Source: Spirochaetota bacterium | GTDB taxonomy: Bacteria; Spirochaetota; UBA4802; JAFGDQ01 | Reading direction: 5' to 3' | NCBI GenBank assembly: GCA_016932015.1 | Contig: JAFGDQ010000063.1 | Location: 2,658 to 66,657, forward strand | DNA length: 64,000 bases | Shown: positions 1-64,000 of the stretch, piece after piece | How positions within the stretch are numbered: the first letter of the stretch is position 1 | Layout of the letters: every line of letters begins with the position of its first letter | The notes under the pieces: model-generated | Seen by the model: only the letters and a program-made list of their open reading frames with translations | Database searches by the model: none | What the model was told of the DNA's origin: nothing | Translations under genes and position numbers: made by a program

Positions 1-984
1 AATCATCATGTTTGAGCAGTCATGTAAATAGCAATGTGAAATAATGATGTTTTTATAACCATCAGCCTTGGATTTGGGGAAATAAAATGAAAAAATTCTT
101 CCGCCGGGATAATTCAGGTCAGTACCAATATGTTCAAAATCAATATGCCTGAAGTCAAGATTTCCGGGTGAATTTATTCCATAGGGAAATCCGTGAAGGA
201 AAACAGCATACTGTGAATTGCCGTAATGCGGGTATTTTACTTTTATTCCATAGCCGGAATCCCATTTATCAGGGCCGCCTCCAACCTGCCCATCTATGAT
301 ATAGTAGCTTTTCACCATTTCCCATCGCGTGAAAACAGCCTGCCCGTCGCCGTACGAATTTTTCCAGCCTGTACTTGTTCCATGATCTGACGGTAATGCT
401 TTTTTAATGATTATTGGGATTGCTCCGTTTTCCGGATCATTGAAAACATGATTCGCATAATTTCCATCGGCTATATAATATGTATACCCTCTTTTTAGAG
501 CTTTTGGCAGGTCGTCTAAAGCGTTATTCCAGTTTATACCGGTGCCCTTTGAACCTTTCCTGACATATCGAATATTTTTTAAAGTGCTGATATAAGCATG
601 CTGACTGCCTGAATTGTTATATCCGTCTTTGTAATTTACCCGTAAAACATATATTCCTTCCGAATTAATTATTATTTCAGGATTTTCAGTTTGCTCATTT
701 CTTATTATTATTGACGAGTTTACAGGTTTGTGCAGAACGGTCCATTTGAAGACATAGGGATTTGTCTGTTTATCGATATTGAATTGACATTTTTTTTCTT
801 TCGGAAAATTTATTATTAAATGATTTTGAAAAGATAGCGGAACAGCAAAGGAAACAGGCGGAATAATTGTTTTTGCGGTAATGCTCTTTTTCTCTGTTGA
901 GTAACATTGTATTGTATTTCCAGCGAGTATTAAAACAAATAAAACCTTCATACTTATTAAGATAAAATTTTCTTTCTTTTTCAT
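1..984 (-). CDS. Exported protein, PKD-like segment followed by a right-handed beta-helix (pectin-lyase-like) domain; 3' end runs off the window
   Basis: Absent from the ORF track. Manual translation from ATG 984 is open to position 1: MKKKENFILISMKVLFVLILAGNTIQC...YVRKGSKGTGINWNNALDDLPKALKRGYTYYIADGNY...NIIISHCYLHDC. Hydrophobic N-terminus and typical beta-helix cap motif. Confidence 0.7.
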   Translation of the reverse strand, partial: MKKKENFILISMKVLFVLILAGNTIQCYSTEKKSITAKTIIPPVSFAVPLSFQNHLIINFPKEKKCQFNIDKQTNPYVFKWTVLHKPVNSSIIIRNEQTENPEIIINSEGIYVLRVNYKDGYNNSGSQHAYISTLKNIRYVRKGSKGTGINWNNALDDLPKALKRGYTYYIADGNYANHVFNDPENGAIPIIIKKALPSDHGTSTGWKNSYGDGQAVFTRWEMVKSYYIIDGQVGGGPDKWDSGYGIKVKYPHYGNSQYAVFLHGFPYGINSPGNLDFRHIDFEHIGTDLNYPGGRIFSFYFPKSKADGYKNIIISHCYLHDCSNMMI

Positions 985-1224
985 TTTGATTATATTCAGA
1001 ACCGAAATTTTATTATTACCGCAGGGAAGAATGAAAGTAGTTTAATATAAAAAGATAGACAAGATTAATATTTAAAATTTTAATTGTCAATACCTATTTA
1101 CTGTATTTGCACAAAGACTAAAACTGGTTTAAATAATATGCGTGAATATTATTTAGAAATAAATAATAGTATTATTCATTAGATTGCCTGAGCAATCGAT
1201 CTGATTTTTTAAAAAAGTGAAAAA

Positions 1225-2184
1225 ATGGAAAAAAAAATTGTAGATATCTCGGTAATCACTGTAAGCTATAATTCATCAAAATATACTATCGAATGTTTGA
1301 AATCATTGTTCAGGGAGACAACTGAGACTACATTTGAAACAATAGTAATTGATAATGCTTCTATTGATGACAGTGTTGAGCAGATAAAAATTAATTTTCC
1401 TCAGGTAAATTTAATCGAATCCAAAGAAAATTATGGTTTTGCCAGAGCGAACAATATTGCTTCAAAAAAAGCCTCAGGTAAGTATATATTGCTTTTGAAT
1501 CCGGATACTGTTGTCCTGAATCATGCTGTTGATAATTTATATAAATTCGCGGAAAAAAATCCGGAATATGGTATATACGGTGGGAGAACAATATTTCCGG
1601 ATGGAAGTGTTAACCCCTCCGCTTATTCAAATATGACATTGTGGAGTCTCTTTTGCAGTATCTTTGGACTGACGAAAATATTTAAATCCTCTGCATTCTT
1701 TAACCCTGTCCCGTATGGCAACTGGAAATATGACACAATTAAAAATGTGGATATTATTTCCGGCTGTTTCCTGATGCTTAAACGGGATATGTGGGAGAAG
1801 CTTAATGGTTTTAATTCGTTATTTTTTATGTATGCCGAGGAGGTAGATTTGTGCCTCAGGGCAAAAAAACTTGGCTGTAATCCTGTTTTTTTTCCTGAAG
1901 CACAAATAATTCACTACAGGGGAGTTTCCGAGCCTACGGAATCCGGAAAAATGGTTAAAATTCTGAGAGGGGAGGTTACTCTTATGAATGAACACTGGAC
2001 GGCTGTAAAAATAAAAACAGGCGTATGTGCTTTAAGTTTCAGAGTTCTGCTGAAATTAACTATATTTCGTTTATTAAATTTAATGAACAGAAAAAAATTT
2101 ACAGATCGGATTCTATTATGGAACGACGTCTGGTCTCAAAGAAAAACATGGAAAAAGGGGTGGCAGGAGAAAACTTTTAGCTGA
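1225..2184 (+). CDS. Glycosyltransferase family 2
   Basis: ISVITVSYNS, IDNASIDDS, GFARANN, LLLNPD, FFMYAEEVDLCLR motifs. Confidence 0.92.
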   Translation: MEKKIVDISVITVSYNSSKYTIECLKSLFRETTETTFETIVIDNASIDDSVEQIKINFPQVNLIESKENYGFARANNIASKKASGKYILLLNPDTVVLNHAVDNLYKFAEKNPEYGIYGGRTIFPDGSVNPSAYSNMTLWSLFCSIFGLTKIFKSSAFFNPVPYGNWKYDTIKNVDIISGCFLMLKRDMWEKLNGFNSLFFMYAEEVDLCLRAKKLGCNPVFFPEAQIIHYRGVSEPTESGKMVKILRGEVTLMNEHWTAVKIKTGVCALSFRVLLKLTIFRLLNLMNRKKFTDRILLWNDVWSQRKTWKKGWQEKTFS

Positions 2185-3385
2185 GTATTTTTCTGTAAGC
2201 TCTGTAAAGATTTTCTTTTTCATAGTTCCATGCCAGTTCACTCTTCACGCGGTTATAGCCGTATTCTCCCATTTTTTTTCTTTTTTCCGGATTATCAAGT
2301 AAAGTAAGAATTTTATCAGCCAGATCAACCGCGTCATTATGTTTTGCATACAAAGAAGCATCTCTTGCTGAAACTCTGCCTTCTGTCAGATCAAACTGTA
2401 CGATAGGTTTGCCAAGAGCCATATATTCCATTATCTTGTTCATTGTGGATTTATCATTCATTTCGTTATATTCATCCGGATTTACACATACATCAGATGT
2501 ATTAAGAGCTTCCAACAACTGCTCTGTAGGAATTCTTCCTGTAAATGTAAAATATTCCGCAACGTTTTTTTTCAGTGCGTATTCTTTTATATTTTCGAGT
2601 TCGGTTCCTCCGCCAACACAGATAAAATGAATATCATTGCGTTTTCTGTTTTTCACAATATAATCGCATGCGTCTATCAGATAGTTCAATCCTTCCTGTT
2701 TGCCAATAACGCCTACATAACCTACCAGGAATTTTCTGCCTTTTTTTAATTCCCGGACAGGCGGGATAATTTTCATTCTGTTTACATCCGGTCCGCTTCT
2801 TACAATGAACACGTCTTCCGGCTTTTTCCCGCCTCGCTCAACAGCAATTTTTTTATAGGATTCATTGGTAGCAATGCTGATATCTGCACATTTAAAGGTC
2901 ATTTTTTCGAAAAACAGCATGAATTTATAAAAAAGATTTTTTTTGTTAAATTTGGCCAGGTACAGCTCCGGATTAATGTCATGATGGTCAAAAATAAACT
3001 TTTTTCCAAACAGTTTAAATGGCAGTGCAACCAGGAAAATGAGATCAGGAGGATTACATGCGTGGATTACATTAAATCCTTTTGTGAAAAAAATTTTCCA
3101 CGCAATTACTGTTTCCCAAAAGAGTGCGACTGAATATTCAAGCAGGTATCCAAGCGGGCCGTCTGCTTCCATAGGCAGGTTATGTCGGTGGATAGTGATA
3201 CCGTCAGTAACTTCATATTTTTTTTCATATCCTGAGCCGGTAGGGCATATAATCGTAACTGATGCTCCTTTCTCGGTTAAAGCTGTTGCTTCCTGCCAGA
3301 CTCTTCTGTCAAACGGGCTTGGCAGGTTTTCAACAATTATTAGAATTTTTTTACCAGCAAATTCCTCTGTAGTTTGATCTTGCAT
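2177..3385 (-). CDS. Glycosyltransferase family 4 (WbuB-like)
   Basis: VENLPSPFDRRVWQEA, HACNPPD, NKIMEYMALGKPIV. Start placed at ATG 3385 (MQDQ); the track start at 3415 lies further inside the upstream gene. Confidence 0.9.
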   Translation of the reverse strand: MQDQTTEEFAGKKILIIVENLPSPFDRRVWQEATALTEKGASVTIICPTGSGYEKKYEVTDGITIHRHNLPMEADGPLGYLLEYSVALFWETVIAWKIFFTKGFNVIHACNPPDLIFLVALPFKLFGKKFIFDHHDINPELYLAKFNKKNLFYKFMLFFEKMTFKCADISIATNESYKKIAVERGGKKPEDVFIVRSGPDVNRMKIIPPVRELKKGRKFLVGYVGVIGKQEGLNYLIDACDYIVKNRKRNDIHFICVGGGTELENIKEYALKKNVAEYFTFTGRIPTEQLLEALNTSDVCVNPDEYNEMNDKSTMNKIMEYMALGKPIVQFDLTEGRVSARDASLYAKHNDAVDLADKILTLLDNPEKRKKMGEYGYNRVKSELAWNYEKENLYRAYRKILS

Positions 3386-4664
3386 TCTGTATGTCTCCAA
3401 TTCTGACCATGTCATATATGATCTGGTCTTCTTTTGTATCTGTTAACAATCTGACGAATTCTTTTTCATTATTTCCGATTATGATTACTTCTCTGTCTTT
3501 GATTAAGTCGTCCAGAGATTCGACCATCAATGATGATATATGAGGAATATGATTATTGATATATTCTTTATTTGCACCCATAAGTTTTGCAATAGAAACA
3601 TTTTTGTCATATAATTTCAGGTCAAAACCTTTGCCTATCAGAGTTTCTATTACTTCAATCATGGGGCTTTCTCTCAGGTCATCGGTTCCTGCCTTAAAGC
3701 TGAAGCCGGCTATTCCGATTTTTTTCTTTCCGAGTGAAATTAATTCTTTAATAACGGACAGAATTTGTACATTATTACTTGTTATAAGAGAATTGAGCAA
3801 CGGGGTTTCAAGGTCAAGCATCTTTGTGAGGTAATTGATTGCGCGAAGGTCTTTTGGCAGACATGACCCTCCGAACGCGAATCCGGGTTTGAAATAGTAT
3901 GTTGAAATATTGAGCTTTGTATCCTGTATGAAAATATTCATTACGTCGTGGCTGTCAATTCCGAGTTTTTTGCAGATATGGCCGATTTCATTTGCGAAAG
4001 TTATCTTTAATGCGTGAAAATTATTGTCTACATATTTAACCATTTCTGCTATTTCAAGCGAAGTTTTAATCATCGGGCCTGGCAAGCCTTTATATAATTC
4101 CATTATTTTATCTGTGATTTCCGGAGTGTCGCAACCTATTACGGTTTTAGGAGGATTGTTAAAATCGTATACTGCGGTTGCTTCGCGCAGGAATTCAGGA
4201 TTAAAAGCGACATAAAAGTCTTCTCCTTCTTTTTTCCCGGAAGACTTATCAAGGGTCGGAATAATGATTTCTTTATTTGTGCCGGGCAGCATTGTACTTC
4301 TTGATACTATTATATGTTTTTTTTCTTTATGCCTGATGCTTTTTCCGATTTCAGTGCATACGTTTTCGATATATTTCGTGTTCAGACTGCCGTTTGGCCT
4401 GCTGGGAGTACCTACGCAGATAAGGGAAATCTCACTGTTTTGAACGGCGTAATCTGTATCTGTTGTGGCAAATATCAGTTTGTTTTTTTTTGCTTCTGTA
4501 AGCAGTTCCGGAAGGTCTTTTTCAACTATGGGAGATATTCCGTTATTTAACAGTTCTACTTTTGTTTCATTAACATCAACACCTATAACCTTATGGCCTC
4601 TTGATGCAAGGCATGCTGATGATACTACACCTACATATCCTAAACCAAAAATACTAATGTTCAT
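3351..4664 (-). CDS. algD: GDP-mannose 6-dehydrogenase (UDP-glucose/GDP-mannose dehydrogenase family)
   Basis: MNISIFGLGYVG Rossmann start, CVGTPS, FNPEFLRE, GFAFGGSCLPKD, FKAGTDDLRESP, and a C-terminal GICW as in AlgD. Confidence 0.88.
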   Translation of the reverse strand: MNISIFGLGYVGVVSSACLASRGHKVIGVDVNETKVELLNNGISPIVEKDLPELLTEAKKNKLIFATTDTDYAVQNSEISLICVGTPSRPNGSLNTKYIENVCTEIGKSIRHKEKKHIIVSRSTMLPGTNKEIIIPTLDKSSGKKEGEDFYVAFNPEFLREATAVYDFNNPPKTVIGCDTPEITDKIMELYKGLPGPMIKTSLEIAEMVKYVDNNFHALKITFANEIGHICKKLGIDSHDVMNIFIQDTKLNISTYYFKPGFAFGGSCLPKDLRAINYLTKMLDLETPLLNSLITSNNVQILSVIKELISLGKKKIGIAGFSFKAGTDDLRESPMIEVIETLIGKGFDLKLYDKNVSIAKLMGANKEYINNHIPHISSLMVESLDDLIKDREVIIIGNNEKEFVRLLTDTKEDQIIYDMVRIGDIQNARSNYRGICW

Positions 4665-6621
4665 ATAATTTTTCCTGTGTAAAATTTATTTCAAATTTGC
4701 TGCATATACTGGTATTTCCGGAAATATCCATACTAAGTTTTATTGCAGTAGCGGGATTCTTTACATCATAAGAAGGTGAATACCATCCAAGAATCGGATT
4801 TATTTCGGCATTGTGCAATGATACATTTATGTTGTCATCATAATATAATTTGCAATCTCCGCCGGGAAATTTAATGTCTACATGCTTTTCTGCCAAAGTA
4901 ACAGCACATGAGGGAGAGCAATGGAAATAAACATTGATATTATGCTCACCTCCGGTAATAATATTATCAACAATTTCCCAGAAGTTATTTAATTTATTAT
5001 ATGTAATTATTCTGTTATGAACAGTTGATTTTTTTGATTTGTAACCGAAATGAGTACCCTCTATGCTGAAAGGCTCACTGTAATTTAGTATTTTTGTTTT
5101 TGCTTTCCTGCTCCACATGAAATTGCCAGCTATATATGACTGGTTTTCATTATCAACAGTGAGAGTATTATGAGCGGATGTTCCTCTGAAATAATTTCTC
5201 CATTCTCTATTTGAATGATACGCGTATGTACCGGGATCGATAAAAATGGGAAATCCTCCTGCTGAAAAGGTGAATGAAAGTGCGTCGGCGTGGCCATGTG
5301 CAGCGATTGAAAGATAACCGAGAGGACCGCAGTCGAAAATTAATTTTTGCTCGTTTTTTTTATTTATATTTGTCCCCAGAACATAGTAGCCTCCTTCCGG
5401 GAATTGAAGAGGGATTTGTTTCTCTGATTTTAAGCTGTTTGTTATTTTCGTATCATTTAGATTAAGAAAAATTTTCGTTTTTAAATCGATATTATCGGGA
5501 TTAATATTTTTTGAAAAATCACAGCGGTTAAAAATATATGCACCTGTGTTCAACAGCGAACGGTAAATACCATACTCTCGCTGTCCGAGATCTATCACAA
5601 GGGCATCATCTTCGTCTCCTGTTTGTGGAATGTTGCCATTCAGATCTTCAACTGCCGCAATGAATTCGAGCATTTTTTCTATTCTTTTCCAGTAGTTCTC
5701 AGGGAAAATAATATTATACTTCTTTGCAATAATTCCTGCTAACATAAAAAAATCAAGAGTAAATTGCTGATAGGATATGGCTTGCTCTTTGTTTACTCCA
5801 TCCTTATAGTTTTGTTTATTGCATTCATTTTTAAGAATTTTATAAGATATATTCCGCCATTTTTTTGATTCTTTAAATTGAGGAAGAGCTGTACCGGCAA
5901 TAAAAAGGCCCGCGATTTCTCCTATAAGATGATTGTTGGCGGAAGAGTAGCGGCTTAAGTTTTTACTGATGAATCTGCAGTGCTGGTAAATTGAAGCTGC
6001 CCACTTATCGCTCAATTCTTTATCAATTTCATTTTTAACCAGATGCCAGCACAATGCCCAGTTTATTAAGCGGATTCCAAGTTCCAGAGAGCTGCACCAG
6101 TTTACTCCATACATAAAAGGGTTCTGGTGAAGCCATTCCGAAAGATAATAACTGAATTTTTCTAAATAATTTTTCTTTCCATATATCCTGTAGGTTAAGG
6201 CGAGAGGAAAAAGAAAAAGATGCCTGTTCGGTTCCCATATATATTTGATATCGCCAATTTTTTTGCTGTCCCTATAATCTATATTTTTTCCGAATATATT
6301 CCTGGGCGCACGCAATCCTGATTTATAATCTTTATGATAATCAATTTTTTCTCCGATATCGTAATCTATTAGAGAAAAGATATTCATTCTGTTTCCGCAA
6401 AGTTGATCTGCTTGCTTAAGTAAAGCAGATGATTCAAAAGTTGAAAAATCAATATTGTTAAAAAGTAAATGATCCGGTTCTTTATAATCAGGAATTTTAC
6501 AGTTTAAATTAAGGTAGTGGCTTTCAAATTTATTTTGAATTAATTTTATAACCCGGAACGCCATTTCAGGAGGGCTCATACGTCTGATACGGTTGATTAT
6601 AAATATAAAATCCATTCGCAC
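4654..6621 (-). CDS. Heparinase II/III family (alginate-lyase-like) protein
   Basis: DIKYIWEPNRH, SSANNHLIGE, AHGHADALSF, DPGTYAY, FRGTSAHNT; no obvious signal peptide. Confidence 0.88.
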   Translation of the reverse strand: MRMDFIFIINRIRRMSPPEMAFRVIKLIQNKFESHYLNLNCKIPDYKEPDHLLFNNIDFSTFESSALLKQADQLCGNRMNIFSLIDYDIGEKIDYHKDYKSGLRAPRNIFGKNIDYRDSKKIGDIKYIWEPNRHLFLFPLALTYRIYGKKNYLEKFSYYLSEWLHQNPFMYGVNWCSSLELGIRLINWALCWHLVKNEIDKELSDKWAASIYQHCRFISKNLSRYSSANNHLIGEIAGLFIAGTALPQFKESKKWRNISYKILKNECNKQNYKDGVNKEQAISYQQFTLDFFMLAGIIAKKYNIIFPENYWKRIEKMLEFIAAVEDLNGNIPQTGDEDDALVIDLGQREYGIYRSLLNTGAYIFNRCDFSKNINPDNIDLKTKIFLNLNDTKITNSLKSEKQIPLQFPEGGYYVLGTNINKKNEQKLIFDCGPLGYLSIAAHGHADALSFTFSAGGFPIFIDPGTYAYHSNREWRNYFRGTSAHNTLTVDNENQSYIAGNFMWSRKAKTKILNYSEPFSIEGTHFGYKSKKSTVHNRIITYNKLNNFWEIVDNIITGGEHNINVYFHCSPSCAVTLAEKHVDIKFPGGDCKLYYDDNINVSLHNAEINPILGWYSPSYDVKNPATAIKLSMDISGNTSICSKFEINFTQEKLYEH

Positions 6622-6819
6622 CTTTCAATTTAAATATTAATTAAGATTTATTATTATTCGCGGGATATGAAATAAAAAGCAAATAATGTCAATTAAAAAC
6701 ATTTTTATGTAACTTTTTTTAGAAATTACTGGAATATTCTTGTTTTTTAACATAATAGCAGTAATTAATATTTCAGTAATTCAAATAATTAAAAATTTTA
6801 ATAAATAAGGTTCCTTCCA

Positions 6820-8133
6820 ATGGGCATTCGAGAAATAGAATGGCAGATTTATAATTTTACAGTATTGAATCCTATAGCATTATCTCTTACGTTGTTGATG
6901 TGCATTTTTGTACTAATTTTGAAAAGAGACCTTGTAATTGTACCGTTTATAATTGTGGCTTGTTTCATAACAGACATGCAAAGGCTTGTAATTGCCGGAC
7001 TGGACTTTAATATGCTGAGAATTATGGTCATATTCGGAATTATCAGATTTTTTATAAAAAAGGATGTCCGTTCTTTTAAACTGAATATTATTGATAAATT
7101 TATGATATTCTGGACATTTTCAAGAATGATTACTCATACTCTTTTATGGGCAGATTCAGGAGCTCTTATTAATTCAGCCGGATTCCTTTTTGATTCGCTT
7201 GGTATATATTTACTGATGAGATTATTTTTGTATGATATTAATGATTACAGCACGGTCATAAAAACGCTTGCTGTTTGCAGTATAGTTGTTGCGGTATTTA
7301 TGTTCTATGAGCAACTCACCGGAAGGAATTTCTTTTCCGTCCTGGGTGGGGTGCCTGAATTCACGGTTGAGCGAGAAGGGAAGCTGCGGTCTCAGGGCGC
7401 GTTCAGTCATGCCATTATGGCCGGGACTTTTGGTGCTTCATTGATACCTCTAATGTGGGCGATATGGATTAATAAATATAAATTCTATGCTATGACAGGT
7501 ATTATTGGAGGACTAATTATCACTTTTACCTCTTCTTCCAGCGGGCCGGTTTTAACGCTGTTGTCTTCAGTGGGATGGATTTTTTTATGGCGGTTCAGAT
7601 CCAGGATGAAGTTTGTTAAATGGGGAGTAATATCTCTATTGATTTTTCTTCATCTGGTTATGAAAGGGCCGGTCTGGACAATAATCGGAAAAATAGATAT
7701 TGCCGGCGGATCATCATCGTATCACAGGGTTGCTTTACTGGATCAGGCAATAAGACGTTTCCCGGAATGGATGTTCTTTGGTGTTAGGTCAACCGCGCAC
7801 TGGGGCTGGGGATTACAGGACCTGACAAATAATTATGTATATGAGGCTGTTTATGGAGGAATTATTCCTCTCATTTTCTTTATTTTAATTATGAGAAATT
7901 GTTTTAAAGCGGTGCAGTTAGCAAGATTAAAAATAAAACAGAATGTGAGTCTTGAAAAATATGTATGGGCTCTTGGTGCCGTCCTGTTCGCGCATGCTGT
8001 ATCGTTTATCGGCGTTTCCTATTTCGGCCAGATGCTGTTCTTTTATTATTTAGCACTTGCCATGATTTCGAGCTTGAATAATTTGCCGGAAATTACAGAT
8101 TCAAATATCACCGGTAATATTGTAGATGCTTAA
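6820..8133 (+). CDS. Wzy-type polymerase / O-antigen ligase family membrane protein
   Basis: Many TM segments; R-x-QGAFSHAIMAG periplasmic motif; SSYHR; EPS context. Confidence 0.78.
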   Translation: MGIREIEWQIYNFTVLNPIALSLTLLMCIFVLILKRDLVIVPFIIVACFITDMQRLVIAGLDFNMLRIMVIFGIIRFFIKKDVRSFKLNIIDKFMIFWTFSRMITHTLLWADSGALINSAGFLFDSLGIYLLMRLFLYDINDYSTVIKTLAVCSIVVAVFMFYEQLTGRNFFSVLGGVPEFTVEREGKLRSQGAFSHAIMAGTFGASLIPLMWAIWINKYKFYAMTGIIGGLIITFTSSSSGPVLTLLSSVGWIFLWRFRSRMKFVKWGVISLLIFLHLVMKGPVWTIIGKIDIAGGSSSYHRVALLDQAIRRFPEWMFFGVRSTAHWGWGLQDLTNNYVYEAVYGGIIPLIFFILIMRNCFKAVQLARLKIKQNVSLEKYVWALGAVLFAHAVSFIGVSYFGQMLFFYYLALAMISSLNNLPEITDSNITGNIVDA

Positions 8134-8149
8134 TAATGGATATAAATAT

Positions 8150-9883
8150 TTATATCCATTTATAAATAAAACCGGGAATAGGGAATCTTCTTCTGTTAAG
8201 TATAAAACCAATTGGATTTCCTTTTTTCTGTCTAATGTAGGAAATAGAATTCATTACAATCTGTCTTTTTTCTCTTCCGTCATTTACAATGAGTGCAATT
8301 CCGTCAACATGCGATGATAATAGGCCTGGATCTTTATAATTTTTTAAATTTGTGGTGTCAATTATTACAGCGTCATAATCGGCTTTCAATACTTTTAATA
8401 GCGCGTCCAGTTTCGAATCGTTTAAAAGTGTCAGAGGGCTCATAGACGCTTTACCTGCCTGTAAAATATTGAGTTTGGAGTCAACCTGATAGATTATTTC
8501 AGATAGCTTGATTTTTTCAATTCTTGAAGAAATATTATTAGATAATGTTTTCTCAGAACTGGAATCATTATAATTGTCCTGTGCAATATCCTTTACTGTT
8601 TCATTATTTGAATCATGAATAGCATGATATTCAATTAGTTTCCCTTCCTCAAGCATATTAGCTAATCCGGCTCCTTCCGGAATATTAAAAAGTTTATGTA
8701 TCATTGGGTTGCGAAAATTCGCATCAACTAACAATGTACGTATTCCCATTTTATGAGAAAGGCAAAGACTGATATTTGCGCTCGTAATTGTAGCACCTCC
8801 CTTTGGAAATGCAGAAGTAATTAATATTGTCTTTTGCTGATTAACTTTCATGTAAATAAGAAGCTGGTCGGATAAATCATCAAAAAAGTCAGAGTATTTT
8901 TGTTCAGATTTGTTTGGATTAAAGGCATCTATATCCAGAAGCATTTTGTCTTTATTTTTTTTAACAGGAATTGAACCCAGTAACGGAAGTCCTGTATATT
9001 TTACAATTTCGTTTGGAGATTTAAAAGTCTGATCAAGGAACATATCATATGCGAAAGCAAGGCCGATTCCTGCTGCCATCGCACCAAAAATTGCAGCTAA
9101 GAATACCAGCATTTTTGATTTTCCCATTGCCTGATTATTCGAAAATGCCTGTTCAATGATTTTGACTTTCGCTGTACCGTATGCTTCAAGTTCTGATAAT
9201 TGCTCTCCTGAGAGTTTTTCAGTCATTGTGTATATGTTATCTCTTAATTGCCTGACCGAAGGATGCTGCAGGCCATATTTTTGAGTAAGCTCAGCCAATT
9301 GCTGCTGTAAATCAAAAATTACATAGGACCTGCTTACTACATTGGCAATAGCAACGGCATTTTCAGGGCTATAATCACTGATACGTATTTCAAAAAGGTC
9401 TGTTCCTGGAATGAGATCGGTTGTTATATTTTCTTTCAGGAATTTCATCGCAAAATTAATGAAAAATTGACGTTGCTCTTCCGGAGTTAACAAGTTTAAT
9501 TTCTCAGTAAGTTTTTTTGTTTTGTATTCAATTAAGAAATTTTTAATCGGATGGCAGAATTTTTTTTCATAATCAAGCGGACGTTTATCTAATTTTAATG
9601 CAAGTACAGCTCTTTTTATTACGGGATTAGATTTTACAATCGCCATTTGTGTTCTGTGAAGGCCCCTTGCGCCTATATCATAATAGAATTCTGATGTAAC
9701 CTGCGACTGACCGACAATATGCATTTTTACGGATGCTTCAAAAACAGGAGTCTGTATTAGTAAAACTAAAAATACAACAATTATTATTACTGGAGCTACT
9801 ATTATAACAATTTGTTTTTGCCTGAAAATACCTGAAACTATATTTCTGATACTAAAGTCATTTTGTTCTGTATATTTTTCCAT
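8150..9883 (-). CDS. Polysaccharide co-polymerase (Wzc/PCP-2a-like) with degenerate BY-kinase domain
   Basis: Two TMs flanking a periplasmic coil (KYGLQHPSV), GLPLLGSIP, LLVDANFRNP, VIIDT; Walker A is degenerate (TSAFPKGGAT). Confidence 0.85.
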   Translation of the reverse strand: MEKYTEQNDFSIRNIVSGIFRQKQIVIIVAPVIIIVVFLVLLIQTPVFEASVKMHIVGQSQVTSEFYYDIGARGLHRTQMAIVKSNPVIKRAVLALKLDKRPLDYEKKFCHPIKNFLIEYKTKKLTEKLNLLTPEEQRQFFINFAMKFLKENITTDLIPGTDLFEIRISDYSPENAVAIANVVSRSYVIFDLQQQLAELTQKYGLQHPSVRQLRDNIYTMTEKLSGEQLSELEAYGTAKVKIIEQAFSNNQAMGKSKMLVFLAAIFGAMAAGIGLAFAYDMFLDQTFKSPNEIVKYTGLPLLGSIPVKKNKDKMLLDIDAFNPNKSEQKYSDFFDDLSDQLLIYMKVNQQKTILITSAFPKGGATITSANISLCLSHKMGIRTLLVDANFRNPMIHKLFNIPEGAGLANMLEEGKLIEYHAIHDSNNETVKDIAQDNYNDSSSEKTLSNNISSRIEKIKLSEIIYQVDSKLNILQAGKASMSPLTLLNDSKLDALLKVLKADYDAVIIDTTNLKNYKDPGLLSSHVDGIALIVNDGREKRQIVMNSISYIRQKKGNPIGFILNRRRFPIPGFIYKWI

Positions 9884-9969
9884 TTTTTATTCTTCTTTCA
9901 ATATGCTAAGACATTTTTTGTCTTCCTTCGGTAGGTTTCTTTTTGAGTTATATCAATATTCTTTTTCTT

Positions 9970-10548
9970 TTAGAAGAAGCTTTCAGATATAACAATTATA
10001 TCACCCGGTTCAATCACAATATCTGCTCTTGCGTCACCGTCCATTACTTTACTTACATCAACTTCAATTTTTGTATATCCTGGCCTGTCACCTCTTGGCC
10101 TTAAAATTCGTACTTTACTTTTTGATCCGAATCTTGTAAATCCGCCCGCAACAGAAATTGCTTTTAATACTGTTGTGTTTTCAGTCAATGAATAAGATCC
10201 GGGGTTATTAATTTCCCCGGTAATTGTAAAATTTCTGCTTCTTGATTCTACCAGAGATACTGTTACGACGGGATATTTTAAATATCCATTTGCTAATCGT
10301 GTTTGAACAATGCGTTGAATTTCAGTTATCGTTTTGTTTTTGACTTTTACACTTCCAAGATACGCTACCGATATATCCCCGCTTGGAGATACTGTAACTC
10401 TGTCATTTGAAGGATCCGGTTTTAATATTCTTACTTCAAGTATGTCTCCAATTCCTACCTTATATTCTTCCGCATTTACATTTTTGCTAAAAACAAAAGT
10501 AAAAAGCACAATAGAGAATATGGCTATATACATTAAACACTTTTTCAT
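9970..10548 (-). CDS. Short polysaccharide export (OPX/Wza-like) protein, Poly_export plus one SLBB
   Basis: Signal peptide, YKVGIGDILEV, GEINNPGSY, AISVAGGFT, PGDIIVISESFF; only 192 aa. Confidence 0.9.
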   Translation of the reverse strand: MKKCLMYIAIFSIVLFTFVFSKNVNAEEYKVGIGDILEVRILKPDPSNDRVTVSPSGDISVAYLGSVKVKNKTITEIQRIVQTRLANGYLKYPVVTVSLVESRSRNFTITGEINNPGSYSLTENTTVLKAISVAGGFTRFGSKSKVRILRPRGDRPGYTKIEVDVSKVMDGDARADIVIEPGDIIVISESFF

Positions 10549-10733
10549 AGTTATCTTCCTGTAAATAGAATTGTATTAAATTGTAGTATTTAAAAAATCT
10601 ATTCTGCTTTTAATTGTATGTTATTATTGATCCCATCATAAAAAATATTCTATATATAATTGCAATTAGTATGCTATATCAAGTATAATTTCAATCAATT
10701 TATCTGATTATTGAATATTTTCAATGATCATAA

Positions 10734-11873
10734 TTAAAATACAGCACTAATTTCAATCTGTATCTGGTTTCGGTCATATTTTACATAATAATCAACAGGT
10801 TCTGTCTGTTCTGTTTGATTATAGGTATATGTATAGCTAATATCTGAAGAAATATGTTCGGAAAAATTGTAAGTAAATCCTGTTTCAAGGCCTATCAATT
10901 TACTTTCGATGGCAGTTGCAGGGGATACATTATTGCCATATTGATAGAAAAAAGATAAAGAAAATGAAGTTAATCTGGATAACTCTCTATTAAAATCAGC
11001 AGTAAAATTCCAGATATCATACACCTCATTTGTCAGAATTGTCATTTCATATTCTTTTGATGCGGATAATTCAATGGTATTATTTTCATCTATTTGATGT
11101 GTCAGAGTCAAAGCACTGGAAAAAGTATAGTTTGTTTCATCTTCTGTCTCGACCTGCTCGAAACCTCCCTCTAAATTCCCGGAAAACCGCCTTGTAAAGT
11201 AATGAAGATACTCCAGCCCGCATTCATGCAGTATTGTTGTTTCACTTTCCGTATCTGATTCTTCCAGAATTTTTCTGTTTGTATATGAGTAAAATATGGA
11301 AATAATGTTAAAAGAATTCATTTCAAGGCCAAATGTAATAATTCCGTTGTTTGATACCGAATCGAGTGTATCTCCGCTAAGCGATTTGATGTAAATATTA
11401 TTATATTCCAGAGAAAAGAAAAAAGAACGCAATAAATAATTTGTATATATTGCTGTAAAAGTATTCGTAAGGTAATCGGATCTGCCTAGCAGCTGGCCGA
11501 ACATATCCTGAAAGTCTCCCGGTTCAGGGTAATGTCCGAATGTATCAGTAATGGAAATATTGTCATTATAGAAAATTTCTTTAGCAATAGCCAGCTCAGC
11601 TGTTTGTGAATTATTGTTTAAATCACTATTTTCAAGATAAATCTGTTGTGTGCTTTCTCCAAGTAAATGCCAGTTAATAGTCCTTCCTTCGTGAATCAGG
11701 CCTATGCCTGCTGTTATTTCTGTTATGAAATCTGACTCCTTGTCTTCAGAAGAATTTATATTGTCATCGTACATCTCGCTCAAGCTGCCGGATAACTGCA
11801 GTTCGACCGCGTAAGAAAAAGTTGTAGTAATCACGATAAAAAAGATAATTTTAGTTATTAAAAGAATTTTCAT
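10734..11873 (-). CDS. Outer-membrane beta-barrel protein associated with EPS export
   Basis: Signal peptide, YDDNI motif, alternating amphipathic strands, C-terminal Phe; adjacent to the OPX gene. Confidence 0.75.
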   Translation of the reverse strand: MKILLITKIIFFIVITTTFSYAVELQLSGSLSEMYDDNINSSEDKESDFITEITAGIGLIHEGRTINWHLLGESTQQIYLENSDLNNNSQTAELAIAKEIFYNDNISITDTFGHYPEPGDFQDMFGQLLGRSDYLTNTFTAIYTNYLLRSFFFSLEYNNIYIKSLSGDTLDSVSNNGIITFGLEMNSFNIISIFYSYTNRKILEESDTESETTILHECGLEYLHYFTRRFSGNLEGGFEQVETEDETNYTFSSALTLTHQIDENNTIELSASKEYEMTILTNEVYDIWNFTADFNRELSRLTSFSLSFFYQYGNNVSPATAIESKLIGLETGFTYNFSEHISSDISYTYTYNQTEQTEPVDYYVKYDRNQIQIEISAVF

Positions 11874-11898
11874 CTATGGAACATTTTGCTATTTTTAT

Positions 11899-14205
11899 TT
11901 ATTTTAGGTCCTGTAAAATCCAGGTTCCTTTCGAGCTTCCGGTAAAAATATCTCCGGTATGAGGATTTACTGAAATAGCGCCAATACCGGTTCTGGCAAG
12001 GTTACAGGTTATATTTTGCCATGTTTTTCCACTGTCTTTACTTCTCCAGATATGTGAAATACCACTTGCAGCCATTCCTGCATAAATAATATCCGGATTC
12101 CCCGGATCAAGAGTAACAGCCCTTATAAAATTGCCCCTTGCAAAGTGGGCAGGATTTTCCCCAAAAGCTGATTTAAGTGCATTTAAGCTTTTCCACGATC
12201 TCCCGTTGAATGTGGCCAAATCTCCTGTTTTGTCAAGTGTATAAATAATATCCGGATTATTCGGAGCCACAGTAAAAGTGGGCCTTGAATCCATCCTTGA
12301 AAATTTCCAGCCCGGATTCGCGTATTTTTGCCAGGTTTTTCCTGTGTTGTCAGATTTGAGAATAATTTTTCTTGATTTATCAATAGCGTAAATAGTATCC
12401 GGGTACGAATGGCACATGCCGATTACTTGCGGTTTTCTCTCACTGTATTCGCCAAAGTTAATATTCGTAAAAGTTTTACCTGCATCATGTGAAATTTTAT
12501 TTCCCGCGTACACAATATTAGGCTTCTCATAATTAAATGAAATAAAGAAATTATTATTTTCTTCTAAATTTTCAATCAAATTCCAGGTTTTACCTTCGTC
12601 TTCGGAACGCATTAATTGTGTTCTCCAGTAATCTCCAACAGATGCAACAATAATTTTTGAGCCTTTAACCGGCTGAAAAGCTCCGGAATAAGTACCTATC
12701 CATGAAATTATTCCTTTCCTAAACCAGTCGGATATATTTTTATTTCTGAGTTCAAAGTATTTTCCGCCGTTATTTGTAATAGTCATCCCGACATCAAAGT
12801 TAAAGAAGGCAAATCGATTTTTGTCAAACAGGTCAAATGCTGCGCCGGAATTGGACCAGCCCCATGCAAATCCGGTAAAAAGAGTCGAGCTGTCTTTGAA
12901 TGTTTTACCTCCATCTGTAGTTTTCCATATTGTAGCCCTGGAATACGCAACAGCTTCATCAGGATTTTCAGGATTCGGCACTATACCTGATAATTCACCG
13001 GCTATTCGTGACTTCCAGCTGCCCTTTGTCCTTTTTCTTAAAGGCGGGATAATTTTTCCAAGCTTCTTTATTAATTGTGATTTTAAGTTTCCGTCTCTTC
13101 CCAATCCCGGAGCAGGTATTGTCTCCATATCGTCATACCATGTTTTGCCATTGTCATGACTGATTATTGTATTTGATTTAAGCCCTGTCAGATAAATAAT
13201 TTCCGGGTATCCCGGATTTATAAACACTCTGGCAGTATCAAATTTTTTTATCATTGAAAAAGATTTTCCGTTATCAGTTGAACGATACAGGCCTTTCCCT
13301 TTTAATGCTATGTAAACAATGTGTGGATTTTTAATGTTAACGGCAATTGATGAAATATGTCCGGTTGGTAAATTTCCTGTCGGTTTCAGATTTTTTCCGC
13401 GAGAATATGAGATATAAAAACCTTTGTTTGTTGCGACGTACAGCGTTTTGCCGTCTTTTGGATGTGGTGTGATCGCATAAACAATACTATGGCCTCTCAG
13501 ACTGCTTAAACGCTTCCTGGGCCATGATTTTCCTCCATCATCCGACCTGAAAATGCCGTTTCCGGCAAATGCAGCATACCATCTTTGAACTTTATTTCCT
13601 ATTGCAGATGTTGGATCATATGCTATATTATGCCTGAATATCCTGTGAATTTTGGGATCGTAATTTGTTTCCGTTTGCAGAACAAGTTCCCAGTCTTCAC
13701 CTCCATTTATTGATCTGTATAAGCCCTTATAGTCTTTAGCAAGCCGGTTCCACGCATTATCAGCAATAAGAAATACAATGTCTGGATTTGCCGGATCCAC
13801 TTCTATTGATTGACATTTGTTAGCGTAAAGTCCTTTATCAAGCGTTTTGTGCCATGTTTTACCTGCGTTTGTACTCCGCCATGCGCCGGACACATCGTGT
13901 GAAAGATAAATGTAATCAGGTTTTGATAAGCATCTTGCAATCCCGTGCAGATGCTGTTCAGCTTCACCGCCTGTCATTCCTTTTTTGTATTCTTTTTCAG
14001 ATCTTATGGGTAATACTTTCCACTGGTTTTTATGGAATTTTTTTATTTTGCCTTCATATACCGATCCCGCGAAACAGGGATAGTTGTTTTCTATCTCATT
14101 TCCGGAAAACCTGCAGGGTAAAAGAAATAATATAAAATAAACTATCAATATTATTAGTTTATTATAATATTTCGACTTTTGAAGTGTTGTCTTTTTTATA
14201 TTCAA
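11899..14205 (-). CDS. BNR/Asp-box repeat beta-propeller protein (GH74/sialidase-like)
   Basis: Repeated S/T-x-D/N-x-G-x-T/S-W boxes (STNAGKTW, SDDGGKSW, SEDEGKTW, SKDSGKTW); N-terminal hydrophobic segment; TTG start. Confidence 0.8.
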   Translation of the reverse strand: MNIKKTTLQKSKYYNKLIILIVYFILFLLPCRFSGNEIENNYPCFAGSVYEGKIKKFHKNQWKVLPIRSEKEYKKGMTGGEAEQHLHGIARCLSKPDYIYLSHDVSGAWRSTNAGKTWHKTLDKGLYANKCQSIEVDPANPDIVFLIADNAWNRLAKDYKGLYRSINGGEDWELVLQTETNYDPKIHRIFRHNIAYDPTSAIGNKVQRWYAAFAGNGIFRSDDGGKSWPRKRLSSLRGHSIVYAITPHPKDGKTLYVATNKGFYISYSRGKNLKPTGNLPTGHISSIAVNIKNPHIVYIALKGKGLYRSTDNGKSFSMIKKFDTARVFINPGYPEIIYLTGLKSNTIISHDNGKTWYDDMETIPAPGLGRDGNLKSQLIKKLGKIIPPLRKRTKGSWKSRIAGELSGIVPNPENPDEAVAYSRATIWKTTDGGKTFKDSSTLFTGFAWGWSNSGAAFDLFDKNRFAFFNFDVGMTITNNGGKYFELRNKNISDWFRKGIISWIGTYSGAFQPVKGSKIIVASVGDYWRTQLMRSEDEGKTWNLIENLEENNNFFISFNYEKPNIVYAGNKISHDAGKTFTNINFGEYSERKPQVIGMCHSYPDTIYAIDKSRKIILKSDNTGKTWQKYANPGWKFSRMDSRPTFTVAPNNPDIIYTLDKTGDLATFNGRSWKSLNALKSAFGENPAHFARGNFIRAVTLDPGNPDIIYAGMAASGISHIWRSKDSGKTWQNITCNLARTGIGAISVNPHTGDIFTGSSKGTWILQDLK

Positions 14206-14285
14206 AATTTATTCTTAATATTTCTTTTTCTGGATATAAATCGGGATGTGCAGCAGTTATGTTCAGAAGGCTTTGCGGTTTTTTC

Positions 14286-14314
14286 TTGCATTTTTATATT
14301 TTCTGCAATATAAT
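14286..14314 (+). promoter_or_regulatory. Sigma70-type promoter for candidate sRNA
   Basis: TTGCAT (14286-14291), 17-bp spacer, TATAAT (14309-14314); both flanking genes are on the opposite strand. Confidence 0.6.
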
Positions 14315-14319
14315 AAGAT

Positions 14320-14389
14320 TATGCCGACAAGGCATAACTTTTCAATTTAATTACCTCCTAAGACCGGCTACCTCAGTCGGTCTCTTTTT
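14320..14389 (+). ncRNA. Candidate small RNA with anti-Shine-Dalgarno seed
   Basis: 5' hairpin TTATGCC-GACAA-GGCATAA, unpaired TTACCTCCTA, then hairpin AGACCGGCT-ACCTC-AGTCGGTCT followed by CTTTTT. Confidence 0.55.
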
Positions 14390-14436
14390 GTATATAGCCA
14401 TTAAAAATAGATACAAAGCGGAAAATGTCAAATGAA

Positions 14437-14874
14437 TTATTTTATAATTTTAATTTTCTGATTTCTTTTTATTCCGAATATTTCGGTTTCTTCATGTGTG
14501 GGGAACAGGATATCAAGGCGTTTTCCTTTTATGCTTTTTCCTGTATCTACAGCAGTGTATTCTTTTCCATTGTATATTATTTTTGAACCAAGTTCTATTA
14601 ACTCAGGATCAACTGCAATTATGTTGATGTCTTTTTCTATGTAATGCTTCATTGTTTTACCTGTTGCTGTCATTCCGGCCCATTTACCGTTGCAGCATGG
14701 CCCCGGGCAGTATGCGGTAACAGTGAGCCCGGTCATTGTAATATCCGCTGTCTTTTCATACAGACTGCTGTCTGTGAAAAAGAATGCATTAATATTATTA
14801 TAAAAAAATGGTACAAGGATAAAGATAAGGGCGATAATAAATATCTCAAAAATAAATTCTTTTTTTAACTTCAT
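14437..14874 (-). CDS. 3D (Asp-Asp-Asp) domain protein, membrane anchored
   Basis: VTAYC, TATG, IAVDP, AVDTG, RLDILF motifs; N-terminal TM; ATG 14874 preferred as start. Confidence 0.85.
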   Translation of the reverse strand: MKLKKEFIFEIFIIALIFILVPFFYNNINAFFFTDSSLYEKTADITMTGLTVTAYCPGPCCNGKWAGMTATGKTMKHYIEKDINIIAVDPELIELGSKIIYNGKEYTAVDTGKSIKGKRLDILFPTHEETEIFGIKRNQKIKIIK

Positions 14875-15002
14875 TAAAATTAAAAATACTCCAAACAAAC
14901 GGCTGTAAGTATTAAGCCTGTAAAAATGCTGTTCAGACTCGTAAAATCAATTATAAATCTGAACAGGTAAATATTGTGATCCAAATCAGTATTTGATTTT
15001 GA

Positions 15003-16202
15003 TTACTGCTCATACGCGAAATATCTCTCTTTAATATAATCCAAATTCCTGATGGAAAAGATAAATCCGATAATTATAATCAGCATTATTATACTGGCAA
15101 CACGGAATGCAGCTGAGACGGAATATAATGAAACAATAGGCTGCGCCAGAATCGGAGACAGGAACATACCCAGATAATTTGCCATTGACGCGCGTCCAAT
15201 CAGGCGTCCGCGAATTTCAACCGGCGAGGTTTCCATTATCCAGAGATTTCCCGCAGGAAGCAGAAATCCGATTCCTATACTCGCTGTAATATGCGCGATG
15301 ATGAGTGACAGGAATCCGTTGCTGTATGATATACCTGTATAGCCGACTGCCATGAAAGCAAAAGCAGCAATATATATTCTGGGGAATGATAATCTTTTTT
15401 TAAAATGTTTGAATAAAAACGCGAATACTGATGTCGCGAATATTGATATACTCATTGCGAATCCCATCAAAGAGTTTGAAACACCGAGTTTGTTGTAAAG
15501 ATAAGGCATCTGTACAGGCATCATAAAAAAGAATGCTGTGCCCGCGAAAATTAATAAATAGATTAAAATAACAAGGTTTCCGGAGAAGGCAGGTACTGCT
15601 GTATTATTATTTTTCTTTTGTTCTTTTTTCTGTCCGGGTTCATGTTTAGGTTCCTTGAAAAAAGCGGAAACCATGAAAATTACCGGAATGGAAAAAAGGT
15701 ATATTAAAAAAGGAAGATGCCATTGTATTTCGGAAAGCACACCTGCCAAAGCAAGAAAGAGAACTCCTCCCAGTCCCGCAAAGGCGTTCTGATATCCGAC
15801 AAAAGCACTGCGCTCATCATCACGAAAAAAGTCATATATGAATGAGTTTGAAATAGTCATTATTCCGCCTACGGCAATTCCGAGAAATATTCTTCCTGAA
15901 AGAATAGAGTATAAATCATTCAGGAAGAACCCGGACGCTCCGCCAAGCGCGTACAGCACTAAAGAAAGCAGCAACAGTTTTTTGCCGCTCGTATTATCTA
16001 TCAGGTATCCGAAAACAGGTGACGCTGCCGCGATAAAAAGTGCGGGCAGAGTAATTATAAGACGTGTAAGTAAATCGGCATACGGCACATTAGTAAATAT
16101 CTGATTCATTTGGGGTAAAGAAGGCGATACTATGGCAACAGCCATTACAGTCATCATGCTTGTCAGCAGAAGGGTTATCTTGACAGTAGAATAACGTTTC
16201 AT
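15003..16202 (-). CDS. MFS transporter
   Basis: About 12 TMs, GYLIDNTSGKK motif-A-like loop, GRIFLGIAVGG. Confidence 0.9.
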   Translation of the reverse strand: MKRYSTVKITLLLTSMMTVMAVAIVSPSLPQMNQIFTNVPYADLLTRLIITLPALFIAAASPVFGYLIDNTSGKKLLLLSLVLYALGGASGFFLNDLYSILSGRIFLGIAVGGIMTISNSFIYDFFRDDERSAFVGYQNAFAGLGGVLFLALAGVLSEIQWHLPFLIYLFSIPVIFMVSAFFKEPKHEPGQKKEQKKNNNTAVPAFSGNLVILIYLLIFAGTAFFFMMPVQMPYLYNKLGVSNSLMGFAMSISIFATSVFAFLFKHFKKRLSFPRIYIAAFAFMAVGYTGISYSNGFLSLIIAHITASIGIGFLLPAGNLWIMETSPVEIRGRLIGRASMANYLGMFLSPILAQPIVSLYSVSAAFRVASIIMLIIIIGFIFSIRNLDYIKERYFAYEQ

Positions 16203-16715
16203 AGGTGAAATAATCCTTATTTGTATTTAAATTTATAAATTTTAAACATGACAGATTATTAACACGACATAATAGTTGTGCCGGAGTATTTGCATGTTTG
16301 TTGACGCGAATTCGATAGATCCTGATAATTGAAAATTTTAAAATTATTACCGGTAATCCTGGCCTTTTACTCTAAAACATTTACATGATTATGCGGGGTT
16401 TCCTGCTTATAACAGAAAAGCTGTCATAAAATAAACATTTAATAAATACTGATTTTGTCAGGCTCTGAAATTATCTGTCCAGTCCAGTTTAATAAATTGC
16501 ATACAGCAATATAAAACTAGTAAAAAAAGATGCTTAAATATAGCAATAATTTTTTTTAAATTATTGCTCCGTTTTTTTTCAATAATACTGCCGGATTTTT
16601 TATTTTTATTGATAAATGCCTTTAATAATATAGATAACAATCTTGACTTCATACTTGACTTTGTATTTAATCCGGTTAAAATTAAAATAGTAAATATATA
16701 CGGAGAGAGTTCCTC

Positions 16716-18503
16716 ATGGAGAAAATGCTTAGAGTTGATTTTCCTTTTTTGAATAAATATGTTGAAATGCCGGAAGGCTCTAAAATATCAGATGCCTGTG
16801 ATGCCGCGGGCCATCCTCTTAATCTGGTTTGCGGAGGAAAAGGCAAGTGTAAAAAATGCGCTGTAGATATTGAAGAAAACGGCACTGTCAAAAATGTAAT
16901 TTCCTGCCAGACGGAAATTTTTGAAGGAGTAAAAATTCTTTTAAAAGATGAAAATATTCAGGCTAAAATACTGACGGAATCAAAATTGAAGGACTTTGAT
17001 TTTAATCCATGCCTGTCATTAAAATATATTTCCCGGGAATTTTTAAAAACAGAGATGGGAGAAAATGACTGGGATACTATTAAGAAAGCATCAGGTTTAT
17101 CATTAAGCATCCCGTCTCTTGAAATAATCCGGAAATTGTCAAAATTATTTCATAATGAAGACGGTATAACCTGCGTACTGTACAATGACACTCTGCTGGA
17201 TGTTCTGCAGGGTAAGAAGGAGGAAATATTCGCGCTTGCCTTTGATATAGGTACAACTTCTGTTGTCGGATATTTGTACAATATGAAGACTTATGAACTG
17301 ATAGGCGTAAATTCCGGATTAAATAAACAGACACAGATAGGCGGCGATGTCATAAGCAGAATAGATTATACAGTCAATAATACGGATGGACTTGATAAAC
17401 TGCACTCACTTGTAATTGCAACAGTTAATGAAATTATAGATAATATCTGTAAAGATTACAGTATTGATAAAAACTTGATTTATCAGGCTAATTTTTGCGG
17501 AAACAGCACAATGCAGCATATATTCCTGAAAATTTATCCTGAGCATCTGGGGAAAATTCCTTTTTCAAGCACTACTCATAGCGAAGTTTTAACCGAAGCG
17601 TCGGAATTAAAACTGAATATAAATCCCGCTGCACGTGTTGTTTTTCTGCCTTTGCTTGGCGGATTTGTCGGAGCGGATACGACTGCTGTTCTGACTTCGC
17701 TTCCCAATGATGACAAGAGCAGGCTGATAATTGACCTTGGTACGAACGGTGAGATTGCAGCTGGGAAGGGGAATACATACAGAGTCGCTTCAACTGCGTG
17801 CGGCCCTGCTCTGGAAGGCGCAGGGCTCACATCCGGGATGAGAGGCACGACAGGAGCTATTGAACGTTTTAAAATAGCCGAAGGCGATGTATTTTATAAG
17901 GTATTAGGGGATGTTAAGCCGAAAGGAATTTGCGGTTCTGCTATTATTGATATTGTAAGCGAACTGTTCGATAACGGAATTTTAACAGCCATGGGAGCTT
18001 TTTGCGGGAAAGATGAAATTAAAAATCAGGATCTTGCAAAAAGAATAATTCCCTGGGAGAAAAGCAAAGCTTTTATTGTATGTTTTAAAGAAGAGACAGA
18101 TTCAGGAAAACCTATCCTGATAACGCAAATCGATATAAGACAGGTTCAGCTCGCGAAAGGTGCAATCAGTACAGGCTGCCATATGCTTGTTGAAAAATGC
18201 TGTCTTTCCATTGAGAATATTGATGAAATCCTTATCGCTGGCGCGTTCGGCAATTATATAGATATCAGTAAAGCGCAGAATATTGGGATGATCCCGTTTC
18301 ATGAAAATGTTGCAACGCAGTCAATAGGCAATGCTGCAGGTACAGGCTGCCAGATGCATCTGCTGTCTAAGGATAAGCAGAAATTCTGTAATGAAATAGC
18401 GAAAAATGCCACACATGTGGAGCTTGCTTCTGATCCGAAATTTTCCATGAATTATATTATGAATACGTCATTTGATTCATCTGAATTTGACTTTGAGGAT
18501 TAA
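16716..18503 (+). CDS. Reductive activator of corrinoid enzymes (RACE; [2Fe-2S] plus ASKHA ATPase)
   Basis: CGGKGKCKKC...SCQ ferredoxin motif, DIGTT, GGDVISRI, DLGTNGE, ACGPALEG, GICGS, IAGAFGNY. Confidence 0.92.
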   Translation: MEKMLRVDFPFLNKYVEMPEGSKISDACDAAGHPLNLVCGGKGKCKKCAVDIEENGTVKNVISCQTEIFEGVKILLKDENIQAKILTESKLKDFDFNPCLSLKYISREFLKTEMGENDWDTIKKASGLSLSIPSLEIIRKLSKLFHNEDGITCVLYNDTLLDVLQGKKEEIFALAFDIGTTSVVGYLYNMKTYELIGVNSGLNKQTQIGGDVISRIDYTVNNTDGLDKLHSLVIATVNEIIDNICKDYSIDKNLIYQANFCGNSTMQHIFLKIYPEHLGKIPFSSTTHSEVLTEASELKLNINPAARVVFLPLLGGFVGADTTAVLTSLPNDDKSRLIIDLGTNGEIAAGKGNTYRVASTACGPALEGAGLTSGMRGTTGAIERFKIAEGDVFYKVLGDVKPKGICGSAIIDIVSELFDNGILTAMGAFCGKDEIKNQDLAKRIIPWEKSKAFIVCFKEETDSGKPILITQIDIRQVQLAKGAISTGCHMLVEKCCLSIENIDEILIAGAFGNYIDISKAQNIGMIPFHENVATQSIGNAAGTGCQMHLLSKDKQKFCNEIAKNATHVELASDPKFSMNYIMNTSFDSSEFDFED

Positions 18504-18579
18504 AGCAGGGGATTTTTTTTGTAAATTTTCCTGCTTCGGGAATTAACCTGAAAATTTTATAATTATATTTTGAGGAATA

Positions 18580-18610
18580 AAAAAGGCCATTTATTATAAA
18601 TGGCCTTTTT
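18580..18610. terminator. Bidirectional intrinsic terminator
   Basis: AAAAAGGCCATTTA-TTA-TAAATGGCCTTTTT between convergent genes. Confidence 0.8.
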
Positions 18611-18641
18611 AAGTTCAGAGTTTTAAAACAAAATTGTTATT

Positions 18642-19670
18642 TTACAGAACTGGTTTAAACATTTCCTTACTCATTTTATCTATTGCTTCCGTAACAGCTT
18701 CATACAGGCCCGGGAATGTGCTCATTGGGCCGCCCTGTGTTGTGTTTGGAATAAAGTACAGTTTGCCGTTTGTTTCGCAGGCTCTCCTGACTTCTTTTTC
18801 AACAAGTTCAGGTGTCCAGTCTTCCTTGTCTACAACTCCGCTGTCAATATCTCCCATGAAAGAGATTTTTTCGCCGTATTTTTTTACCAGATCAGGAACG
18901 TTATTTGTAGTGGAACATCCCTGCCAGATATCAATTCCGACATCTATCATGGAAGGCACAAGATTTGCGGCATAGGAGTCGCTGTGGTGAATGATAAGCT
19001 CCACACCGTTATCTTTCCAGAATCCGTATATTTTCTTATAAGCCGGCACTATAAATTCTTTAAACATTTCAGGTGAAATAAAAGAGGATTTATAGCTGCC
19101 CCAGTCATCATGGTGAAATAACGCATTGGGTTTATAGTTTTTAACGATTAGTTTCGCGTATTCAACTTCCCAGTTGGCAATGAATTCTATAAGCTCTTTT
19201 AATGCATCCGGTTCTTCATAAAAAGCGAGCAGACAGTCATCCATACCCATTAAATAATGCAGCTGCTCAAATACTCCGGGAGCGACTACATAGGTGGCAT
19301 ATACTTCATTTCTGTCAACTCCTTCAGCCATGGGTTTGTATTTGTCCCATTCCGCCTGAGGGAAATCAAGATTGGGAGCTTTGACATATTTCTGCCATTC
19401 TGCTATATCTTTTACTACTTTATGTGCTTCATCGTGAACCGGAAACATTCCGGGAACATTGGCAGGCCAGCTTATTGTAACTCCCCATGAGTTTACAACA
19501 TCAGGAGTTCCCGGCATTGGGATAGGATTGGACATTGTATACGGATCAAAATAAAGCATATTAAACATCGGTACTTCAGGTGCGCATTGAAAAGCCTCAT
19601 ATTGATTAACAAATCTGTCCGGTTTTCCGCCCTTTATTGTTTCAAGTAAATTCTGTCTTTTAGTTAACAT
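18642..19670 (-). CDS. URO-D family substrate:corrinoid methyltransferase (MT1)
   Basis: PDRFVNQYE, FEQLHYLMG, HHDDWG, HHSDSY, FMGDIDS; sits in an operon with a corrinoid protein. Confidence 0.85.
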   Translation of the reverse strand: MLTKRQNLLETIKGGKPDRFVNQYEAFQCAPEVPMFNMLYFDPYTMSNPIPMPGTPDVVNSWGVTISWPANVPGMFPVHDEAHKVVKDIAEWQKYVKAPNLDFPQAEWDKYKPMAEGVDRNEVYATYVVAPGVFEQLHYLMGMDDCLLAFYEEPDALKELIEFIANWEVEYAKLIVKNYKPNALFHHDDWGSYKSSFISPEMFKEFIVPAYKKIYGFWKDNGVELIIHHSDSYAANLVPSMIDVGIDIWQGCSTTNNVPDLVKKYGEKISFMGDIDSGVVDKEDWTPELVEKEVRRACETNGKLYFIPNTTQGGPMSTFPGLYEAVTEAIDKMSKEMFKPVL

Positions 19671-19729
19671 ATATTATATCTCCTTATATGTACTTTCCTA
19701 CATGTTACTACTAATTGCTGGTTACCGGA

Positions 19730-20359
19730 TTACTTAACCATTGATTTTGCTGTTTCAGCTGCGGCACCGGCGTCGGCTGCATATGCGTCCGCGCCTATTT
19801 CATTTGCAAATTCCTGAGTAATAGGAGCGCCGCCAACGATTACTTTGAAACCTGACAGTCCGCTGTCTTTAATAACTTTAACAGTATTTTTTAATGAAGG
19901 CATGGTAGTTGTAAGAAGAGCAGAACATGCAACCAGGCTTACGTTTGGAGTTTCTTTGATTGCTTCTATAAATTTTTCTGCAGGAACGTCAACTCCAAGG
20001 TCGACCATATCGAAACCTGCGCTTCCGATCATCATTGAAACAAGGTTTTTGCCTATATCATGCAAGTCGCCTTCAACTGTACCAATAATGCATGTTCCAA
20101 GTGAAGTTGACGCGTCGCCGGCCAAATGCGGTTTTAATACTTCAACACCTTTTGCCATAGCTTTTGCGGCTATCAGCATTTCAGGTACAAAAATTTCTCC
20201 GGCTGAAAATCTGTCGCCAACAACTTTCATCCCGTCAATCATAGCCTGAAGAATGTCACCGGCTGCGCTTCCTCCGTCAAGTGCTTCCTGTACAAGTCCC
20301 GGAACAAGTTTGGTTTTACCAGCTTCGACTTGTGCTTTTACTTCATCAATTTTTGCCAT
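19730..20359 (-). CDS. Corrinoid (cobalamin-binding) protein
   Basis: FVPEML cap, DLHDIGKN (DxHxxG), SALLTTT, VGGAP. Confidence 0.95.
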   Translation of the reverse strand: MAKIDEVKAQVEAGKTKLVPGLVQEALDGGSAAGDILQAMIDGMKVVGDRFSAGEIFVPEMLIAAKAMAKGVEVLKPHLAGDASTSLGTCIIGTVEGDLHDIGKNLVSMMIGSAGFDMVDLGVDVPAEKFIEAIKETPNVSLVACSALLTTTMPSLKNTVKVIKDSGLSGFKVIVGGAPITQEFANEIGADAYAADAGAAAETAKSMVK

Positions 20360-20404
20360 TTTACTTTTACTCCTGTTAATTATTATATAGTTGTATATAA
20401 ATGT

Positions 20405-21208
20405 TTATTTTTGTGTGCCAAAAATTCCGTCCCTGTAAGCATTGATGTATTCTATGCAGAATTCATCATTACCCATTAATGCCTCTGTCGCGTATATCAG
20501 GCCCATCATATCTCTGTTTAAAGGGTCAAGAATAACGCTGTCGAGTCCCGCATTCATCGCCATAACTACGAATGCCTGGTTTACTGTCTTACGTGAAGGC
20601 AGGTTAAAAGATACGTTGCTGGCAGCTCCTGTAACATGAATAGTCGGATACTGTTCTTTGATTTTTTTCATTACTTCGATGATCATATTGATTCCGTCTT
20701 CAGATGTACAGAGCATTTCAACTAAAGGATCTATGTGCAGGCGTGAAGGATCAATTTTGAATTCTTTGGCTTTTTCCATGAGAGCTGCAAAAACTTCCAG
20801 ACGTTTTTCCGCTGTTTTAGGAATTCCCGTATCATCACACAGAAGTGCTACTATGTCCCATTTTGAATCAGCTATTGCAGGGAAAACAACGTCAACTTTA
20901 TCTCCTTCCATTGAAACTGAATTAAAAAGGCCGGGTTTATTACAGAATTTTGTTGCTTCAAGACATATTCTTGCGTCCGGGCTGTCAACAGCTATAGGTG
21001 TATCGGAAACTCCCTGAACAAGATCAATAAGCCATTTCATTGTTTCAAGCTCAATCTCTGTGTCTACTGAAGCGCATACGTCAAGAAAAGTAGCCTGCGC
21101 TTCTGTTTGAACTTTAGCCAGATTTTTAATAAAATCTGCATCCTTTGCGGCAATAGCTTTAGCCACAGAAGGAATTGAACCGTTAATTTTTTCAGCTATT
21201 ATAATCAT
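20405..21208 (-). CDS. Methylcorrinoid:tetrahydrofolate methyltransferase (MT2, AcsE-like pterin-binding)
   Basis: MIIIAEKING, AVDSP, NSVS, IDPL, SNVSFNLP, ILDP. Confidence 0.92.
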   Translation of the reverse strand: MIIIAEKINGSIPSVAKAIAAKDADFIKNLAKVQTEAQATFLDVCASVDTEIELETMKWLIDLVQGVSDTPIAVDSPDARICLEATKFCNKPGLFNSVSMEGDKVDVVFPAIADSKWDIVALLCDDTGIPKTAEKRLEVFAALMEKAKEFKIDPSRLHIDPLVEMLCTSEDGINMIIEVMKKIKEQYPTIHVTGAASNVSFNLPSRKTVNQAFVVMAMNAGLDSVILDPLNRDMMGLIYATEALMGNDEFCIEYINAYRDGIFGTQK

Positions 21209-21291
21209 TTCTATTGTAACTCCATTGTTAATAATAATTGGATTAATTTTATGTAAGGTGCGTTATGTGTCAAATATTTATTAGAAAATAA

Positions 21292-21317
21292 TCAGGATTT
21301 ATATATATAAATCCTGA
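21292..21317. promoter_or_regulatory. Perfect 26-bp palindrome, candidate operator
   Basis: TCAGGATTTATATATATAAATCCTGA in the divergent region between the MT2 gene and the Spy-like gene. Confidence 0.45.
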
Positions 21318-21460
21318 AATTATTGGTTTTCAGTAAAATAAATGTAATTTTTTGAAATTTGCTTTGTTATTATAATATATGTTGAAAAAAAAGTGAACCA
21401 TTATTTAAAAATTGCGGTAATTTTATTGTATTTTATAAGTAAAGTGTTTTGAGGAATTAA

Positions 21461-21952
21461 ATGAAACGTAATATGATATTAATAATCATAGGCAGCATTA
21501 TTTTAAATGTAGCTGTCAGCGTATTTTATTTCCATAAAGTAAAGGCAAAAATGTTAACCTTTGTTAAGAATCAGCTGGAAGGGAATTATATTACCAGTAT
21601 TTCGATTGAAAAAAATAGGCGTATACTGAATCTTTCAGACATGCAGGTTGAAAAAATGAAGAAAATTAATATTAATTTTGACAAACTGGAAGAACAGTAC
21701 AGAAAAAAGTTTTATGTACATTTAAACAAACTTAAGAGAAATGTTTTAAGAGAAAATTTTGATGAACGTAATCTGAGAAAAGTTCTTGAAGAAATTGATA
21801 AAGAAAAGCGTGAAATAAGAATATTGAATTTAAAAGAAGTTTTTGAATTTGAAGAGGTACTTAATCAGGATCAAAAGTTGAAATTCAGAAATTACATAAA
21901 AAGGTGTAATTTGAAATCAGGCAAATCTGAGATATCGTGGGATCTGCTCTAA
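21461..21952 (+). CDS. Spy/CpxP/ZraP-like periplasmic helical protein
   Basis: N-terminal TM; LNLSDMQ and LNQDQK (LTxxQ-like) motifs. Confidence 0.65.
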   Translation: MKRNMILIIIGSIILNVAVSVFYFHKVKAKMLTFVKNQLEGNYITSISIEKNRRILNLSDMQVEKMKKININFDKLEEQYRKKFYVHLNKLKRNVLRENFDERNLRKVLEEIDKEKREIRILNLKEVFEFEEVLNQDQKLKFRNYIKRCNLKSGKSEISWDLL

Positions 21953-21987
21953 TTAAATAATAAAATTGTATTAATAACTTAATTTAT

Positions 21988-22503
21988 ATGGAAGAAAAAG
22001 AATTTTATAATTTTGTAGAAGAAACAAAATCCATTGTACTTGCGGCTGTACGGAAATATCTTTCAGGAAATTATTACTGTTATATTGACGATGTTGTACA
22101 GGAAACTTATCTGAGAGCATACAGGGCAATTGAAAAAAATGGATTAAAAATGGATAAGTCTCTTAATAACTGGCTTTATACAATCGCAAAAAATGAATCC
22201 ATAAGAATGGTTGAAAAGCTGAAAAGAGAAGAGGCTAAGGTTCTTAAAGCCCAGGAATCATTCACCAAAAAACACAGACGCAATAAATTCGATGAGGAAA
22301 TTATTGAAATGAAAAATATTATTTCAGGCCTGCCTGAAAAGTATAAAACTATATTCGAATTGCTTGTATACGGTTATTCTGAAAGCCAGATTGCCGAAAA
22401 ACTGGATATTCGTCAGGGTACTGTAAAGTCCAGAATACACAGGGGCAGGGAATTGATTTCAAGAACTTCAAAAATGATGGGCTTAAATTATGAGTATCAA
22501 TAA
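21988..22503 (+). CDS. ECF RNA polymerase sigma factor
   Basis: DDVVQETYLRAY, WLYTIAKN, IAEKLDIRQGTVKSRIHRGR. Confidence 0.93.
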   Translation: MEEKEFYNFVEETKSIVLAAVRKYLSGNYYCYIDDVVQETYLRAYRAIEKNGLKMDKSLNNWLYTIAKNESIRMVEKLKREEAKVLKAQESFTKKHRRNKFDEEIIEMKNIISGLPEKYKTIFELLVYGYSESQIAEKLDIRQGTVKSRIHRGRELISRTSKMMGLNYEYQ

Positions 22504-22819
22504 TAACAGAATGTTTGATTATGAAATTCAGAACCGGCTTGATAATTCTGAATGGAATCATCAGGTAGTATCCTGGGTATATGCCAGGTTGAACCGGAGC
22601 AGAACAGACAGAATTTTTACGATCGCGTCCTTTTCATTTCCTCTTCTGGCAGCGGCATTGCTTTTTGTTATACTGGCTTTTGGCCTTACATCGCAGGAAA
22701 TTGATACAAGTGAGCAGACTATTGCCAATATTTCAGACGTGGATACAGTGCTGGATGATTCGGGTTCGCTGTCATACGATCTGGTTGATTATTATGTTGA
22801 GACTTCCTTTTCCAGATAA
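22490..22819 (+). CDS. Putative single-TM anti-sigma factor
   Basis: Overlaps the sigma stop codon; one TM; position typical of anti-sigma genes. Confidence 0.6.
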   Translation: MSINNNRMFDYEIQNRLDNSEWNHQVVSWVYARLNRSRTDRIFTIASFSFPLLAAALLFVILAFGLTSQEIDTSEQTIANISDVDTVLDDSGSLSYDLVDYYVETSFSR

Positions 22820-22879
22820 ACGGTTATTGCGGAATGGCCGCCGGATTTATAATTTAAAATACCTGCCGTAAAATAATCA

Positions 22880-23215
22880 TTAAGAATCAGATTCCCTTCT
22901 TTTAAATATTCTTCTGTCGTTAAAAACAGACTGAAGTGTTTCCATTATGCGTAATTTTCTTCTTTCGAAATTTCTCCGGTCGAAATGGTGTCCGTTGGGT
23001 AAAAGAGTCGGGCTTACATCCTTTCCTTGTTCGTATTGTGTTTTTCTTTTGCATTCTTCCCGTAAGGGACCGGAACAGTATTTTTTATCGTACAGTTTAA
23101 CAAGAGCTGAAGTCCCGACCAGTTTGCAATTAGGTTTATATTTGCAGGTATCCATATCGTGTTTTTCTCGTTGATTAAGATCCGTATACATCTTTATACC
23201 CGGAATAAATTGCAT
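22880..23215 (-). CDS. Small Cys-rich hypothetical protein with Arg-rich tail
   Basis: C-x5-C...YCSG-x5-CKR...LLPNG, then DRR/ERR/DRR/KRR; start uncertain. Confidence 0.6.
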   Translation of the reverse strand: MQFIPGIKMYTDLNQREKHDMDTCKYKPNCKLVGTSALVKLYDKKYCSGPLREECKRKTQYEQGKDVSPTLLPNGHHFDRRNFERRKLRIMETLQSVFNDRRIFKRRESDS

Positions 23216-23536
23216 AACAACTGATTTTATGATAATTAAATGGGTTTAAATATGTCAAATTAATTATCCTCATACTTTTTTTAGTCATTTTAACCGGGAA
23301 TGATTACCGTGTTTAAATCGATTTTTAATATAATTGTACGGCCATCATGAAAAGGTCTCAATTATGTGATTATTTGTTATTTTTTAAATATCATGGAAGT
23401 TGTCTGTAAAGGGGAAAAAGTTGCATATAACGTTTTAAAATCTCAATATTATTCTTGATTAATATATCTGTTTTATGAATGATTGCTGTAGCTTCTTTCT
23501 TTATTTAAAATATTATACTCGCGGGTAATTAATCTC

Positions 23537-25537
23537 TTGATGAATGATGAAAAACTGACAAAACAGCAACTAATCGGTGAGTTAAACAAGCTCAGAAGAA
23601 AGCTGAAAAAATTCGAACATTCAGAAGCTGATTTAAAAGAGACTGAGTATGCTCTCCGGAAAAGTGAATTCCTTTACGCCGCTTTATTTGAAAATAATCC
23701 GATTCAGACTGTTGTTGTAGACCATAAAGGCTGTGTTATTGCGTATAACAGGCAGAAAAAGATATCAGGAGACAGGCTGCCTGATGTAGGTGATATCATG
23801 TATAAGGATTATGCTTCCAGGCATGATAATGATATGTATTCGGAATTAATCAATTGCATACAATCCGGAGAAATGCGTGAATTTCCCGAACAGAAGTACG
23901 GCGGTAAGGTATTGAATATCAAGATTGCGCCTATAAAAAACGGGGCGATTATTACATCCATTGATATTACAGAGAGGAAAAAAGCCGAGCAGGAGCTTTT
24001 AAAAATAACAAAGGCTGTTGAAAATACAAGCGAGGCTGTAGGCATTTTTGACTCTTCAGGCAGTAACTATTATCAGAATAAATCTTTTAATAAATTATTC
24101 GGATACAGTATTAAAGAGCTTTCTTCATACCGCGGAGCTCCTCCATATTATAAAGATCAAGAAACAGCTGCGGATATTTTTAAATCAGTAATGAAGGGTG
24201 TTTCATGGACAGGAGAGCTTGAAGCTGTTTCAAAAAGCGGGCGTGATTTTACAGTTCAGTTGATTGCAGACGCGATACGGGACGACAAAAGCGAAATAAT
24301 CGGATTAGTATGCGTGCATACTGACATCACAGAGCAGAAACGGTTTGAGGAGGAAAACAGGAATTTTCAGGCACAGGTACTGCACGCTCAGAAACTGGAG
24401 AGCCTTGGAGTGCTGGCCGGAAGTATTGCTCATGATTTTAATAATTTGCTTTTGGGAATACTCGGTAATGCGGATCTTGCGATGCTTGACATGCCTTCTT
24501 CGTCACCGGCGAAACAATACCTTAACGATATAGTAATAATTGCAAGGCGTGCTGCGGAACTTTGTAAACAGATGCTTGCATATTCAGGAAAGGGTAAATT
24601 CATTATAGAGCCTCTTAATTTATCCGGACTTGTCGAAGAGATAGGGCATTTACTTGAAATTTCAATATCAAAGAACATTGAAATTGAATATAATCTTTCA
24701 GATGCAATACCGTATTTTAATGCTGATGCTACCCAGCTTCGCCAGGTTATTATGAATCTTATTACCAATGCTTCAGATGCAATCGGTGATGATGAGGGAA
24801 AAATTTCAGTTACAACCGGTTTAATGAAATGCGACAGCCGTTTTTTAAAGGATGTATACTGCAAGGACAGACTTGCCGAAGGCGAATATATTTTTATAGA
24901 TGTAACAGATACAGGCTGCGGAATGGATAAGGATACAATGGACAATATCTTTGACCCGTTCTTCAGCACAAAAATTTCCGGCCGCGGGCTTGGGCTCGCG
25001 GCAGTGCTTGGTATTATTCGCAGTCATGGTGGCGGATGCAAAGTTATAAGCAAGCCTGGCAGAGGAACGTCATTCAGAATTCTGTTCCCTCTTTCTGAAA
25101 CAGGCAGGGATGTGCAGCCGTATAATGCGGAAGCCGGATTTTCCGAGAGCAGGATCGGATACAGAAAGGTTTTACTTATTGACAGTGATGAAACGGCATG
25201 TTCTGAAGCTTCTGCTGTGCTTGAAGAAACAGGATTCGGGGTGGTAACTGCCTGTGACAGTGATCAGGCTCTTGAGCAGTTGTACAAACACGGGCATGAT
25301 ATTAAACTGGTAATTGTAGATCTGGATATGCCGGGGATGAATGCCAGGAGTAATATGGATTTAATTAAACAGATAAAAGATAATATTCCGGTAATAGTCT
25401 CAAGCACATACAGAGAAGAGGAAATATACAGAGTCTTCAGGAAAGAATCTCTTGCCGGGTATCTTCATAAACCATATGAGGCTGCTTTTTTAAGAGAGGT
25501 AATTTTCGGGGCACTGGCTTATAAACTGCGTACATAA
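23537..25537 (+). CDS. Cytoplasmic PAS-PAS hybrid histidine kinase with receiver domain
   Basis: DITE PAC ends, IAHDFNN H-box, NLITNASDA, DTGCGM, FDPFFSTK, GRGLGL; REC domain DLDMPG...KP. Confidence 0.93.
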   Translation: MMNDEKLTKQQLIGELNKLRRKLKKFEHSEADLKETEYALRKSEFLYAALFENNPIQTVVVDHKGCVIAYNRQKKISGDRLPDVGDIMYKDYASRHDNDMYSELINCIQSGEMREFPEQKYGGKVLNIKIAPIKNGAIITSIDITERKKAEQELLKITKAVENTSEAVGIFDSSGSNYYQNKSFNKLFGYSIKELSSYRGAPPYYKDQETAADIFKSVMKGVSWTGELEAVSKSGRDFTVQLIADAIRDDKSEIIGLVCVHTDITEQKRFEEENRNFQAQVLHAQKLESLGVLAGSIAHDFNNLLLGILGNADLAMLDMPSSSPAKQYLNDIVIIARRAAELCKQMLAYSGKGKFIIEPLNLSGLVEEIGHLLEISISKNIEIEYNLSDAIPYFNADATQLRQVIMNLITNASDAIGDDEGKISVTTGLMKCDSRFLKDVYCKDRLAEGEYIFIDVTDTGCGMDKDTMDNIFDPFFSTKISGRGLGLAAVLGIIRSHGGGCKVISKPGRGTSFRILFPLSETGRDVQPYNAEAGFSESRIGYRKVLLIDSDETACSEASAVLEETGFGVVTACDSDQALEQLYKHGHDIKLVIVDLDMPGMNARSNMDLIKQIKDNIPVIVSSTYREEEIYRVFRKESLAGYLHKPYEAAFLREVIFGALAYKLRT

Positions 25538-25542
25538 AGTAT

Positions 25543-26724
25543 TCAGTTTGTTTTCCTTATGCTGTCCGCAACCAGATACAGTTTGTTTTCACCAATGGTA
25601 TTTATGTAAATACCTTTAATTGAAACCATGTCTCCGTTGATGATTTTCTGTTTTAGTAAATTTTTATCTGAATATACATCCACAATTCCGCTGAAAATAT
25701 CTTCATCTTTATAATCTACCAGCAGGTCAAAAGCCAGCTTGTTGTTTTTTTCTTTCAGATTGCTGATTTTGCCGTTCCATTCTACATTTACTCCTCTGTA
25801 TAGATAAGGAGTCTTTAATATTTTATGAACAGGGATTTGCGTGTAGGTCCTGTATTCTATTCCTGATATAAATTTACGTAAAAAATTAATTCTTTCCTTC
25901 ACTTTGAAATTCGCGTTACTGTTTTCCAGTTTATTTATAAGAATGATTGCATTATTATATTCTTTATTCTTTATGAGAGTTTTTGCTTTATTGAAGTCTT
26001 TTAAAACTTCTTCACTGGAGTAATAGAAAACAGGCGGTTTTTCCGTTTTAATTTTATCAATCAGGTCATATCTGGAAACATCAATATTTATTGAATCCAG
26101 CGGAGAGTTCGTTACAGGGGCCGGTTTTTTGCCTTTGCTGTAATAGTTAAAATAATAATATGCGGCAGAAACACAGATTAGTATTATTACGGAAAAAATC
26201 AGTAAAAAGCGTACAGGCCTGAATGCTCTGTTGCCTTTTATTTTTGTGATTTTTTTGTATGAATGATATGAAGCAGATGAATCTGCCTGAATATCGATCC
26301 TGCCCGGCTTTGGTACACAGACAAAGGAATTGAGCCTTGCCTGTTTCTGGAACACAGCGAAATCTTTAACCTTGCGCAAACTGCTCAAAGCATGCCTGAA
26401 GTATTTGTTTCCGGGGAACTGATCAATTCTGTCTATATATGCGGCAATAACTGAATGTATTTCAGATGCGGCCTTAAGATACAGGAATGATTCAAGCTGA
26501 AGAAGAGGAAGGTAGTCCGGATCTGTTTTTTTTAGTTTTCTGATGATTCTTTCAGATTCGCTAAATCTGCTACTGAGGAGATATGATACGCATAAAAGAA
26601 AATACGGGTATGGATCATGAGTGATTGTGATTATTTTTTCAAGCAGTGCTGCTGCTTCCTCATACCGCTTGTTTTTGTAAGCGCGGAATGCCTCCCTGAT
26701 CAGTAATATGTTTCTATTCTTCAC
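25543..26724 (-). CDS. TPR-containing membrane protein with putative C-terminal OB-fold
   Basis: N-terminal TPR-like helices, central TM, PYLYRGVNVEWNGKI...GDMVSIKG. Confidence 0.6.
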   Translation of the reverse strand: MKNRNILLIREAFRAYKNKRYEEAAALLEKIITITHDPYPYFLLCVSYLLSSRFSESERIIRKLKKTDPDYLPLLQLESFLYLKAASEIHSVIAAYIDRIDQFPGNKYFRHALSSLRKVKDFAVFQKQARLNSFVCVPKPGRIDIQADSSASYHSYKKITKIKGNRAFRPVRFLLIFSVIILICVSAAYYYFNYYSKGKKPAPVTNSPLDSINIDVSRYDLIDKIKTEKPPVFYYSSEEVLKDFNKAKTLIKNKEYNNAIILINKLENSNANFKVKERINFLRKFISGIEYRTYTQIPVHKILKTPYLYRGVNVEWNGKISNLKEKNNKLAFDLLVDYKDEDIFSGIVDVYSDKNLLKQKIINGDMVSIKGIYINTIGENKLYLVADSIRKTN

Positions 26725-26894
26725 TTTATAAATTCATTTCTTATTATCCGGAATTTAATCCAGGGCCTTAATATAATGCAAGGAGCAGATAAATCTGCTG
26801 CGGGAGTAAAGTGAAAGGCAATTATTTTATACACATGGACTGGTTTATGTATTTGACCCGGGTATTTGAAAAAGCTTTTAATCAAGCAACGGCT

Positions 26895-27143
26895 TTATTT
26901 GTCATTGCGTTTGAAAAAATTTGATACCTGGTCAATTACTGAATTTTTTTCGTCTTTACTCCTTCCCAGCCAGTATCCGATAAGCATAAAAACAGCAAGG
27001 AATATTGTTTTCACTATTCCGAGAGTAAACAGGAATATTCCAAGTACCAGGCCGACAATGACTCCAACTGCGGTACCGGGATTGCTGTTGATCCAGTCTT
27101 TCAGATAGTTAAGGAAATTTTTATCATTGTTTAACTCGTTCAA
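26895..27143 (-). CDS. Small membrane protein (DUF2273-like)
   Basis: GTAVGVIVGLVLGIFLFTLGIVKT...IGYWLG; likely TTG start at 27143 after AGGGGG inside the efp 3' end. Confidence 0.7.
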   Translation of the reverse strand: MNELNNDKNFLNYLKDWINSNPGTAVGVIVGLVLGIFLFTLGIVKTIFLAVFMLIGYWLGRSKDEKNSVIDQVSNFFKRNDK

Positions 27144-27687
27144 CGTATTCCCCCTTTCTTGTATCAATTTTAATAACATCTCCCTCTTCAACAAACAGAG
27201 GAACATGAAATTCGGCTCCGGTTTCCACTTTTACCGGTTTTGTAACATTTGTAGCGGTATCACCTTTTACACCGGGCTCTGCGTATGTTACTTTCAGATT
27301 CACAAATGTCGGAGGTTCTATTGAGATCGGTTTATCTTTATATGTTGATATCTGCAGCAGATCACCTTCTTTAATATAATCAAGAATATCACCGACTATA
27401 TCCTTATCAATTGATTCCTGCTCATATGATTCGGTGTCCATAAAAACAAGAGCATCACCTTCATCGTATAAATACTGCAGTTCCTTGTTCTCTACACGGA
27501 TGTCCTCAACTTTTTCGCCGCCGCGGAATGTTTTATCGATAACCGTACCCTTTGTCAGTGATTTGAGTTTGGTGCGGACAAAGGCTCCCCCTTTACCGGG
27601 TTTAACGTGCAAAAATTCCACTACTGTATATATATCATTTTCTAATTTGATTGCCATTCCTCTTTTGAAATCGTTACTTGAAACCAT
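27124..27687 (-). CDS. efp: Elongation factor P
   Basis: HVKPGKGGAFVRTKLK, PGVKGDTA, VPLFV, IDTRKGEYVER. Confidence 0.98.
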   Translation of the reverse strand: MVSSNDFKRGMAIKLENDIYTVVEFLHVKPGKGGAFVRTKLKSLTKGTVIDKTFRGGEKVEDIRVENKELQYLYDEGDALVFMDTESYEQESIDKDIVGDILDYIKEGDLLQISTYKDKPISIEPPTFVNLKVTYAEPGVKGDTATNVTKPVKVETGAEFHVPLFVEEGDVIKIDTRKGEYVERVKQ

Positions 27688-27800
27688 ATAACCTCTGATT
27701 ATTATTTGCTTATTAATCCATCCAGAAAACCGGTTTAAGTTAAATTTTTTAAGTGTCTGGATGATTGTTAGAATGATTCCCGGCTCCGCTGGGAATTTAA

Positions 27801-28865
27801 TTATAATATAATTATTTCCTTGGATGCCTGTGTAAGGTCTTCGAAACCGTTTTCTGTTACTATTACTACATCCTCTATTCTTATACCGCCTTTCTCAGGT
27901 ATATAAATACCGGGTTCAACAGTAAATGGAATATTTTTTTTTAATCTGAATGTGCTTCCGCCCTTTATGGCCGGGCTTTCGTGAACTTCAAGGCCTATCC
28001 CGTGGCCGAGCGAATGGCCGAATTCCCGGCCGTATCCTGACCCGGCAATTACATCCCTTGCTATACCGTCAAGTTTACCTGTGGTAATGCCGGGTTTAAC
28101 TGATGAGATTGCCTTTTCCTGGGCAGTCCTGACAATGTTGTATATCTTTTCAAATTCGGGTTCTATACTACCTGCAAATACAGTTCGTGTCAAGTCTGAA
28201 TTATATCCATTAAAAGTGCATCCCATGTCAATTAATAAAATATCTCCATGCCGGATTTTTTTTGACATTGATGTTATATAATGAGGCATGGAGGAGCCTT
28301 TGCCGGAAGCGACAATTGAATCGAATGAGGATTTGGTGCATCCGTTTTTTCTGTAAAAATATTCTATTTCAACCGCAATATCCCATTCCAGGATTCCGGG
28401 TTTTATTATTTTGAGGAGATGAGCGAAACATTTATCAGCAATTTCAACAGCTTTTCTAAGAGTATTTATTTCGTTTTCATCTTTTATTATTCTCAGTGAA
28501 TCGATTTCATCTGCGCCCGGAATAAGCTTTATTTTACCCAGGTTGTTATTTAGAGACTGGTAACCGGATAGCGGAATTGAATAATCTATGTATAACCGTT
28601 TTTTTTTAACGGTTTTCAGTATATCTTTAAGAGAATCCGGCAGGCCGGTTGTCATTTGAATAATTTCTATTGATTCCGGAAGCAGGGAAGACGCGTATTC
28701 TGTGTATCTTGAATCCGTAATAAAGAATATTTGTTTATCATCAATAACAATATTGGCATATGTTCCGCCAAATCCTGTCAGGTATTTAATATTTGTCAGA
28801 TTTGAAATTAAATACGGGAATTTTTTACTTTTTATAAGATTTGTCTGTAGTTTTTTTAGTCTCAT
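27801..28865 (-). CDS. Xaa-Pro aminopeptidase (M24B)
   Basis: YLTGF, TDSRY, GYNSDLTRT, HSLGHGIGLEVHE, TVEPGIY, GIRIED. Confidence 0.95.
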   Translation of the reverse strand: MRLKKLQTNLIKSKKFPYLISNLTNIKYLTGFGGTYANIVIDDKQIFFITDSRYTEYASSLLPESIEIIQMTTGLPDSLKDILKTVKKKRLYIDYSIPLSGYQSLNNNLGKIKLIPGADEIDSLRIIKDENEINTLRKAVEIADKCFAHLLKIIKPGILEWDIAVEIEYFYRKNGCTKSSFDSIVASGKGSSMPHYITSMSKKIRHGDILLIDMGCTFNGYNSDLTRTVFAGSIEPEFEKIYNIVRTAQEKAISSVKPGITTGKLDGIARDVIAGSGYGREFGHSLGHGIGLEVHESPAIKGGSTFRLKKNIPFTVEPGIYIPEKGGIRIEDVVIVTENGFEDLTQASKEIIIL

Positions 28866-28915
28866 ATGTTCTATTAAGAAATTTAAAATGAAATTTTAAG
28901 TTTGATTCTGAAATA

Positions 28916-29374
28916 TTATTTTCCGGATGTTTTCAGATTTGTTAAATAGTTATGAAGAGCTTCGATTCCTGTCAGGTAGGAAAAATAGCCGAAGCCTGAT
29001 ATCTGCCCGATACAGACAGGAGCGATAAATGATTTTTTTCTGTAATCTTCTCTTGAATGAATGTTGGATAAGTGTACTTCAACTGCAGGAATACCTGTAC
29101 CTTTAATTGCGTCAGCAATAGCTATTGAAGTGTGGGTATATGCGCCGGGGTTTATTACCAAACCGCTGCATTCCCGGTTTTCCTGAATAAGACCGATAAT
29201 ATTTCCTTCGCTGTTTGACTGGAAGATCTTTGTTTTAATGTTAAGCTTGCCGGATAATTCTGTTATTGCTTTATTTATATCATCAAGAGTCATGTGCCCG
29301 TAAATTTCCGGTTCTCTTGTCCCGAGGAGGTTGAGGTTGGGTCCGTGAATTATAAGTATTGCAGGGGCATGCAT
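28916..29374 (-). CDS. aroQ: Type II 3-dehydroquinate dehydratase
   Basis: [44 protein letters not shown]. Confidence 0.97.
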
Positions 29375-29387
29375 TTGTCTCTTTTCC

Positions 29388-32243
29388 CTATTCCGCGGTT
29401 ATTTTATTTCCGGTTTTATAACCGAAATAATCTGCAAGGTTTTCAGCCTGTATCCGGAGAAGCCTGTTTTCACTTTTATTGATAATATCCATAAGCATTT
29501 TTCTGGATAATTCGATATCTCCCATTTCGTTGGATAAAATGGAAAGGTCGATTTTACCCATCATGGCAAATTTGCTATCCGTATCGTTTTTTTCCGATAG
29601 TTCCCTGAAATACTGGAAAGCCAGTCTGGAATTTTTATTTTTCAACAGGCTGATCAATCCGAGCGTGTAAACAGCTTCATCCCTGTATTTGCTTTCAATA
29701 TCGGCAATTTTCCGGAAATAATAATAGGAAGTCTTGTATTTATTGGTATTAAAATATAATTTCCCATACATATAGTTTAAAAATACTGTGTTGCCGTAAT
29801 AGTTTTTCAGATAACCTGCAAATTTATTAAAGTTCGGTATATCATTATTCCTGTAATAGAATAGAAGGTTCTCCTTTATAACTGCCTCTGCATATTCAGA
29901 TGTTCTGATTTTTTTCAATGATTTATCTGTCATTGAAACAGCATCTTTGTCATTGCCTGTCCTGAAATGAATTAAAATAAGCAATGCATCTTTTCTTGGC
30001 TGAAGATTTTTATTTTTTATATCTTTAAGATTTGCAAGCGCTTCTTCGTATTTTTCTTCTTTGATATTTAATTCCGCGGTTTCAATTTTTGCGGAGTCAA
30101 CAAAGGCTGATGACGGATAGTCATTTATAATTGTTGAGAGATAATAATACGCATTATGATAATCTTTATTTTGTATGTAATACAGGCTCAGGTCATAAAG
30201 AGCTTCAGTGTAAAAACCGTTGTTTCCTTTTATCAGATCGGCTGCTCTGACTGCGGTTGTTATGTCATTGATCTGAAGCGAAGATTTTGCCGTAATAAGA
30301 AGGTCGCCCGCGGATAAGTCGTCGAGTCTCCATACTGAATATGAATCCAAAGCTTTTTTATATTCATTGGTTTTAAAATAGCTTTTACCGAGTAACAACT
30401 GAACCTGCTTTGCGGTATAATCATCCATTGGGGGAATACTGTTCTCTGTTTCAGATATTGTAATTATTTTCCGGTATTTTTCCGTCTTTTCAAGTGATAT
30501 CAGATAGTACAGAAAAACAGATGAGGCATTCTGTCTCCACTGCACTGAAAGATACTGCCTGTAATATTTTTCAGCGTTTGAGTATTCCTTTTTTACAAAT
30601 GCATCGTCTCCCCGGCTCAGTAATACTCTCCCAGCGGCAGGTGTTTTATTGTAATTGCTTACTATAAGATCAAAATACTTCCGGCCGGACTTTTTATTTT
30701 TTTCAAGTATTTCCGCATATTCATAGATTACGTCTTCTGCTTTATTTTCATTTTTATAGTATTTGATGATAGTTGATATGGTTTTTTCCGCATTCTTATA
30801 ATCTTTTTCCCCTGTATACAAATGAAGCAGCCGGACATAAGCTTTATATCTGTTTTCAATGTTTTTAATATTTATGTATTTTTTTAAAGTGGCAACTGCT
30901 TTTTCCGGCTGATTGTTTTCCGAATATGCAATGCCAAGATAAAAGCCGGTTTCATTTATATATTTCGAGAAAGGATTGACCTGCTTAACTTTGTCAAACG
31001 CACTGATTGCTCTTTTGAAATCCTTTTTTTCAAGATATACTCTTCCGATCAGGAAATGTATACTGTCTATATTTTTATCGTAAGCGTAGTTTTTCAGTAA
31101 TTCTTCCAGTATGGTTTCAGCTTCTTCGAGTCTGTTAGTCTTAATATATGCATTGCTGAGCATTACAAGAGCCTGTTTTTTAAAATCAGAAGACTCAAAT
31201 TCGACTGCCTCTTTTAAGCATTTGATTGCTTCCCCGATATTGTCATCAAAGTATAATTTTGAAAGTTCCATTAAGGACCGGCTTCTTAATGCCGGATTCG
31301 CGTCGGAATTTCTTATCTGTTCAAACAGTACTGCTGCTTCTTTTGTTTTTGCTTCTTTAAGGTATATTATTGCGAGTTCGAATTTGGCGCTGAATATCCA
31401 TTTCGAATCCTTTGCAATGGATAGAAATGATTCCAGATGCATAGAGGCAAAATTAAGGTTCGCGAGTTTTATGTATGAGATTGCCCTGTAGTACTGAACA
31501 TCGCTGAAAGGCCTTTCTCCGATCAGGCTTTCATCCATGTCAGAAAATATTTTTATCGCTGTTTTATTTTTTCCCTGAATCTGATGGGATCTTCCTGTAA
31601 TCAATATCGCGGTGGAGCGGATTTTTGTGTCTGTATTTGAATGCAGAAGCGGTTTAAGAAAATCAATAGCTTCATCATACTTCCCGGTAAGGAAATACGC
31701 TTCTCCAATATTTAACCTTTGCTGACCGGTTTTTTCTTTGTCAGAGCACTTGCTGAATGCTTTCATCCATTCAATAATTGCCTCATCATATCTCTGCTGG
31801 CTGAAGTATATTCTGCCTATGCGGTCATATGCTTTTACTGTATATTCATCATTTTTGCTTATTGAAATGAATCTTTTGAATTCCTGAATGGATTTTATAT
31901 TTTCGTTCTGCTGATATAATGATTCAGCTATCCAATATCTTGCAAGAGAGCATAATTCCATGCTGGTGCAGACTGTCATAAAGCGGTTGAATTCAAAAAT
32001 CGCGGATTTATATCTTTTCTGGTTAAAGATGGAAAGCGCAAGATAATACCATGCTTTTTCCCTGTATCCGTTACTTTCTTCATCTACAATCTTTCTGAGC
32101 AGTAATTCGGATGAAGCGTAATTGCCGGATTTGAATGCTTCCAGCGCCTGATCGAATAAAACCTGTGAATAATCTGCTGCAAAAAGATGGGGTGTGGTTA
32201 TAATAATAGATATAAAAATTAAAACTAAGAATGCTTTTCTCAT
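29388..32243 (-). CDS. Large exported tetratricopeptide-repeat protein
   Basis: Signal peptide followed by many TPR-like repeats. Confidence 0.85.
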
Positions 32244-32510
32244 AAAAAAATGAACCGGATTATGATGTTTAAAATTGTTAATTACTGCGACTGCGAAGCG
32301 GTCTTGTATGCGGCTTTACAACAGCTGTGCAGTTGTTACTATATTAAAGATGCAGTATTTTGAAGAATTAGTCAATATTATTATTTCTTATATAATATTT
32401 TATTTATATTTAAATTCATTGGAAAAATACTGTATTTTATCGCAGGAAAAGGCAGTTTTAATACTTTAAGAAGAATATTATGCGGAAAATATCACTGTTG
32501 CAGTTAATTG

Positions 32511-32541
32511 AAAAACGGCTGCTTCTCTTGAGGCAGCCGTT
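32511..32541 (-). terminator. Intrinsic terminator of argS
   Basis: Minus strand reads AACGGCTGC-CTCAAGAGAA-GCAGCCGTT-TTT just past the argS stop. Confidence 0.7.
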
Positions 32542-32579
32542 CATTGAAAAGACTGATTATATAATTTTTGCGGCCCTTT

Positions 32580-34244
32580 TTACATGGATTCAGGTGCTGA
32601 TATGCCGAGTAAATGCAGGCCGTTTTTCAGTATAATTTTTACTCCTTCGCATAACGCGAGATATGTATTTGTCATTACACTGTCATCTGAAAGAACCCGG
32701 TGTTCAGTATAAAATTTATGATACTTCTGGGCAAGTTTCAGCAGATACGACGCAATTCTGTGAGGTTCAGCCTTTTCAGCTGCGTCATAAATGTCTTCCG
32801 GGAAGCGTACCATGAGCTTCATGAGGGATATTGTTTCCGGATTATTGAGATGTTCGGTTGATGATTTTTCCGGATTATATTTAAAACCTCTTTTTTCGGC
32901 TTCGCGGAATATTGAGCATATTCTGGCATGCGCGTACTGCAGGTAAAATACCGGATTCTCCGAACTTTCTCTCTTAGCCAGCTCAATATCAAAATCAAGA
33001 TGACTGTCCATTGTCCTCATGATGAAGAAATATCTCGCAACGTCTGTGCCGATATCCCCGATCAGGTCTTTCATTAGCGAGAATTTGCCCAGGCGTTTGG
33101 ACATCTTTTTTATTTCGCCCTGCATCAGGAGATTGACCTGCTGAACAATGAGTATCTTCAGTTTGTCTTCCGGGTGTCCCATAGCCTGTATCGCGCCTTT
33201 GAGCCTGGCTATATAACCGTGATGGTCGGGCCCCCATATGTCGATCAGGCGGTCATAGCCCCTGTCTATTTTATTTTTGTGATAAGCGATGTCCGCCAGG
33301 AGATATGTAGGCCTGCCGTCCTCTCTTACTACAACTCTGTCCTTGTCATCTCCGAAGTCGGTTGAGCGGAATATTTTTTTCCCTTCCTCTTCATAAATCA
33401 TTCCTTTTTCTTCCAGCAATGCGAGAGTACTCTCAACATCGCCATTCCGGTGCAATGTCTTTTCAGAAAAGAATGTTCGATAATTTATATTAAAACTTTC
33501 AAGATCATTTTTCTGCCCGGCTACGTTATGTTCAATAGCTTTTGCAGCAAAGAAATCAATTAATTCATCTTCATCTGCAATTGTATTGATCTCATCGGAA
33601 TATTTTCCACATTCTTCCGCTATTTCTTTTATATATTCACCTTGATAACCCTGTTCCGGAAATTCAACTTCTTCGCCTGATAATTCCCTATATCTTGCGA
33701 GAACGGATTTCCCGAGCAGATAAACCTGGTTGCCGTGATCGTTTATGTAATATTCCCTGTCGACAGTATTTCCTGCGGCTTCGAGCAGGTTGGCGATTGT
33801 ATCTCCGACTGCTGCCGCCCTGGCAGATACCACATTTAACGGGCCGGTCGGATTAGCGGAAACGAATTCAATGTTTATTCTTTCCGGATTTTTTTTATCG
33901 AATTTCCCGTACTGATCAGCCTCTTTCCTGATATTCATAAGGCATTGATGAAGAAAATCCGTTGAAAGAAAAATATTTATAAAGCCCGGCTTCACGACCT
34001 CAACCTTTTCGATTATTTTGCTTCCCTCAATAAATTCTTTCATTGTGTTGCCGATCTCTATCGGGGATTTGCGCAGCAGTTTTGCCGATTCAAGAGCGAA
34101 TGAAGACGCGTAATCACCAAAGCGTTCCTCTTTCGGATATTCTATTCTAATTTCAGGCAGGCCGGTATTTTCCAGCTTATTCGCGTTAACGGCTGATTCG
34201 CAGGCTTTGGTTATAATATTTTTTACTTCATCTCTTACAAGCAA
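32580..34244 (-). CDS. argS: Arginine--tRNA ligase
   Basis: FGDYAS, PGFINI, EFVSANPTGPL, WGPDHHGY, KMSKR, NPVFYLQYAHARICSI, LLGISAPESM. Confidence 0.98.
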   Translation of the reverse strand: MLVRDEVKNIITKACESAVNANKLENTGLPEIRIEYPKEERFGDYASSFALESAKLLRKSPIEIGNTMKEFIEGSKIIEKVEVVKPGFINIFLSTDFLHQCLMNIRKEADQYGKFDKKNPERINIEFVSANPTGPLNVVSARAAAVGDTIANLLEAAGNTVDREYYINDHGNQVYLLGKSVLARYRELSGEEVEFPEQGYQGEYIKEIAEECGKYSDEINTIADEDELIDFFAAKAIEHNVAGQKNDLESFNINYRTFFSEKTLHRNGDVESTLALLEEKGMIYEEEGKKIFRSTDFGDDKDRVVVREDGRPTYLLADIAYHKNKIDRGYDRLIDIWGPDHHGYIARLKGAIQAMGHPEDKLKILIVQQVNLLMQGEIKKMSKRLGKFSLMKDLIGDIGTDVARYFFIMRTMDSHLDFDIELAKRESSENPVFYLQYAHARICSIFREAEKRGFKYNPEKSSTEHLNNPETISLMKLMVRFPEDIYDAAEKAEPHRIASYLLKLAQKYHKFYTEHRVLSDDSVMTNTYLALCEGVKIILKNGLHLLGISAPESM

Positions 34245-34575
34245 TTTAGGACCTCTTTGGCTTATGATTCAGTTTCCGGGAATATTTTATTCTCAGCAGT
34301 ATTTTCTGAACCTTTTTATAAAAACGCATTTATTTCCATTAAATTATTTGTCAACACTATAATAAAAAACTTGAAATTATGTTGACATTCGGAAAAAATT
34401 TGCAGGAATACAGGAATAATATTCAACTATTCAAATCTCAATAAAGCAGCTGTTTTCTGTCTCCGGTGAGTTTTGACAGGAGGCGGATTTCCAGACCAAA
34501 GGCATAAAAATGCCGTCTTTATAATCGGATAAATTGTACGATTAATAATCCTTTAAAGAAGAGGCGAATTTATTC

Positions 34576-36585
34576 ATGGCAAACGAATTCCTTAAAATGG
34601 ACAAAAGCCGTATATATGCGCTGATTATTTCGCTGGTTATTTTCATTTTTATAGCACTTGTTTATAGCCAGCTTACCCTGCTTGACGGACTGGAAAACAA
34701 TTCTGTTGACTTCAAGTTTTATATAAGGGCTCCTGAGCAGAAATCGGAAAAGATCAAACAGGGTGTCAGTATTATAAAAAGGAATCCGCTCGCAAGAGAG
34801 GATATCATAATACTCGGTATTGATGAAAACACAATAAGGGCGTTTAATGAGATCGGTATAAACTGGCCTTTTCCATGGAATGTGCATGAAAAATTTACAA
34901 GGTTTGTGGGATCCGGAAAGCCGCTTGCTCTGCTGTTTGACGTTATGTTTCTTGATCATAAGGAACATGAAAATGAATTTGCCGCGGCTGTAAAAGATGC
35001 CGGGAATGTTTTTATAGATTATCCGTTTGAGGTAACCGAATATGACAGGAAATATGTGGATCATGAAGAACGGATGAAAATTCTGAACACGCTCCGTTTT
35101 GACCTTGATCCGGATGATGTTTATGAGGAATGGATAAATGAAGCAGTGCCTCCTGTCCCTGTACTCGCTGAAGCTGCATTGGGAGTTGGATTCGCGAACG
35201 TCAGGACCGATCCTGATCATATTAACCGCAAGATGCCGCTTATAATTAAATATAACGGACACTATTATCCTTCAGTTGACCTGCTTGTAGTCATGCATTA
35301 TTTCGGTATCTCCGGAAATGATATTGAAATAAAGATTGGTGATTACATTAAACTAAAGAATCTCCCTGTTGAAAAAATGGCTAAACCCAATAAAGCCCGT
35401 ACAATTGAGATACCTGTTGATGAGCAGGGATTTATGGATATTAATTTTGTCGGAGGATTCGGCAGCTATAATTATTATCCGTATCATTATTTTTATCAGG
35501 ATGGTGTTTTTGACAATCCTTCCCTGCAGAATAAAATTCTTCTTGTTGCGGCATTTGCTACTACGGGAATAGCGACTGACATTCACAAGTCACCGTATGG
35601 TGAGATGTTTGGAATTGAACATAAGGCAAACGCGCTTAATACTGTTCTGAACCAGAATTTTATTCTTAAACTTAAAACATGGCAGAATGTTTTTATTCTT
35701 TTTATGATTGCTGTTATTCTGGGTTTTTTCCTGCCGAGAATATCAATAATCAAGTCAATACTGCTGACAGGGGCACTGGTATTGCTTTATTTTGTCGGTT
35801 CTCAGGTATTTTTTGAAACAATTAATCTTATTACTGCAACAGCCACGCCTGTTATTCAAATAGGGTTAACATTTACTATAATTATTGCCTACAGGGTTAT
35901 TACCGAGCAGAAGGAAAAAAGATTCATCAGGCAAACTTTTTCCAAACTTGTAGCGAAATCTATTGTTGACGAGCTGCTGCAGGACCCTGAAAAATTGAAA
36001 CTCGGCGGTGACAAGAAAATTCTGACTGTACTTTTTTCCGACATAAGGGGATTTACCACTCTTTCCGAAAAGATGACGCCTGAAGGTCTGGTTGAACATC
36101 TGAATGAGTATCTGGAGGCAATGACCAATATTGTTATAAAATATGAAGGCACGCTTGATAAATATGTGGGCGATGAAATAATGGCTTTCTGGGGAGCTCC
36201 TGTTCCGCAGGAGGAACACGCTCTTCTCGCATGCAAGGCTGCCGTTGAGATGATGGACGTGCTGCATAGGCTGAATGAAAAATGGACTTCTCTGCCTGAA
36301 CCTAAACCTGCTCTTGATATAGGAATAGGCTTGAATACAGGAGATATGGTTGTCGCTTTAATGGGATCCTCGTCACGTATGGATTACACATTGATGGGTG
36401 ATAACGTTAATCTAGGCGCAAGGCTTGAGGGAACGAACAAACAGTACAGAACAAATATAATAATAAGTGAATTCACCTATGAACAGGTAAAAGACTTTGT
36501 AACTGCCAGAGAACTGGACCTTGTAAGAGTAAAAGGTAAGGAACTTCCGGTTAAGATATATGAGCTTATTGATGTGAAATTATAA
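34576..36585 (+). CDS. CHASE2-domain class III adenylate cyclase
   Basis: CHASE2 (GIDE, WPFPW, FDVMF) plus 3 TMs; LFSDIRGFT, DKYVGD (K), DYTLMGDNVNLGARLE (D), consistent with ATP specificity. Confidence 0.93.
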   Translation: MANEFLKMDKSRIYALIISLVIFIFIALVYSQLTLLDGLENNSVDFKFYIRAPEQKSEKIKQGVSIIKRNPLAREDIIILGIDENTIRAFNEIGINWPFPWNVHEKFTRFVGSGKPLALLFDVMFLDHKEHENEFAAAVKDAGNVFIDYPFEVTEYDRKYVDHEERMKILNTLRFDLDPDDVYEEWINEAVPPVPVLAEAALGVGFANVRTDPDHINRKMPLIIKYNGHYYPSVDLLVVMHYFGISGNDIEIKIGDYIKLKNLPVEKMAKPNKARTIEIPVDEQGFMDINFVGGFGSYNYYPYHYFYQDGVFDNPSLQNKILLVAAFATTGIATDIHKSPYGEMFGIEHKANALNTVLNQNFILKLKTWQNVFILFMIAVILGFFLPRISIIKSILLTGALVLLYFVGSQVFFETINLITATATPVIQIGLTFTIIIAYRVITEQKEKRFIRQTFSKLVAKSIVDELLQDPEKLKLGGDKKILTVLFSDIRGFTTLSEKMTPEGLVEHLNEYLEAMTNIVIKYEGTLDKYVGDEIMAFWGAPVPQEEHALLACKAAVEMMDVLHRLNEKWTSLPEPKPALDIGIGLNTGDMVVALMGSSSRMDYTLMGDNVNLGARLEGTNKQYRTNIIISEFTYEQVKDFVTARELDLVRVKGKELPVKIYELIDVKL

Positions 36586-36662
36586 ATTTAAGAAAAAAAA
36601 CGGTTAAAAGCTGAACTGTTATATATGCTTCCTGTTCAGCTTATTAATTTTACCAATACACG

Positions 36663-37820
36663 ATGATTAAGACAAAAATAGATACTATTCAGGAACGGAA
36701 CAGGATTACCGGAAAAATTATTAACACAATAATTCAGAGGAATAATTTTTTAATCTGCGGGCATTTGAATCCTGATGAAGACTGTATCTCATCAATGACT
36801 GCTTTTGCGATTCTTCTTACAAAGTTTGATAAATCAGTTCAGATATATATTGACGGTTATGTTAATAAAAATCTGGACTACCTGCTTAAGATATGCAGAT
36901 TTAACTCCATCAGAATTATTAACAGTAAAAGTAATATTAAAAAGGGTATTGATACTATAGTTCTCTGCGATACGGCAAAGAAGTCAATGCTTGATATTAA
37001 CAGCAGAATAGAAAAATTACTGAAAAGTAAGGATATAGTAAAAATTGAAATTGATCACCATATTGGAAGAGACAGCGAATATATAGGCGATCCCGGCTCC
37101 TGCCTCGTGGATGAGGCGTCTTCTGCAAGTGAACTCGTGGGGTTCATTGCTTTAAAGCTGAGAAATATGAAAAACATTCTTATGGAGCATTTCATTCTTG
37201 ACCCGTTTTCCAGGAATTTTATTCTGGCCATTCTGACAGGAATTGTCGGTGATACGAATATGGGATTATATCTGAAGTCAAGACGTGAAAAAAAATATTA
37301 TGAGATTTTCTCGAATATGTATAATGAAATGCTGATGAAACTTACAGTAAAGGAAACCAATTTAAACAGGATTGAAGATGTTTCAAATGCGTTGCATCGT
37401 CTGACAATACAGGAGGAACAATTATACGCTTATCTTGTTTCCAAAAAACAAAGCAGTAAATTATTCAGCTATATTATTGTTAATAAAGTGGAGATGGAGG
37501 AAATAAATAATAAGTTCGATTATGATGTTTTTATTACTGACGTAAAACATGTTGCGGATGAACTTGCTGAAGACAGCGGAAAATTAAGTTTAATTGTTTA
37601 TTATGATAATCACGAAAATGCGGATCTTTATCAGTTCAGAATGAGACGATCATTTAATTATAAAAAAATTGATTTAAGAAATGTAATAGAGATACTAAAT
37701 ATTGCGGACGGCGGCGGCCACGCCGGAGCCATTGGTTTCAGGTTCCCCTCAAAAGATATAGAAGATATCGATCAATATACGGAAACTGTCATCAGCGAAG
37801 TTGAAAAAGGATTCAAGTAG
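36663..37820 (+). CDS. DHH/DHHA1 family phosphoesterase
   Basis: GHLNPDED, CDT, IDHH, GIVGDT, GGGH motifs. Confidence 0.88.
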   Translation: MIKTKIDTIQERNRITGKIINTIIQRNNFLICGHLNPDEDCISSMTAFAILLTKFDKSVQIYIDGYVNKNLDYLLKICRFNSIRIINSKSNIKKGIDTIVLCDTAKKSMLDINSRIEKLLKSKDIVKIEIDHHIGRDSEYIGDPGSCLVDEASSASELVGFIALKLRNMKNILMEHFILDPFSRNFILAILTGIVGDTNMGLYLKSRREKKYYEIFSNMYNEMLMKLTVKETNLNRIEDVSNALHRLTIQEEQLYAYLVSKKQSSKLFSYIIVNKVEMEEINNKFDYDVFITDVKHVADELAEDSGKLSLIVYYDNHENADLYQFRMRRSFNYKKIDLRNVIEILNIADGGGHAGAIGFRFPSKDIEDIDQYTETVISEVEKGFK

Positions 37821-37835
37821 AATTATAAAAATATG

Positions 37836-37876
37836 GTGACTGTTCAGCTGTTATTAATTTATAAGCAAAAGCCATT
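37836..37876 (+). repeat. Partial copy of MITE-like element
   Basis: 34/41 identical to 61899-61939; all differences are transitions. Confidence 0.7.
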
Positions 37877-37882
37877 ATGACA

Positions 37883-40129
37883 TTATTTTTGTACGGATTC
37901 GTTCTCTTCTTTTGCTGAATTCAGTTCGTTTAACTCATAATCAGCCAGTTTATTATCTTCATCGATTTTCTTTATCTTTTCAAAGTAATAACCTGCCTCC
38001 TGATTCTGTCCTTTTTCTTTAAAGGTTTTTCCGATAGCAAATAACGCGTTGATAAAGTTGCTGTCAATATTCAGCGCTTTCTGAAACAGATCAACAGCGG
38101 AATCAAGGTCGTGCAGTTTATAACTGGCAGCACCCGCAAGATAGTAGGCATATTTGTTGTCGCTTTCAAGTCTTATGTATTTGTTTATGTTTTCGATGAC
38201 CTTCTCAAAATCTCCGGCCATGAAATTTGTTTTTGCCAGGTTGTACAGCAGTTTCTGATTTTCAGGAAATTTCTCCAGGCCGTTTGTCAACAGGTTGACT
38301 GATTCGGAATATTTTTTTTCGGAATTTAATTTTCTTACGTCTCTTACCATATCGATAGTAGGGTCTCTTTCAAGCTCTATTACCAGGAGCGTAATGTCAT
38401 CCTGTACCTGATATCCTGCGACAAAATTCTGCAGGTCTTCGATGAGGGAATTTGTAAATTCCTTCAGTTTTAAATCCCTGTTTCGGAGAATTACCTGCTC
38501 AAATTTTTCATTTGAATAACTTTCTCTTGCCGGGTTCAATGCTTCAGGAATACCGTCAGTATATAGTATGAGCCTGTCTCCGTAGTTCAGTCTTGTAGTT
38601 TTTTCTTCGTATGTATCTCTTGCGTCCTCGATTGCGCCGATGAATAATCCGCCGGTGTCAAGTGTCTCAATTCTTCCTTCTGAAGATCTTAATATAATGG
38701 CTTTCTGATGACTCGCGTTTGAGTAAGTGACATTATATTCATCATCAATCAGAACCATGAAGCAGGTCAGGTATTCCTGCGTTTTTATATGCTCGAGCAG
38801 CTCTCTGTTTACTTCTCTGAATATTTTTTTAGGAGATTCATATTTGAGAAACGCGTTCCCGAAAGAGACTTTTGCCATTGTTGTTACAAGGGCTGCAGGT
38901 ATTCCGTGGCCTGAAGCGTCGGCAACGTATAATCCGATTTTGTTGCTGCCCATTCTCTGTACGTCGTAAAAGTCTCCTCCTATCTTTTCCATAGCATAGT
39001 ATCTTACGGAGAATTTAAGTTCATTCCAGTCATTTATTTTTCCGGGCAGAATTCCCCTCTGAATAGTGCCTGCCATGTCCAGCTGTTTCTGCACCATGTC
39101 ATCGCGTTCTTTAAGATCAACGAGCGCAACGCGAAGCTCTTCCGTTCTTTCTGCAACTTTTGCTTCAAGATTCAGTCTGTGTTCGATGATCTCTTTGTTC
39201 ATAGTCAGTACCAGGTATTCAACATCCGCAAATTCCCCCTCCAGAGGAAGTACCCGGAAACTAACCGGAAGTTCTCTGGTAATGTCCTGTGCTACACGGC
39301 TCATGTCCCTGAAAATTCTCAAAATGGAATTTGAAGTTAGGATAATAATTGCTATAGCCGCGAAAACTGAACTCAGAAAATATATTATAAAACCGCTGAC
39401 AGCTATATCCTGATATAGCTGTTTTTGTATAATCAGAAATAAAAAACTTCCAAGAGAAATAAGTATAAGTGCTATAATAATGAGAAATTTTATTCTGAGC
39501 CTCAAATAGCTAACCGGACGGTCGAAATAATTCCTTTTCCATAATTCATTATAGGAGCCGGCCCTTTCAAGGCTTGTAAGAGAGTCTGTCAGTACATATG
39601 TCAGTAATGTTGCAATTACAACTACAAAGCCGTGCAGTATTATGGATGTTCGCAGATATTCCATAAGAAGAATCATGAACTGATCCCCGTAAGGGCTGAG
39701 GCTGACATATGATGTGATATAAAAAACCGCGCTGCTGACAACAAGGAGAACAAAAACAATCAGCGTATTGTAAATGGGAATTCTGGTAAGAGATTTATAG
39801 AGTTTCCGGAGATCATCGTCAGTGATTACAGGGTTTATACTTCTTCCTTTAAGCTGTTTATTGATAATTCTCAGAAAGCTGTGAAACGCCGGAATCCTGA
39901 TAAAAGACAGTATTCCAAACTGCAGGAAGTATACGGCCATGACCGCAAAGAAAATATGGTACTGCTGAATATTAATCAGATTGAGGATTATTTCATAAAC
40001 CCGGCCGAGGAAAAGGTCCAGAAGGTAAAACTCTGCTATCATTATTATTGAAATGACTGCTGCTGTTCCGATAGCTATAGCGCTTGTGTAATTAAATACT
40101 CTAGCAATAAAATAAAATACTCTTCTCAT
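37883..40129 (-). CDS. Membrane SpoIIE/PP2C-family phosphatase with C-terminal TPRs
   Basis: About 6 TMs, coiled coil, IGGDFYD, ADASGHGIPAA, LYTDGIPE, DDITL, TPRs. Confidence 0.92.
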   Translation of the reverse strand: MRRVFYFIARVFNYTSAIAIGTAAVISIIMIAEFYLLDLFLGRVYEIILNLINIQQYHIFFAVMAVYFLQFGILSFIRIPAFHSFLRIINKQLKGRSINPVITDDDLRKLYKSLTRIPIYNTLIVFVLLVVSSAVFYITSYVSLSPYGDQFMILLMEYLRTSIILHGFVVVIATLLTYVLTDSLTSLERAGSYNELWKRNYFDRPVSYLRLRIKFLIIIALILISLGSFLFLIIQKQLYQDIAVSGFIIYFLSSVFAAIAIIILTSNSILRIFRDMSRVAQDITRELPVSFRVLPLEGEFADVEYLVLTMNKEIIEHRLNLEAKVAERTEELRVALVDLKERDDMVQKQLDMAGTIQRGILPGKINDWNELKFSVRYYAMEKIGGDFYDVQRMGSNKIGLYVADASGHGIPAALVTTMAKVSFGNAFLKYESPKKIFREVNRELLEHIKTQEYLTCFMVLIDDEYNVTYSNASHQKAIILRSSEGRIETLDTGGLFIGAIEDARDTYEEKTTRLNYGDRLILYTDGIPEALNPARESYSNEKFEQVILRNRDLKLKEFTNSLIEDLQNFVAGYQVQDDITLLVIELERDPTIDMVRDVRKLNSEKKYSESVNLLTNGLEKFPENQKLLYNLAKTNFMAGDFEKVIENINKYIRLESDNKYAYYLAGAASYKLHDLDSAVDLFQKALNIDSNFINALFAIGKTFKEKGQNQEAGYYFEKIKKIDEDNKLADYELNELNSAKEENESVQK

Positions 40130-40187
40130 AACAGTATCCCCAAAAACAAAATTATAATATTTATGAAAATAACTATATATCTGCTTT

Positions 40188-41381
40188 TTATTCAGACACG
40201 ATTTTATCCGCCATCGAAGGATTTTTTGCGCATCTGAATCCGGCTATGTTATCTTCATAAAGGTTCGGCAGACCTCCGATTTCCCTGCTGGTTGTCCGCA
40301 GTTTGTATTTATTATTGAACCAGGCCCCGCCCCTGATCACTTTAAACTGGGTTCCGTATTTTTTGTTTGAATGCCTGCTCTCCTTATAGGCATTGTACCA
40401 GCTTGATGTCCATTCGCAGGCATTTCCGGCCATATTGATTATTCCATAGAATGATTTATTTCTGTTATTAAAAGAGTCAACAGGCAGCAGGCCTTTTGTA
40501 TATATTTTTTTTATTTCATTACCGGTTTTCCTGTTTTCCCAGAATTCAATGGAGTTGGCTTTGTCGATTTCAAACTTATTGCCCCAGGGATAAACAACAG
40601 GATTCTCAATATAAATAAAAGTCTCATTATGTTTTTTTGCCATTTCGAGTCCGGGCCCTCTTGCGGCTTTTTCCCATTCCTGTTCGTCAGGAAGTCTTTT
40701 ACCTGCCCATTCGGCGTATTTTTCTGCTTCTTTATAGGATACCAGAACAGGAAAACTGCTTTCATCTTTATTGAATTTGCCGTTGATCCAGAAAGCCGGA
40801 GGCTTTGTATTTGTCTGCTCAACGTAATAATAGTAGTCTGCGTTTGATACTTCATATTTATCAATATAAAAATTATCAAGGAACACAACCTGCTGAGGCC
40901 CTTCATCCTTGTCGCCGTTATTTGACCCGAATACGAATTTGCCTTCAGGGATCAGTATCATTTCCCTGTTGTCTTTTTTTGATACAATCGAGTTTTTGTA
41001 TCCGCTTTTTTCCGTATACTTAGGCTCACCGTATTCCTTTTCCTCTTTGCCTTCGACTTTTACAAGCCCGATTGTTGTTCCGGCTTTTAATATTTCCGGA
41101 GTCTGGTTTTCTATAAAATATTCCGCAAGAGCTCTATACTGTATTTTCTGATTGATAGTGTATTTGTTGACTTTGAGTATTTTTAATTTTCCCAGAATAA
41201 CATCATTATTGATAATTAAATACTCATTCCTTTCCGGAAGGGCGGAAAACAGTACTGTGATGATATTATCCTTTCTCTTTGATTCAATTTTTCCTGCAAG
41301 GTCATACTCAAGCGAAAATGAATCAGTAAGTGTCAGGAAGAATGAAATTAAAATAAATGGAATAATTATTCTGATTTTCAT
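40188..41381 (-). CDS. Exported FGE/SUMF1-fold protein, probably non-catalytic
   Basis: FYIDKYEVSN, RLPDEQEWEKAARG, YPWG, MAGNACEW, RGGAW, GFRCA; lacks the FGE catalytic Cys pair. Confidence 0.88.
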   Translation of the reverse strand: MKIRIIIPFILISFFLTLTDSFSLEYDLAGKIESKRKDNIITVLFSALPERNEYLIINNDVILGKLKILKVNKYTINQKIQYRALAEYFIENQTPEILKAGTTIGLVKVEGKEEKEYGEPKYTEKSGYKNSIVSKKDNREMILIPEGKFVFGSNNGDKDEGPQQVVFLDNFYIDKYEVSNADYYYYVEQTNTKPPAFWINGKFNKDESSFPVLVSYKEAEKYAEWAGKRLPDEQEWEKAARGPGLEMAKKHNETFIYIENPVVYPWGNKFEIDKANSIEFWENRKTGNEIKKIYTKGLLPVDSFNNRNKSFYGIINMAGNACEWTSSWYNAYKESRHSNKKYGTQFKVIRGGAWFNNKYKLRTTSREIGGLPNLYEDNIAGFRCAKNPSMADKIVSE

Positions 41382-41394
41382 TGACTATCTGAGG

Positions 41395-42048
41395 TTATCC
41401 CTGAAACAATTTTTTATCCGGCCATCTGAGACATGTTAACAGGCCTCCATAACAGGCTCCTGTATCTATTCCGATTATATTTGCAGTCTCATCGATGTAT
41501 ATCTCTTTTAATTTTCCATGCAGAATAGAACAGGGAGTATGGCCGAAAATTACAGTTTTTTTCCATCTTACACCGGATCTGAAAAAATAATCTCTTATCC
41601 ATATAAGATCATGACCGGACTGGTCTTCTATACTATTTATTTTCGGATTTAAACCCGCATGTACTGCAACAAATTCTTCAGTTTCGTGATATAATTTCAG
41701 ATTTTCAAAAAAGTACTGATGCGAAAAAGGAATCGAGGATGTACTGCCTGTATTCTTTTTATAGCTTTTCAGGGTCTCTGACCCGCCGTTCATCAGAAAA
41801 TTTTCAGGATTATTCCCGCTTTGATATTTAAGAAACATATCCTCGTGATTTCCTTTTAGGAATATTGAAGAATGTTTTTCCGAAATATCTATTAAGAAGT
41901 CGATAACCTCATAGGAATATTTCCCTCTGTCAATATAATCGCCAAGGAAAACAAGCGTATCATCATTATTAATAAGAGGCTGTATTTCTGTGTAAATATT
42001 TCTTAATTTTACAAGATTGCCGTGTATGTCGCCGAATATATAGTACAT
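41395..42048 (-). CDS. Metallophosphoesterase, PPP/ApaH/PphA-like
   Basis: GDIHG, GDYIDRG, GNHE, HAG, GHTP, IDTG. Confidence 0.92.
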   Translation of the reverse strand: MYYIFGDIHGNLVKLRNIYTEIQPLINNDDTLVFLGDYIDRGKYSYEVIDFLIDISEKHSSIFLKGNHEDMFLKYQSGNNPENFLMNGGSETLKSYKKNTGSTSSIPFSHQYFFENLKLYHETEEFVAVHAGLNPKINSIEDQSGHDLIWIRDYFFRSGVRWKKTVIFGHTPCSILHGKLKEIYIDETANIIGIDTGACYGGLLTCLRWPDKKLFQG

Positions 42049-42155
42049 TGAATTCTATAGATTTTAATTGTATGCAGTACACATAATATACTGTTTTTAT
42101 GGTTAAAATTCATTACATTTAAATTCAGGGTCGTTTAGAGAATAATTATTGAAGA

Positions 42156-43067
42156 TCAGTAAGTTTCAAGCTCGTTGTGCATAAAATAGATGATTTCTTC
42201 CCCGGTTTTCAGACTTTCTGCATCTATTACTCCGAAAATCCATTCTTTGTACAGTGCAATAAAAGTGATTTTATTGTCATTAATCTTATGAAAAGCGATA
42301 CGAATCTTTTCAGCAGTGCTTAAGATAAACGGATAATCTTTATCTTTCAGGAGGTTAGAGTATTCTGAACTCGCTTCATAGCCGGACTTTCTTTTTGCGA
42401 AGAAAATTGTTTTTTCCGATCCTGAGAAACTGATGTCTTTTAAAAAAATATTTTTCAGGACAGGAATTCCCGGCTCGCCCTGTATGCTGTAGCTTAGAGT
42501 AAGAGCCGAGTTATTATTAAATAATGAAAACAGCGGTTTAAGAGAATCATCCGGTTTTCCAGTATTACAAATATTGCGGTATATTGTATTAAAAAACGGT
42601 TTAAGGTCTTTTTGCAGATTTTTATACGGAACCGGCAATTTTGCCCTGATATAATAATTGTCAATGAAAGCAAAGACGCCTGTATCAGTTGAATAGGACC
42701 AGTCGCAGACATCGGATCCGGATGGTTTATCCGGTCTTTCCATGCTGTAAATGCCGAAGGCATTCAACCGGGAATTCATACGGAATATTTCAATCAGTAT
42801 TTCTTTTTCCGTGTTTGAATAGTTCGCATATCTGCAGACCGACATTACTTCGAAGCCGTAAGTTTTGAATAATTCCAGTGATTCCTTGCTGGTTATGTAG
42901 CTGTCCAGATTGCTGCTGTCATAATTTACCGGCGCAGATTTTATTCTCCATGCCGGAACATCCGTTTCTCTTGGAAGTAAATCTTTTGTTTCTGTTTTTT
43001 CTGCCTGAAACAGAGCGCATGAGGTAAACAGCAATAGAACAGATAAATATTTGATAATATGCTTCAT
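42156..43067 (-). CDS. Lipoprotein (DUF6599-like)
   Basis: Lipobox LLFTS-C after ATG 43067; NLDSYI...YGF...IEIFRM...AFGIYS pattern. Confidence 0.6.
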   Translation of the reverse strand: MKHIIKYLSVLLLFTSCALFQAEKTETKDLLPRETDVPAWRIKSAPVNYDSSNLDSYITSKESLELFKTYGFEVMSVCRYANYSNTEKEILIEIFRMNSRLNAFGIYSMERPDKPSGSDVCDWSYSTDTGVFAFIDNYYIRAKLPVPYKNLQKDLKPFFNTIYRNICNTGKPDDSLKPLFSLFNNNSALTLSYSIQGEPGIPVLKNIFLKDISFSGSEKTIFFAKRKSGYEASSEYSNLLKDKDYPFILSTAEKIRIAFHKINDNKITFIALYKEWIFGVIDAESLKTGEEIIYFMHNELETY

Positions 43068-43177
43068 GATATTTCCTGTAGTTAGCAAAGCTGACTGATT
43101 TTTTATTTTAAAATAATATTAATTTTTGTTAAAATTCTATATGGATAATGATTCAATTGCAAAAAATCAAGCAAAAG

Positions 43178-44179
43178 TCAGTCAACAAAATATTGAAATT
43201 TACCTGCGAAATGGCAGGACACCTGATGCGTATTGTTATCTGCATCTGTGTATGAATTCAGTAAAGGTGTTTCATTTTTACAGATCTCCTCTGCATACGG
43301 ACACCTTGTATGAAAAGAACAGCCGGAAGGCGGATTGACAGGGGAGGGGACATCACCTGTCAAAACGATTCTATTCTTCTTCTGCAGCGGATCGGGCCTT
43401 GGAATTGCCGAGATCAGAGCCTGTGTGTACGGATGCATGGGATTCTGATAAATTGAGTCCGCGTTCGTAAACTCAACTATTTTACCGAGATACATAACGG
43501 CAATTCTGTCCGATATATGTTTCACTACTGTCAGGTCATGTGATATGAAGATATAAGTAAGATCCATTTCCTGCTGCAGCTCAATAAGCAGATTCAGAAC
43601 CTGCGACTGTATTGACACATCAAGAGCTGAAACAGGTTCGTCGCAGATTATCAGTTTGGGGTTTAAGGCTATTGCGCGTGCAATTCCGATTCTCTGCCTC
43701 TGCCCGCCTGAAAATTCATGAGGATACCTGTTAAGGGCGTTTTCCGTGAGCCCGACTCTGTCAAGCAGGCGGATGACTTCTTTTTTTCTCTCATCCGGAG
43801 TGCCTATTTTATGAATGATGAAAGGCTCTTCAATAATGGCGCCTACCGTGTGCCTGGAGTTCAGCGACTCAAACGGGTCCTGGAATATTATCTGCATATC
43901 GCGCCTTGTTCCTCTTAGTTCTGCTTTATGCATTTCGGATATATTTCTGTTGTTAAAGTAAACTTCACCGTGCGACGGCTTGTATAGCTGAAGTACGGCT
44001 CTGCCGACCGTGGTTTTGCCGCAGCCTGATTCGCCCACAAGGCCCAGTGTCTCCGCGCGGTTTACATCGAATGAAACTCCGTCCACAGCTTTTACGGTAT
44101 TGATCTGTTTATAAAAGACTCCGCCTTTTATCGGAAAATGCATTTTAAGATCTTTTACCTGAAGCAGTTTGCCGTCCAT
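43178..44179 (-). CDS. oppF: Oligopeptide ABC transporter ATP-binding subunit (OppF/DppF-type)
   Basis: [35 protein letters not shown]-terminal Cys motif. Confidence 0.92.
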
Positions 44180-44214
44180 TATTTCTCCGTTAATCTGAAA
44201 CAGCTGGCGTAATG
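44158..44214 (+). repeat. 57-bp direct repeat, copy A (supplies oppF RBS and start)
   Basis: CCTGAAGCAGTTTGCCGTCCATTATTTCTCCGTTAATCTGAAACAGCTGGCGTAATG; 56/57 identical to 45026-45082. Confidence 0.95.
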
Positions 44215-44244
44215 ATAATGGTCATCTGAAATACGTATTGTTTA

Positions 44245-44568
44245 TTATGCTGCTTCAACCTGTATTCCTTCTCTGTGCGCAATTTCAATAATGATACTGC
44301 TGTCATTTGCCATCCATTCTTTTTCACCGCAGGCAATTGGTTCAATTCTGCTGTCTATTCTTGCAGCGACTTTCCAGAGCATTCCGATATCTTTAAGATT
44401 TTTATTACTATCGAAGATTGGAGATACTATAACCAGGTCAATGTCACTATCCGAATTATTAGTCCCTTTTATATATGATCCGAAGATAATCCCGAATATT
44501 ACCGGAATTCCCTTGTCCTGTAAAGAGTTAAGGTATTTGCGAACTGTTATAATTGTTGAATTATCCAT
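44245..44568 (-). CDS. Minimal nucleotidyltransferase (MNT) antitoxin
   Basis: IFGSYIKG...DSDIDLVIVS. Confidence 0.9.
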   Translation of the reverse strand: MDNSTIITVRKYLNSLQDKGIPVIFGIIFGSYIKGTNNSDSDIDLVIVSPIFDSNKNLKDIGMLWKVAARIDSRIEPIACGEKEWMANDSSIIIEIAHREGIQVEAA

Positions 44569-44924
44569 AAACGTACCTCGTTTGCCCTGTCTGAATATGA
44601 CTTAGCAGTTTTATTATCAGGAGATAATATTTGTGAACCGGGATATCTTCCTTCGATATTAAAGGTATTCATTTCTGCAAGAATATCAAGCTGGTAATCA
44701 TCCGGATTTAATTGAGCTATTTCGCAAAGTCTTACTAAATTATGTATCCTTGGGGGGATATCATTTATTATCCTGCAAATACGTGCTTTCAGTATTTTTT
44801 CAAGAGATAAATGAACAAAAAATAAACCATGACGATTTTTTTTATTTGCAATTAAGTAAGATGCCACGTTCCAGTCTTCTTCGGAACTTTGACTCCAGTA
44901 TTTTATTTGTTTTTCAATGTCCAT
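44547..44924 (-). CDS. HEPN domain protein
   Basis: EKILKA, PPRIHNL, RYP; overlaps the MNT start. Confidence 0.9.
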   Translation of the reverse strand: MDIEKQIKYWSQSSEEDWNVASYLIANKKNRHGLFFVHLSLEKILKARICRIINDIPPRIHNLVRLCEIAQLNPDDYQLDILAEMNTFNIEGRYPGSQILSPDNKTAKSYSDRANEVRLWIIQQL

Positions 44925-45025
44925 TTAATAGATAAATATACAGCTTTTGATTTATATATATTTAAGAGAAAAATAATTTCTCAAATATTAAAAAAAAATT
45001 CAATAAAAATTTATTGGTTCAGATG

Positions 45026-45082
45026 CCTGAAGCAGTCTGCCGTCCATTATTTCTCCGTTAATCTGAAACAGCTGGCGTAATG
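45026..45082 (+). repeat. 57-bp direct repeat, copy B (contains oppD 3' end and stop)
   Basis: CCTGAAGCAGTCTGCCGTCCATTATTTCTCCGTTAATCTGAAACAGCTGGCGTAATG. Confidence 0.95.
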
Positions 45083-46039
45083 GCCTGCTGAAATAAGTAT
45101 TTCATGCGGTTCTTCTCTGCATTTTTCAAATACTTCCGGACATCTGTTCTGGAACCGGCATCCATCAGGATAATCGGCTATTGCGGGAACAATGCCTTTA
45201 ATAGTATCCAGCTTTGATTTTCTGACATTGTCAAGTTTTGGTATTGAAGATAACAGGCCTTTTGTGTAAGGATGCGAAGGAGCCTGAAAGAGCCCGGCTG
45301 CAGGCGCCCTTTCAACTACCTTGCCCGCGTACATTACGAGTATTTCATCACAGATCTGTGCTATTACTCCAAGGTCATGGGTTATGAAAATGAGAGACAT
45401 GCCTGTCTCTTTCTGCAGGTCCTTTATTAGCTCAAGTATCTGTGCCTGTATTGTTACGTCAAGAGCTGTTGTGGGCTCATCAGCGATCAGTATGCCCGGT
45501 TTGCAGCTTAATGCCATTGCAATCATGACTCTCTGCCGCATGCCGCCAGAGAGCTGATGCGGGTATGCGCAGATTTTCCGGTCCGGATCGGATATTCCGA
45601 CTTTTGTTAATATGGCAACACTCTCCTTAAGAATATCATCTTTGCTCATTTCAGGAAAATGCAGCTCGAATGTTTCCGCAAGCTGCCTGCCTATTGTCTG
45701 CACAGGATTAAGCGCTGTCATGGGCTCCTGGAATATCATTGATATGCTGTTTCCGCGTATTTCATGAAGTTCGTCAGGAGAAAGTTTCAGAATGTCTCTG
45801 TCTTTGTAAATAATCTCTCCATTCAGGTACTGTCCTGTAGGTTTGGGCAGCAGTCTCATAAGTGACAGCGCTGTAACAGTCTTGCCGCAGCCGGATTCCC
45901 CTACAATACCGAGAGTTGTGTTCTCTTTCAGATCAAAACTCACGCCGTCAACAGCACGCAGCAGGCCTGATTCAGTCTGAAATGCTGTGACCAGGTCTCT
46001 GACTTCAAGTATTGTTGAAGTGTCTGTTCCTGTGTTCAA
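45047..46039 (-). CDS. oppD: Oligopeptide ABC transporter ATP-binding subunit (OppD/DppD-type)
   Basis: [38 protein letters not shown]. Confidence 0.92.
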   Translation of the reverse strand: MNTGTDTSTILEVRDLVTAFQTESGLLRAVDGVSFDLKENTTLGIVGESGCGKTVTALSLMRLLPKPTGQYLNGEIIYKDRDILKLSPDELHEIRGNSISMIFQEPMTALNPVQTIGRQLAETFELHFPEMSKDDILKESVAILTKVGISDPDRKICAYPHQLSGGMRQRVMIAMALSCKPGILIADEPTTALDVTIQAQILELIKDLQKETGMSLIFITHDLGVIAQICDEILVMYAGKVVERAPAAGLFQAPSHPYTKGLLSSIPKLDNVRKSKLDTIKGIVPAIADYPDGCRFQNRCPEVFEKCREEPHEILISAGHYASCFRLTEK

Positions 46040-46084
46040 GAAATACTCCTGTTTGTTAATTTCTGATTAACTTTACCGGAATTA

Positions 46085-47947
46085 TTAATTTTTTGCTTTA
46101 TAAGTCTTATCAATAATTGTAACCGGCTCGAAAACTTTGCCTTCTTTCATTGCTTTCAGGGTTTCCTTCTTCTCATCCTCATCAATCCAGAATATGCTCA
46201 CTCCGCCCGGATCGCCAAACACTTCGGAGGAATTTTTTGTTCCTGGTATATTCGGAACTTTCATCCATTTCCAGTAAAAACTTCTCGTGTAAGGCATCTG
46301 GTATAACGGTACCCATGCGCAGATATCATGAATTCTTTGCTGGATTTTGTGACTTAATTTTATTCTCTCATTTGCGTTTACCGAATTATCATATGCTTCA
46401 ATAAGTTTGTCCATTTCCGCATCATCGGTATTTGTAGCGTTGTTTGTCTGCGGTTTATGAGCATTCGCAGAATGAAATGCCTGCCATGGAGAAGGTCTTA
46501 GTCCGCCTCCGCTCAATCCCATGAAGCTGATCATATGCTTGTTTTCAACAAGTTTTTTGTACCATGTGCTGGGATCCAGCAGATCGAGTTTATATTCAAT
46601 CCCTGCCTTTTTTGCTTCTTCTTTCAGAAACACCATTTTTGGATTATGGATGGGGCTTCCGTATGTGATTTCAACAGAATATCTCTGTCCGTTTTTCTCC
46701 CATATTCCATCTTTTCCGCGGTTCCATCCCGCTTTTTGCATGTATTTTTCGACTTTCTTAATGCTGTATTTACGCGCCTTTATTTTTCTATTAGTATATT
46801 TTCCGTATCCGGTGTCAAAAGTGTGCAACCTTTCATAATCATCCCGCAGTACATTTGAATTTAATTTTTCAAAATTAACCGCATGTGCAAACGCGTATCT
46901 GACATTTATGTCTTTAAATAATTCTCTGTCCATGTTAAGCCAGAAGCCGTAAGTAGGGCGTCTTGTATCATTATAAAACTGTATTTTACGAGCATATCCC
47001 TGATCAAATATTCCGCCGTTTCCTTTCTGATGCCATATTTCCGGTTGACTGGCAGGGAAACAATCGAGGTTTCCTTTTTTGAAATACTCAAATGCAACAT
47101 TGTCATCTCTAATGACAATAAGTTTGAATCTGTCCACATTGTAACGGTTTTCATAATATCTTAAATCTTTGGCCCACCAGTCCTTTTTTCTTTCAAAAAT
47201 AAGGTATTTGCCTTTGGAGTAATCTCTGAGAATATATGCTCCGGTATTCGGCTCAATTTTCCAGTTATATTTTTTTACGAAATCCTTATCGAGCCTGCCG
47301 TAAAAATGTTTAGGTATAGGTGATATCGGAAGCCTTAACCACAGATCAGGCACTTTTTTCGGTGCTGAAATTGAGATGGTGTAATCATCATATTTTATTA
47401 CTTTATCTATTTCCTTTGTGTAATAGTTATTATACCATGGAGCATTGATATGTTTTGAACGCATGAATTCCAGAGTGTAAATATAATCATCTGCAGTGAC
47501 CTGCTTCCCGTCTGACCATACGGCTTTTTTATTGAGTTTGAAATACATTGTTTTACCGTCTTTATCAAAAGCCCAGTGAGTCGCCAGTGCCGGAACAGGC
47601 TCTTCCGTGTTCGGATGTATATCTATCAGGCTCATATGGTTGTTAAGGAAATATGACCTTGTGGAAGTATTTGAATCAGGTCCTACTGTTCTGAAAGTTA
47701 GAGGAAAAGAGTTTATGTAATAATTAAACTGTCCGCCTTTTCTGGCTTCAGTAGATGCGAATGTTTTATAATTATTATTTGTAATCCAGTTAATGTCCTG
47801 GGGCAATTCATGAGTGCTGTAATCAAGAGCAAGCTCCTCTCCTGTATCTGTGTTTTCTTCGATTGCTTCGTTTTCTGATTTTGAGCAGAATAACAGAACA
47901 GATGAGAAAAATAATAGTATAAACAATAAATGGATTTTTACTTTCAT
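46085..47947 (-). CDS. Family 5 solute-binding lipoprotein (YejA-like)
   Basis: Lipobox-like LLF-C, ARKGG, WSDGKQVTADD, YNVDR, DINVRYA. Confidence 0.88.
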   Translation of the reverse strand: MKVKIHLLFILLFFSSVLLFCSKSENEAIEENTDTGEELALDYSTHELPQDINWITNNNYKTFASTEARKGGQFNYYINSFPLTFRTVGPDSNTSTRSYFLNNHMSLIDIHPNTEEPVPALATHWAFDKDGKTMYFKLNKKAVWSDGKQVTADDYIYTLEFMRSKHINAPWYNNYYTKEIDKVIKYDDYTISISAPKKVPDLWLRLPISPIPKHFYGRLDKDFVKKYNWKIEPNTGAYILRDYSKGKYLIFERKKDWWAKDLRYYENRYNVDRFKLIVIRDDNVAFEYFKKGNLDCFPASQPEIWHQKGNGGIFDQGYARKIQFYNDTRRPTYGFWLNMDRELFKDINVRYAFAHAVNFEKLNSNVLRDDYERLHTFDTGYGKYTNRKIKARKYSIKKVEKYMQKAGWNRGKDGIWEKNGQRYSVEITYGSPIHNPKMVFLKEEAKKAGIEYKLDLLDPSTWYKKLVENKHMISFMGLSGGGLRPSPWQAFHSANAHKPQTNNATNTDDAEMDKLIEAYDNSVNANERIKLSHKIQQRIHDICAWVPLYQMPYTRSFYWKWMKVPNIPGTKNSSEVFGDPGGVSIFWIDEDEKKETLKAMKEGKVFEPVTIIDKTYKAKN

Positions 47948-48048
47948 TGTATATTCCCTGCTTATTTGAAATTAGGTTTTGTCTTTAATGTTAACCGGAA
48001 AAGTTTTAATAAGGTTTTAAATAAAACCTGCCATACTTATATTCTTTA

Positions 48049-49098
48049 TTATTCATAAGTCGTGTGCATCTTCGGATCAAAAGCCTCTCTGATAGCTTCA
48101 CCGATAAACGTAACCATTGTCAGTACAATTACAAGTGCTGAAATGACTGATATGCCTATCCAGGAAGCGCTTGTTGTAAACTCCGAGGCTTCGCTTAAAA
48201 GCTGTCCCCAGCTCGGGGTAGGGGGCGGCATGCCGAAACCGAGATAGTCGAGAGCAGTAAGTGCTGTGATCCCGCTTGTAATTGAGAAAGGTATAAATGT
48301 TACGATTATTGAGATCGTATTCGGTATTATATGTTTGAAAATTATTCTGAAGTTCGAAGCGCCGAGTGCTTTTGCTGCAAGAACGTATTCTCTCTCTTTT
48401 TCTTTATAGGTTGCTGTACGCATGTACCATGTCATGCTTATCCATCCGAAAAATATCATGATCAGCAGCAGCGATGAAAAGCTTGGAATGATTATTGATG
48501 AAATGATTATTATTGCATACAGGTAGGGAACGTTGCTCCATATTTCGATTATGCGCTGGAAGAACAGATCGAATTTTCCGCCGATATAGCCCATGAGGCA
48601 TCCGATGGATATGCCTGTTATGTAGTTCGCAATCAGCAGTATAAGGGAAAAGAAAATTGCTATTCTGAATCCGTAAACAAGTCTTGCCGCAATGTCGCGC
48701 CCGGTTTTGTCTGTGCCGAAGTAGTGTTTTTCCTCAAAAGAAGGGGGAAAGGGCGGATAAGCATTATCTTTAAGGTCTGTTTCAAATGCGTTATACGGAA
48801 CCAGTGGAAGTATTACATAATTATCACTACCGGTGTTATGAAAAATTTTATCAAGCTCCCTGTAGTTTGTTTCATATTCATAGTCAAGGCCGAATACTTT
48901 GCCCGGAATTATATCGCCGTACGCGGGAAAATAAAATTCGCCGTTATATCTTACAAGCAGCGCGCGGTTGTTTACAAACAGTTCTGCGGACAATGAAAAT
49001 ATGATAAGAATAATGAATATTATCAGTGAGAAATACCCTCTCTTTATGGACCTGAATCTGTTAAACTGTTTAATTGTCAGCGGGTTGAAATTGAACAT
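48049..49098 (-). CDS. Peptide ABC permease (YejE/OppC-like)
   Basis: RFRSIKRGYFSL, FGTDKTGRD, EYVLAAKALG, LDYLGFG, GEAIREAFDP. Confidence 0.9.
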   Translation of the reverse strand: MFNFNPLTIKQFNRFRSIKRGYFSLIIFIILIIFSLSAELFVNNRALLVRYNGEFYFPAYGDIIPGKVFGLDYEYETNYRELDKIFHNTGSDNYVILPLVPYNAFETDLKDNAYPPFPPSFEEKHYFGTDKTGRDIAARLVYGFRIAIFFSLILLIANYITGISIGCLMGYIGGKFDLFFQRIIEIWSNVPYLYAIIIISSIIIPSFSSLLLIMIFFGWISMTWYMRTATYKEKEREYVLAAKALGASNFRIIFKHIIPNTISIIVTFIPFSITSGITALTALDYLGFGMPPPTPSWGQLLSEASEFTTSASWIGISVISALVIVLTMVTFIGEAIREAFDPKMHTTYE

Positions 49099-49107
49099 AT
49101 CGAAGTC

Positions 49108-50124
49108 CTAATCAAACTGAACTCTTGGGTCCACAAGGGCCACGCAAATATCCGAAAGAATGTTTCCTGTCATAAAAAGCAGTGAAGATATTACCAGAAT
49201 ACCCATGACCACAGGGTAGTCTCTTTCAATAACGGATTCCAGGCCGAGCAGGCCCATGCCGTCAATATTGAATATTTTTTCAACAAGATATGATCCCATC
49301 AGTATAAGGGATACGTTATTTCCGAAATGTGTTGCGAGCGGAATAAGGCTGTTCCTGAAAGCGTGCCTGAAAACCGCTTTTTTGAAAGGCAGTCCTTTTG
49401 CAATTGCGGTTCTTACGAAATCGGAAGCGAGATGATCCATGAGTGAATTTTTCATCATAAAAGTCATTACAGCAAAACTTCCCGCCATATAGGCGGTAAG
49501 AGGCAGAACTGCATGATAAAAAATATCCGCGATTTTTTCAAGGATTCCCATAGCATAAAAATTGTCGCTTGTAAATCCGCCCAGAGGAAAAATATCCAGC
49601 CATGATGAAAACACGATCAGCAGAATGATTGCTACCACGTAATTGGGTATAGCGTATCCCACGAAAACAAGTACAGAGGAAAAATTGTCGATCACGGTTC
49701 TGTGTTTGATTGCCTTGATGATTCCCAGAGGAATACATACTCCATAGCTTAAGATCATTGCCATAATACCGTAAAAAAGGGAGACAGGGAGTTTGCTTTT
49801 AATGATATCCCATACAGGTTCATAATATCTTGTAGAAGAACCGAGATCAAGCTTTACAACTTTTCCAAGCCAGTGGAAATAGCTTACCAGGACAGGCTTG
49901 TCAAAGCCGTAATATTTTTTCAGTTCGTTTATCTGGCCTTCCGAAAGGGGGCTCGTGCTTCCCCTGCCTGCTCCTGACATTGAAGAAGAAGCCTGCTGCG
50001 CCTGTGCAAGCATACGTTCAACCGGCCCGCCGGGGACAAAACGTGTTATCGCAAAAACCATTAATGTAATACCAATGAATGTAGGTATTATTAGTATAAG
50101 TCTTCGAATAAAATAGGCTTTCAT
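49108..50124 (-). CDS. Peptide ABC permease (YejB/OppB-like)
   Basis: YFIRRL, PGGPVE, YGFDKP, VRTAIAKG, RDYPV, DPRV. Confidence 0.9.
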   Translation of the reverse strand: MKAYFIRRLILIIPTFIGITLMVFAITRFVPGGPVERMLAQAQQASSSMSGAGRGSTSPLSEGQINELKKYYGFDKPVLVSYFHWLGKVVKLDLGSSTRYYEPVWDIIKSKLPVSLFYGIMAMILSYGVCIPLGIIKAIKHRTVIDNFSSVLVFVGYAIPNYVVAIILLIVFSSWLDIFPLGGFTSDNFYAMGILEKIADIFYHAVLPLTAYMAGSFAVMTFMMKNSLMDHLASDFVRTAIAKGLPFKKAVFRHAFRNSLIPLATHFGNNVSLILMGSYLVEKIFNIDGMGLLGLESVIERDYPVVMGILVISSLLFMTGNILSDICVALVDPRVQFD

Positions 50125-50219
50125 TTAGAGAATATTCCCCGGGAAAAATGGCATTTGCATAAAATTTTTAAGCATGCAGGGGGCATAGTGTCAAGAGATA
50201 TTTGCCGGTGAATTATTAT

Positions 50220-50269
50220 GTAACTATTCAGTTATTTCCGCGTATAAACTGATAATTGCTGAATAGTAC
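50220..50269. repeat. Short MITE-like inverted-repeat element
   Basis: GTAACTATTCAG ... CTGAATAGTAC with a different short core, in a divergent promoter region. Confidence 0.6.
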
Positions 50270-50422
50270 CGATATTTTTTATAGTATTATATATAAGGAA
50301 AAAAGAAAATATAATTGTCAAAAATAGCAGTTTATGCTATAATTAACGTGCATTAAGTTTTTGTAAAAGACGGATGTAATAAAAAATAAATTTTTAATAT
50401 GATAAAAAGTATAGAATAATAA

Positions 50423-51646
50423 ATGGCTACTGAAAGGCTTAAAATAGATTTAACATACCTGGGACCGGATAGTGTTTTAATCTATCCCATTTTTTCCAAT
50501 GCCGGAGAAAAAATTTTAGAGGCAAGAACGCCTCTTTCCAATGAAAAAATAACGAATATTATTGAAAAACACGGTAAAATTGTCTATTATTCTTTTTCAG
50601 AGGATATGGGCAATATTCCCAATCACCGTATTTACAGCGCCTTAAATAAATCCCGCGAAATAATGGATGAAATAGTTAAGACCGACCAGATCAGCAAAGC
50701 CAGGTATAAGGAATCTGAAGAACTGGTTGAGGTTATGCTGAATGACCTCGTCGCATCTGAAACAGATACAATTAAACTTTTAAAGGACCTGAATTCCTTT
50801 GATGATTATACATATAATCATTCAGTAAATGTTCTGCTTCTTGTTTCTGTTTTTTCACATAAATTAAAAAGATTCAGCCTTGATGAGCTTAAGTCCATGC
50901 TCTTGGGCGCATTCCTCCATGATATAGGGAAAATGAAACTTGATAAGCAGCTGTTAAATAAAAGAGGAAAGCTGGATGTAACTGAATATCAGAAAATGAA
51001 AAGGCATCCTCAACTGGGTTATGAAATAATCAAGAATATAGATGCAAGTAATAAAATAGTGCAGCAGTGCATACTTTTCCATCACGAAAAATTCAACAAT
51101 AAGGGATATTACGGGCTGCCGTATGAAAATTTACCATTATATCCCAAGATTATTTCAATCTGTGATGTATTTGACGCGCTGACATCAAAAAGGCCTTACA
51201 GAAGCGCTGCAAGCCCTGCGGATGCTTTAAAAATAATACTCAATTCAATAAATAATCATTTTGATTATGATTTGATAAGCAAATTCGTAAATATACTCGG
51301 GCCTTTTCTTAATAACACCAGGCATTTTTACGGCAAACACGAAATCTGCGAATTAAATACCAATGAACTGGCATTGATTATCAAACTTGGTGAAAAGGAT
51401 ATTCTGAAACCTGAGGTAATTGTATTCTGCAAATTTCAGAAAAGCAGAAGCAGGATCAATGTTAAATTTTATGATAAGCCTTTTAAGGTCAATCTTGAAG
51501 ATGACAAGCTTAGAATAATGATAAATGTACTTTCAAATGAGTATCAGGTTTATTCGCTCAAAAACAAGCTTCTGGAAAAAAGTCTCTTGAGAGTGGTAAA
51601 GATGGATACATTGTCTCTTATAGATGAAGAAGCTGAAGTACACTGA
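50423..51646 (+). CDS. HD-GYP family phosphohydrolase (GYY variant)
   Basis: YTYNHSVNV, LHDIGK, HPQLG, HHEKFNNKGYYG, DVFDALTSKRPY. Confidence 0.9.
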   Translation: MATERLKIDLTYLGPDSVLIYPIFSNAGEKILEARTPLSNEKITNIIEKHGKIVYYSFSEDMGNIPNHRIYSALNKSREIMDEIVKTDQISKARYKESEELVEVMLNDLVASETDTIKLLKDLNSFDDYTYNHSVNVLLLVSVFSHKLKRFSLDELKSMLLGAFLHDIGKMKLDKQLLNKRGKLDVTEYQKMKRHPQLGYEIIKNIDASNKIVQQCILFHHEKFNNKGYYGLPYENLPLYPKIISICDVFDALTSKRPYRSAASPADALKIILNSINNHFDYDLISKFVNILGPFLNNTRHFYGKHEICELNTNELALIIKLGEKDILKPEVIVFCKFQKSRSRINVKFYDKPFKVNLEDDKLRIMINVLSNEYQVYSLKNKLLEKSLLRVVKMDTLSLIDEEAEVH

Positions 51647-51858
51647 TAATTGTTTCAGCCCTCCAAAATATAATTTTTTGCAGTAAAATTAAGATCACTG
51701 AAAATTATTTAAAGGAATAGTAATCACTATTATGTTAAAGCGGTTTTCCATATCTCCGGATAAAACTTCATCCTTTAATGTCCGTCTCTGCAGTATTCCC
51801 TGAAAATATATTTGTTGACATGCCTGCTTAATTTCAAAGTATTTGTTTGCTGAAAAAA

Positions 51859-52728
51859 ATGAAAAGAATATATCTATTAATAATATTACTGCTGACATTT
51901 TCTTCCGGATGTACGGAAGGTACTGATCCGTCTCTTTTAAAAGGGCATGACATTCCTGCTGTACAGCCTGAAAGAATTATTTCGCTTGCTCCGGCTATTA
52001 CTGAAGAACTTTATCTGCTCGGCGCGCAGAATATTCTGATTGCCAATACATATTACTGCAAGCGGCCTGATGATGCTGTAAAGAAAGAAAAGATCGGCAA
52101 TTTAAAGAATTTTGATATTGAACTTATTCTGGAACTGAAACCTGATTTAATTCTCTGTACAATGCTTGCAAACAGGAACAAGACAACAAAGCTGAAGCAG
52201 CTTGGAATTAAGGTTGTTGAGTTCCCGCCTCCGACAAGTTTTGATGAGATCTGCGAAAATTTCCTGAACCTTGGAAAGACCATTGGTAAAAAAGAAAAAG
52301 CGGAAGAAATTATTTCAGATATAAGGGGCAGGATTGATGTCATAAAAAACCGCACAGCTAAATTGCCCTCTAAAAAGATATTTATGCAGATCGGAGCCAA
52401 CCCTCTTGTAACTGTTCATAGGGATTATTTTATTAATGATTATATAAAATACAGCGGCGGAATAAACATAGCGGGAAATGCGGCATCCAATCGTTATAAC
52501 AGGGAAAATGTTCTGTTGGGAAATCCTGATGTGATAGTTATTGTAAATATGGGAATCGCGAGTGATGAAGAGAAAAAATTGTGGGAGAAATATACAACCA
52601 TTACAGCGGTCAGGAATAAGGATATTTATGTAGTGGATTCTGACGTATTCTGCAATCCTACTATCAGCACGTTTTTTGAATCTTTGAAAATACTGACCGG
52701 GTTTCTTCATCCGGAGCTGGAAATATAA
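51859..52728 (+). CDS. Cobalamin/iron-chelate ABC substrate-binding lipoprotein (BtuF-like)
   Basis: Lipobox SSG-C after ATG 51859, RIISLAPAITE, LKPDL, GGINI, NPDVI; cbiZ fusion nearby. Confidence 0.85.
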   Translation: MKRIYLLIILLLTFSSGCTEGTDPSLLKGHDIPAVQPERIISLAPAITEELYLLGAQNILIANTYYCKRPDDAVKKEKIGNLKNFDIELILELKPDLILCTMLANRNKTTKLKQLGIKVVEFPPPTSFDEICENFLNLGKTIGKKEKAEEIISDIRGRIDVIKNRTAKLPSKKIFMQIGANPLVTVHRDYFINDYIKYSGGINIAGNAASNRYNRENVLLGNPDVIVIVNMGIASDEEKKLWEKYTTITAVRNKDIYVVDSDVFCNPTISTFFESLKILTGFLHPELEI

Positions 52729-52802
52729 CTCTTTTTAATAGGTTAGTTAAGAAATTATTGCATTGTTACAGGATTTCGTTCAGTTCAGACACTGTGTCTG
52801 CG

Positions 52803-52945
52803 ATGGAAGGACAGGTCACAGGGCTTGAAGGAGATACAGACATACCTGGAAGGACTGCTCACCAGGCTGGAATGACAGGTGAATAGTCTGGAAGGACGGC
52901 AAATTCAGCTGGAATGGAGTGCGTTTATGCCGGATGAAAATCCGG
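52803..52945 (+). repeat. Six degenerate ~21-bp GGA-rich units plus terminal GAAA-loop hairpin
   Basis: Units begin at 52803, 52824, 52846, 52867, 52888 and 52909 with consensus CTGGAA(G/T)GA; hairpin CCGGAT-GAAA-ATCCGG at 52930-52945. Confidence 0.7.
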
Positions 52946-53006
52946 ATATTTAATAAATAAATTTATAGAAGATATATATAGAAACAATTACCCTGAAATA
53001 ATCAAA

Positions 53007-54023
53007 ATGAGTATAAGAAAAAAAAAGAAATGGGCGCTCCTGCTGGCAGGTATTGTACTGGCTTTATTCATAATATCTTTTCTGTCGCTGGTAATAGGAA
53101 CTAAGGATATTAAAATTACCGACGTCTTCTCAATTGCGCTTAACGGGAAAGGTACTACGGAATACAGCATACTGTTTGATATCCGTCTGCCGAGAATCCT
53201 GATGGGGTTCGCGATAGGCGGGGCGCTGAGTCTGGCCGGAGCAATACTGCAGGGTATTTTCCGCAATCCTCTTGTTGAACCGTATACTCTTGGTATTTCA
53301 GGAGGTGCCACTCTCGGAGTAAGCCTTAATCTTGTTTTCGGCATAAGCCGTTCTTTCGGAATCCTTTCAATGCCTCTGTTCGGATTTCTGGGGGCATTTT
53401 TCGTTATTCTTATATTATATTCTCTCAGCCTTAAAAAGGGTGTTATAAAGATGAACGGCCTGCTGCTGACAGGTGTTATGATAAGCTTTGTTTCATCAAG
53501 CCTGCTGATGCTGCTTCAGTCCATTACCACTGCAGAAGACCTTCAGGGCATTATATTCTGGATTATGGGCTCTCTTGATGAGTCAAACTGGCTTCTTATT
53601 AAAATGTGCCTGTGTGTTTCTATAGCGGGGCTTCTTCTATCATATATATTATGCCTTGACCTTAATGCTCTTGCTCTCGGAGAAGAGGAGGCGCTGCATC
53701 TCGGCATTTCAGTCGAAAGGTCCAAGCGTTTTTTCTTCATCATTGCCTCGGTTCTTACAGGACTAAGCGTATCGCTTGCCGGAGTAATTGCTTTTGTAGG
53801 CCTTATTGTACCGCATTTTCTTCGCATGTTTATTGGCGGTGATCACAGGATACTGCTGGTTTCCTCCTATCTCGCGGGAGCAGGGTTTCTGATTTTCTGC
53901 GATACTCTTTCAAGAACAATAGCTGCCCCTCTGGAACTGCCGGTGGGAGTTGTTACAGGGATTATTGGCGGCAGCTTTTTTGTTTATGCTATAAGCAGAA
54001 GGGGGCTCCTGTGGGAGAACTGA
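53007..54023 (+). CDS. FecCD/BtuC-family ABC permease
   Basis: IRLPR, RNPLVEPYTLGISGGA, GEEEALHLG, FVGLIVPH, ELPVG. Confidence 0.92.
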   Translation: MSIRKKKKWALLLAGIVLALFIISFLSLVIGTKDIKITDVFSIALNGKGTTEYSILFDIRLPRILMGFAIGGALSLAGAILQGIFRNPLVEPYTLGISGGATLGVSLNLVFGISRSFGILSMPLFGFLGAFFVILILYSLSLKKGVIKMNGLLLTGVMISFVSSSLLMLLQSITTAEDLQGIIFWIMGSLDESNWLLIKMCLCVSIAGLLLSYILCLDLNALALGEEEALHLGISVERSKRFFFIIASVLTGLSVSLAGVIAFVGLIVPHFLRMFIGGDHRILLVSSYLAGAGFLIFCDTLSRTIAAPLELPVGVVTGIIGGSFFVYAISRRGLLWEN

Positions 54024-54817
54024 TTCTTGAAATAAATGGCCTGTCCTGCGGTTACGGTACTGAAGATATTCTGCATGATATAAATTTTACCGTGAGTAAA
54101 GGCGATATTGTCAGCATAATCGGCCCCAACGGTTCCGGAAAAACCACTCTATTCAGGGCCCTGACCAGAATTCTAAAGCCTTCAGCCGGGAAGATTTTTT
54201 TTCAGGGAAAGGATCTAGGTCATATGACTTACAGGGAGATGGCAAAAAAGATTGCGGTCGTTTCCCAGGAGATTGAATCCGCATGGCTGACTGTTGAGGA
54301 ATATATTATGATGGGAAGGATTCCGTATTTTGAGAGGTATCAGTTCTTTGAAACAAGCGATGATATTTCCATAACGGAAAGATACATGAAAATGACAGGA
54401 GTCGATCATCTTCGGAAGAAGTCTATGAGTGAAATCAGCGGCGGGGAACGGCAGCTGGTGGCTATAACAAAAGCTCTTACTCAGGAACCGGAATTGCTCC
54501 TTCTGGATGAACCTACTTCACATCTTGACATTACACATCAGGTGGGAATACTTGATCTTGTAAAAAAGCTTAATTCGGAATACGGCATTACTGTTATTAT
54601 GATTGTGCATGACCTTAATCTTGCGAGTGAATACTGCAATAAACTGATAATGATCAGCAGCGGATCCGTATATAATCAGGGAACTCCGCAGGATGTCATT
54701 ACATATGAGGCACTTGAGGAAGTTTATAACACGGTGGTTATTGTTGAAAAAAATCCTCTCTCAGACAAGCCTTATGTACTGCTTGTATCTGAAGAGGACA
54801 GAAAAAGATTTTTGTAA
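54011..54817 (+). CDS. BtuD/FepC-family ABC ATPase
   Basis: GPNGSGKT, ISGGERQ, LDEPTSHLD, HDLNLA. Confidence 0.92.
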   Translation: MGELILEINGLSCGYGTEDILHDINFTVSKGDIVSIIGPNGSGKTTLFRALTRILKPSAGKIFFQGKDLGHMTYREMAKKIAVVSQEIESAWLTVEEYIMMGRIPYFERYQFFETSDDISITERYMKMTGVDHLRKKSMSEISGGERQLVAITKALTQEPELLLLDEPTSHLDITHQVGILDLVKKLNSEYGITVIMIVHDLNLASEYCNKLIMISSGSVYNQGTPQDVITYEALEEVYNTVVIVEKNPLSDKPYVLLVSEEDRKRFL

Positions 54818-54827
54818 TTAACCGGAC

Positions 54828-56921
54828 TCAGTATCCGGTTTTTACCCTGTATACTGCTCCTGTCAATAATCCGGAAAGCGCTGTATTGAGCGGCGAATTT
54901 TTATCATTATCAATATTCACCCTGATCAGCCTGATGATTTTTTTGCCGTAAATTTTTTCCGCGATTGAGAGGCTCCATTCGTTGAAACAGGATACATTGC
55001 GAATCTGATTTTTTTTCCATGCATCGGACATTGCCAGTGCAGCTTCAAGGAAGCCTGCAATCTCTTTGTCCTGAATAGCAATCTCCATGCAGGCTGTCAG
55101 CTCATTGCGTTTATTTGCCGGTATTTTTTCACCGGCATACGCAGCAAGCTTTTGAATGGTTATCTTTCTTTCCCTGAGCCTGTCAAATACGGATCGTGAA
55201 GGCTTTACCTTGTTCTGCATACCGACTGCTTCAATAACGGCTGTGTAGACAGCTTTGCCGATCAGCTCGCCCATCTTTGTGTGTCCGCCCGTGGAATCCA
55301 CGAACATGCCTTCGCCGCTTACAACTATGATATTGTCCGTGCCTGTCCCGGTTGCCTGATTATCAAGCGGCGTGTATGAGCTGCGGATATCCATATCCTG
55401 AAGCGCTGCTGTTTTTGCTTCTGTCGCTGTTACTATAGCGCGCGCCATTGCACCTCCGGACAGTCCGGTATTTGATAGAATTATCATATTGACGGTGCCG
55501 TGAGGGTAGTACTGTCCCTCGTCTCTGGACTGGCGCTGCGCGTTTCCCATGACTCCTGCGGTAACAAGCGCGTATACTTTAAAGTCTTTGTACTCTCTGG
55601 ACACGACAGCGAGATTATCCAGGTCTGCTCCTGTCATGAGAAAACTTGAAGAATCCGGTTCTGCGTTAACCGCATTGCATATTTTTTTCTCCAGCGATTC
55701 CAGGGTGATATTGTGCCCGTCATTCCATCTTGGAGGTGAAAGGAAGTGATTGCCGATTGTGTCGGCCTGTTTAAGGCCTGTAAGTGTTGAAAGGACATCA
55801 AATTTCTTTTTTAATTTTATGACCAGTGTCTTGTGCTCAAAATCATCGACAGTTCCGTATTTAACGGAAGCATTGCTTACATAAGGAATATCAAGTTTGA
55901 TCTGTTTTTTTCTTGTTGATCCGTCTTTCTTTAGGGGAGCTCCTGAAAAGTAAATATCTCCGTAAAGGCAGGCTGACAGATATTCGGCAAAGGCAGCGTA
56001 ATTTACGGAAGGCCTGCATGTGTGATTGCAGTTAAAAGATCTGTGCTGCCTGTTTTTTACAGCGCTTACATCTTTCCAGCCTTTCAGGGAGCTGAGATCG
56101 GACCACATTTTTGCGGAATCGCCGCAGCTGTAAACAAACTGAGGGTCAAACTTTTTCCATTCCTCAAGGCTCAGCTGAACAGACTGGCCTTTCCTGCCTG
56201 TCTTAATCGGGATTCCTCCTGCTAACCTGACGGTCTCTATCTGAAAAGAATCATCTCCCGGAACCAGGAGCTTTTTTCCGTCAAAGCCCATCAGTCTGAT
56301 TACCCTGAGGCGTTTGCTCTGCGGTACAGCAGATGCTTTTTTCTGAGTGCCGGCGATCTTCGCTTTCATTTCACTGATGATTTTTTCAGCGTTGTTTTCC
56401 TTGTGTAAAAGTCGGCCGATTATTTCTATATTTTTGTAAATGCTTTCAGGATTATTTGCTTCCAATATGATTACATGTGTGCCGGAATCTTTATATAACT
56501 CATGAACGTTCTTATGTATTGAGGCTGCTATAACAACATCCGGCTTTAGTGATTTTAATTTATCCGTGTCAGGAATGCGAAAGCCGCCTAATATTTCAGC
56601 TTTTTCCGCAACATACATATTCGAGTCATATACTGTCACACCTCTGAGCCTGTATTCAGGCTTTACTGCTTCTATAATTTCCGTTACTGCCGGTACAAGT
56701 GAAATTGCAACTGCCGGAATTCTTTTAAAATTTACCGGCTTGCCGTAAATGTCATAGAGAATATTGTTTTTATACTCTGATGCTGTACTGCCTGATTCAT
56801 TATTGCATTCACATTCGGCAGCGGATACTGATGAAATAAAAATATTTACAGACTGAAAATTTAAAGTTAAAAAAACTGCTATTGCAGTAATCAGAATTTT
56901 ATTGAAAATTTTCCGGTTCAT
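54828..56921 (-). CDS. cbiZ: Exported BtuF-like binding domain fused to adenosylcobinamide amidohydrolase (CbiZ)
   Basis: Signal-like N-terminus; ISLVPAVTE/LKPDVV binding domain; CbiZ motifs LMTGA, VTAGVMGNA, GTVN, ATEAKTAAL, ATGTGTD. Confidence 0.85.
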   Translation of the reverse strand: MNRKIFNKILITAIAVFLTLNFQSVNIFISSVSAAECECNNESGSTASEYKNNILYDIYGKPVNFKRIPAVAISLVPAVTEIIEAVKPEYRLRGVTVYDSNMYVAEKAEILGGFRIPDTDKLKSLKPDVVIAASIHKNVHELYKDSGTHVIILEANNPESIYKNIEIIGRLLHKENNAEKIISEMKAKIAGTQKKASAVPQSKRLRVIRLMGFDGKKLLVPGDDSFQIETVRLAGGIPIKTGRKGQSVQLSLEEWKKFDPQFVYSCGDSAKMWSDLSSLKGWKDVSAVKNRQHRSFNCNHTCRPSVNYAAFAEYLSACLYGDIYFSGAPLKKDGSTRKKQIKLDIPYVSNASVKYGTVDDFEHKTLVIKLKKKFDVLSTLTGLKQADTIGNHFLSPPRWNDGHNITLESLEKKICNAVNAEPDSSSFLMTGADLDNLAVVSREYKDFKVYALVTAGVMGNAQRQSRDEGQYYPHGTVNMIILSNTGLSGGAMARAIVTATEAKTAALQDMDIRSSYTPLDNQATGTGTDNIIVVSGEGMFVDSTGGHTKMGELIGKAVYTAVIEAVGMQNKVKPSRSVFDRLRERKITIQKLAAYAGEKIPANKRNELTACMEIAIQDKEIAGFLEAALAMSDAWKKNQIRNVSCFNEWSLSIAEKIYGKKIIRLIRVNIDNDKNSPLNTALSGLLTGAVYRVKTGY

Positions 56922-57360
56922 TTAATATTTCCTTAAGCTGGATTATTTTAAATTACAAATCCCCGGTACGGATTAATCTGAGGATTCAGTTTAAGTTTGT
57001 TACAGATGTTTGAATGTAATCTCTGACAATTAAAGCTATAGCATAAAACTATTGCTATAAAACAATAATGCAGAATTATCTGCAGTGGTTTTTAGACTAT
57101 TGAAAATTAAAATAGGAACAAATTAATATTTATAGAAACAGGAACAATTGAAAATAATGTCAAGAGATATTATTCAGGTGTTAAATGTAAAATCGATTGT
57201 GCTGGAATTATTTTATGTGTGGCTCTGAAATTTTAGATCAGCATTATTAATAATTCATTTAAAATATGGCTACCGGTAATTATAATTTTCTTGTAATTTT
57301 GAGTTTTATCAAACATAATTCCGGTATGATCATATGTTTTGTTTTTTTATTCCTTCTTTT

Positions 57361-57405
57361 GAGAAACGGCTTTTGTTTATTGATTGATAACAGCTGAATA
57401 GTTAC
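57361..57405 (-). repeat. Partial copy of MITE-like element (reverse orientation)
   Basis: Reverse complement is 39/45 identical to 61899-61943. Confidence 0.75.
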
Positions 57406-57426
57406 AATAGAAAGATAAAAAAAGAG

Positions 57427-57454
57427 TTGAAAACAATAGTGTAATTATTACAAT
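57427..57454 (+). promoter_or_regulatory. Putative peroxiredoxin promoter overlapped by a Per/Fur-box-like palindrome
   Basis: TTGAAA-N16-TACAAT, overlapped by TGTAAT-T-ATTACA (57440-57452). Confidence 0.4.
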
Positions 57455-57535
57455 ATTGTTGTTGTTTTATACTTATGATGTAGAAGTCTTTAGTTTCGCA
57501 TCAGCATTGAAAAAATATTTTTACAGGAGGTTCAT

Positions 57536-58261
57536 ATGCCGGAAGAATTTAAACCGGGTTGTCAAAGACCAAAAGGCGGCCCCGTAGGCGGAGACACTGC
57601 AGCAGCAGATTCCGCGGAACAAACAATACAGAAGGAGGTAAAGAGACCTATGATAAAGGTCGGACAAAAAGCACCTGATTTTTCAGCACCCGCTTATTTA
57701 AAAGGAAAATTTGTTGAAGTTAAACTTTCGGAATACCTTGGAAAATGGGTAATACTATGTTTTTATCCGGGAGACTTTACCTTTGTTTGAGCAACCGAAA
57801 TTTCGGCGGTCGCCGAAAAGAATCCCGAGTTTGAAAAACTTGGAGTATCTGTTCTTTCAATGAGTGTTGACAGCATCTATGTTCATAAAATGTGGAATGA
57901 TCATGAATTATCGAAAATGGTGGACGGCGGTGTGCCTTTCCCGATGCTTTCAGATGGAGGCGGAATGGTAGGCACTGCTTATGGAGTATATGATGCTGAT
58001 TCCGGAGTGAATACAAGAGGCAGATTTATTATTGACCCGGACGGTATTATACAGGGGTTTGAAGTTCTTACTCCTTCGGTCGGCAGAAATGTTGCCGAGT
58101 CATTGCGCCAGGTTCAGGCCTTCCAGCTTGTAAGGGAAAAGAAAGGAACTGAAGCAACGCCATCAGGCTGGAAGCCCGGTAAAATGACTCTCAAGCCTGC
58201 ACCGGATCTGGTAGGCAATGTCTGGAAAGAGTGGAAGACCAGCATGGCTTTTGACGACTAA
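57536..58261 (+). CDS. prxU: Selenocysteine-containing peroxiredoxin (AhpC/Prx1 family), 241 aa with UGA=Sec at 57788-57790
   Basis: The two track ORFs are in frame across a single TGA that falls exactly on the peroxidatic residue ([13 protein letters not shown]); SECIS-like hairpin follows; GGAGG RBS before 57536. Confidence 0.92.
57801..57818 (+). promoter_or_regulatory. Bacterial SECIS element
   Basis: TTTCGGC-GGTC-GCCGAAA stem starting after a 10-nt gap from the UGA; GGUC apical loop. Confidence 0.8.
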
Positions 58262-58284
58262 TATCCTTATTGGAAATGTTCGAT

Positions 58285-58318
58285 TACATGCTCATGACAT
58301 TAATTTCATGAGCATGTA
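58285..58318. terminator. Hairpin between convergent genes
   Basis: TACATGCTCATGA-CATTAATT-TCATGAGCATGTA, 13-bp stem. Confidence 0.7.
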
Positions 58319-58387
58319 TCAACAGAGAATTCCAAAGTAAAAAATTAAGCGTTCACTTAAAATAATCTTCAGTAAAAATGCAGTATG

Positions 58388-60115
58388 TTAAATACTGTTT
58401 TTCTGCGATTGTTCAGCCATGGCAACATTCCTGTAATTTTTGTTTGAACTTAACGCCCAGAGAGCTGTTTCCATTTTCCTTGTATGCATGAGTGTTTTTA
58501 AAAAGGTTTTTAAAAGATTAAACCTGGAATATAAGCGCGATTTGTTCTCTTTTATCCGCATGCAGAATTCATCATTATTCATACGCTTCATTTTATAAGT
58601 CAGGTCACCCATATCAAACCGTGTCCAGTCTTCGGGATATGACCTGTATAAAATCCTGTTTTCATCTGCATACTGTTTGTAGAGTCTTGTACCGGGCAGG
58701 GGGGTTAATATCGTTGACTGAATCACGTCAATTGAGTGGCTTAGAATATAATCGGTTTTTCTTCTCATCGATTCTGCTGTTTCGAAGTCCGATCCGTAAA
58801 TAAAAGCTCCAAGTACAGCTATGCCCGCGTCATTTATGTTCTTAAAAGCTGTATCATATTCTGTTTTCAGGTTTAATTTTTTATCCATTGTTTCAAGTTC
58901 CTCAGGATCAGCTGATTCAAGTCCAAGGAAAACCATTTTGCACCCGCTTTTTCCCGCCCATTTTAATACCTCGCGGTTGCAGCCGAAATTTATGGACGCC
59001 TGACAGAACCATACTTTGTTTAACTTCCGGTCAACCATTCCTTTAAACAGGTCGATTGCGCGCTGTTCTGATCCGGGCCCGTATCCGAGAATATTGTCAT
59101 CAATGAAAAACATGTATCTGTTTTTTATAGTTTCGAGTTCAAATAGAATATCGTCAACAGGACGCTGGCGGTATTTTCTGCCGTTAAACGCTGATACTGA
59201 GCAGAAGTAGCAGTCCATCGGGCAGCCGCGGGAAGTCTGAATTGTCGAAAAGAGGTAACGGTTGCTGAAAAGATCCCTGCGCGGCAGTATGTATTCAGTA
59301 AGATCAGCCGGAGTTCCGTGATATATACTTTCCAGGCTGCCTTTACTGAAATCTTTGATTACCTTAGGCCATACGGATTCAGCCTCTCCTGTTACAACAG
59401 CGTCCACGTATTTTAAAGCTTCTTCCGTACACATTGTTGCGTGTATTCCGCCCATAATTACTGGAATATTTTTTCCCCTGTAAACTGCCGCAATTTCGTA
59501 CGCTCTTGGAGCTGATGAAGTGAATGCGGTAATACCTACAAGATCAGCTTCTTTAAACTGAAATTCATCAAAGTTTTCATCAATAATTTCTATCTGAAAG
59601 TCTGCGGGTGTCAGTGCGGCAATTATCCCAAGTCCGAGAGGAGGGAATGCTGAAGAGGTGTTTACAGTCAGGCCGGTCCTTTCATTGTTTACAGGATTGA
59701 TTAAAAGGAGTCTCGGGCCTGTTTTTCTTTCAGATTTTATATCGCCGTTTGAAAATTCATTTCGCAGGTTTCTCACTGTAAGGAATATACCGGTAAAATA
59801 AGCGACAATGCTTACTGTAAAAAACAATGAGAACATCAGAATCATTTCCGTTTCCCGCGGAATCATAACAGCTGTTGTTATCAGAGTCGGAACCGAGAAG
59901 CAGATAAACGGCGTGAGATACGGCGTTCTGCTTCCGATTTTTATTACAGGTTCTTTATTGGTAACAGTCTCTTTAATTCCTATTATAGTTATCATAACAT
60001 AAAAGAAAAAGAACATCAGCATCTGGATTTTTATATTGAACGGCATTGAAATCATTGTTCCTGGTACTGTGATCAAAAGGAATATTATAAGTGGAATAAA
60101 GTATTTGATTTTCAT
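58388..60115 (-). CDS. B12-binding radical SAM protein with N-terminal membrane domain
   Basis: About 4 N-terminal TMs; PPLGL, MGGIHAT, GEAE B12 domain; SRGCPMDCYFC; FIDDN, GLES, TPLPGT. Confidence 0.9.
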   Translation of the reverse strand: MKIKYFIPLIIFLLITVPGTMISMPFNIKIQMLMFFFFYVMITIIGIKETVTNKEPVIKIGSRTPYLTPFICFSVPTLITTAVMIPRETEMILMFSLFFTVSIVAYFTGIFLTVRNLRNEFSNGDIKSERKTGPRLLLINPVNNERTGLTVNTSSAFPPLGLGIIAALTPADFQIEIIDENFDEFQFKEADLVGITAFTSSAPRAYEIAAVYRGKNIPVIMGGIHATMCTEEALKYVDAVVTGEAESVWPKVIKDFSKGSLESIYHGTPADLTEYILPRRDLFSNRYLFSTIQTSRGCPMDCYFCSVSAFNGRKYRQRPVDDILFELETIKNRYMFFIDDNILGYGPGSEQRAIDLFKGMVDRKLNKVWFCQASINFGCNREVLKWAGKSGCKMVFLGLESADPEELETMDKKLNLKTEYDTAFKNINDAGIAVLGAFIYGSDFETAESMRRKTDYILSHSIDVIQSTILTPLPGTRLYKQYADENRILYRSYPEDWTRFDMGDLTYKMKRMNNDEFCMRIKENKSRLYSRFNLLKTFLKTLMHTRKMETALWALSSNKNYRNVAMAEQSQKNSI

Positions 60116-60129
60116 TATGTTCTCCTGTA

Positions 60130-60834
60130 TTAATTTGTGCCTGAATTGTTAATCTTTACAAGTTCGCTGCAGCCGCCTTCAGGCATGTTTTCAATTTTTA
60201 CTATGTAATGGTGTTCGTCATTTGATATATAATAATATGCTTTGTAAAACATGCCTTTCCATCCGCTTAATGAAAAGAGCACTTTCCTGCACTTGAAATT
60301 CCCTGCTTTTACCGCAACTGTAGTTTCTCCTTCAACCTGAAAGTACATTCTGTACGCGGCCAGTTCCGGTAGCTTGTCGCATTGTATAAGGTCGAATTCA
60401 TATTTTTCCTCAGATGAGAGATCGAGAGTCCTTGCTATAAGCGCGTTTTCAGCCGATACATTCTCTGAAAATGTCCCGTTCTTTTCTGTAATTCCGTTAT
60501 TGTTTTCCAAAACCAATATCACTGACCCTTCTCCGGTGAAAGTAAATGACGCAGATGATTCCGCATTAGTCCGGATTATTTTCCGGGGAATCGCATCCTT
60601 GTCTGTGATAACTTTAAATGTATGATCTTTATCATAATGAATATATGAATAGAATAATACCCCGTTTTTCTTTTCAAAATTGTAGACCGTTTTTGAAGTA
60701 TACGGGTCTCCTTTTTCCGGATGAACTTTGTAAACCAGGACTTCATTATTGCTGATTATGGTTTCCGGAGCGGAAAACAGATCAAATTCCGCCATCAGCA
60801 GAATCAGAAATACCGAATATTTAATGAATTTCAT
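60130..60834 (-). CDS. Exported hypothetical protein (DUF3108-like C-terminus)
   Basis: Signal peptide; GETTVAVKAGNFKC motif. Confidence 0.6.
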   Translation of the reverse strand: MKFIKYSVFLILLMAEFDLFSAPETIISNNEVLVYKVHPEKGDPYTSKTVYNFEKKNGVLFYSYIHYDKDHTFKVITDKDAIPRKIIRTNAESSASFTFTGEGSVILVLENNNGITEKNGTFSENVSAENALIARTLDLSSEEKYEFDLIQCDKLPELAAYRMYFQVEGETTVAVKAGNFKCRKVLFSLSGWKGMFYKAYYYISNDEHHYIVKIENMPEGGCSELVKINNSGTN

Positions 60835-61150
60835 TTAAGTCTCCCTGTATGTTTTATATCTTCATTATAATTATCAGAATGACCGGCGGCATTATATATT
60901 TGGCAAGAAGACAATATTGAAGGGTAAGCCGACAATTAATATCGGTAACTTGTCTGCCTTTTGAAGTGTAGACAAAGAAAATAAAACAGTTAAATAACCA
61001 TTGTTTCCAATTCATTATTTTTAAATAATAAATTTTAAAAAGACTCACTTCAAAAATCCCTTGCTAATTTGAATGTAAAACTTCATCCTGATTAGCGGGA
61101 AATTATCGAAAATCATAGAGTTGTGAATAGTTATAATCAGGAGAATAAAA

Positions 61151-61855
61151 ATGGCAGAAGGAAATTTTGAAATTGTAAAGATAGCCGATAACAGCTGGCG
61201 TATTGAAGACGGCATGGTAAGGGCTTTTCTTTTTGAGGGAACAGAACGCGCTTTACTCGTTGACAGCGGCTTCGGAGAAGGAAATATCAGAGAGGTTGTT
61301 GAGGGGCTTACCGGGAAGCCGGTTATGCTTGTAAATACTCATGGAGATGATGATCATACAGGCTGCAATAGTCTTTTTGATAAAGCTTATATGCATCCTG
61401 CTGAATTTGCTTTTTATTATGAAGCTGTTCCTTCTGACGCAGTTGTATCCCCGCTGTGGGAAGGCGATATTATTGATATAGGCGGCAGAAAATTTGAAGT
61501 AATTTTAATTCCGGGCCATACACCGGGAAGCATAGCTCTGCTTGACCGCGAAAACAGAATACTTATTTCAGGGGATACTATTTCCGAGACGCCGATATTT
61601 ATGTTCGGTAAAGTCCGGAGTGTGCCTGCTCTAATCGTCAGCCTGGAAAAGCTGTCAAAGTTAAGTGACAGTTTTGATACTGTATATCCTTCACACGGCC
61701 CTTTTCCTGTAAGTAAAGATTTAATTGCGAAGGAGATCGCGGTAGCCAGAAAGCTGATTAATGGGGAACTTGAGGGGCAGGATCCTCCGTTTGAAATTCC
61801 TGCCAGAATGTATATTGCTGACGGAGCCGCGTTTTTTTATGATTTAAAAAAATGA
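61151..61855 (+). CDS. Metallo-beta-lactamase-fold hydrolase
   Basis: NTHGDDDH (variant of HxHxDH), PGHTPGS, SGD, PSHG. Confidence 0.88.
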   Translation: MAEGNFEIVKIADNSWRIEDGMVRAFLFEGTERALLVDSGFGEGNIREVVEGLTGKPVMLVNTHGDDDHTGCNSLFDKAYMHPAEFAFYYEAVPSDAVVSPLWEGDIIDIGGRKFEVILIPGHTPGSIALLDRENRILISGDTISETPIFMFGKVRSVPALIVSLEKLSKLSDSFDTVYPSHGPFPVSKDLIAKEIAVARKLINGELEGQDPPFEIPARMYIADGAAFFYDLKK

Positions 61856-61898
61856 TTTAAAATTTGTCACTGAAAGAGATTGTTTTTATTCAATTAGT

Positions 61899-61970
61899 GT
61901 AACTATTCAGCTGCTGTCAATCTATGAGCAAAAGCCATTTCTCAAGGAGGAACAATAGCTGAATAGTTGT
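61899..61970. mobile_element. 72-bp MITE with terminal inverted repeats and 8-bp target-site duplication
   Basis: GTAACTATTCAGCT...AGCTGAATAGTTGT flanked by CAATTAGT at 61891-61898 and 61971-61978. Confidence 0.78.
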
Positions 61971-62038
61971 CAATTAGTTTGTTTTTCTGAAAGAAAAAAT
62001 AAATATTTTTTATTACCGGCAATAAGTATCAGCGGGTA

Positions 62039-62446
62039 TCAGTTCACGCGGTACTTTTTTTTAGCGTCCCTGAGCCGGCTGTTCAATTTGTTTGAATAGC
62101 GGAAAAGAAGAAATGCCAGGACTATGCCAATGACTTCAGCTCCGGCAATTACAGCTATATAGTGCCGCATTTTAGTAATACCTGAAAGATATCCCGCAAG
62201 TCCTGTACCTGCGGCGATAATAATAACAACAGCTAAGAAAGTCCAGAACGGATGAGAACGGATTATACGGAATATGAGGCTCGCGCAGATAAACGCGGTA
62301 ATACCGATAAGGCATCCCGCAAGTCCGCTTTTGAACAGGTTTTCAGCAAGCGGGGCATTCTCATTAAGAATTACAGGAAAGCCTACAAGCATGCCTGCTG
62401 CTGCGGATAATAATGCTGTTGTAATAAATTGTTTTAAAATACTCAT
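62039..62446 (-). CDS. Four-TM membrane protein, LytTR partner
   Basis: Four hydrophobic segments and a basic tail (LNSRLRDAKKK), directly downstream of the LytTR gene. Confidence 0.7.
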   Translation of the reverse strand: MSILKQFITTALLSAAAGMLVGFPVILNENAPLAENLFKSGLAGCLIGITAFICASLIFRIIRSHPFWTFLAVVIIIAAGTGLAGYLSGITKMRHYIAVIAGAEVIGIVLAFLLFRYSNKLNSRLRDAKKKYRVN

Positions 62447-62456
62447 TACTTATATC

Positions 62457-62999
62457 CTACATCCCTATAAAGTTTTTAAAACTGCGAACATAACTGCGCG
62501 AAACTTCTATTTTATTTTCTATTTCCCTGAACTTCAGCAGCAGCCTGCCTGCGAACCACGGTACAATCTCTTCAACCCAGAGAATATTTATTATGTGGGA
62601 TTTGTTCACCCTGGCAAATCCGTTTCCCTGCAGGGAATTTTCAAGTTCATAAAGCTTTTGTTTTACTTCGTATTCATAATCTTCAGTGTAGCATTTAGTA
62701 ATGTTGCCTTCAGCCAGGAAGAAGATAATGTTTTCAGTTTGTACAATTTCATAGCTGTCTCCTTTTCTGCCGATAACATGGCGTGCTTTGCCTGACCCTG
62801 ACTTCGGAAATTCATCAAGAAATTCAATGAATTCATTCAAATTAAGCGGATCAAAACTTAACACTACGCCTTCCGCAGGAAGAGATGTGCCCTTTTCTGC
62901 AAAGGTAACTTCTGCTCTGTCATCAATAATAAAACCGCGTGATTCAAGGATTTCAGCAATTGCCTTTCTGTTATTATTGCATTGGAGGTTTATGTTCAT
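62457..62999 (-). CDS. LytTR-family DNA-binding regulator without canonical receiver domain
   Basis: KLYELE, FARVNKSHIIN, VSRSY...FK. Confidence 0.88.
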   Translation of the reverse strand: MNINLQCNNNRKAIAEILESRGFIIDDRAEVTFAEKGTSLPAEGVVLSFDPLNLNEFIEFLDEFPKSGSGKARHVIGRKGDSYEIVQTENIIFFLAEGNITKCYTEDYEYEVKQKLYELENSLQGNGFARVNKSHIINILWVEEIVPWFAGRLLLKFREIENKIEVSRSYVRSFKNFIGM

Positions 63000-63018
63000 C
63001 TTTTTAAAATTATAATAA

Positions 63019-63630
63019 TTATCTGCGTTTTAATTTAGGAAAGAATCGTCCGGTATTTTTTTTATATTCATCGTATTTTTTTCCGTAAATTTTATTTAAT
63101 TTCTGTTCTTCCTCAATTGTATGCCCATAGGTAACAATAAAAATGTATATAACAATAATCAAAGTATGAAGATTCGGCATAATAAGCAGGCATCCGGTTG
63201 AAGCTAAATAAAAAGTGAGATAACCCGGATTCCTGATATATTTATAAATTCCTGTTATAACCAGCTCCGGTTTCCGGTTGGAATTAACACCTTTCCTGAT
63301 TGCTGTTCCGGTTGATAATGTAAATGAGGCATATAAAGCGAAAGCGATTATCATTAAAATAACAGCAATGAGATACGCTATAAAATGATTCAAATATTGA
63401 CAGTTCAAAATCCAGTTCCGGCTTGGATAATGGAAAAAATAGACAAGAATATTCAGGTTGAAAAGAACAAAAGCAATTCCGAAAAACGGGGCCCATTTTG
63501 GTTTAATCTCATATTCTTTTGCTATTGACTGTTCGTATTTGCTTTCGACTTTACCGTATGTAAGGATGTGAATTATCCAGAAAGCTATGATCCAGACAAA
63601 AAGAAAAATCTGTGTGTAGTGGATTATCAT
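63019..63630 (-). CDS. Isoprenylcysteine carboxyl methyltransferase / PEMT-family membrane protein
   Basis: LVITGIYKYIRNPGY, EEQKL...YGKKYDEYKKNTGRFFP. Confidence 0.85.
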   Translation of the reverse strand: MIIHYTQIFLFVWIIAFWIIHILTYGKVESKYEQSIAKEYEIKPKWAPFFGIAFVLFNLNILVYFFHYPSRNWILNCQYLNHFIAYLIAVILMIIAFALYASFTLSTGTAIRKGVNSNRKPELVITGIYKYIRNPGYLTFYLASTGCLLIMPNLHTLIIVIYIFIVTYGHTIEEEQKLNKIYGKKYDEYKKNTGRFFPKLKRR

Positions 63631-63647
63631 TTTTTATCCCTTTTGAG

Positions 63648-64000
63648 TTATGATTTACTTGTTTTGAATTTTTCTAAACGCTTGATTGAATTCTTTATCC
63701 ATTTAATTTCATTTTTATAATACTCTATTCCATTATCAAGAATGATTTTCCATAATTCCTTTTCTTTTTCGCTTGTGGCATAGTCTATTGTGTTTTTTTC
63801 ATGATCAGGATCAGTGTATATATCAAGTTTCTCCAGAATTAAGCTTTCATAGCTCTTTAGAAATTTTATAATAAAGTCAGTATCATAATCCGCCATATAG
63901 GAAAGCTGAATTAACTGAGAATGACGTATTTCAGGTAAGGGCAGGGGCTCTCTAAGCCACTGGCTCAGCTGGCTTTTCCCTGATTCAGTAATCTTATAAA
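63648..64000 (-). CDS. PadR-family transcriptional regulator (5' end outside window)
   Basis: The frame is open upstream of the track ORF to the window edge: YKITESGKSQLSQWLREP...; C-terminal GIEYYKNEIKW helix. Confidence 0.8.
   Translation of the reverse strand, partial: YKITESGKSQLSQWLREPLPLPEIRHSQLIQLSYMADYDTDFIIKFLKSYESLILEKLDIYTDPDHEKNTIDYATSEKEKELWKIILDNGIEYYKNEIKWIKNSIKRLEKFKTSKS

Follow-up and report, generated by a model that had tools for sequence, protein, structure and literature searches.

Organization of the HEPN-MNT cassette

The window, the whole stretch of 64,000 nucleotides of Spirochaetota DNA analyzed here, carries an opp-type transporter operon in which a gene pair encoding a HEPN-domain protein and a minimal nucleotidyltransferase (MNT) sits between oppD and oppF. 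The features of the locus are as follows.

43178..44179, minus strand: oppF-type ABC ATPase, 333 aa, intact (PF00005 and PF08352)
44158..44239, no strand: oppF-side repeat copy, 82 nt, with the near-identical block 44158-44214 and the decayed part 44215-44239
44190..44225, minus strand: mini-ORF of 11 codons, read from the sequence
44245..44568, minus strand: MNT gene, 107 aa (Pfam PF01909, E=2e-9; PF18765)
44547..44924, minus strand: HEPN-domain gene, 125 aa, leading the gene pair (Pfam PF05168, E=4e-12)
44925..45025, minus strand: leader separating the HEPN ATG from the repeat, 101 nt, 15% G+C
45000..45047, minus strand: stub ORF of 15 codons (MDGRLLQASEPINFY, then stop), the displaced oppF start
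45026..45101, no strand: oppD-side repeat copy, with the near-identical block 45026-45082; 45083-45101 belongs to the oppD coding sequence and has a decayed counterpart in the other copy
45047..46039, minus strand: oppD-type ABC ATPase, 330 aa, intact (PF00005 and PF08352)
46085-47947, minus strand: upstream operon gene for a solute-binding protein (PF00496)
48049-49098, minus strand: upstream operon gene for a permease (PF00528)

The HEPN and MNT genes overlap by 22 nt. As the sequence-only reading had stated, the 811 nt between the repeat copies hold these two genes alone, and neither the ORFs nor the Pfam content include a recombinase. The cassette has a G+C content of 32%, compared to 45-46% for oppD/oppF and 37.6% for the genome, and occurs as a single copy in the entire 4.42-Mb assembly of the source genome (G000). 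The ATG of the stub ORF overlaps the oppD stop codon, which now overlaps this stub alone, so that the direct coupling of oppD to oppF appears to be lost, in agreement with the earlier reading. Within the decayed part of the oppF-side repeat, substitutions gave rise to the ATG of the mini-ORF, the stop codon of which lies on GGAG, 10 nt before the oppF ATG. By eye, the leader contains hexamers resembling a promoter, as well as a hairpin made up of A+T only with a T-run after it; a promoter/terminator scan of the leader called neither a promoter nor a terminator.

The flanking repeats are copies of the oppD/oppF junction

Repeat search revealed a direct repeat of 57 nt (44158-44214 and 45026-45082), identical at 56 of 57 positions, with a spacing of 868 nt. 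Both copies contain GGAGAAATAATGG, in which the oppD stop codon overlaps an ATG. The oppD-side copy comprises the last ~55 nt of oppD, the stop codon and the initial 22 nt of an oppF-like start; it completes oppD and leaves the 15-codon stub, and the block 44158-44214 of the other copy supplies oppF with its ribosome-binding site and ATG. The sequence-only reading had assigned these roles correctly, and its duplication that keeps both opp genes intact stands, but the 57 bp it gave fall short of the real length of ~82 nt, of which the distal part is decayed. This decayed part (44215-44239) is a copy of the oppD 3' end: 44216-44239 aligns with 45078-45101 at 20 of 24 positions, in addition to a 6-nt CATTAT indel, which extends the duplicated block to ~76/82 nt. 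Local alignment of the two flanks against each other scored 111, compared to a mean of 20.1 (sd 2.1) for shuffled sequences. The mismatches are clustered at one end of the repeat (4/24 versus 1/57, Fisher p=0.025), a pattern not expected from a simple duplication in one step; this counts against the explanation that we favor below.

The 57-nt repeat is found at two places only in the whole assembly and is therefore unique host sequence. DNA folding of both copies on both strands yielded z-scores of 0.17 to -1.32, showing no fold. The inverted CATCTGAA/TTCAGATG pair, taken in the sequence-only reading for the termini of the element, has to be given up as such, since the CATCTGAA arm (44223-44230) sits inside the decayed copy of the oppD end and the true borders carry no terminal inverted repeat, the longest match being 6 nt (shuffle p=0.48).

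Only one public read run, possibly that of the source sample, contains the stretch. The Logan contigs (k=31) end at the border of the exact repeat, with record 1 stopping at 44199, and a separate 45-nt repeat unitig (45038-45082) has a depth of 38.4 versus 20.6 for the flank, which fits two copies in this same sample at k=31. The Logan contigs listed neither cover the cassette nor contain the 868-nt joint, and are uninformative on empty alleles or circles. An assembly artefact, in which a cassette from elsewhere was threaded through the shared repeat, is conceivable in that the window derives from a metagenome-assembled genome and that, over the exact repeat of 46 nt, a k=31 graph would be unable to distinguish the filled allele from a combination of circle and empty allele. 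Such an artefact is nevertheless very improbable, because the MNT-side copy possesses its own diverged oppD-end continuation, which a mis-join cannot create, and the same architecture is present in sister cases from independent assemblies.

Comparison with related opp operons

The HEPN-MNT pair is missing from the oppD/oppF junction in all five related operons, which bears out the earlier view of the cassette as an insertion of a recombinase-less HEPN and MNT pair. All five belong to other genera, G000 being the sole genome of its genus in the comparison, and their junctions vary from a 4-nt overlap to ~145 nt, with G001 retaining the GGAGGAATAATG overlap; the different genera and junction lengths of these empty relatives count against an insertion. 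In the same operon of G005, one of these five related genomes, the pair has its closest homologue, which is located between oppA and oppD and has no flanking repeats. It shares 78% and 72% amino acid identity with the source pair, about equal to the 77-78% of oppD/oppF. This position and divergence also count against an insertion, being as compatible with an old resident rearranged within the operon as with a fresh insertion.

According to such a rearrangement, which involves no mobile step, a G005-like ancestor with the pair upstream of oppD would have undergone a tandem duplication over HEPN-MNT-oppD and the start of oppF, followed by deletions, resulting in the order oppD, stub, HEPN-MNT, 82-nt oppD remnant and oppF. 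Besides the sister pair of host-like divergence in the same operon, the oppF-side copy is in literal terms a 3' fragment of oppD that has decayed, and PMC3457768, in the part that concerns us, discusses tandem duplication plus recombination as an alternative to long target duplication. We consider this route unlikely, though deserving of serious attention, for no fewer than three events with suitably placed end points would be required, and in three genomes of the same family (G001, G002 and G006) the opp operon lacks the pair. Moreover, the G005 pair is located behind a GNAT gene, its insert lacks a flanking repeat, and the G005 and source inserts have no non-coding sequence in common.

Long repeats flank other HEPN-MNT loci

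That further pairs might be flanked by long duplications, as the sequence-only reading had envisaged, was borne out by 12 of the 43 scored HEPN-MNT loci, compared to 22 of 8438 background windows (0.26%). The repeats are 36 to 174 nt in length across the family. At L042/L044 and L049/L050 they occur exactly twice per genome and represent the 3' ends of neighbouring genes, and the duplications at L032 and L033 are the ends of panB and of an ABC ATPase gene, respectively. At four of five unique-target sites, one repeat border is located ~3 nt or less from the stop codon of the neighbour. The genus g28 provides an exact pair of sites: in G262 the site is empty and contains a single copy of the repeat, and G213 has repeat, cassette and repeat. 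Next to the cassette of G213 is an AAA_14/DUF4143 gene, which is not itself flanked by a repeat. Among the 12 loci with flanking repeats, the repeats are multi-copy or arranged in arrays at four or five, so not every flanking repeat in the family is a target duplication. A T-arm-like sequence in the L024 repeat, considered as a tRNA/tmRNA, was called by neither ARAGORN nor Rfam.

The repeats of L049 and L050 are 58/60 and 57/63 alike within each genome and 49-51/60 alike between the genomes, and the two loci are 85% identical in the cassettes and 79% in the flanks. Judged from these identities, the L049/L050 repeats appear to evolve in concert, and the high repeat identity at the source locus would therefore not imply recency. 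No terminal inverted repeats were found in 11 repeat-flanked inserts, and no conserved cassette ends across 9 inserts, at 68% identity of which short end motifs could be missed. Homology between the inserts extends from the HEPN ATG to a point within the MNT gene, and the same minimal content is present at ten independent sites.

Integrase-less remnants and cis-mobilisable elements reside at gene 3' ends, and prophages may replace their target gene's 3' end. Like these, the source cassette has a direct repeat that is the end of a target gene, the function of which is kept. The repeat might thus represent attL and attR belonging either to a decayed island or to a cassette mobilised in cis by an integrase acting in trans, with an element-borne copy of the gene end repairing the target. 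The repeat borders near stop codons resemble those of elements targeting gene 3' ends, the two panB ends at L032 are strongly diverged, as if one had arrived with the element, and repeat-cassette-repeat arrays exist in G337 and the L024 genome. We nonetheless hold this att-type reading to be quite improbable, and the att-like site-specific integration that had been suggested for the source locus is not upheld. Neither the cassette nor its vicinity has an integrase, candidate integron integrases included, and G000, a 91% complete genome, has only two PF00589 (tyrosine recombinase) matches, on contigs C12 and C75 rather than the cassette contig, and no PF00239 (serine recombinase) match. The absence of terminal inverted repeats and conserved ends and the variable repeat length also speak against it, as does the source-locus repeat border that falls inside oppF and not at a gene end. 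In contrast to the integrase-less and cis-mobilisable elements, the family has no recombinase, conserved core or arms, and its minimal content is constant over the ten sites.

Repeat-cassette-repeat arrays with HEPN-MNT and VapBC pairs occur in the same phylum; the repeats in these arrays are structured and 110-170 nt long. Chromosomal integrons are known to carry toxin-antitoxin operons among their gene cassettes (PMC2654758; see also PMC13108822), and the source cassette resembles these as a presumably promoter-bearing two-gene unit of ~0.8-1 kb with direct repeats of 50-170 nt, such arrays surrounding relatives of its HEPN-MNT pair. An integron-type cassette with attC sites as repeats is yet the least probable reading and scarcely credible, as the source locus contradicts it: the repeat is host coding sequence from the oppD/oppF junction, present in two copies only and unstructured, with neither an array nor an integron integrase candidate nearby.

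The HEPN and MNT proteins

HepT-MntA is a type VII toxin-antitoxin system, consisting of a HEPN protein and a minimal nucleotidyltransferase with GS...DxD; the MNT motif is worded GSx10DxD. The source pair is similar in that its HEPN and MNT genes, the latter with GS...DxD, form one overlapping operon. Residues G30, S31 and D42-x-D44 of the MNT protein, in agreement with GSx10DxD, are invariant in 30 of 30 sequences. The HEPN protein has all residues that are invariant in the family (W10, D17, F35, E42, K43, K46, P58, H61, L63 and R93, 39/39 each), in addition to the near-invariant H38 (38/39). It lacks the canonical Rx4-6H RNase motif: R93 is invariant (39/39) with no conserved H/D 5-7 residues downstream, and the conserved H61 and H38 are upstream. 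The missing motif agrees with the HEPN-T entry in Table 1 of PMC3710099. The HEPN gene comes first at the source locus and at each of the 42 further loci at which both genes could be identified; for MNT genes, PMC3710099 gives a position almost always 5' of the HEPN gene. Against the curated MntA model NF047752, the MNT protein scored 29.5 bits, below the cut-off of 60. The predicted pair is of the HEPN-T/PF05168 type (not DUF86), rather than the characterised HepT-MntA type.

Further searches revealed no NCBIfam match for the HEPN protein and, by sequence against solved structures, no hit with an E-value below 0.49. PADLOC gave no HEPN match, and the MNT protein matched the candidate systems PDC-S09 and PDC-M05A only. 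A tblastn search of the HEPN protein against 72,556 plasmids (E<=1e-8) and against 50,697 phage records (E<=1e-6) yielded no match, nor was one found in viral contigs. Scans with the HEPN alignment identified seven loci in the genome collection and eight in metagenomes; besides G005, the best HEPN match in these scans was 59-63% identical.

Insertion with long target duplication as the proposed origin

We propose, as the probable explanation, that a non-autonomous HEPN-MNT module was inserted at the oppD/oppF overlap by insertion with long target duplication. The layout matches this type of insertion, known for restriction-modification genes. It was described by Furuta, Abe and Kobayashi in 2010 (PMC2853133) for restriction-modification gene complexes, with Nobusato et al. 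2000 cited there. For the cases covered in that account, target duplications are long and variable, no other mobile element is involved, and the repeats often span a start or stop codon; the authors suggested double-strand breakage by the restriction enzymes as a common cause. Furuta et al. 2010 used as criteria repeats >30 bp, an empty site with one copy, an insert <20 kb without mobile element, and a unique repeat. At the source locus, the repeats exceed 30 bp and are unique, and the 811-nt insert contains no integrase or transposase. As to the empty site, the five related operons are without the insert but belong to other genera with diverged junctions, the exact empty site being that of G262 versus G213 only. 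Both cases involve a small selfish unit without mobility gene, unique repeats >30 bp of variable length (with one copy at the empty site in the restriction-modification cases and in G262), a spanned stop/start with the target left intact, and an insert G+C below that of the genome. By contrast, the source cargo is HEPN-MNT, which is not expected to break DNA, and the insertion point is a junction within an operon at which stop and start overlap. The nature of this cargo argues for a host-driven mechanism rather than breakage by the cargo.

The two-gene module, with its own A+T-rich leader, would have entered the overlapping stop/start junction, with ~80 nt of target being duplicated. One repeat copy would finish oppD, and the other would return to oppF its ribosome-binding site and start, so that the transporter survives, which is probably the reason why the event was retained. 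With no mobility gene and no specific ends, the insertion most likely occurred by host recombination or repair, either through an illegitimate or template-switching join, or through a single crossover with a circle bearing a piece of the junction. Afterwards, by comparison with the sister case, the 57-nt block may have been held alike by gene conversion and/or constraint while the rest decayed. RecA-type recombination between the repeats could excise an 868-bp circle, restoring the TAATG junction, and if the pair is a working toxin-antitoxin, its loss would be selected against.

Recent HEPN-MNT insertions have been reported by Makarova et al. 2009 (PMC2701414), where HEPN-MNT is called the most widespread mobile two-gene module, with the vehicle unnamed in the section on these genes. 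In that section, a pair lies inside the Thermus lysine operon in one strain and is absent in another, as here inside the opp operon, and in Deinococcus pairs lie beside GNAT genes, as in G005; unlike the present analysis, it is silent on flanking repeats and movement. Our literature search found no paper describing insertion with long target duplication in the case of toxin-antitoxin modules.

The source locus and its relatives share a recurring footprint of long duplications of a unique target, often a gene end, without recombinase, including one exact filled/empty pair and signs of continued repeat recombination. The HEPN-MNT cargo further suggests that addiction, not nuclease activity, may preserve these otherwise unstable structures. 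Tentatively, and with considerable reserve, we raise the possibility that insertion with long target duplication is a general enzyme-free route of entry and exit for small addictive two-gene modules such as HEPN-MNT and VapBC. The target copies would be kept alike by gene conversion, exit as a circle would leave no scar, re-entry would occur by a single crossover at a naive junction, and the modules would persist as deleting cells die. For annotation, short duplicated gene ends and stub ORFs are to be expected beside such cassettes. If this possibility is true, the duplication would need no DNA-cutting cargo, contrary to the explanation given for restriction-modification genes, and toxin-antitoxin modules would have a life cycle of their own.

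Architecture of the oppD/oppF junction

The window belongs to contig C93 of genome G000, an assembly of 116 contigs that is 91% complete. All genes of the oppD/oppF region lie on the minus strand, with the HEPN and MNT genes (the cassette) sitting between the two ATPase genes.

Genes of the oppD/oppF region
49098-48049, minus strand, permease gene
47947-46085, minus strand, solute-binding protein gene
46039-45047, minus strand, oppD-type ATPase gene
44924-44547, minus strand, HEPN gene
44568-44245, minus strand, MNT gene
44179-43178, minus strand, oppF-type ATPase gene

A repeat search revealed a direct repeat of 57 nt (44158-44214 and 45026-45082), the copies of which are 56/57 identical and 868 nt apart. 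Both copies contain GGAGAAATAATGG, in which the oppD stop codon overlaps an ATG. The oppD-side copy completes oppD and then opens a stub of 15 codons (MDGRLLQASEPINFY, followed by a stop codon), and the oppF-side copy supplies the Shine-Dalgarno sequence and start of oppF. Within the 4.42-Mb assembly, the repeat occurs at these two places only and the cassette is single. Thus, the sequence-only reading had correctly described the 56/57 repeat, the completed oppD, the 15-codon stub and the restored oppF start.

Although the 57-nt block is real, the duplication claimed at this length extends further. Beyond a 6-nt indel (CATTAT), positions 44216-44239 match the oppD coding sequence 45078-45101 at 20/24 positions, so that the duplicated block spans about 76/82 nt. 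A decayed 3' fragment of oppD is therefore found almost directly behind the MNT stop codon, and the other repeat border sits 21 nt beyond the oppD stop, within oppF. The mismatches are concentrated distally (4/24) rather than proximally (1/57; Fisher p=0.025). The substitution cluster and the small tandem indel beside one border could represent junction-proximal damage or, equally, plain decay outside a conversion tract. The terminal inverted repeat proposed earlier did not hold up: its CATCTGAA arm falls within the decayed oppD copy, and when the 40 nt at either end of the insert are compared using the real borders, inverted matches reach 6 nt at most (shuffle p=0.48). The 57-nt repeat was also considered as an integron attC site, which was rejected because it lacks hairpin potential (z 0.17 to -1.32) and is neither dispersed nor part of an array.

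Features of the HEPN and MNT proteins

Pfam assigns the first cassette protein to HEPN (PF05168, E=4e-12); for the second, the matching families are NTP_transf_2 and Polbeta. Alignment of 39 HEPN and 30 MNT sequences, taken from the loci gathered in this analysis, revealed that the G000 pair has all family-invariant residues, including W10, D17, F35, E42, K43, K46, P58, H61, L63 and R93 of HEPN (39/39 each) and G30, S31, S41, D42 and D44 of MNT; H38 of HEPN is present in 38/39 sequences. HEPN lacks the canonical Rx4-6H motif. The invariant R93 with upstream histidines is the pattern that Anantharaman et al. described for the HEPN-T family, an arginine with histidines upstream (PMC3710099). The HEPN gene precedes the MNT gene in G000 and in each of the 42 further loci in which both were identified, opposite to the usual MNT-first order of such pairs (PMC3710099). 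Moreover, MNT scores 29.5 bits against the curated MntA model, below the cut-off of 60, and HEPN has no match among NCBIfam or PADLOC models. Given the missing Rx4-6H motif, the subthreshold MNT score, the HEPN protein without a model and the reversed order, the "toxin-antitoxin" label would apply to this pair at the family level only.

In several loci HEPN is disrupted next to an open MNT gene, as by an in-frame TAG in G377 (L049; HEPN region 1498-1875, cassette orientation) and by a frameshift in an Anaerolineae MAG (L020/L029). In G405 (L067), HEPN is replaced or deleted behind a conserved leader, with the MNT start kept. It looks as if the toxin is lost earlier than the antitoxin.

Comparison with related operons

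The orthologous operon was taken from five relatives, four of the same family (G001, G002, G005 and G006) and one of the same order (G036), none of which (0/5) has a HEPN- or MNT-like gene in the oppD-oppF interval. Their junctions range from a 4-nt overlap (G001, GGAGGAATAATGAC) to spacers of ~20 to 145 nt. The spacer of G002 (L016:4329-4475, ~145 nt) carries a G-rich palindromic element, GGGAGAGGGG...CCCCTCTCCC, which makes the oppD/oppF junction a recurrent site of small insertions. The cassette has a G+C content of 32% and its 101-nt leader 15%, compared to 45-46% for oppD/oppF and 37.6% for the genome.

The HEPN and MNT proteins have their closest known homologues in G005 (78% and 72% identity), values that match the 77-78% identity between the oppD/oppF genes of the two genomes; the next-best homologues are 54-63% identical. 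The G005 pair lies in the same operon, which complicates the picture of an insertion. The main rival explanation makes the pair an old operon resident, as in G005, shifted by tandem duplication plus deletions. The G005 pair occupies another junction, between the binding-protein gene and oppD, where it is preceded by a GNAT acetyltransferase gene, and flank alignment revealed no repeat around it.

Flanking repeats at other loci

For each locus, 500-600 nt 5' of HEPN were aligned to 600-700 nt 3' of MNT and the score was compared with shuffles. In the set formed by G000 and the loci of the genome and metagenome collections, 4/16 are positive with z from 29 to 70 (G000, L024, L032 and L033), and z does not exceed 3.4 in the remaining 12. 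The 400 Spirochaetota genomes yielded 28 loci, 27 of them scorable and eight positive with z from 15 to 83 (L037, L038, L041, L042, L044, L049, L050 and L053). Pooled, 12/43 loci, representing 10 independent sites, are repeat-flanked; the long duplications that the sequence-only reading suggested looking for thus occur around other pairs as well. Background windows of the same geometry in G000 reach the lowest positive score in 22/8438 cases (0.26%), several accounted for by tandem paralogues.

The repeats sort into two kinds, unique host sequence, mostly a gene end, and multi-copy or array sequence. The G000 repeat belongs to the former. So do the repeats of L042/L044 (the terminal ~59 nt of a convergent 131-aa gene) and L049/L050 (the terminal 60-76 nt of a metallo-beta-lactamase-fold gene), which have exactly two copies in each genome. 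At L033 the repeat is formed by the final 88 nt of an ABC ATPase gene and at L032 by the final ~134 nt of panB, strongly diverged, where the panB stop is followed by the HEPN ATG after 2 nt. At 4/5 unique-sequence sites, G000 being the exception, one of the repeat borders is about 3 nt or less from the stop codon. Among the multi-copy repeats, that of L037 has at least three full copies in its genome, and that of L024 three on its contig and a fourth elsewhere. At L041 (L104:7900-9900; G337:C10:183900-185900), three direct repeats of ~110 nt (100%, 95% and 76% identical) alternate with HEPN-MNT and a Fic/DOC gene in the order repeat, HEPN-MNT, repeat, Fic/DOC, repeat. This layout resembles an array of integron-type or integrase-less cassettes; inspection of 16 kb by eye showed no integrase. 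The repeats of L038 and L053, short and hairpin-like, were left out of this division.

PIN/VapBC loci of the same phylum show a similar picture, with a score of at least 48 in 8/26 scored cases. Six of the eight (L072, L073, L074, L081, L088 and L093, about 1000-2075 each; six genomes of one genus) represent one VapB/PIN cassette type, whose ~170-nt flanking repeats have inverted ends, start with CGTATAAC and finish with GTTATACG, with different neighbours every time. These repeats have a putative attC-like architecture.

In addition, a MazE-like/PIN-like pair, recognized by eye, lies between perfect 59-nt direct repeats, each made up of two hairpins, outside the window at G000 C1 53162-54139. 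Further small pairs, also recognized by eye, adjoin repeat-flanked cassettes at L101:3977-5622 and L102:8843-9717, namely a HicA/HicB-like pair and a second MNT/HEPN pair with an RNxxAH-type motif; small two-gene modules seem to cluster at such spots. Several repeat-flanked cassettes in different genomes also adjoin a multi-copy gene family without a Pfam match, whose products start MA(T/D/E)xKLNP...

Members of the MA(T/D/E)xKLNP... family
L041:775-1113, minus strand
L053:128-751, minus strand
G000 C20 69097-69525
G000 C24 16820-17248
G000 C70 27693-27929

A filled/empty pair and concerted evolution of the repeats

Two genomes of genus g28 differ at the 131-aa gene. G213 has the order ATPase gene end, repeat, HEPN-MNT and a repeat running into the gene; G262, with no HEPN match, has the ATPase gene end (18/20 identical to G213 over the 20 nt left before its contig ends), a single repeat copy and the gene. 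The insert and a single copy of the repeat thus account exactly for the difference, which is the signature of either target duplication or its precise reversal. In both G213 (L100:4254-5576) and G262 (L066), 4 nt separate the end of the AAA_14/DUF4143 ATPase gene from the repeat border; this gene has no flanking repeat of its own and is missing from G312 (L044). Two cassettes are thus gained and lost independently of each other at the 131-aa gene's stop codon.

In two species of genus g18, the cassettes are 85% and the host flanks 79% identical, indicating an insertion older than the species split. The repeat copies are more alike within genomes (58/60 and 57/63) than between them (49-51/60), hence they evolve in concert, and the 56/57 identity in G000 is no proof of a recent event. 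For dating the G000 insertion, the decayed 24 nt may serve better; the 57-nt block may have been homogenized by conversion, held by constraint, or both.

Proposed history and consequences for the operon

Of the recombinase families, tyrosine recombinases (PF00589) have two matches in G000, on contigs C12 and C75 away from C93, and serine recombinases (PF00239) have none in this 91% complete genome. Between inserts at different sites, DNA homology is confined to the stretch that begins at the HEPN ATG and ends inside the MNT gene, and no insert examined has terminal inverted repeats. At the thresholds used, relatives of the HEPN protein are absent from the plasmid, phage and viral-contig collections. 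Outside the window, 32-35-nt repeats spaced ~66 nt apart form an array at G000 C51 53150-54050, presumably a CRISPR array.

Insertion with long target duplication was reportedly first described by Nobusato et al. in 2000. For restriction-modification insertions, the target duplications described are long, variable and >30 bp, with no other mobile element; the repeats are often unique and often lie across a start or stop codon, so that the target gene is kept intact (PMC2853133). The same authors proposed as the cause a property common to restriction systems, e.g. double-strand breakage, as well as a repeat-using life cycle (PMC2853133). Makarova et al. noted recent HEPN-MNT insertions, one within a Thermus operon, in an account whose passages on them give no mechanism (PMC2701414). 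In the literature searched, supplementary files aside, no paper on long target duplication for toxin-antitoxin modules was found.

Host-made insertion with a duplication of ~80 nt is most likely the history of the G000 locus. We propose that host recombination or repair placed a HEPN-MNT unit with a putative promoter in the overlap of oppD and oppF, and that this insertion persisted because neither transporter gene lost an intact end. The accompanying ~80-nt duplication might have arisen by a template switch, by unequal or one-sided illegitimate exchange, or by a single crossover with a circle bearing the junction sequence.

As predicted from the gene layout, ribosomes terminating on oppD would now meet the stub only. 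The MNT stop and the downstream oppF, which keeps its native Shine-Dalgarno sequence, are 65 nt apart. An 11-codon mini-ORF (44225-44190, minus strand), the ATG of which was made by substitutions in the decayed repeat, ends on this Shine-Dalgarno sequence, 10 nt ahead of the oppF ATG, and may or may not restore some oppD-oppF coupling. Recombination between the two repeats would rebuild the original junction and free an 868-bp circle.
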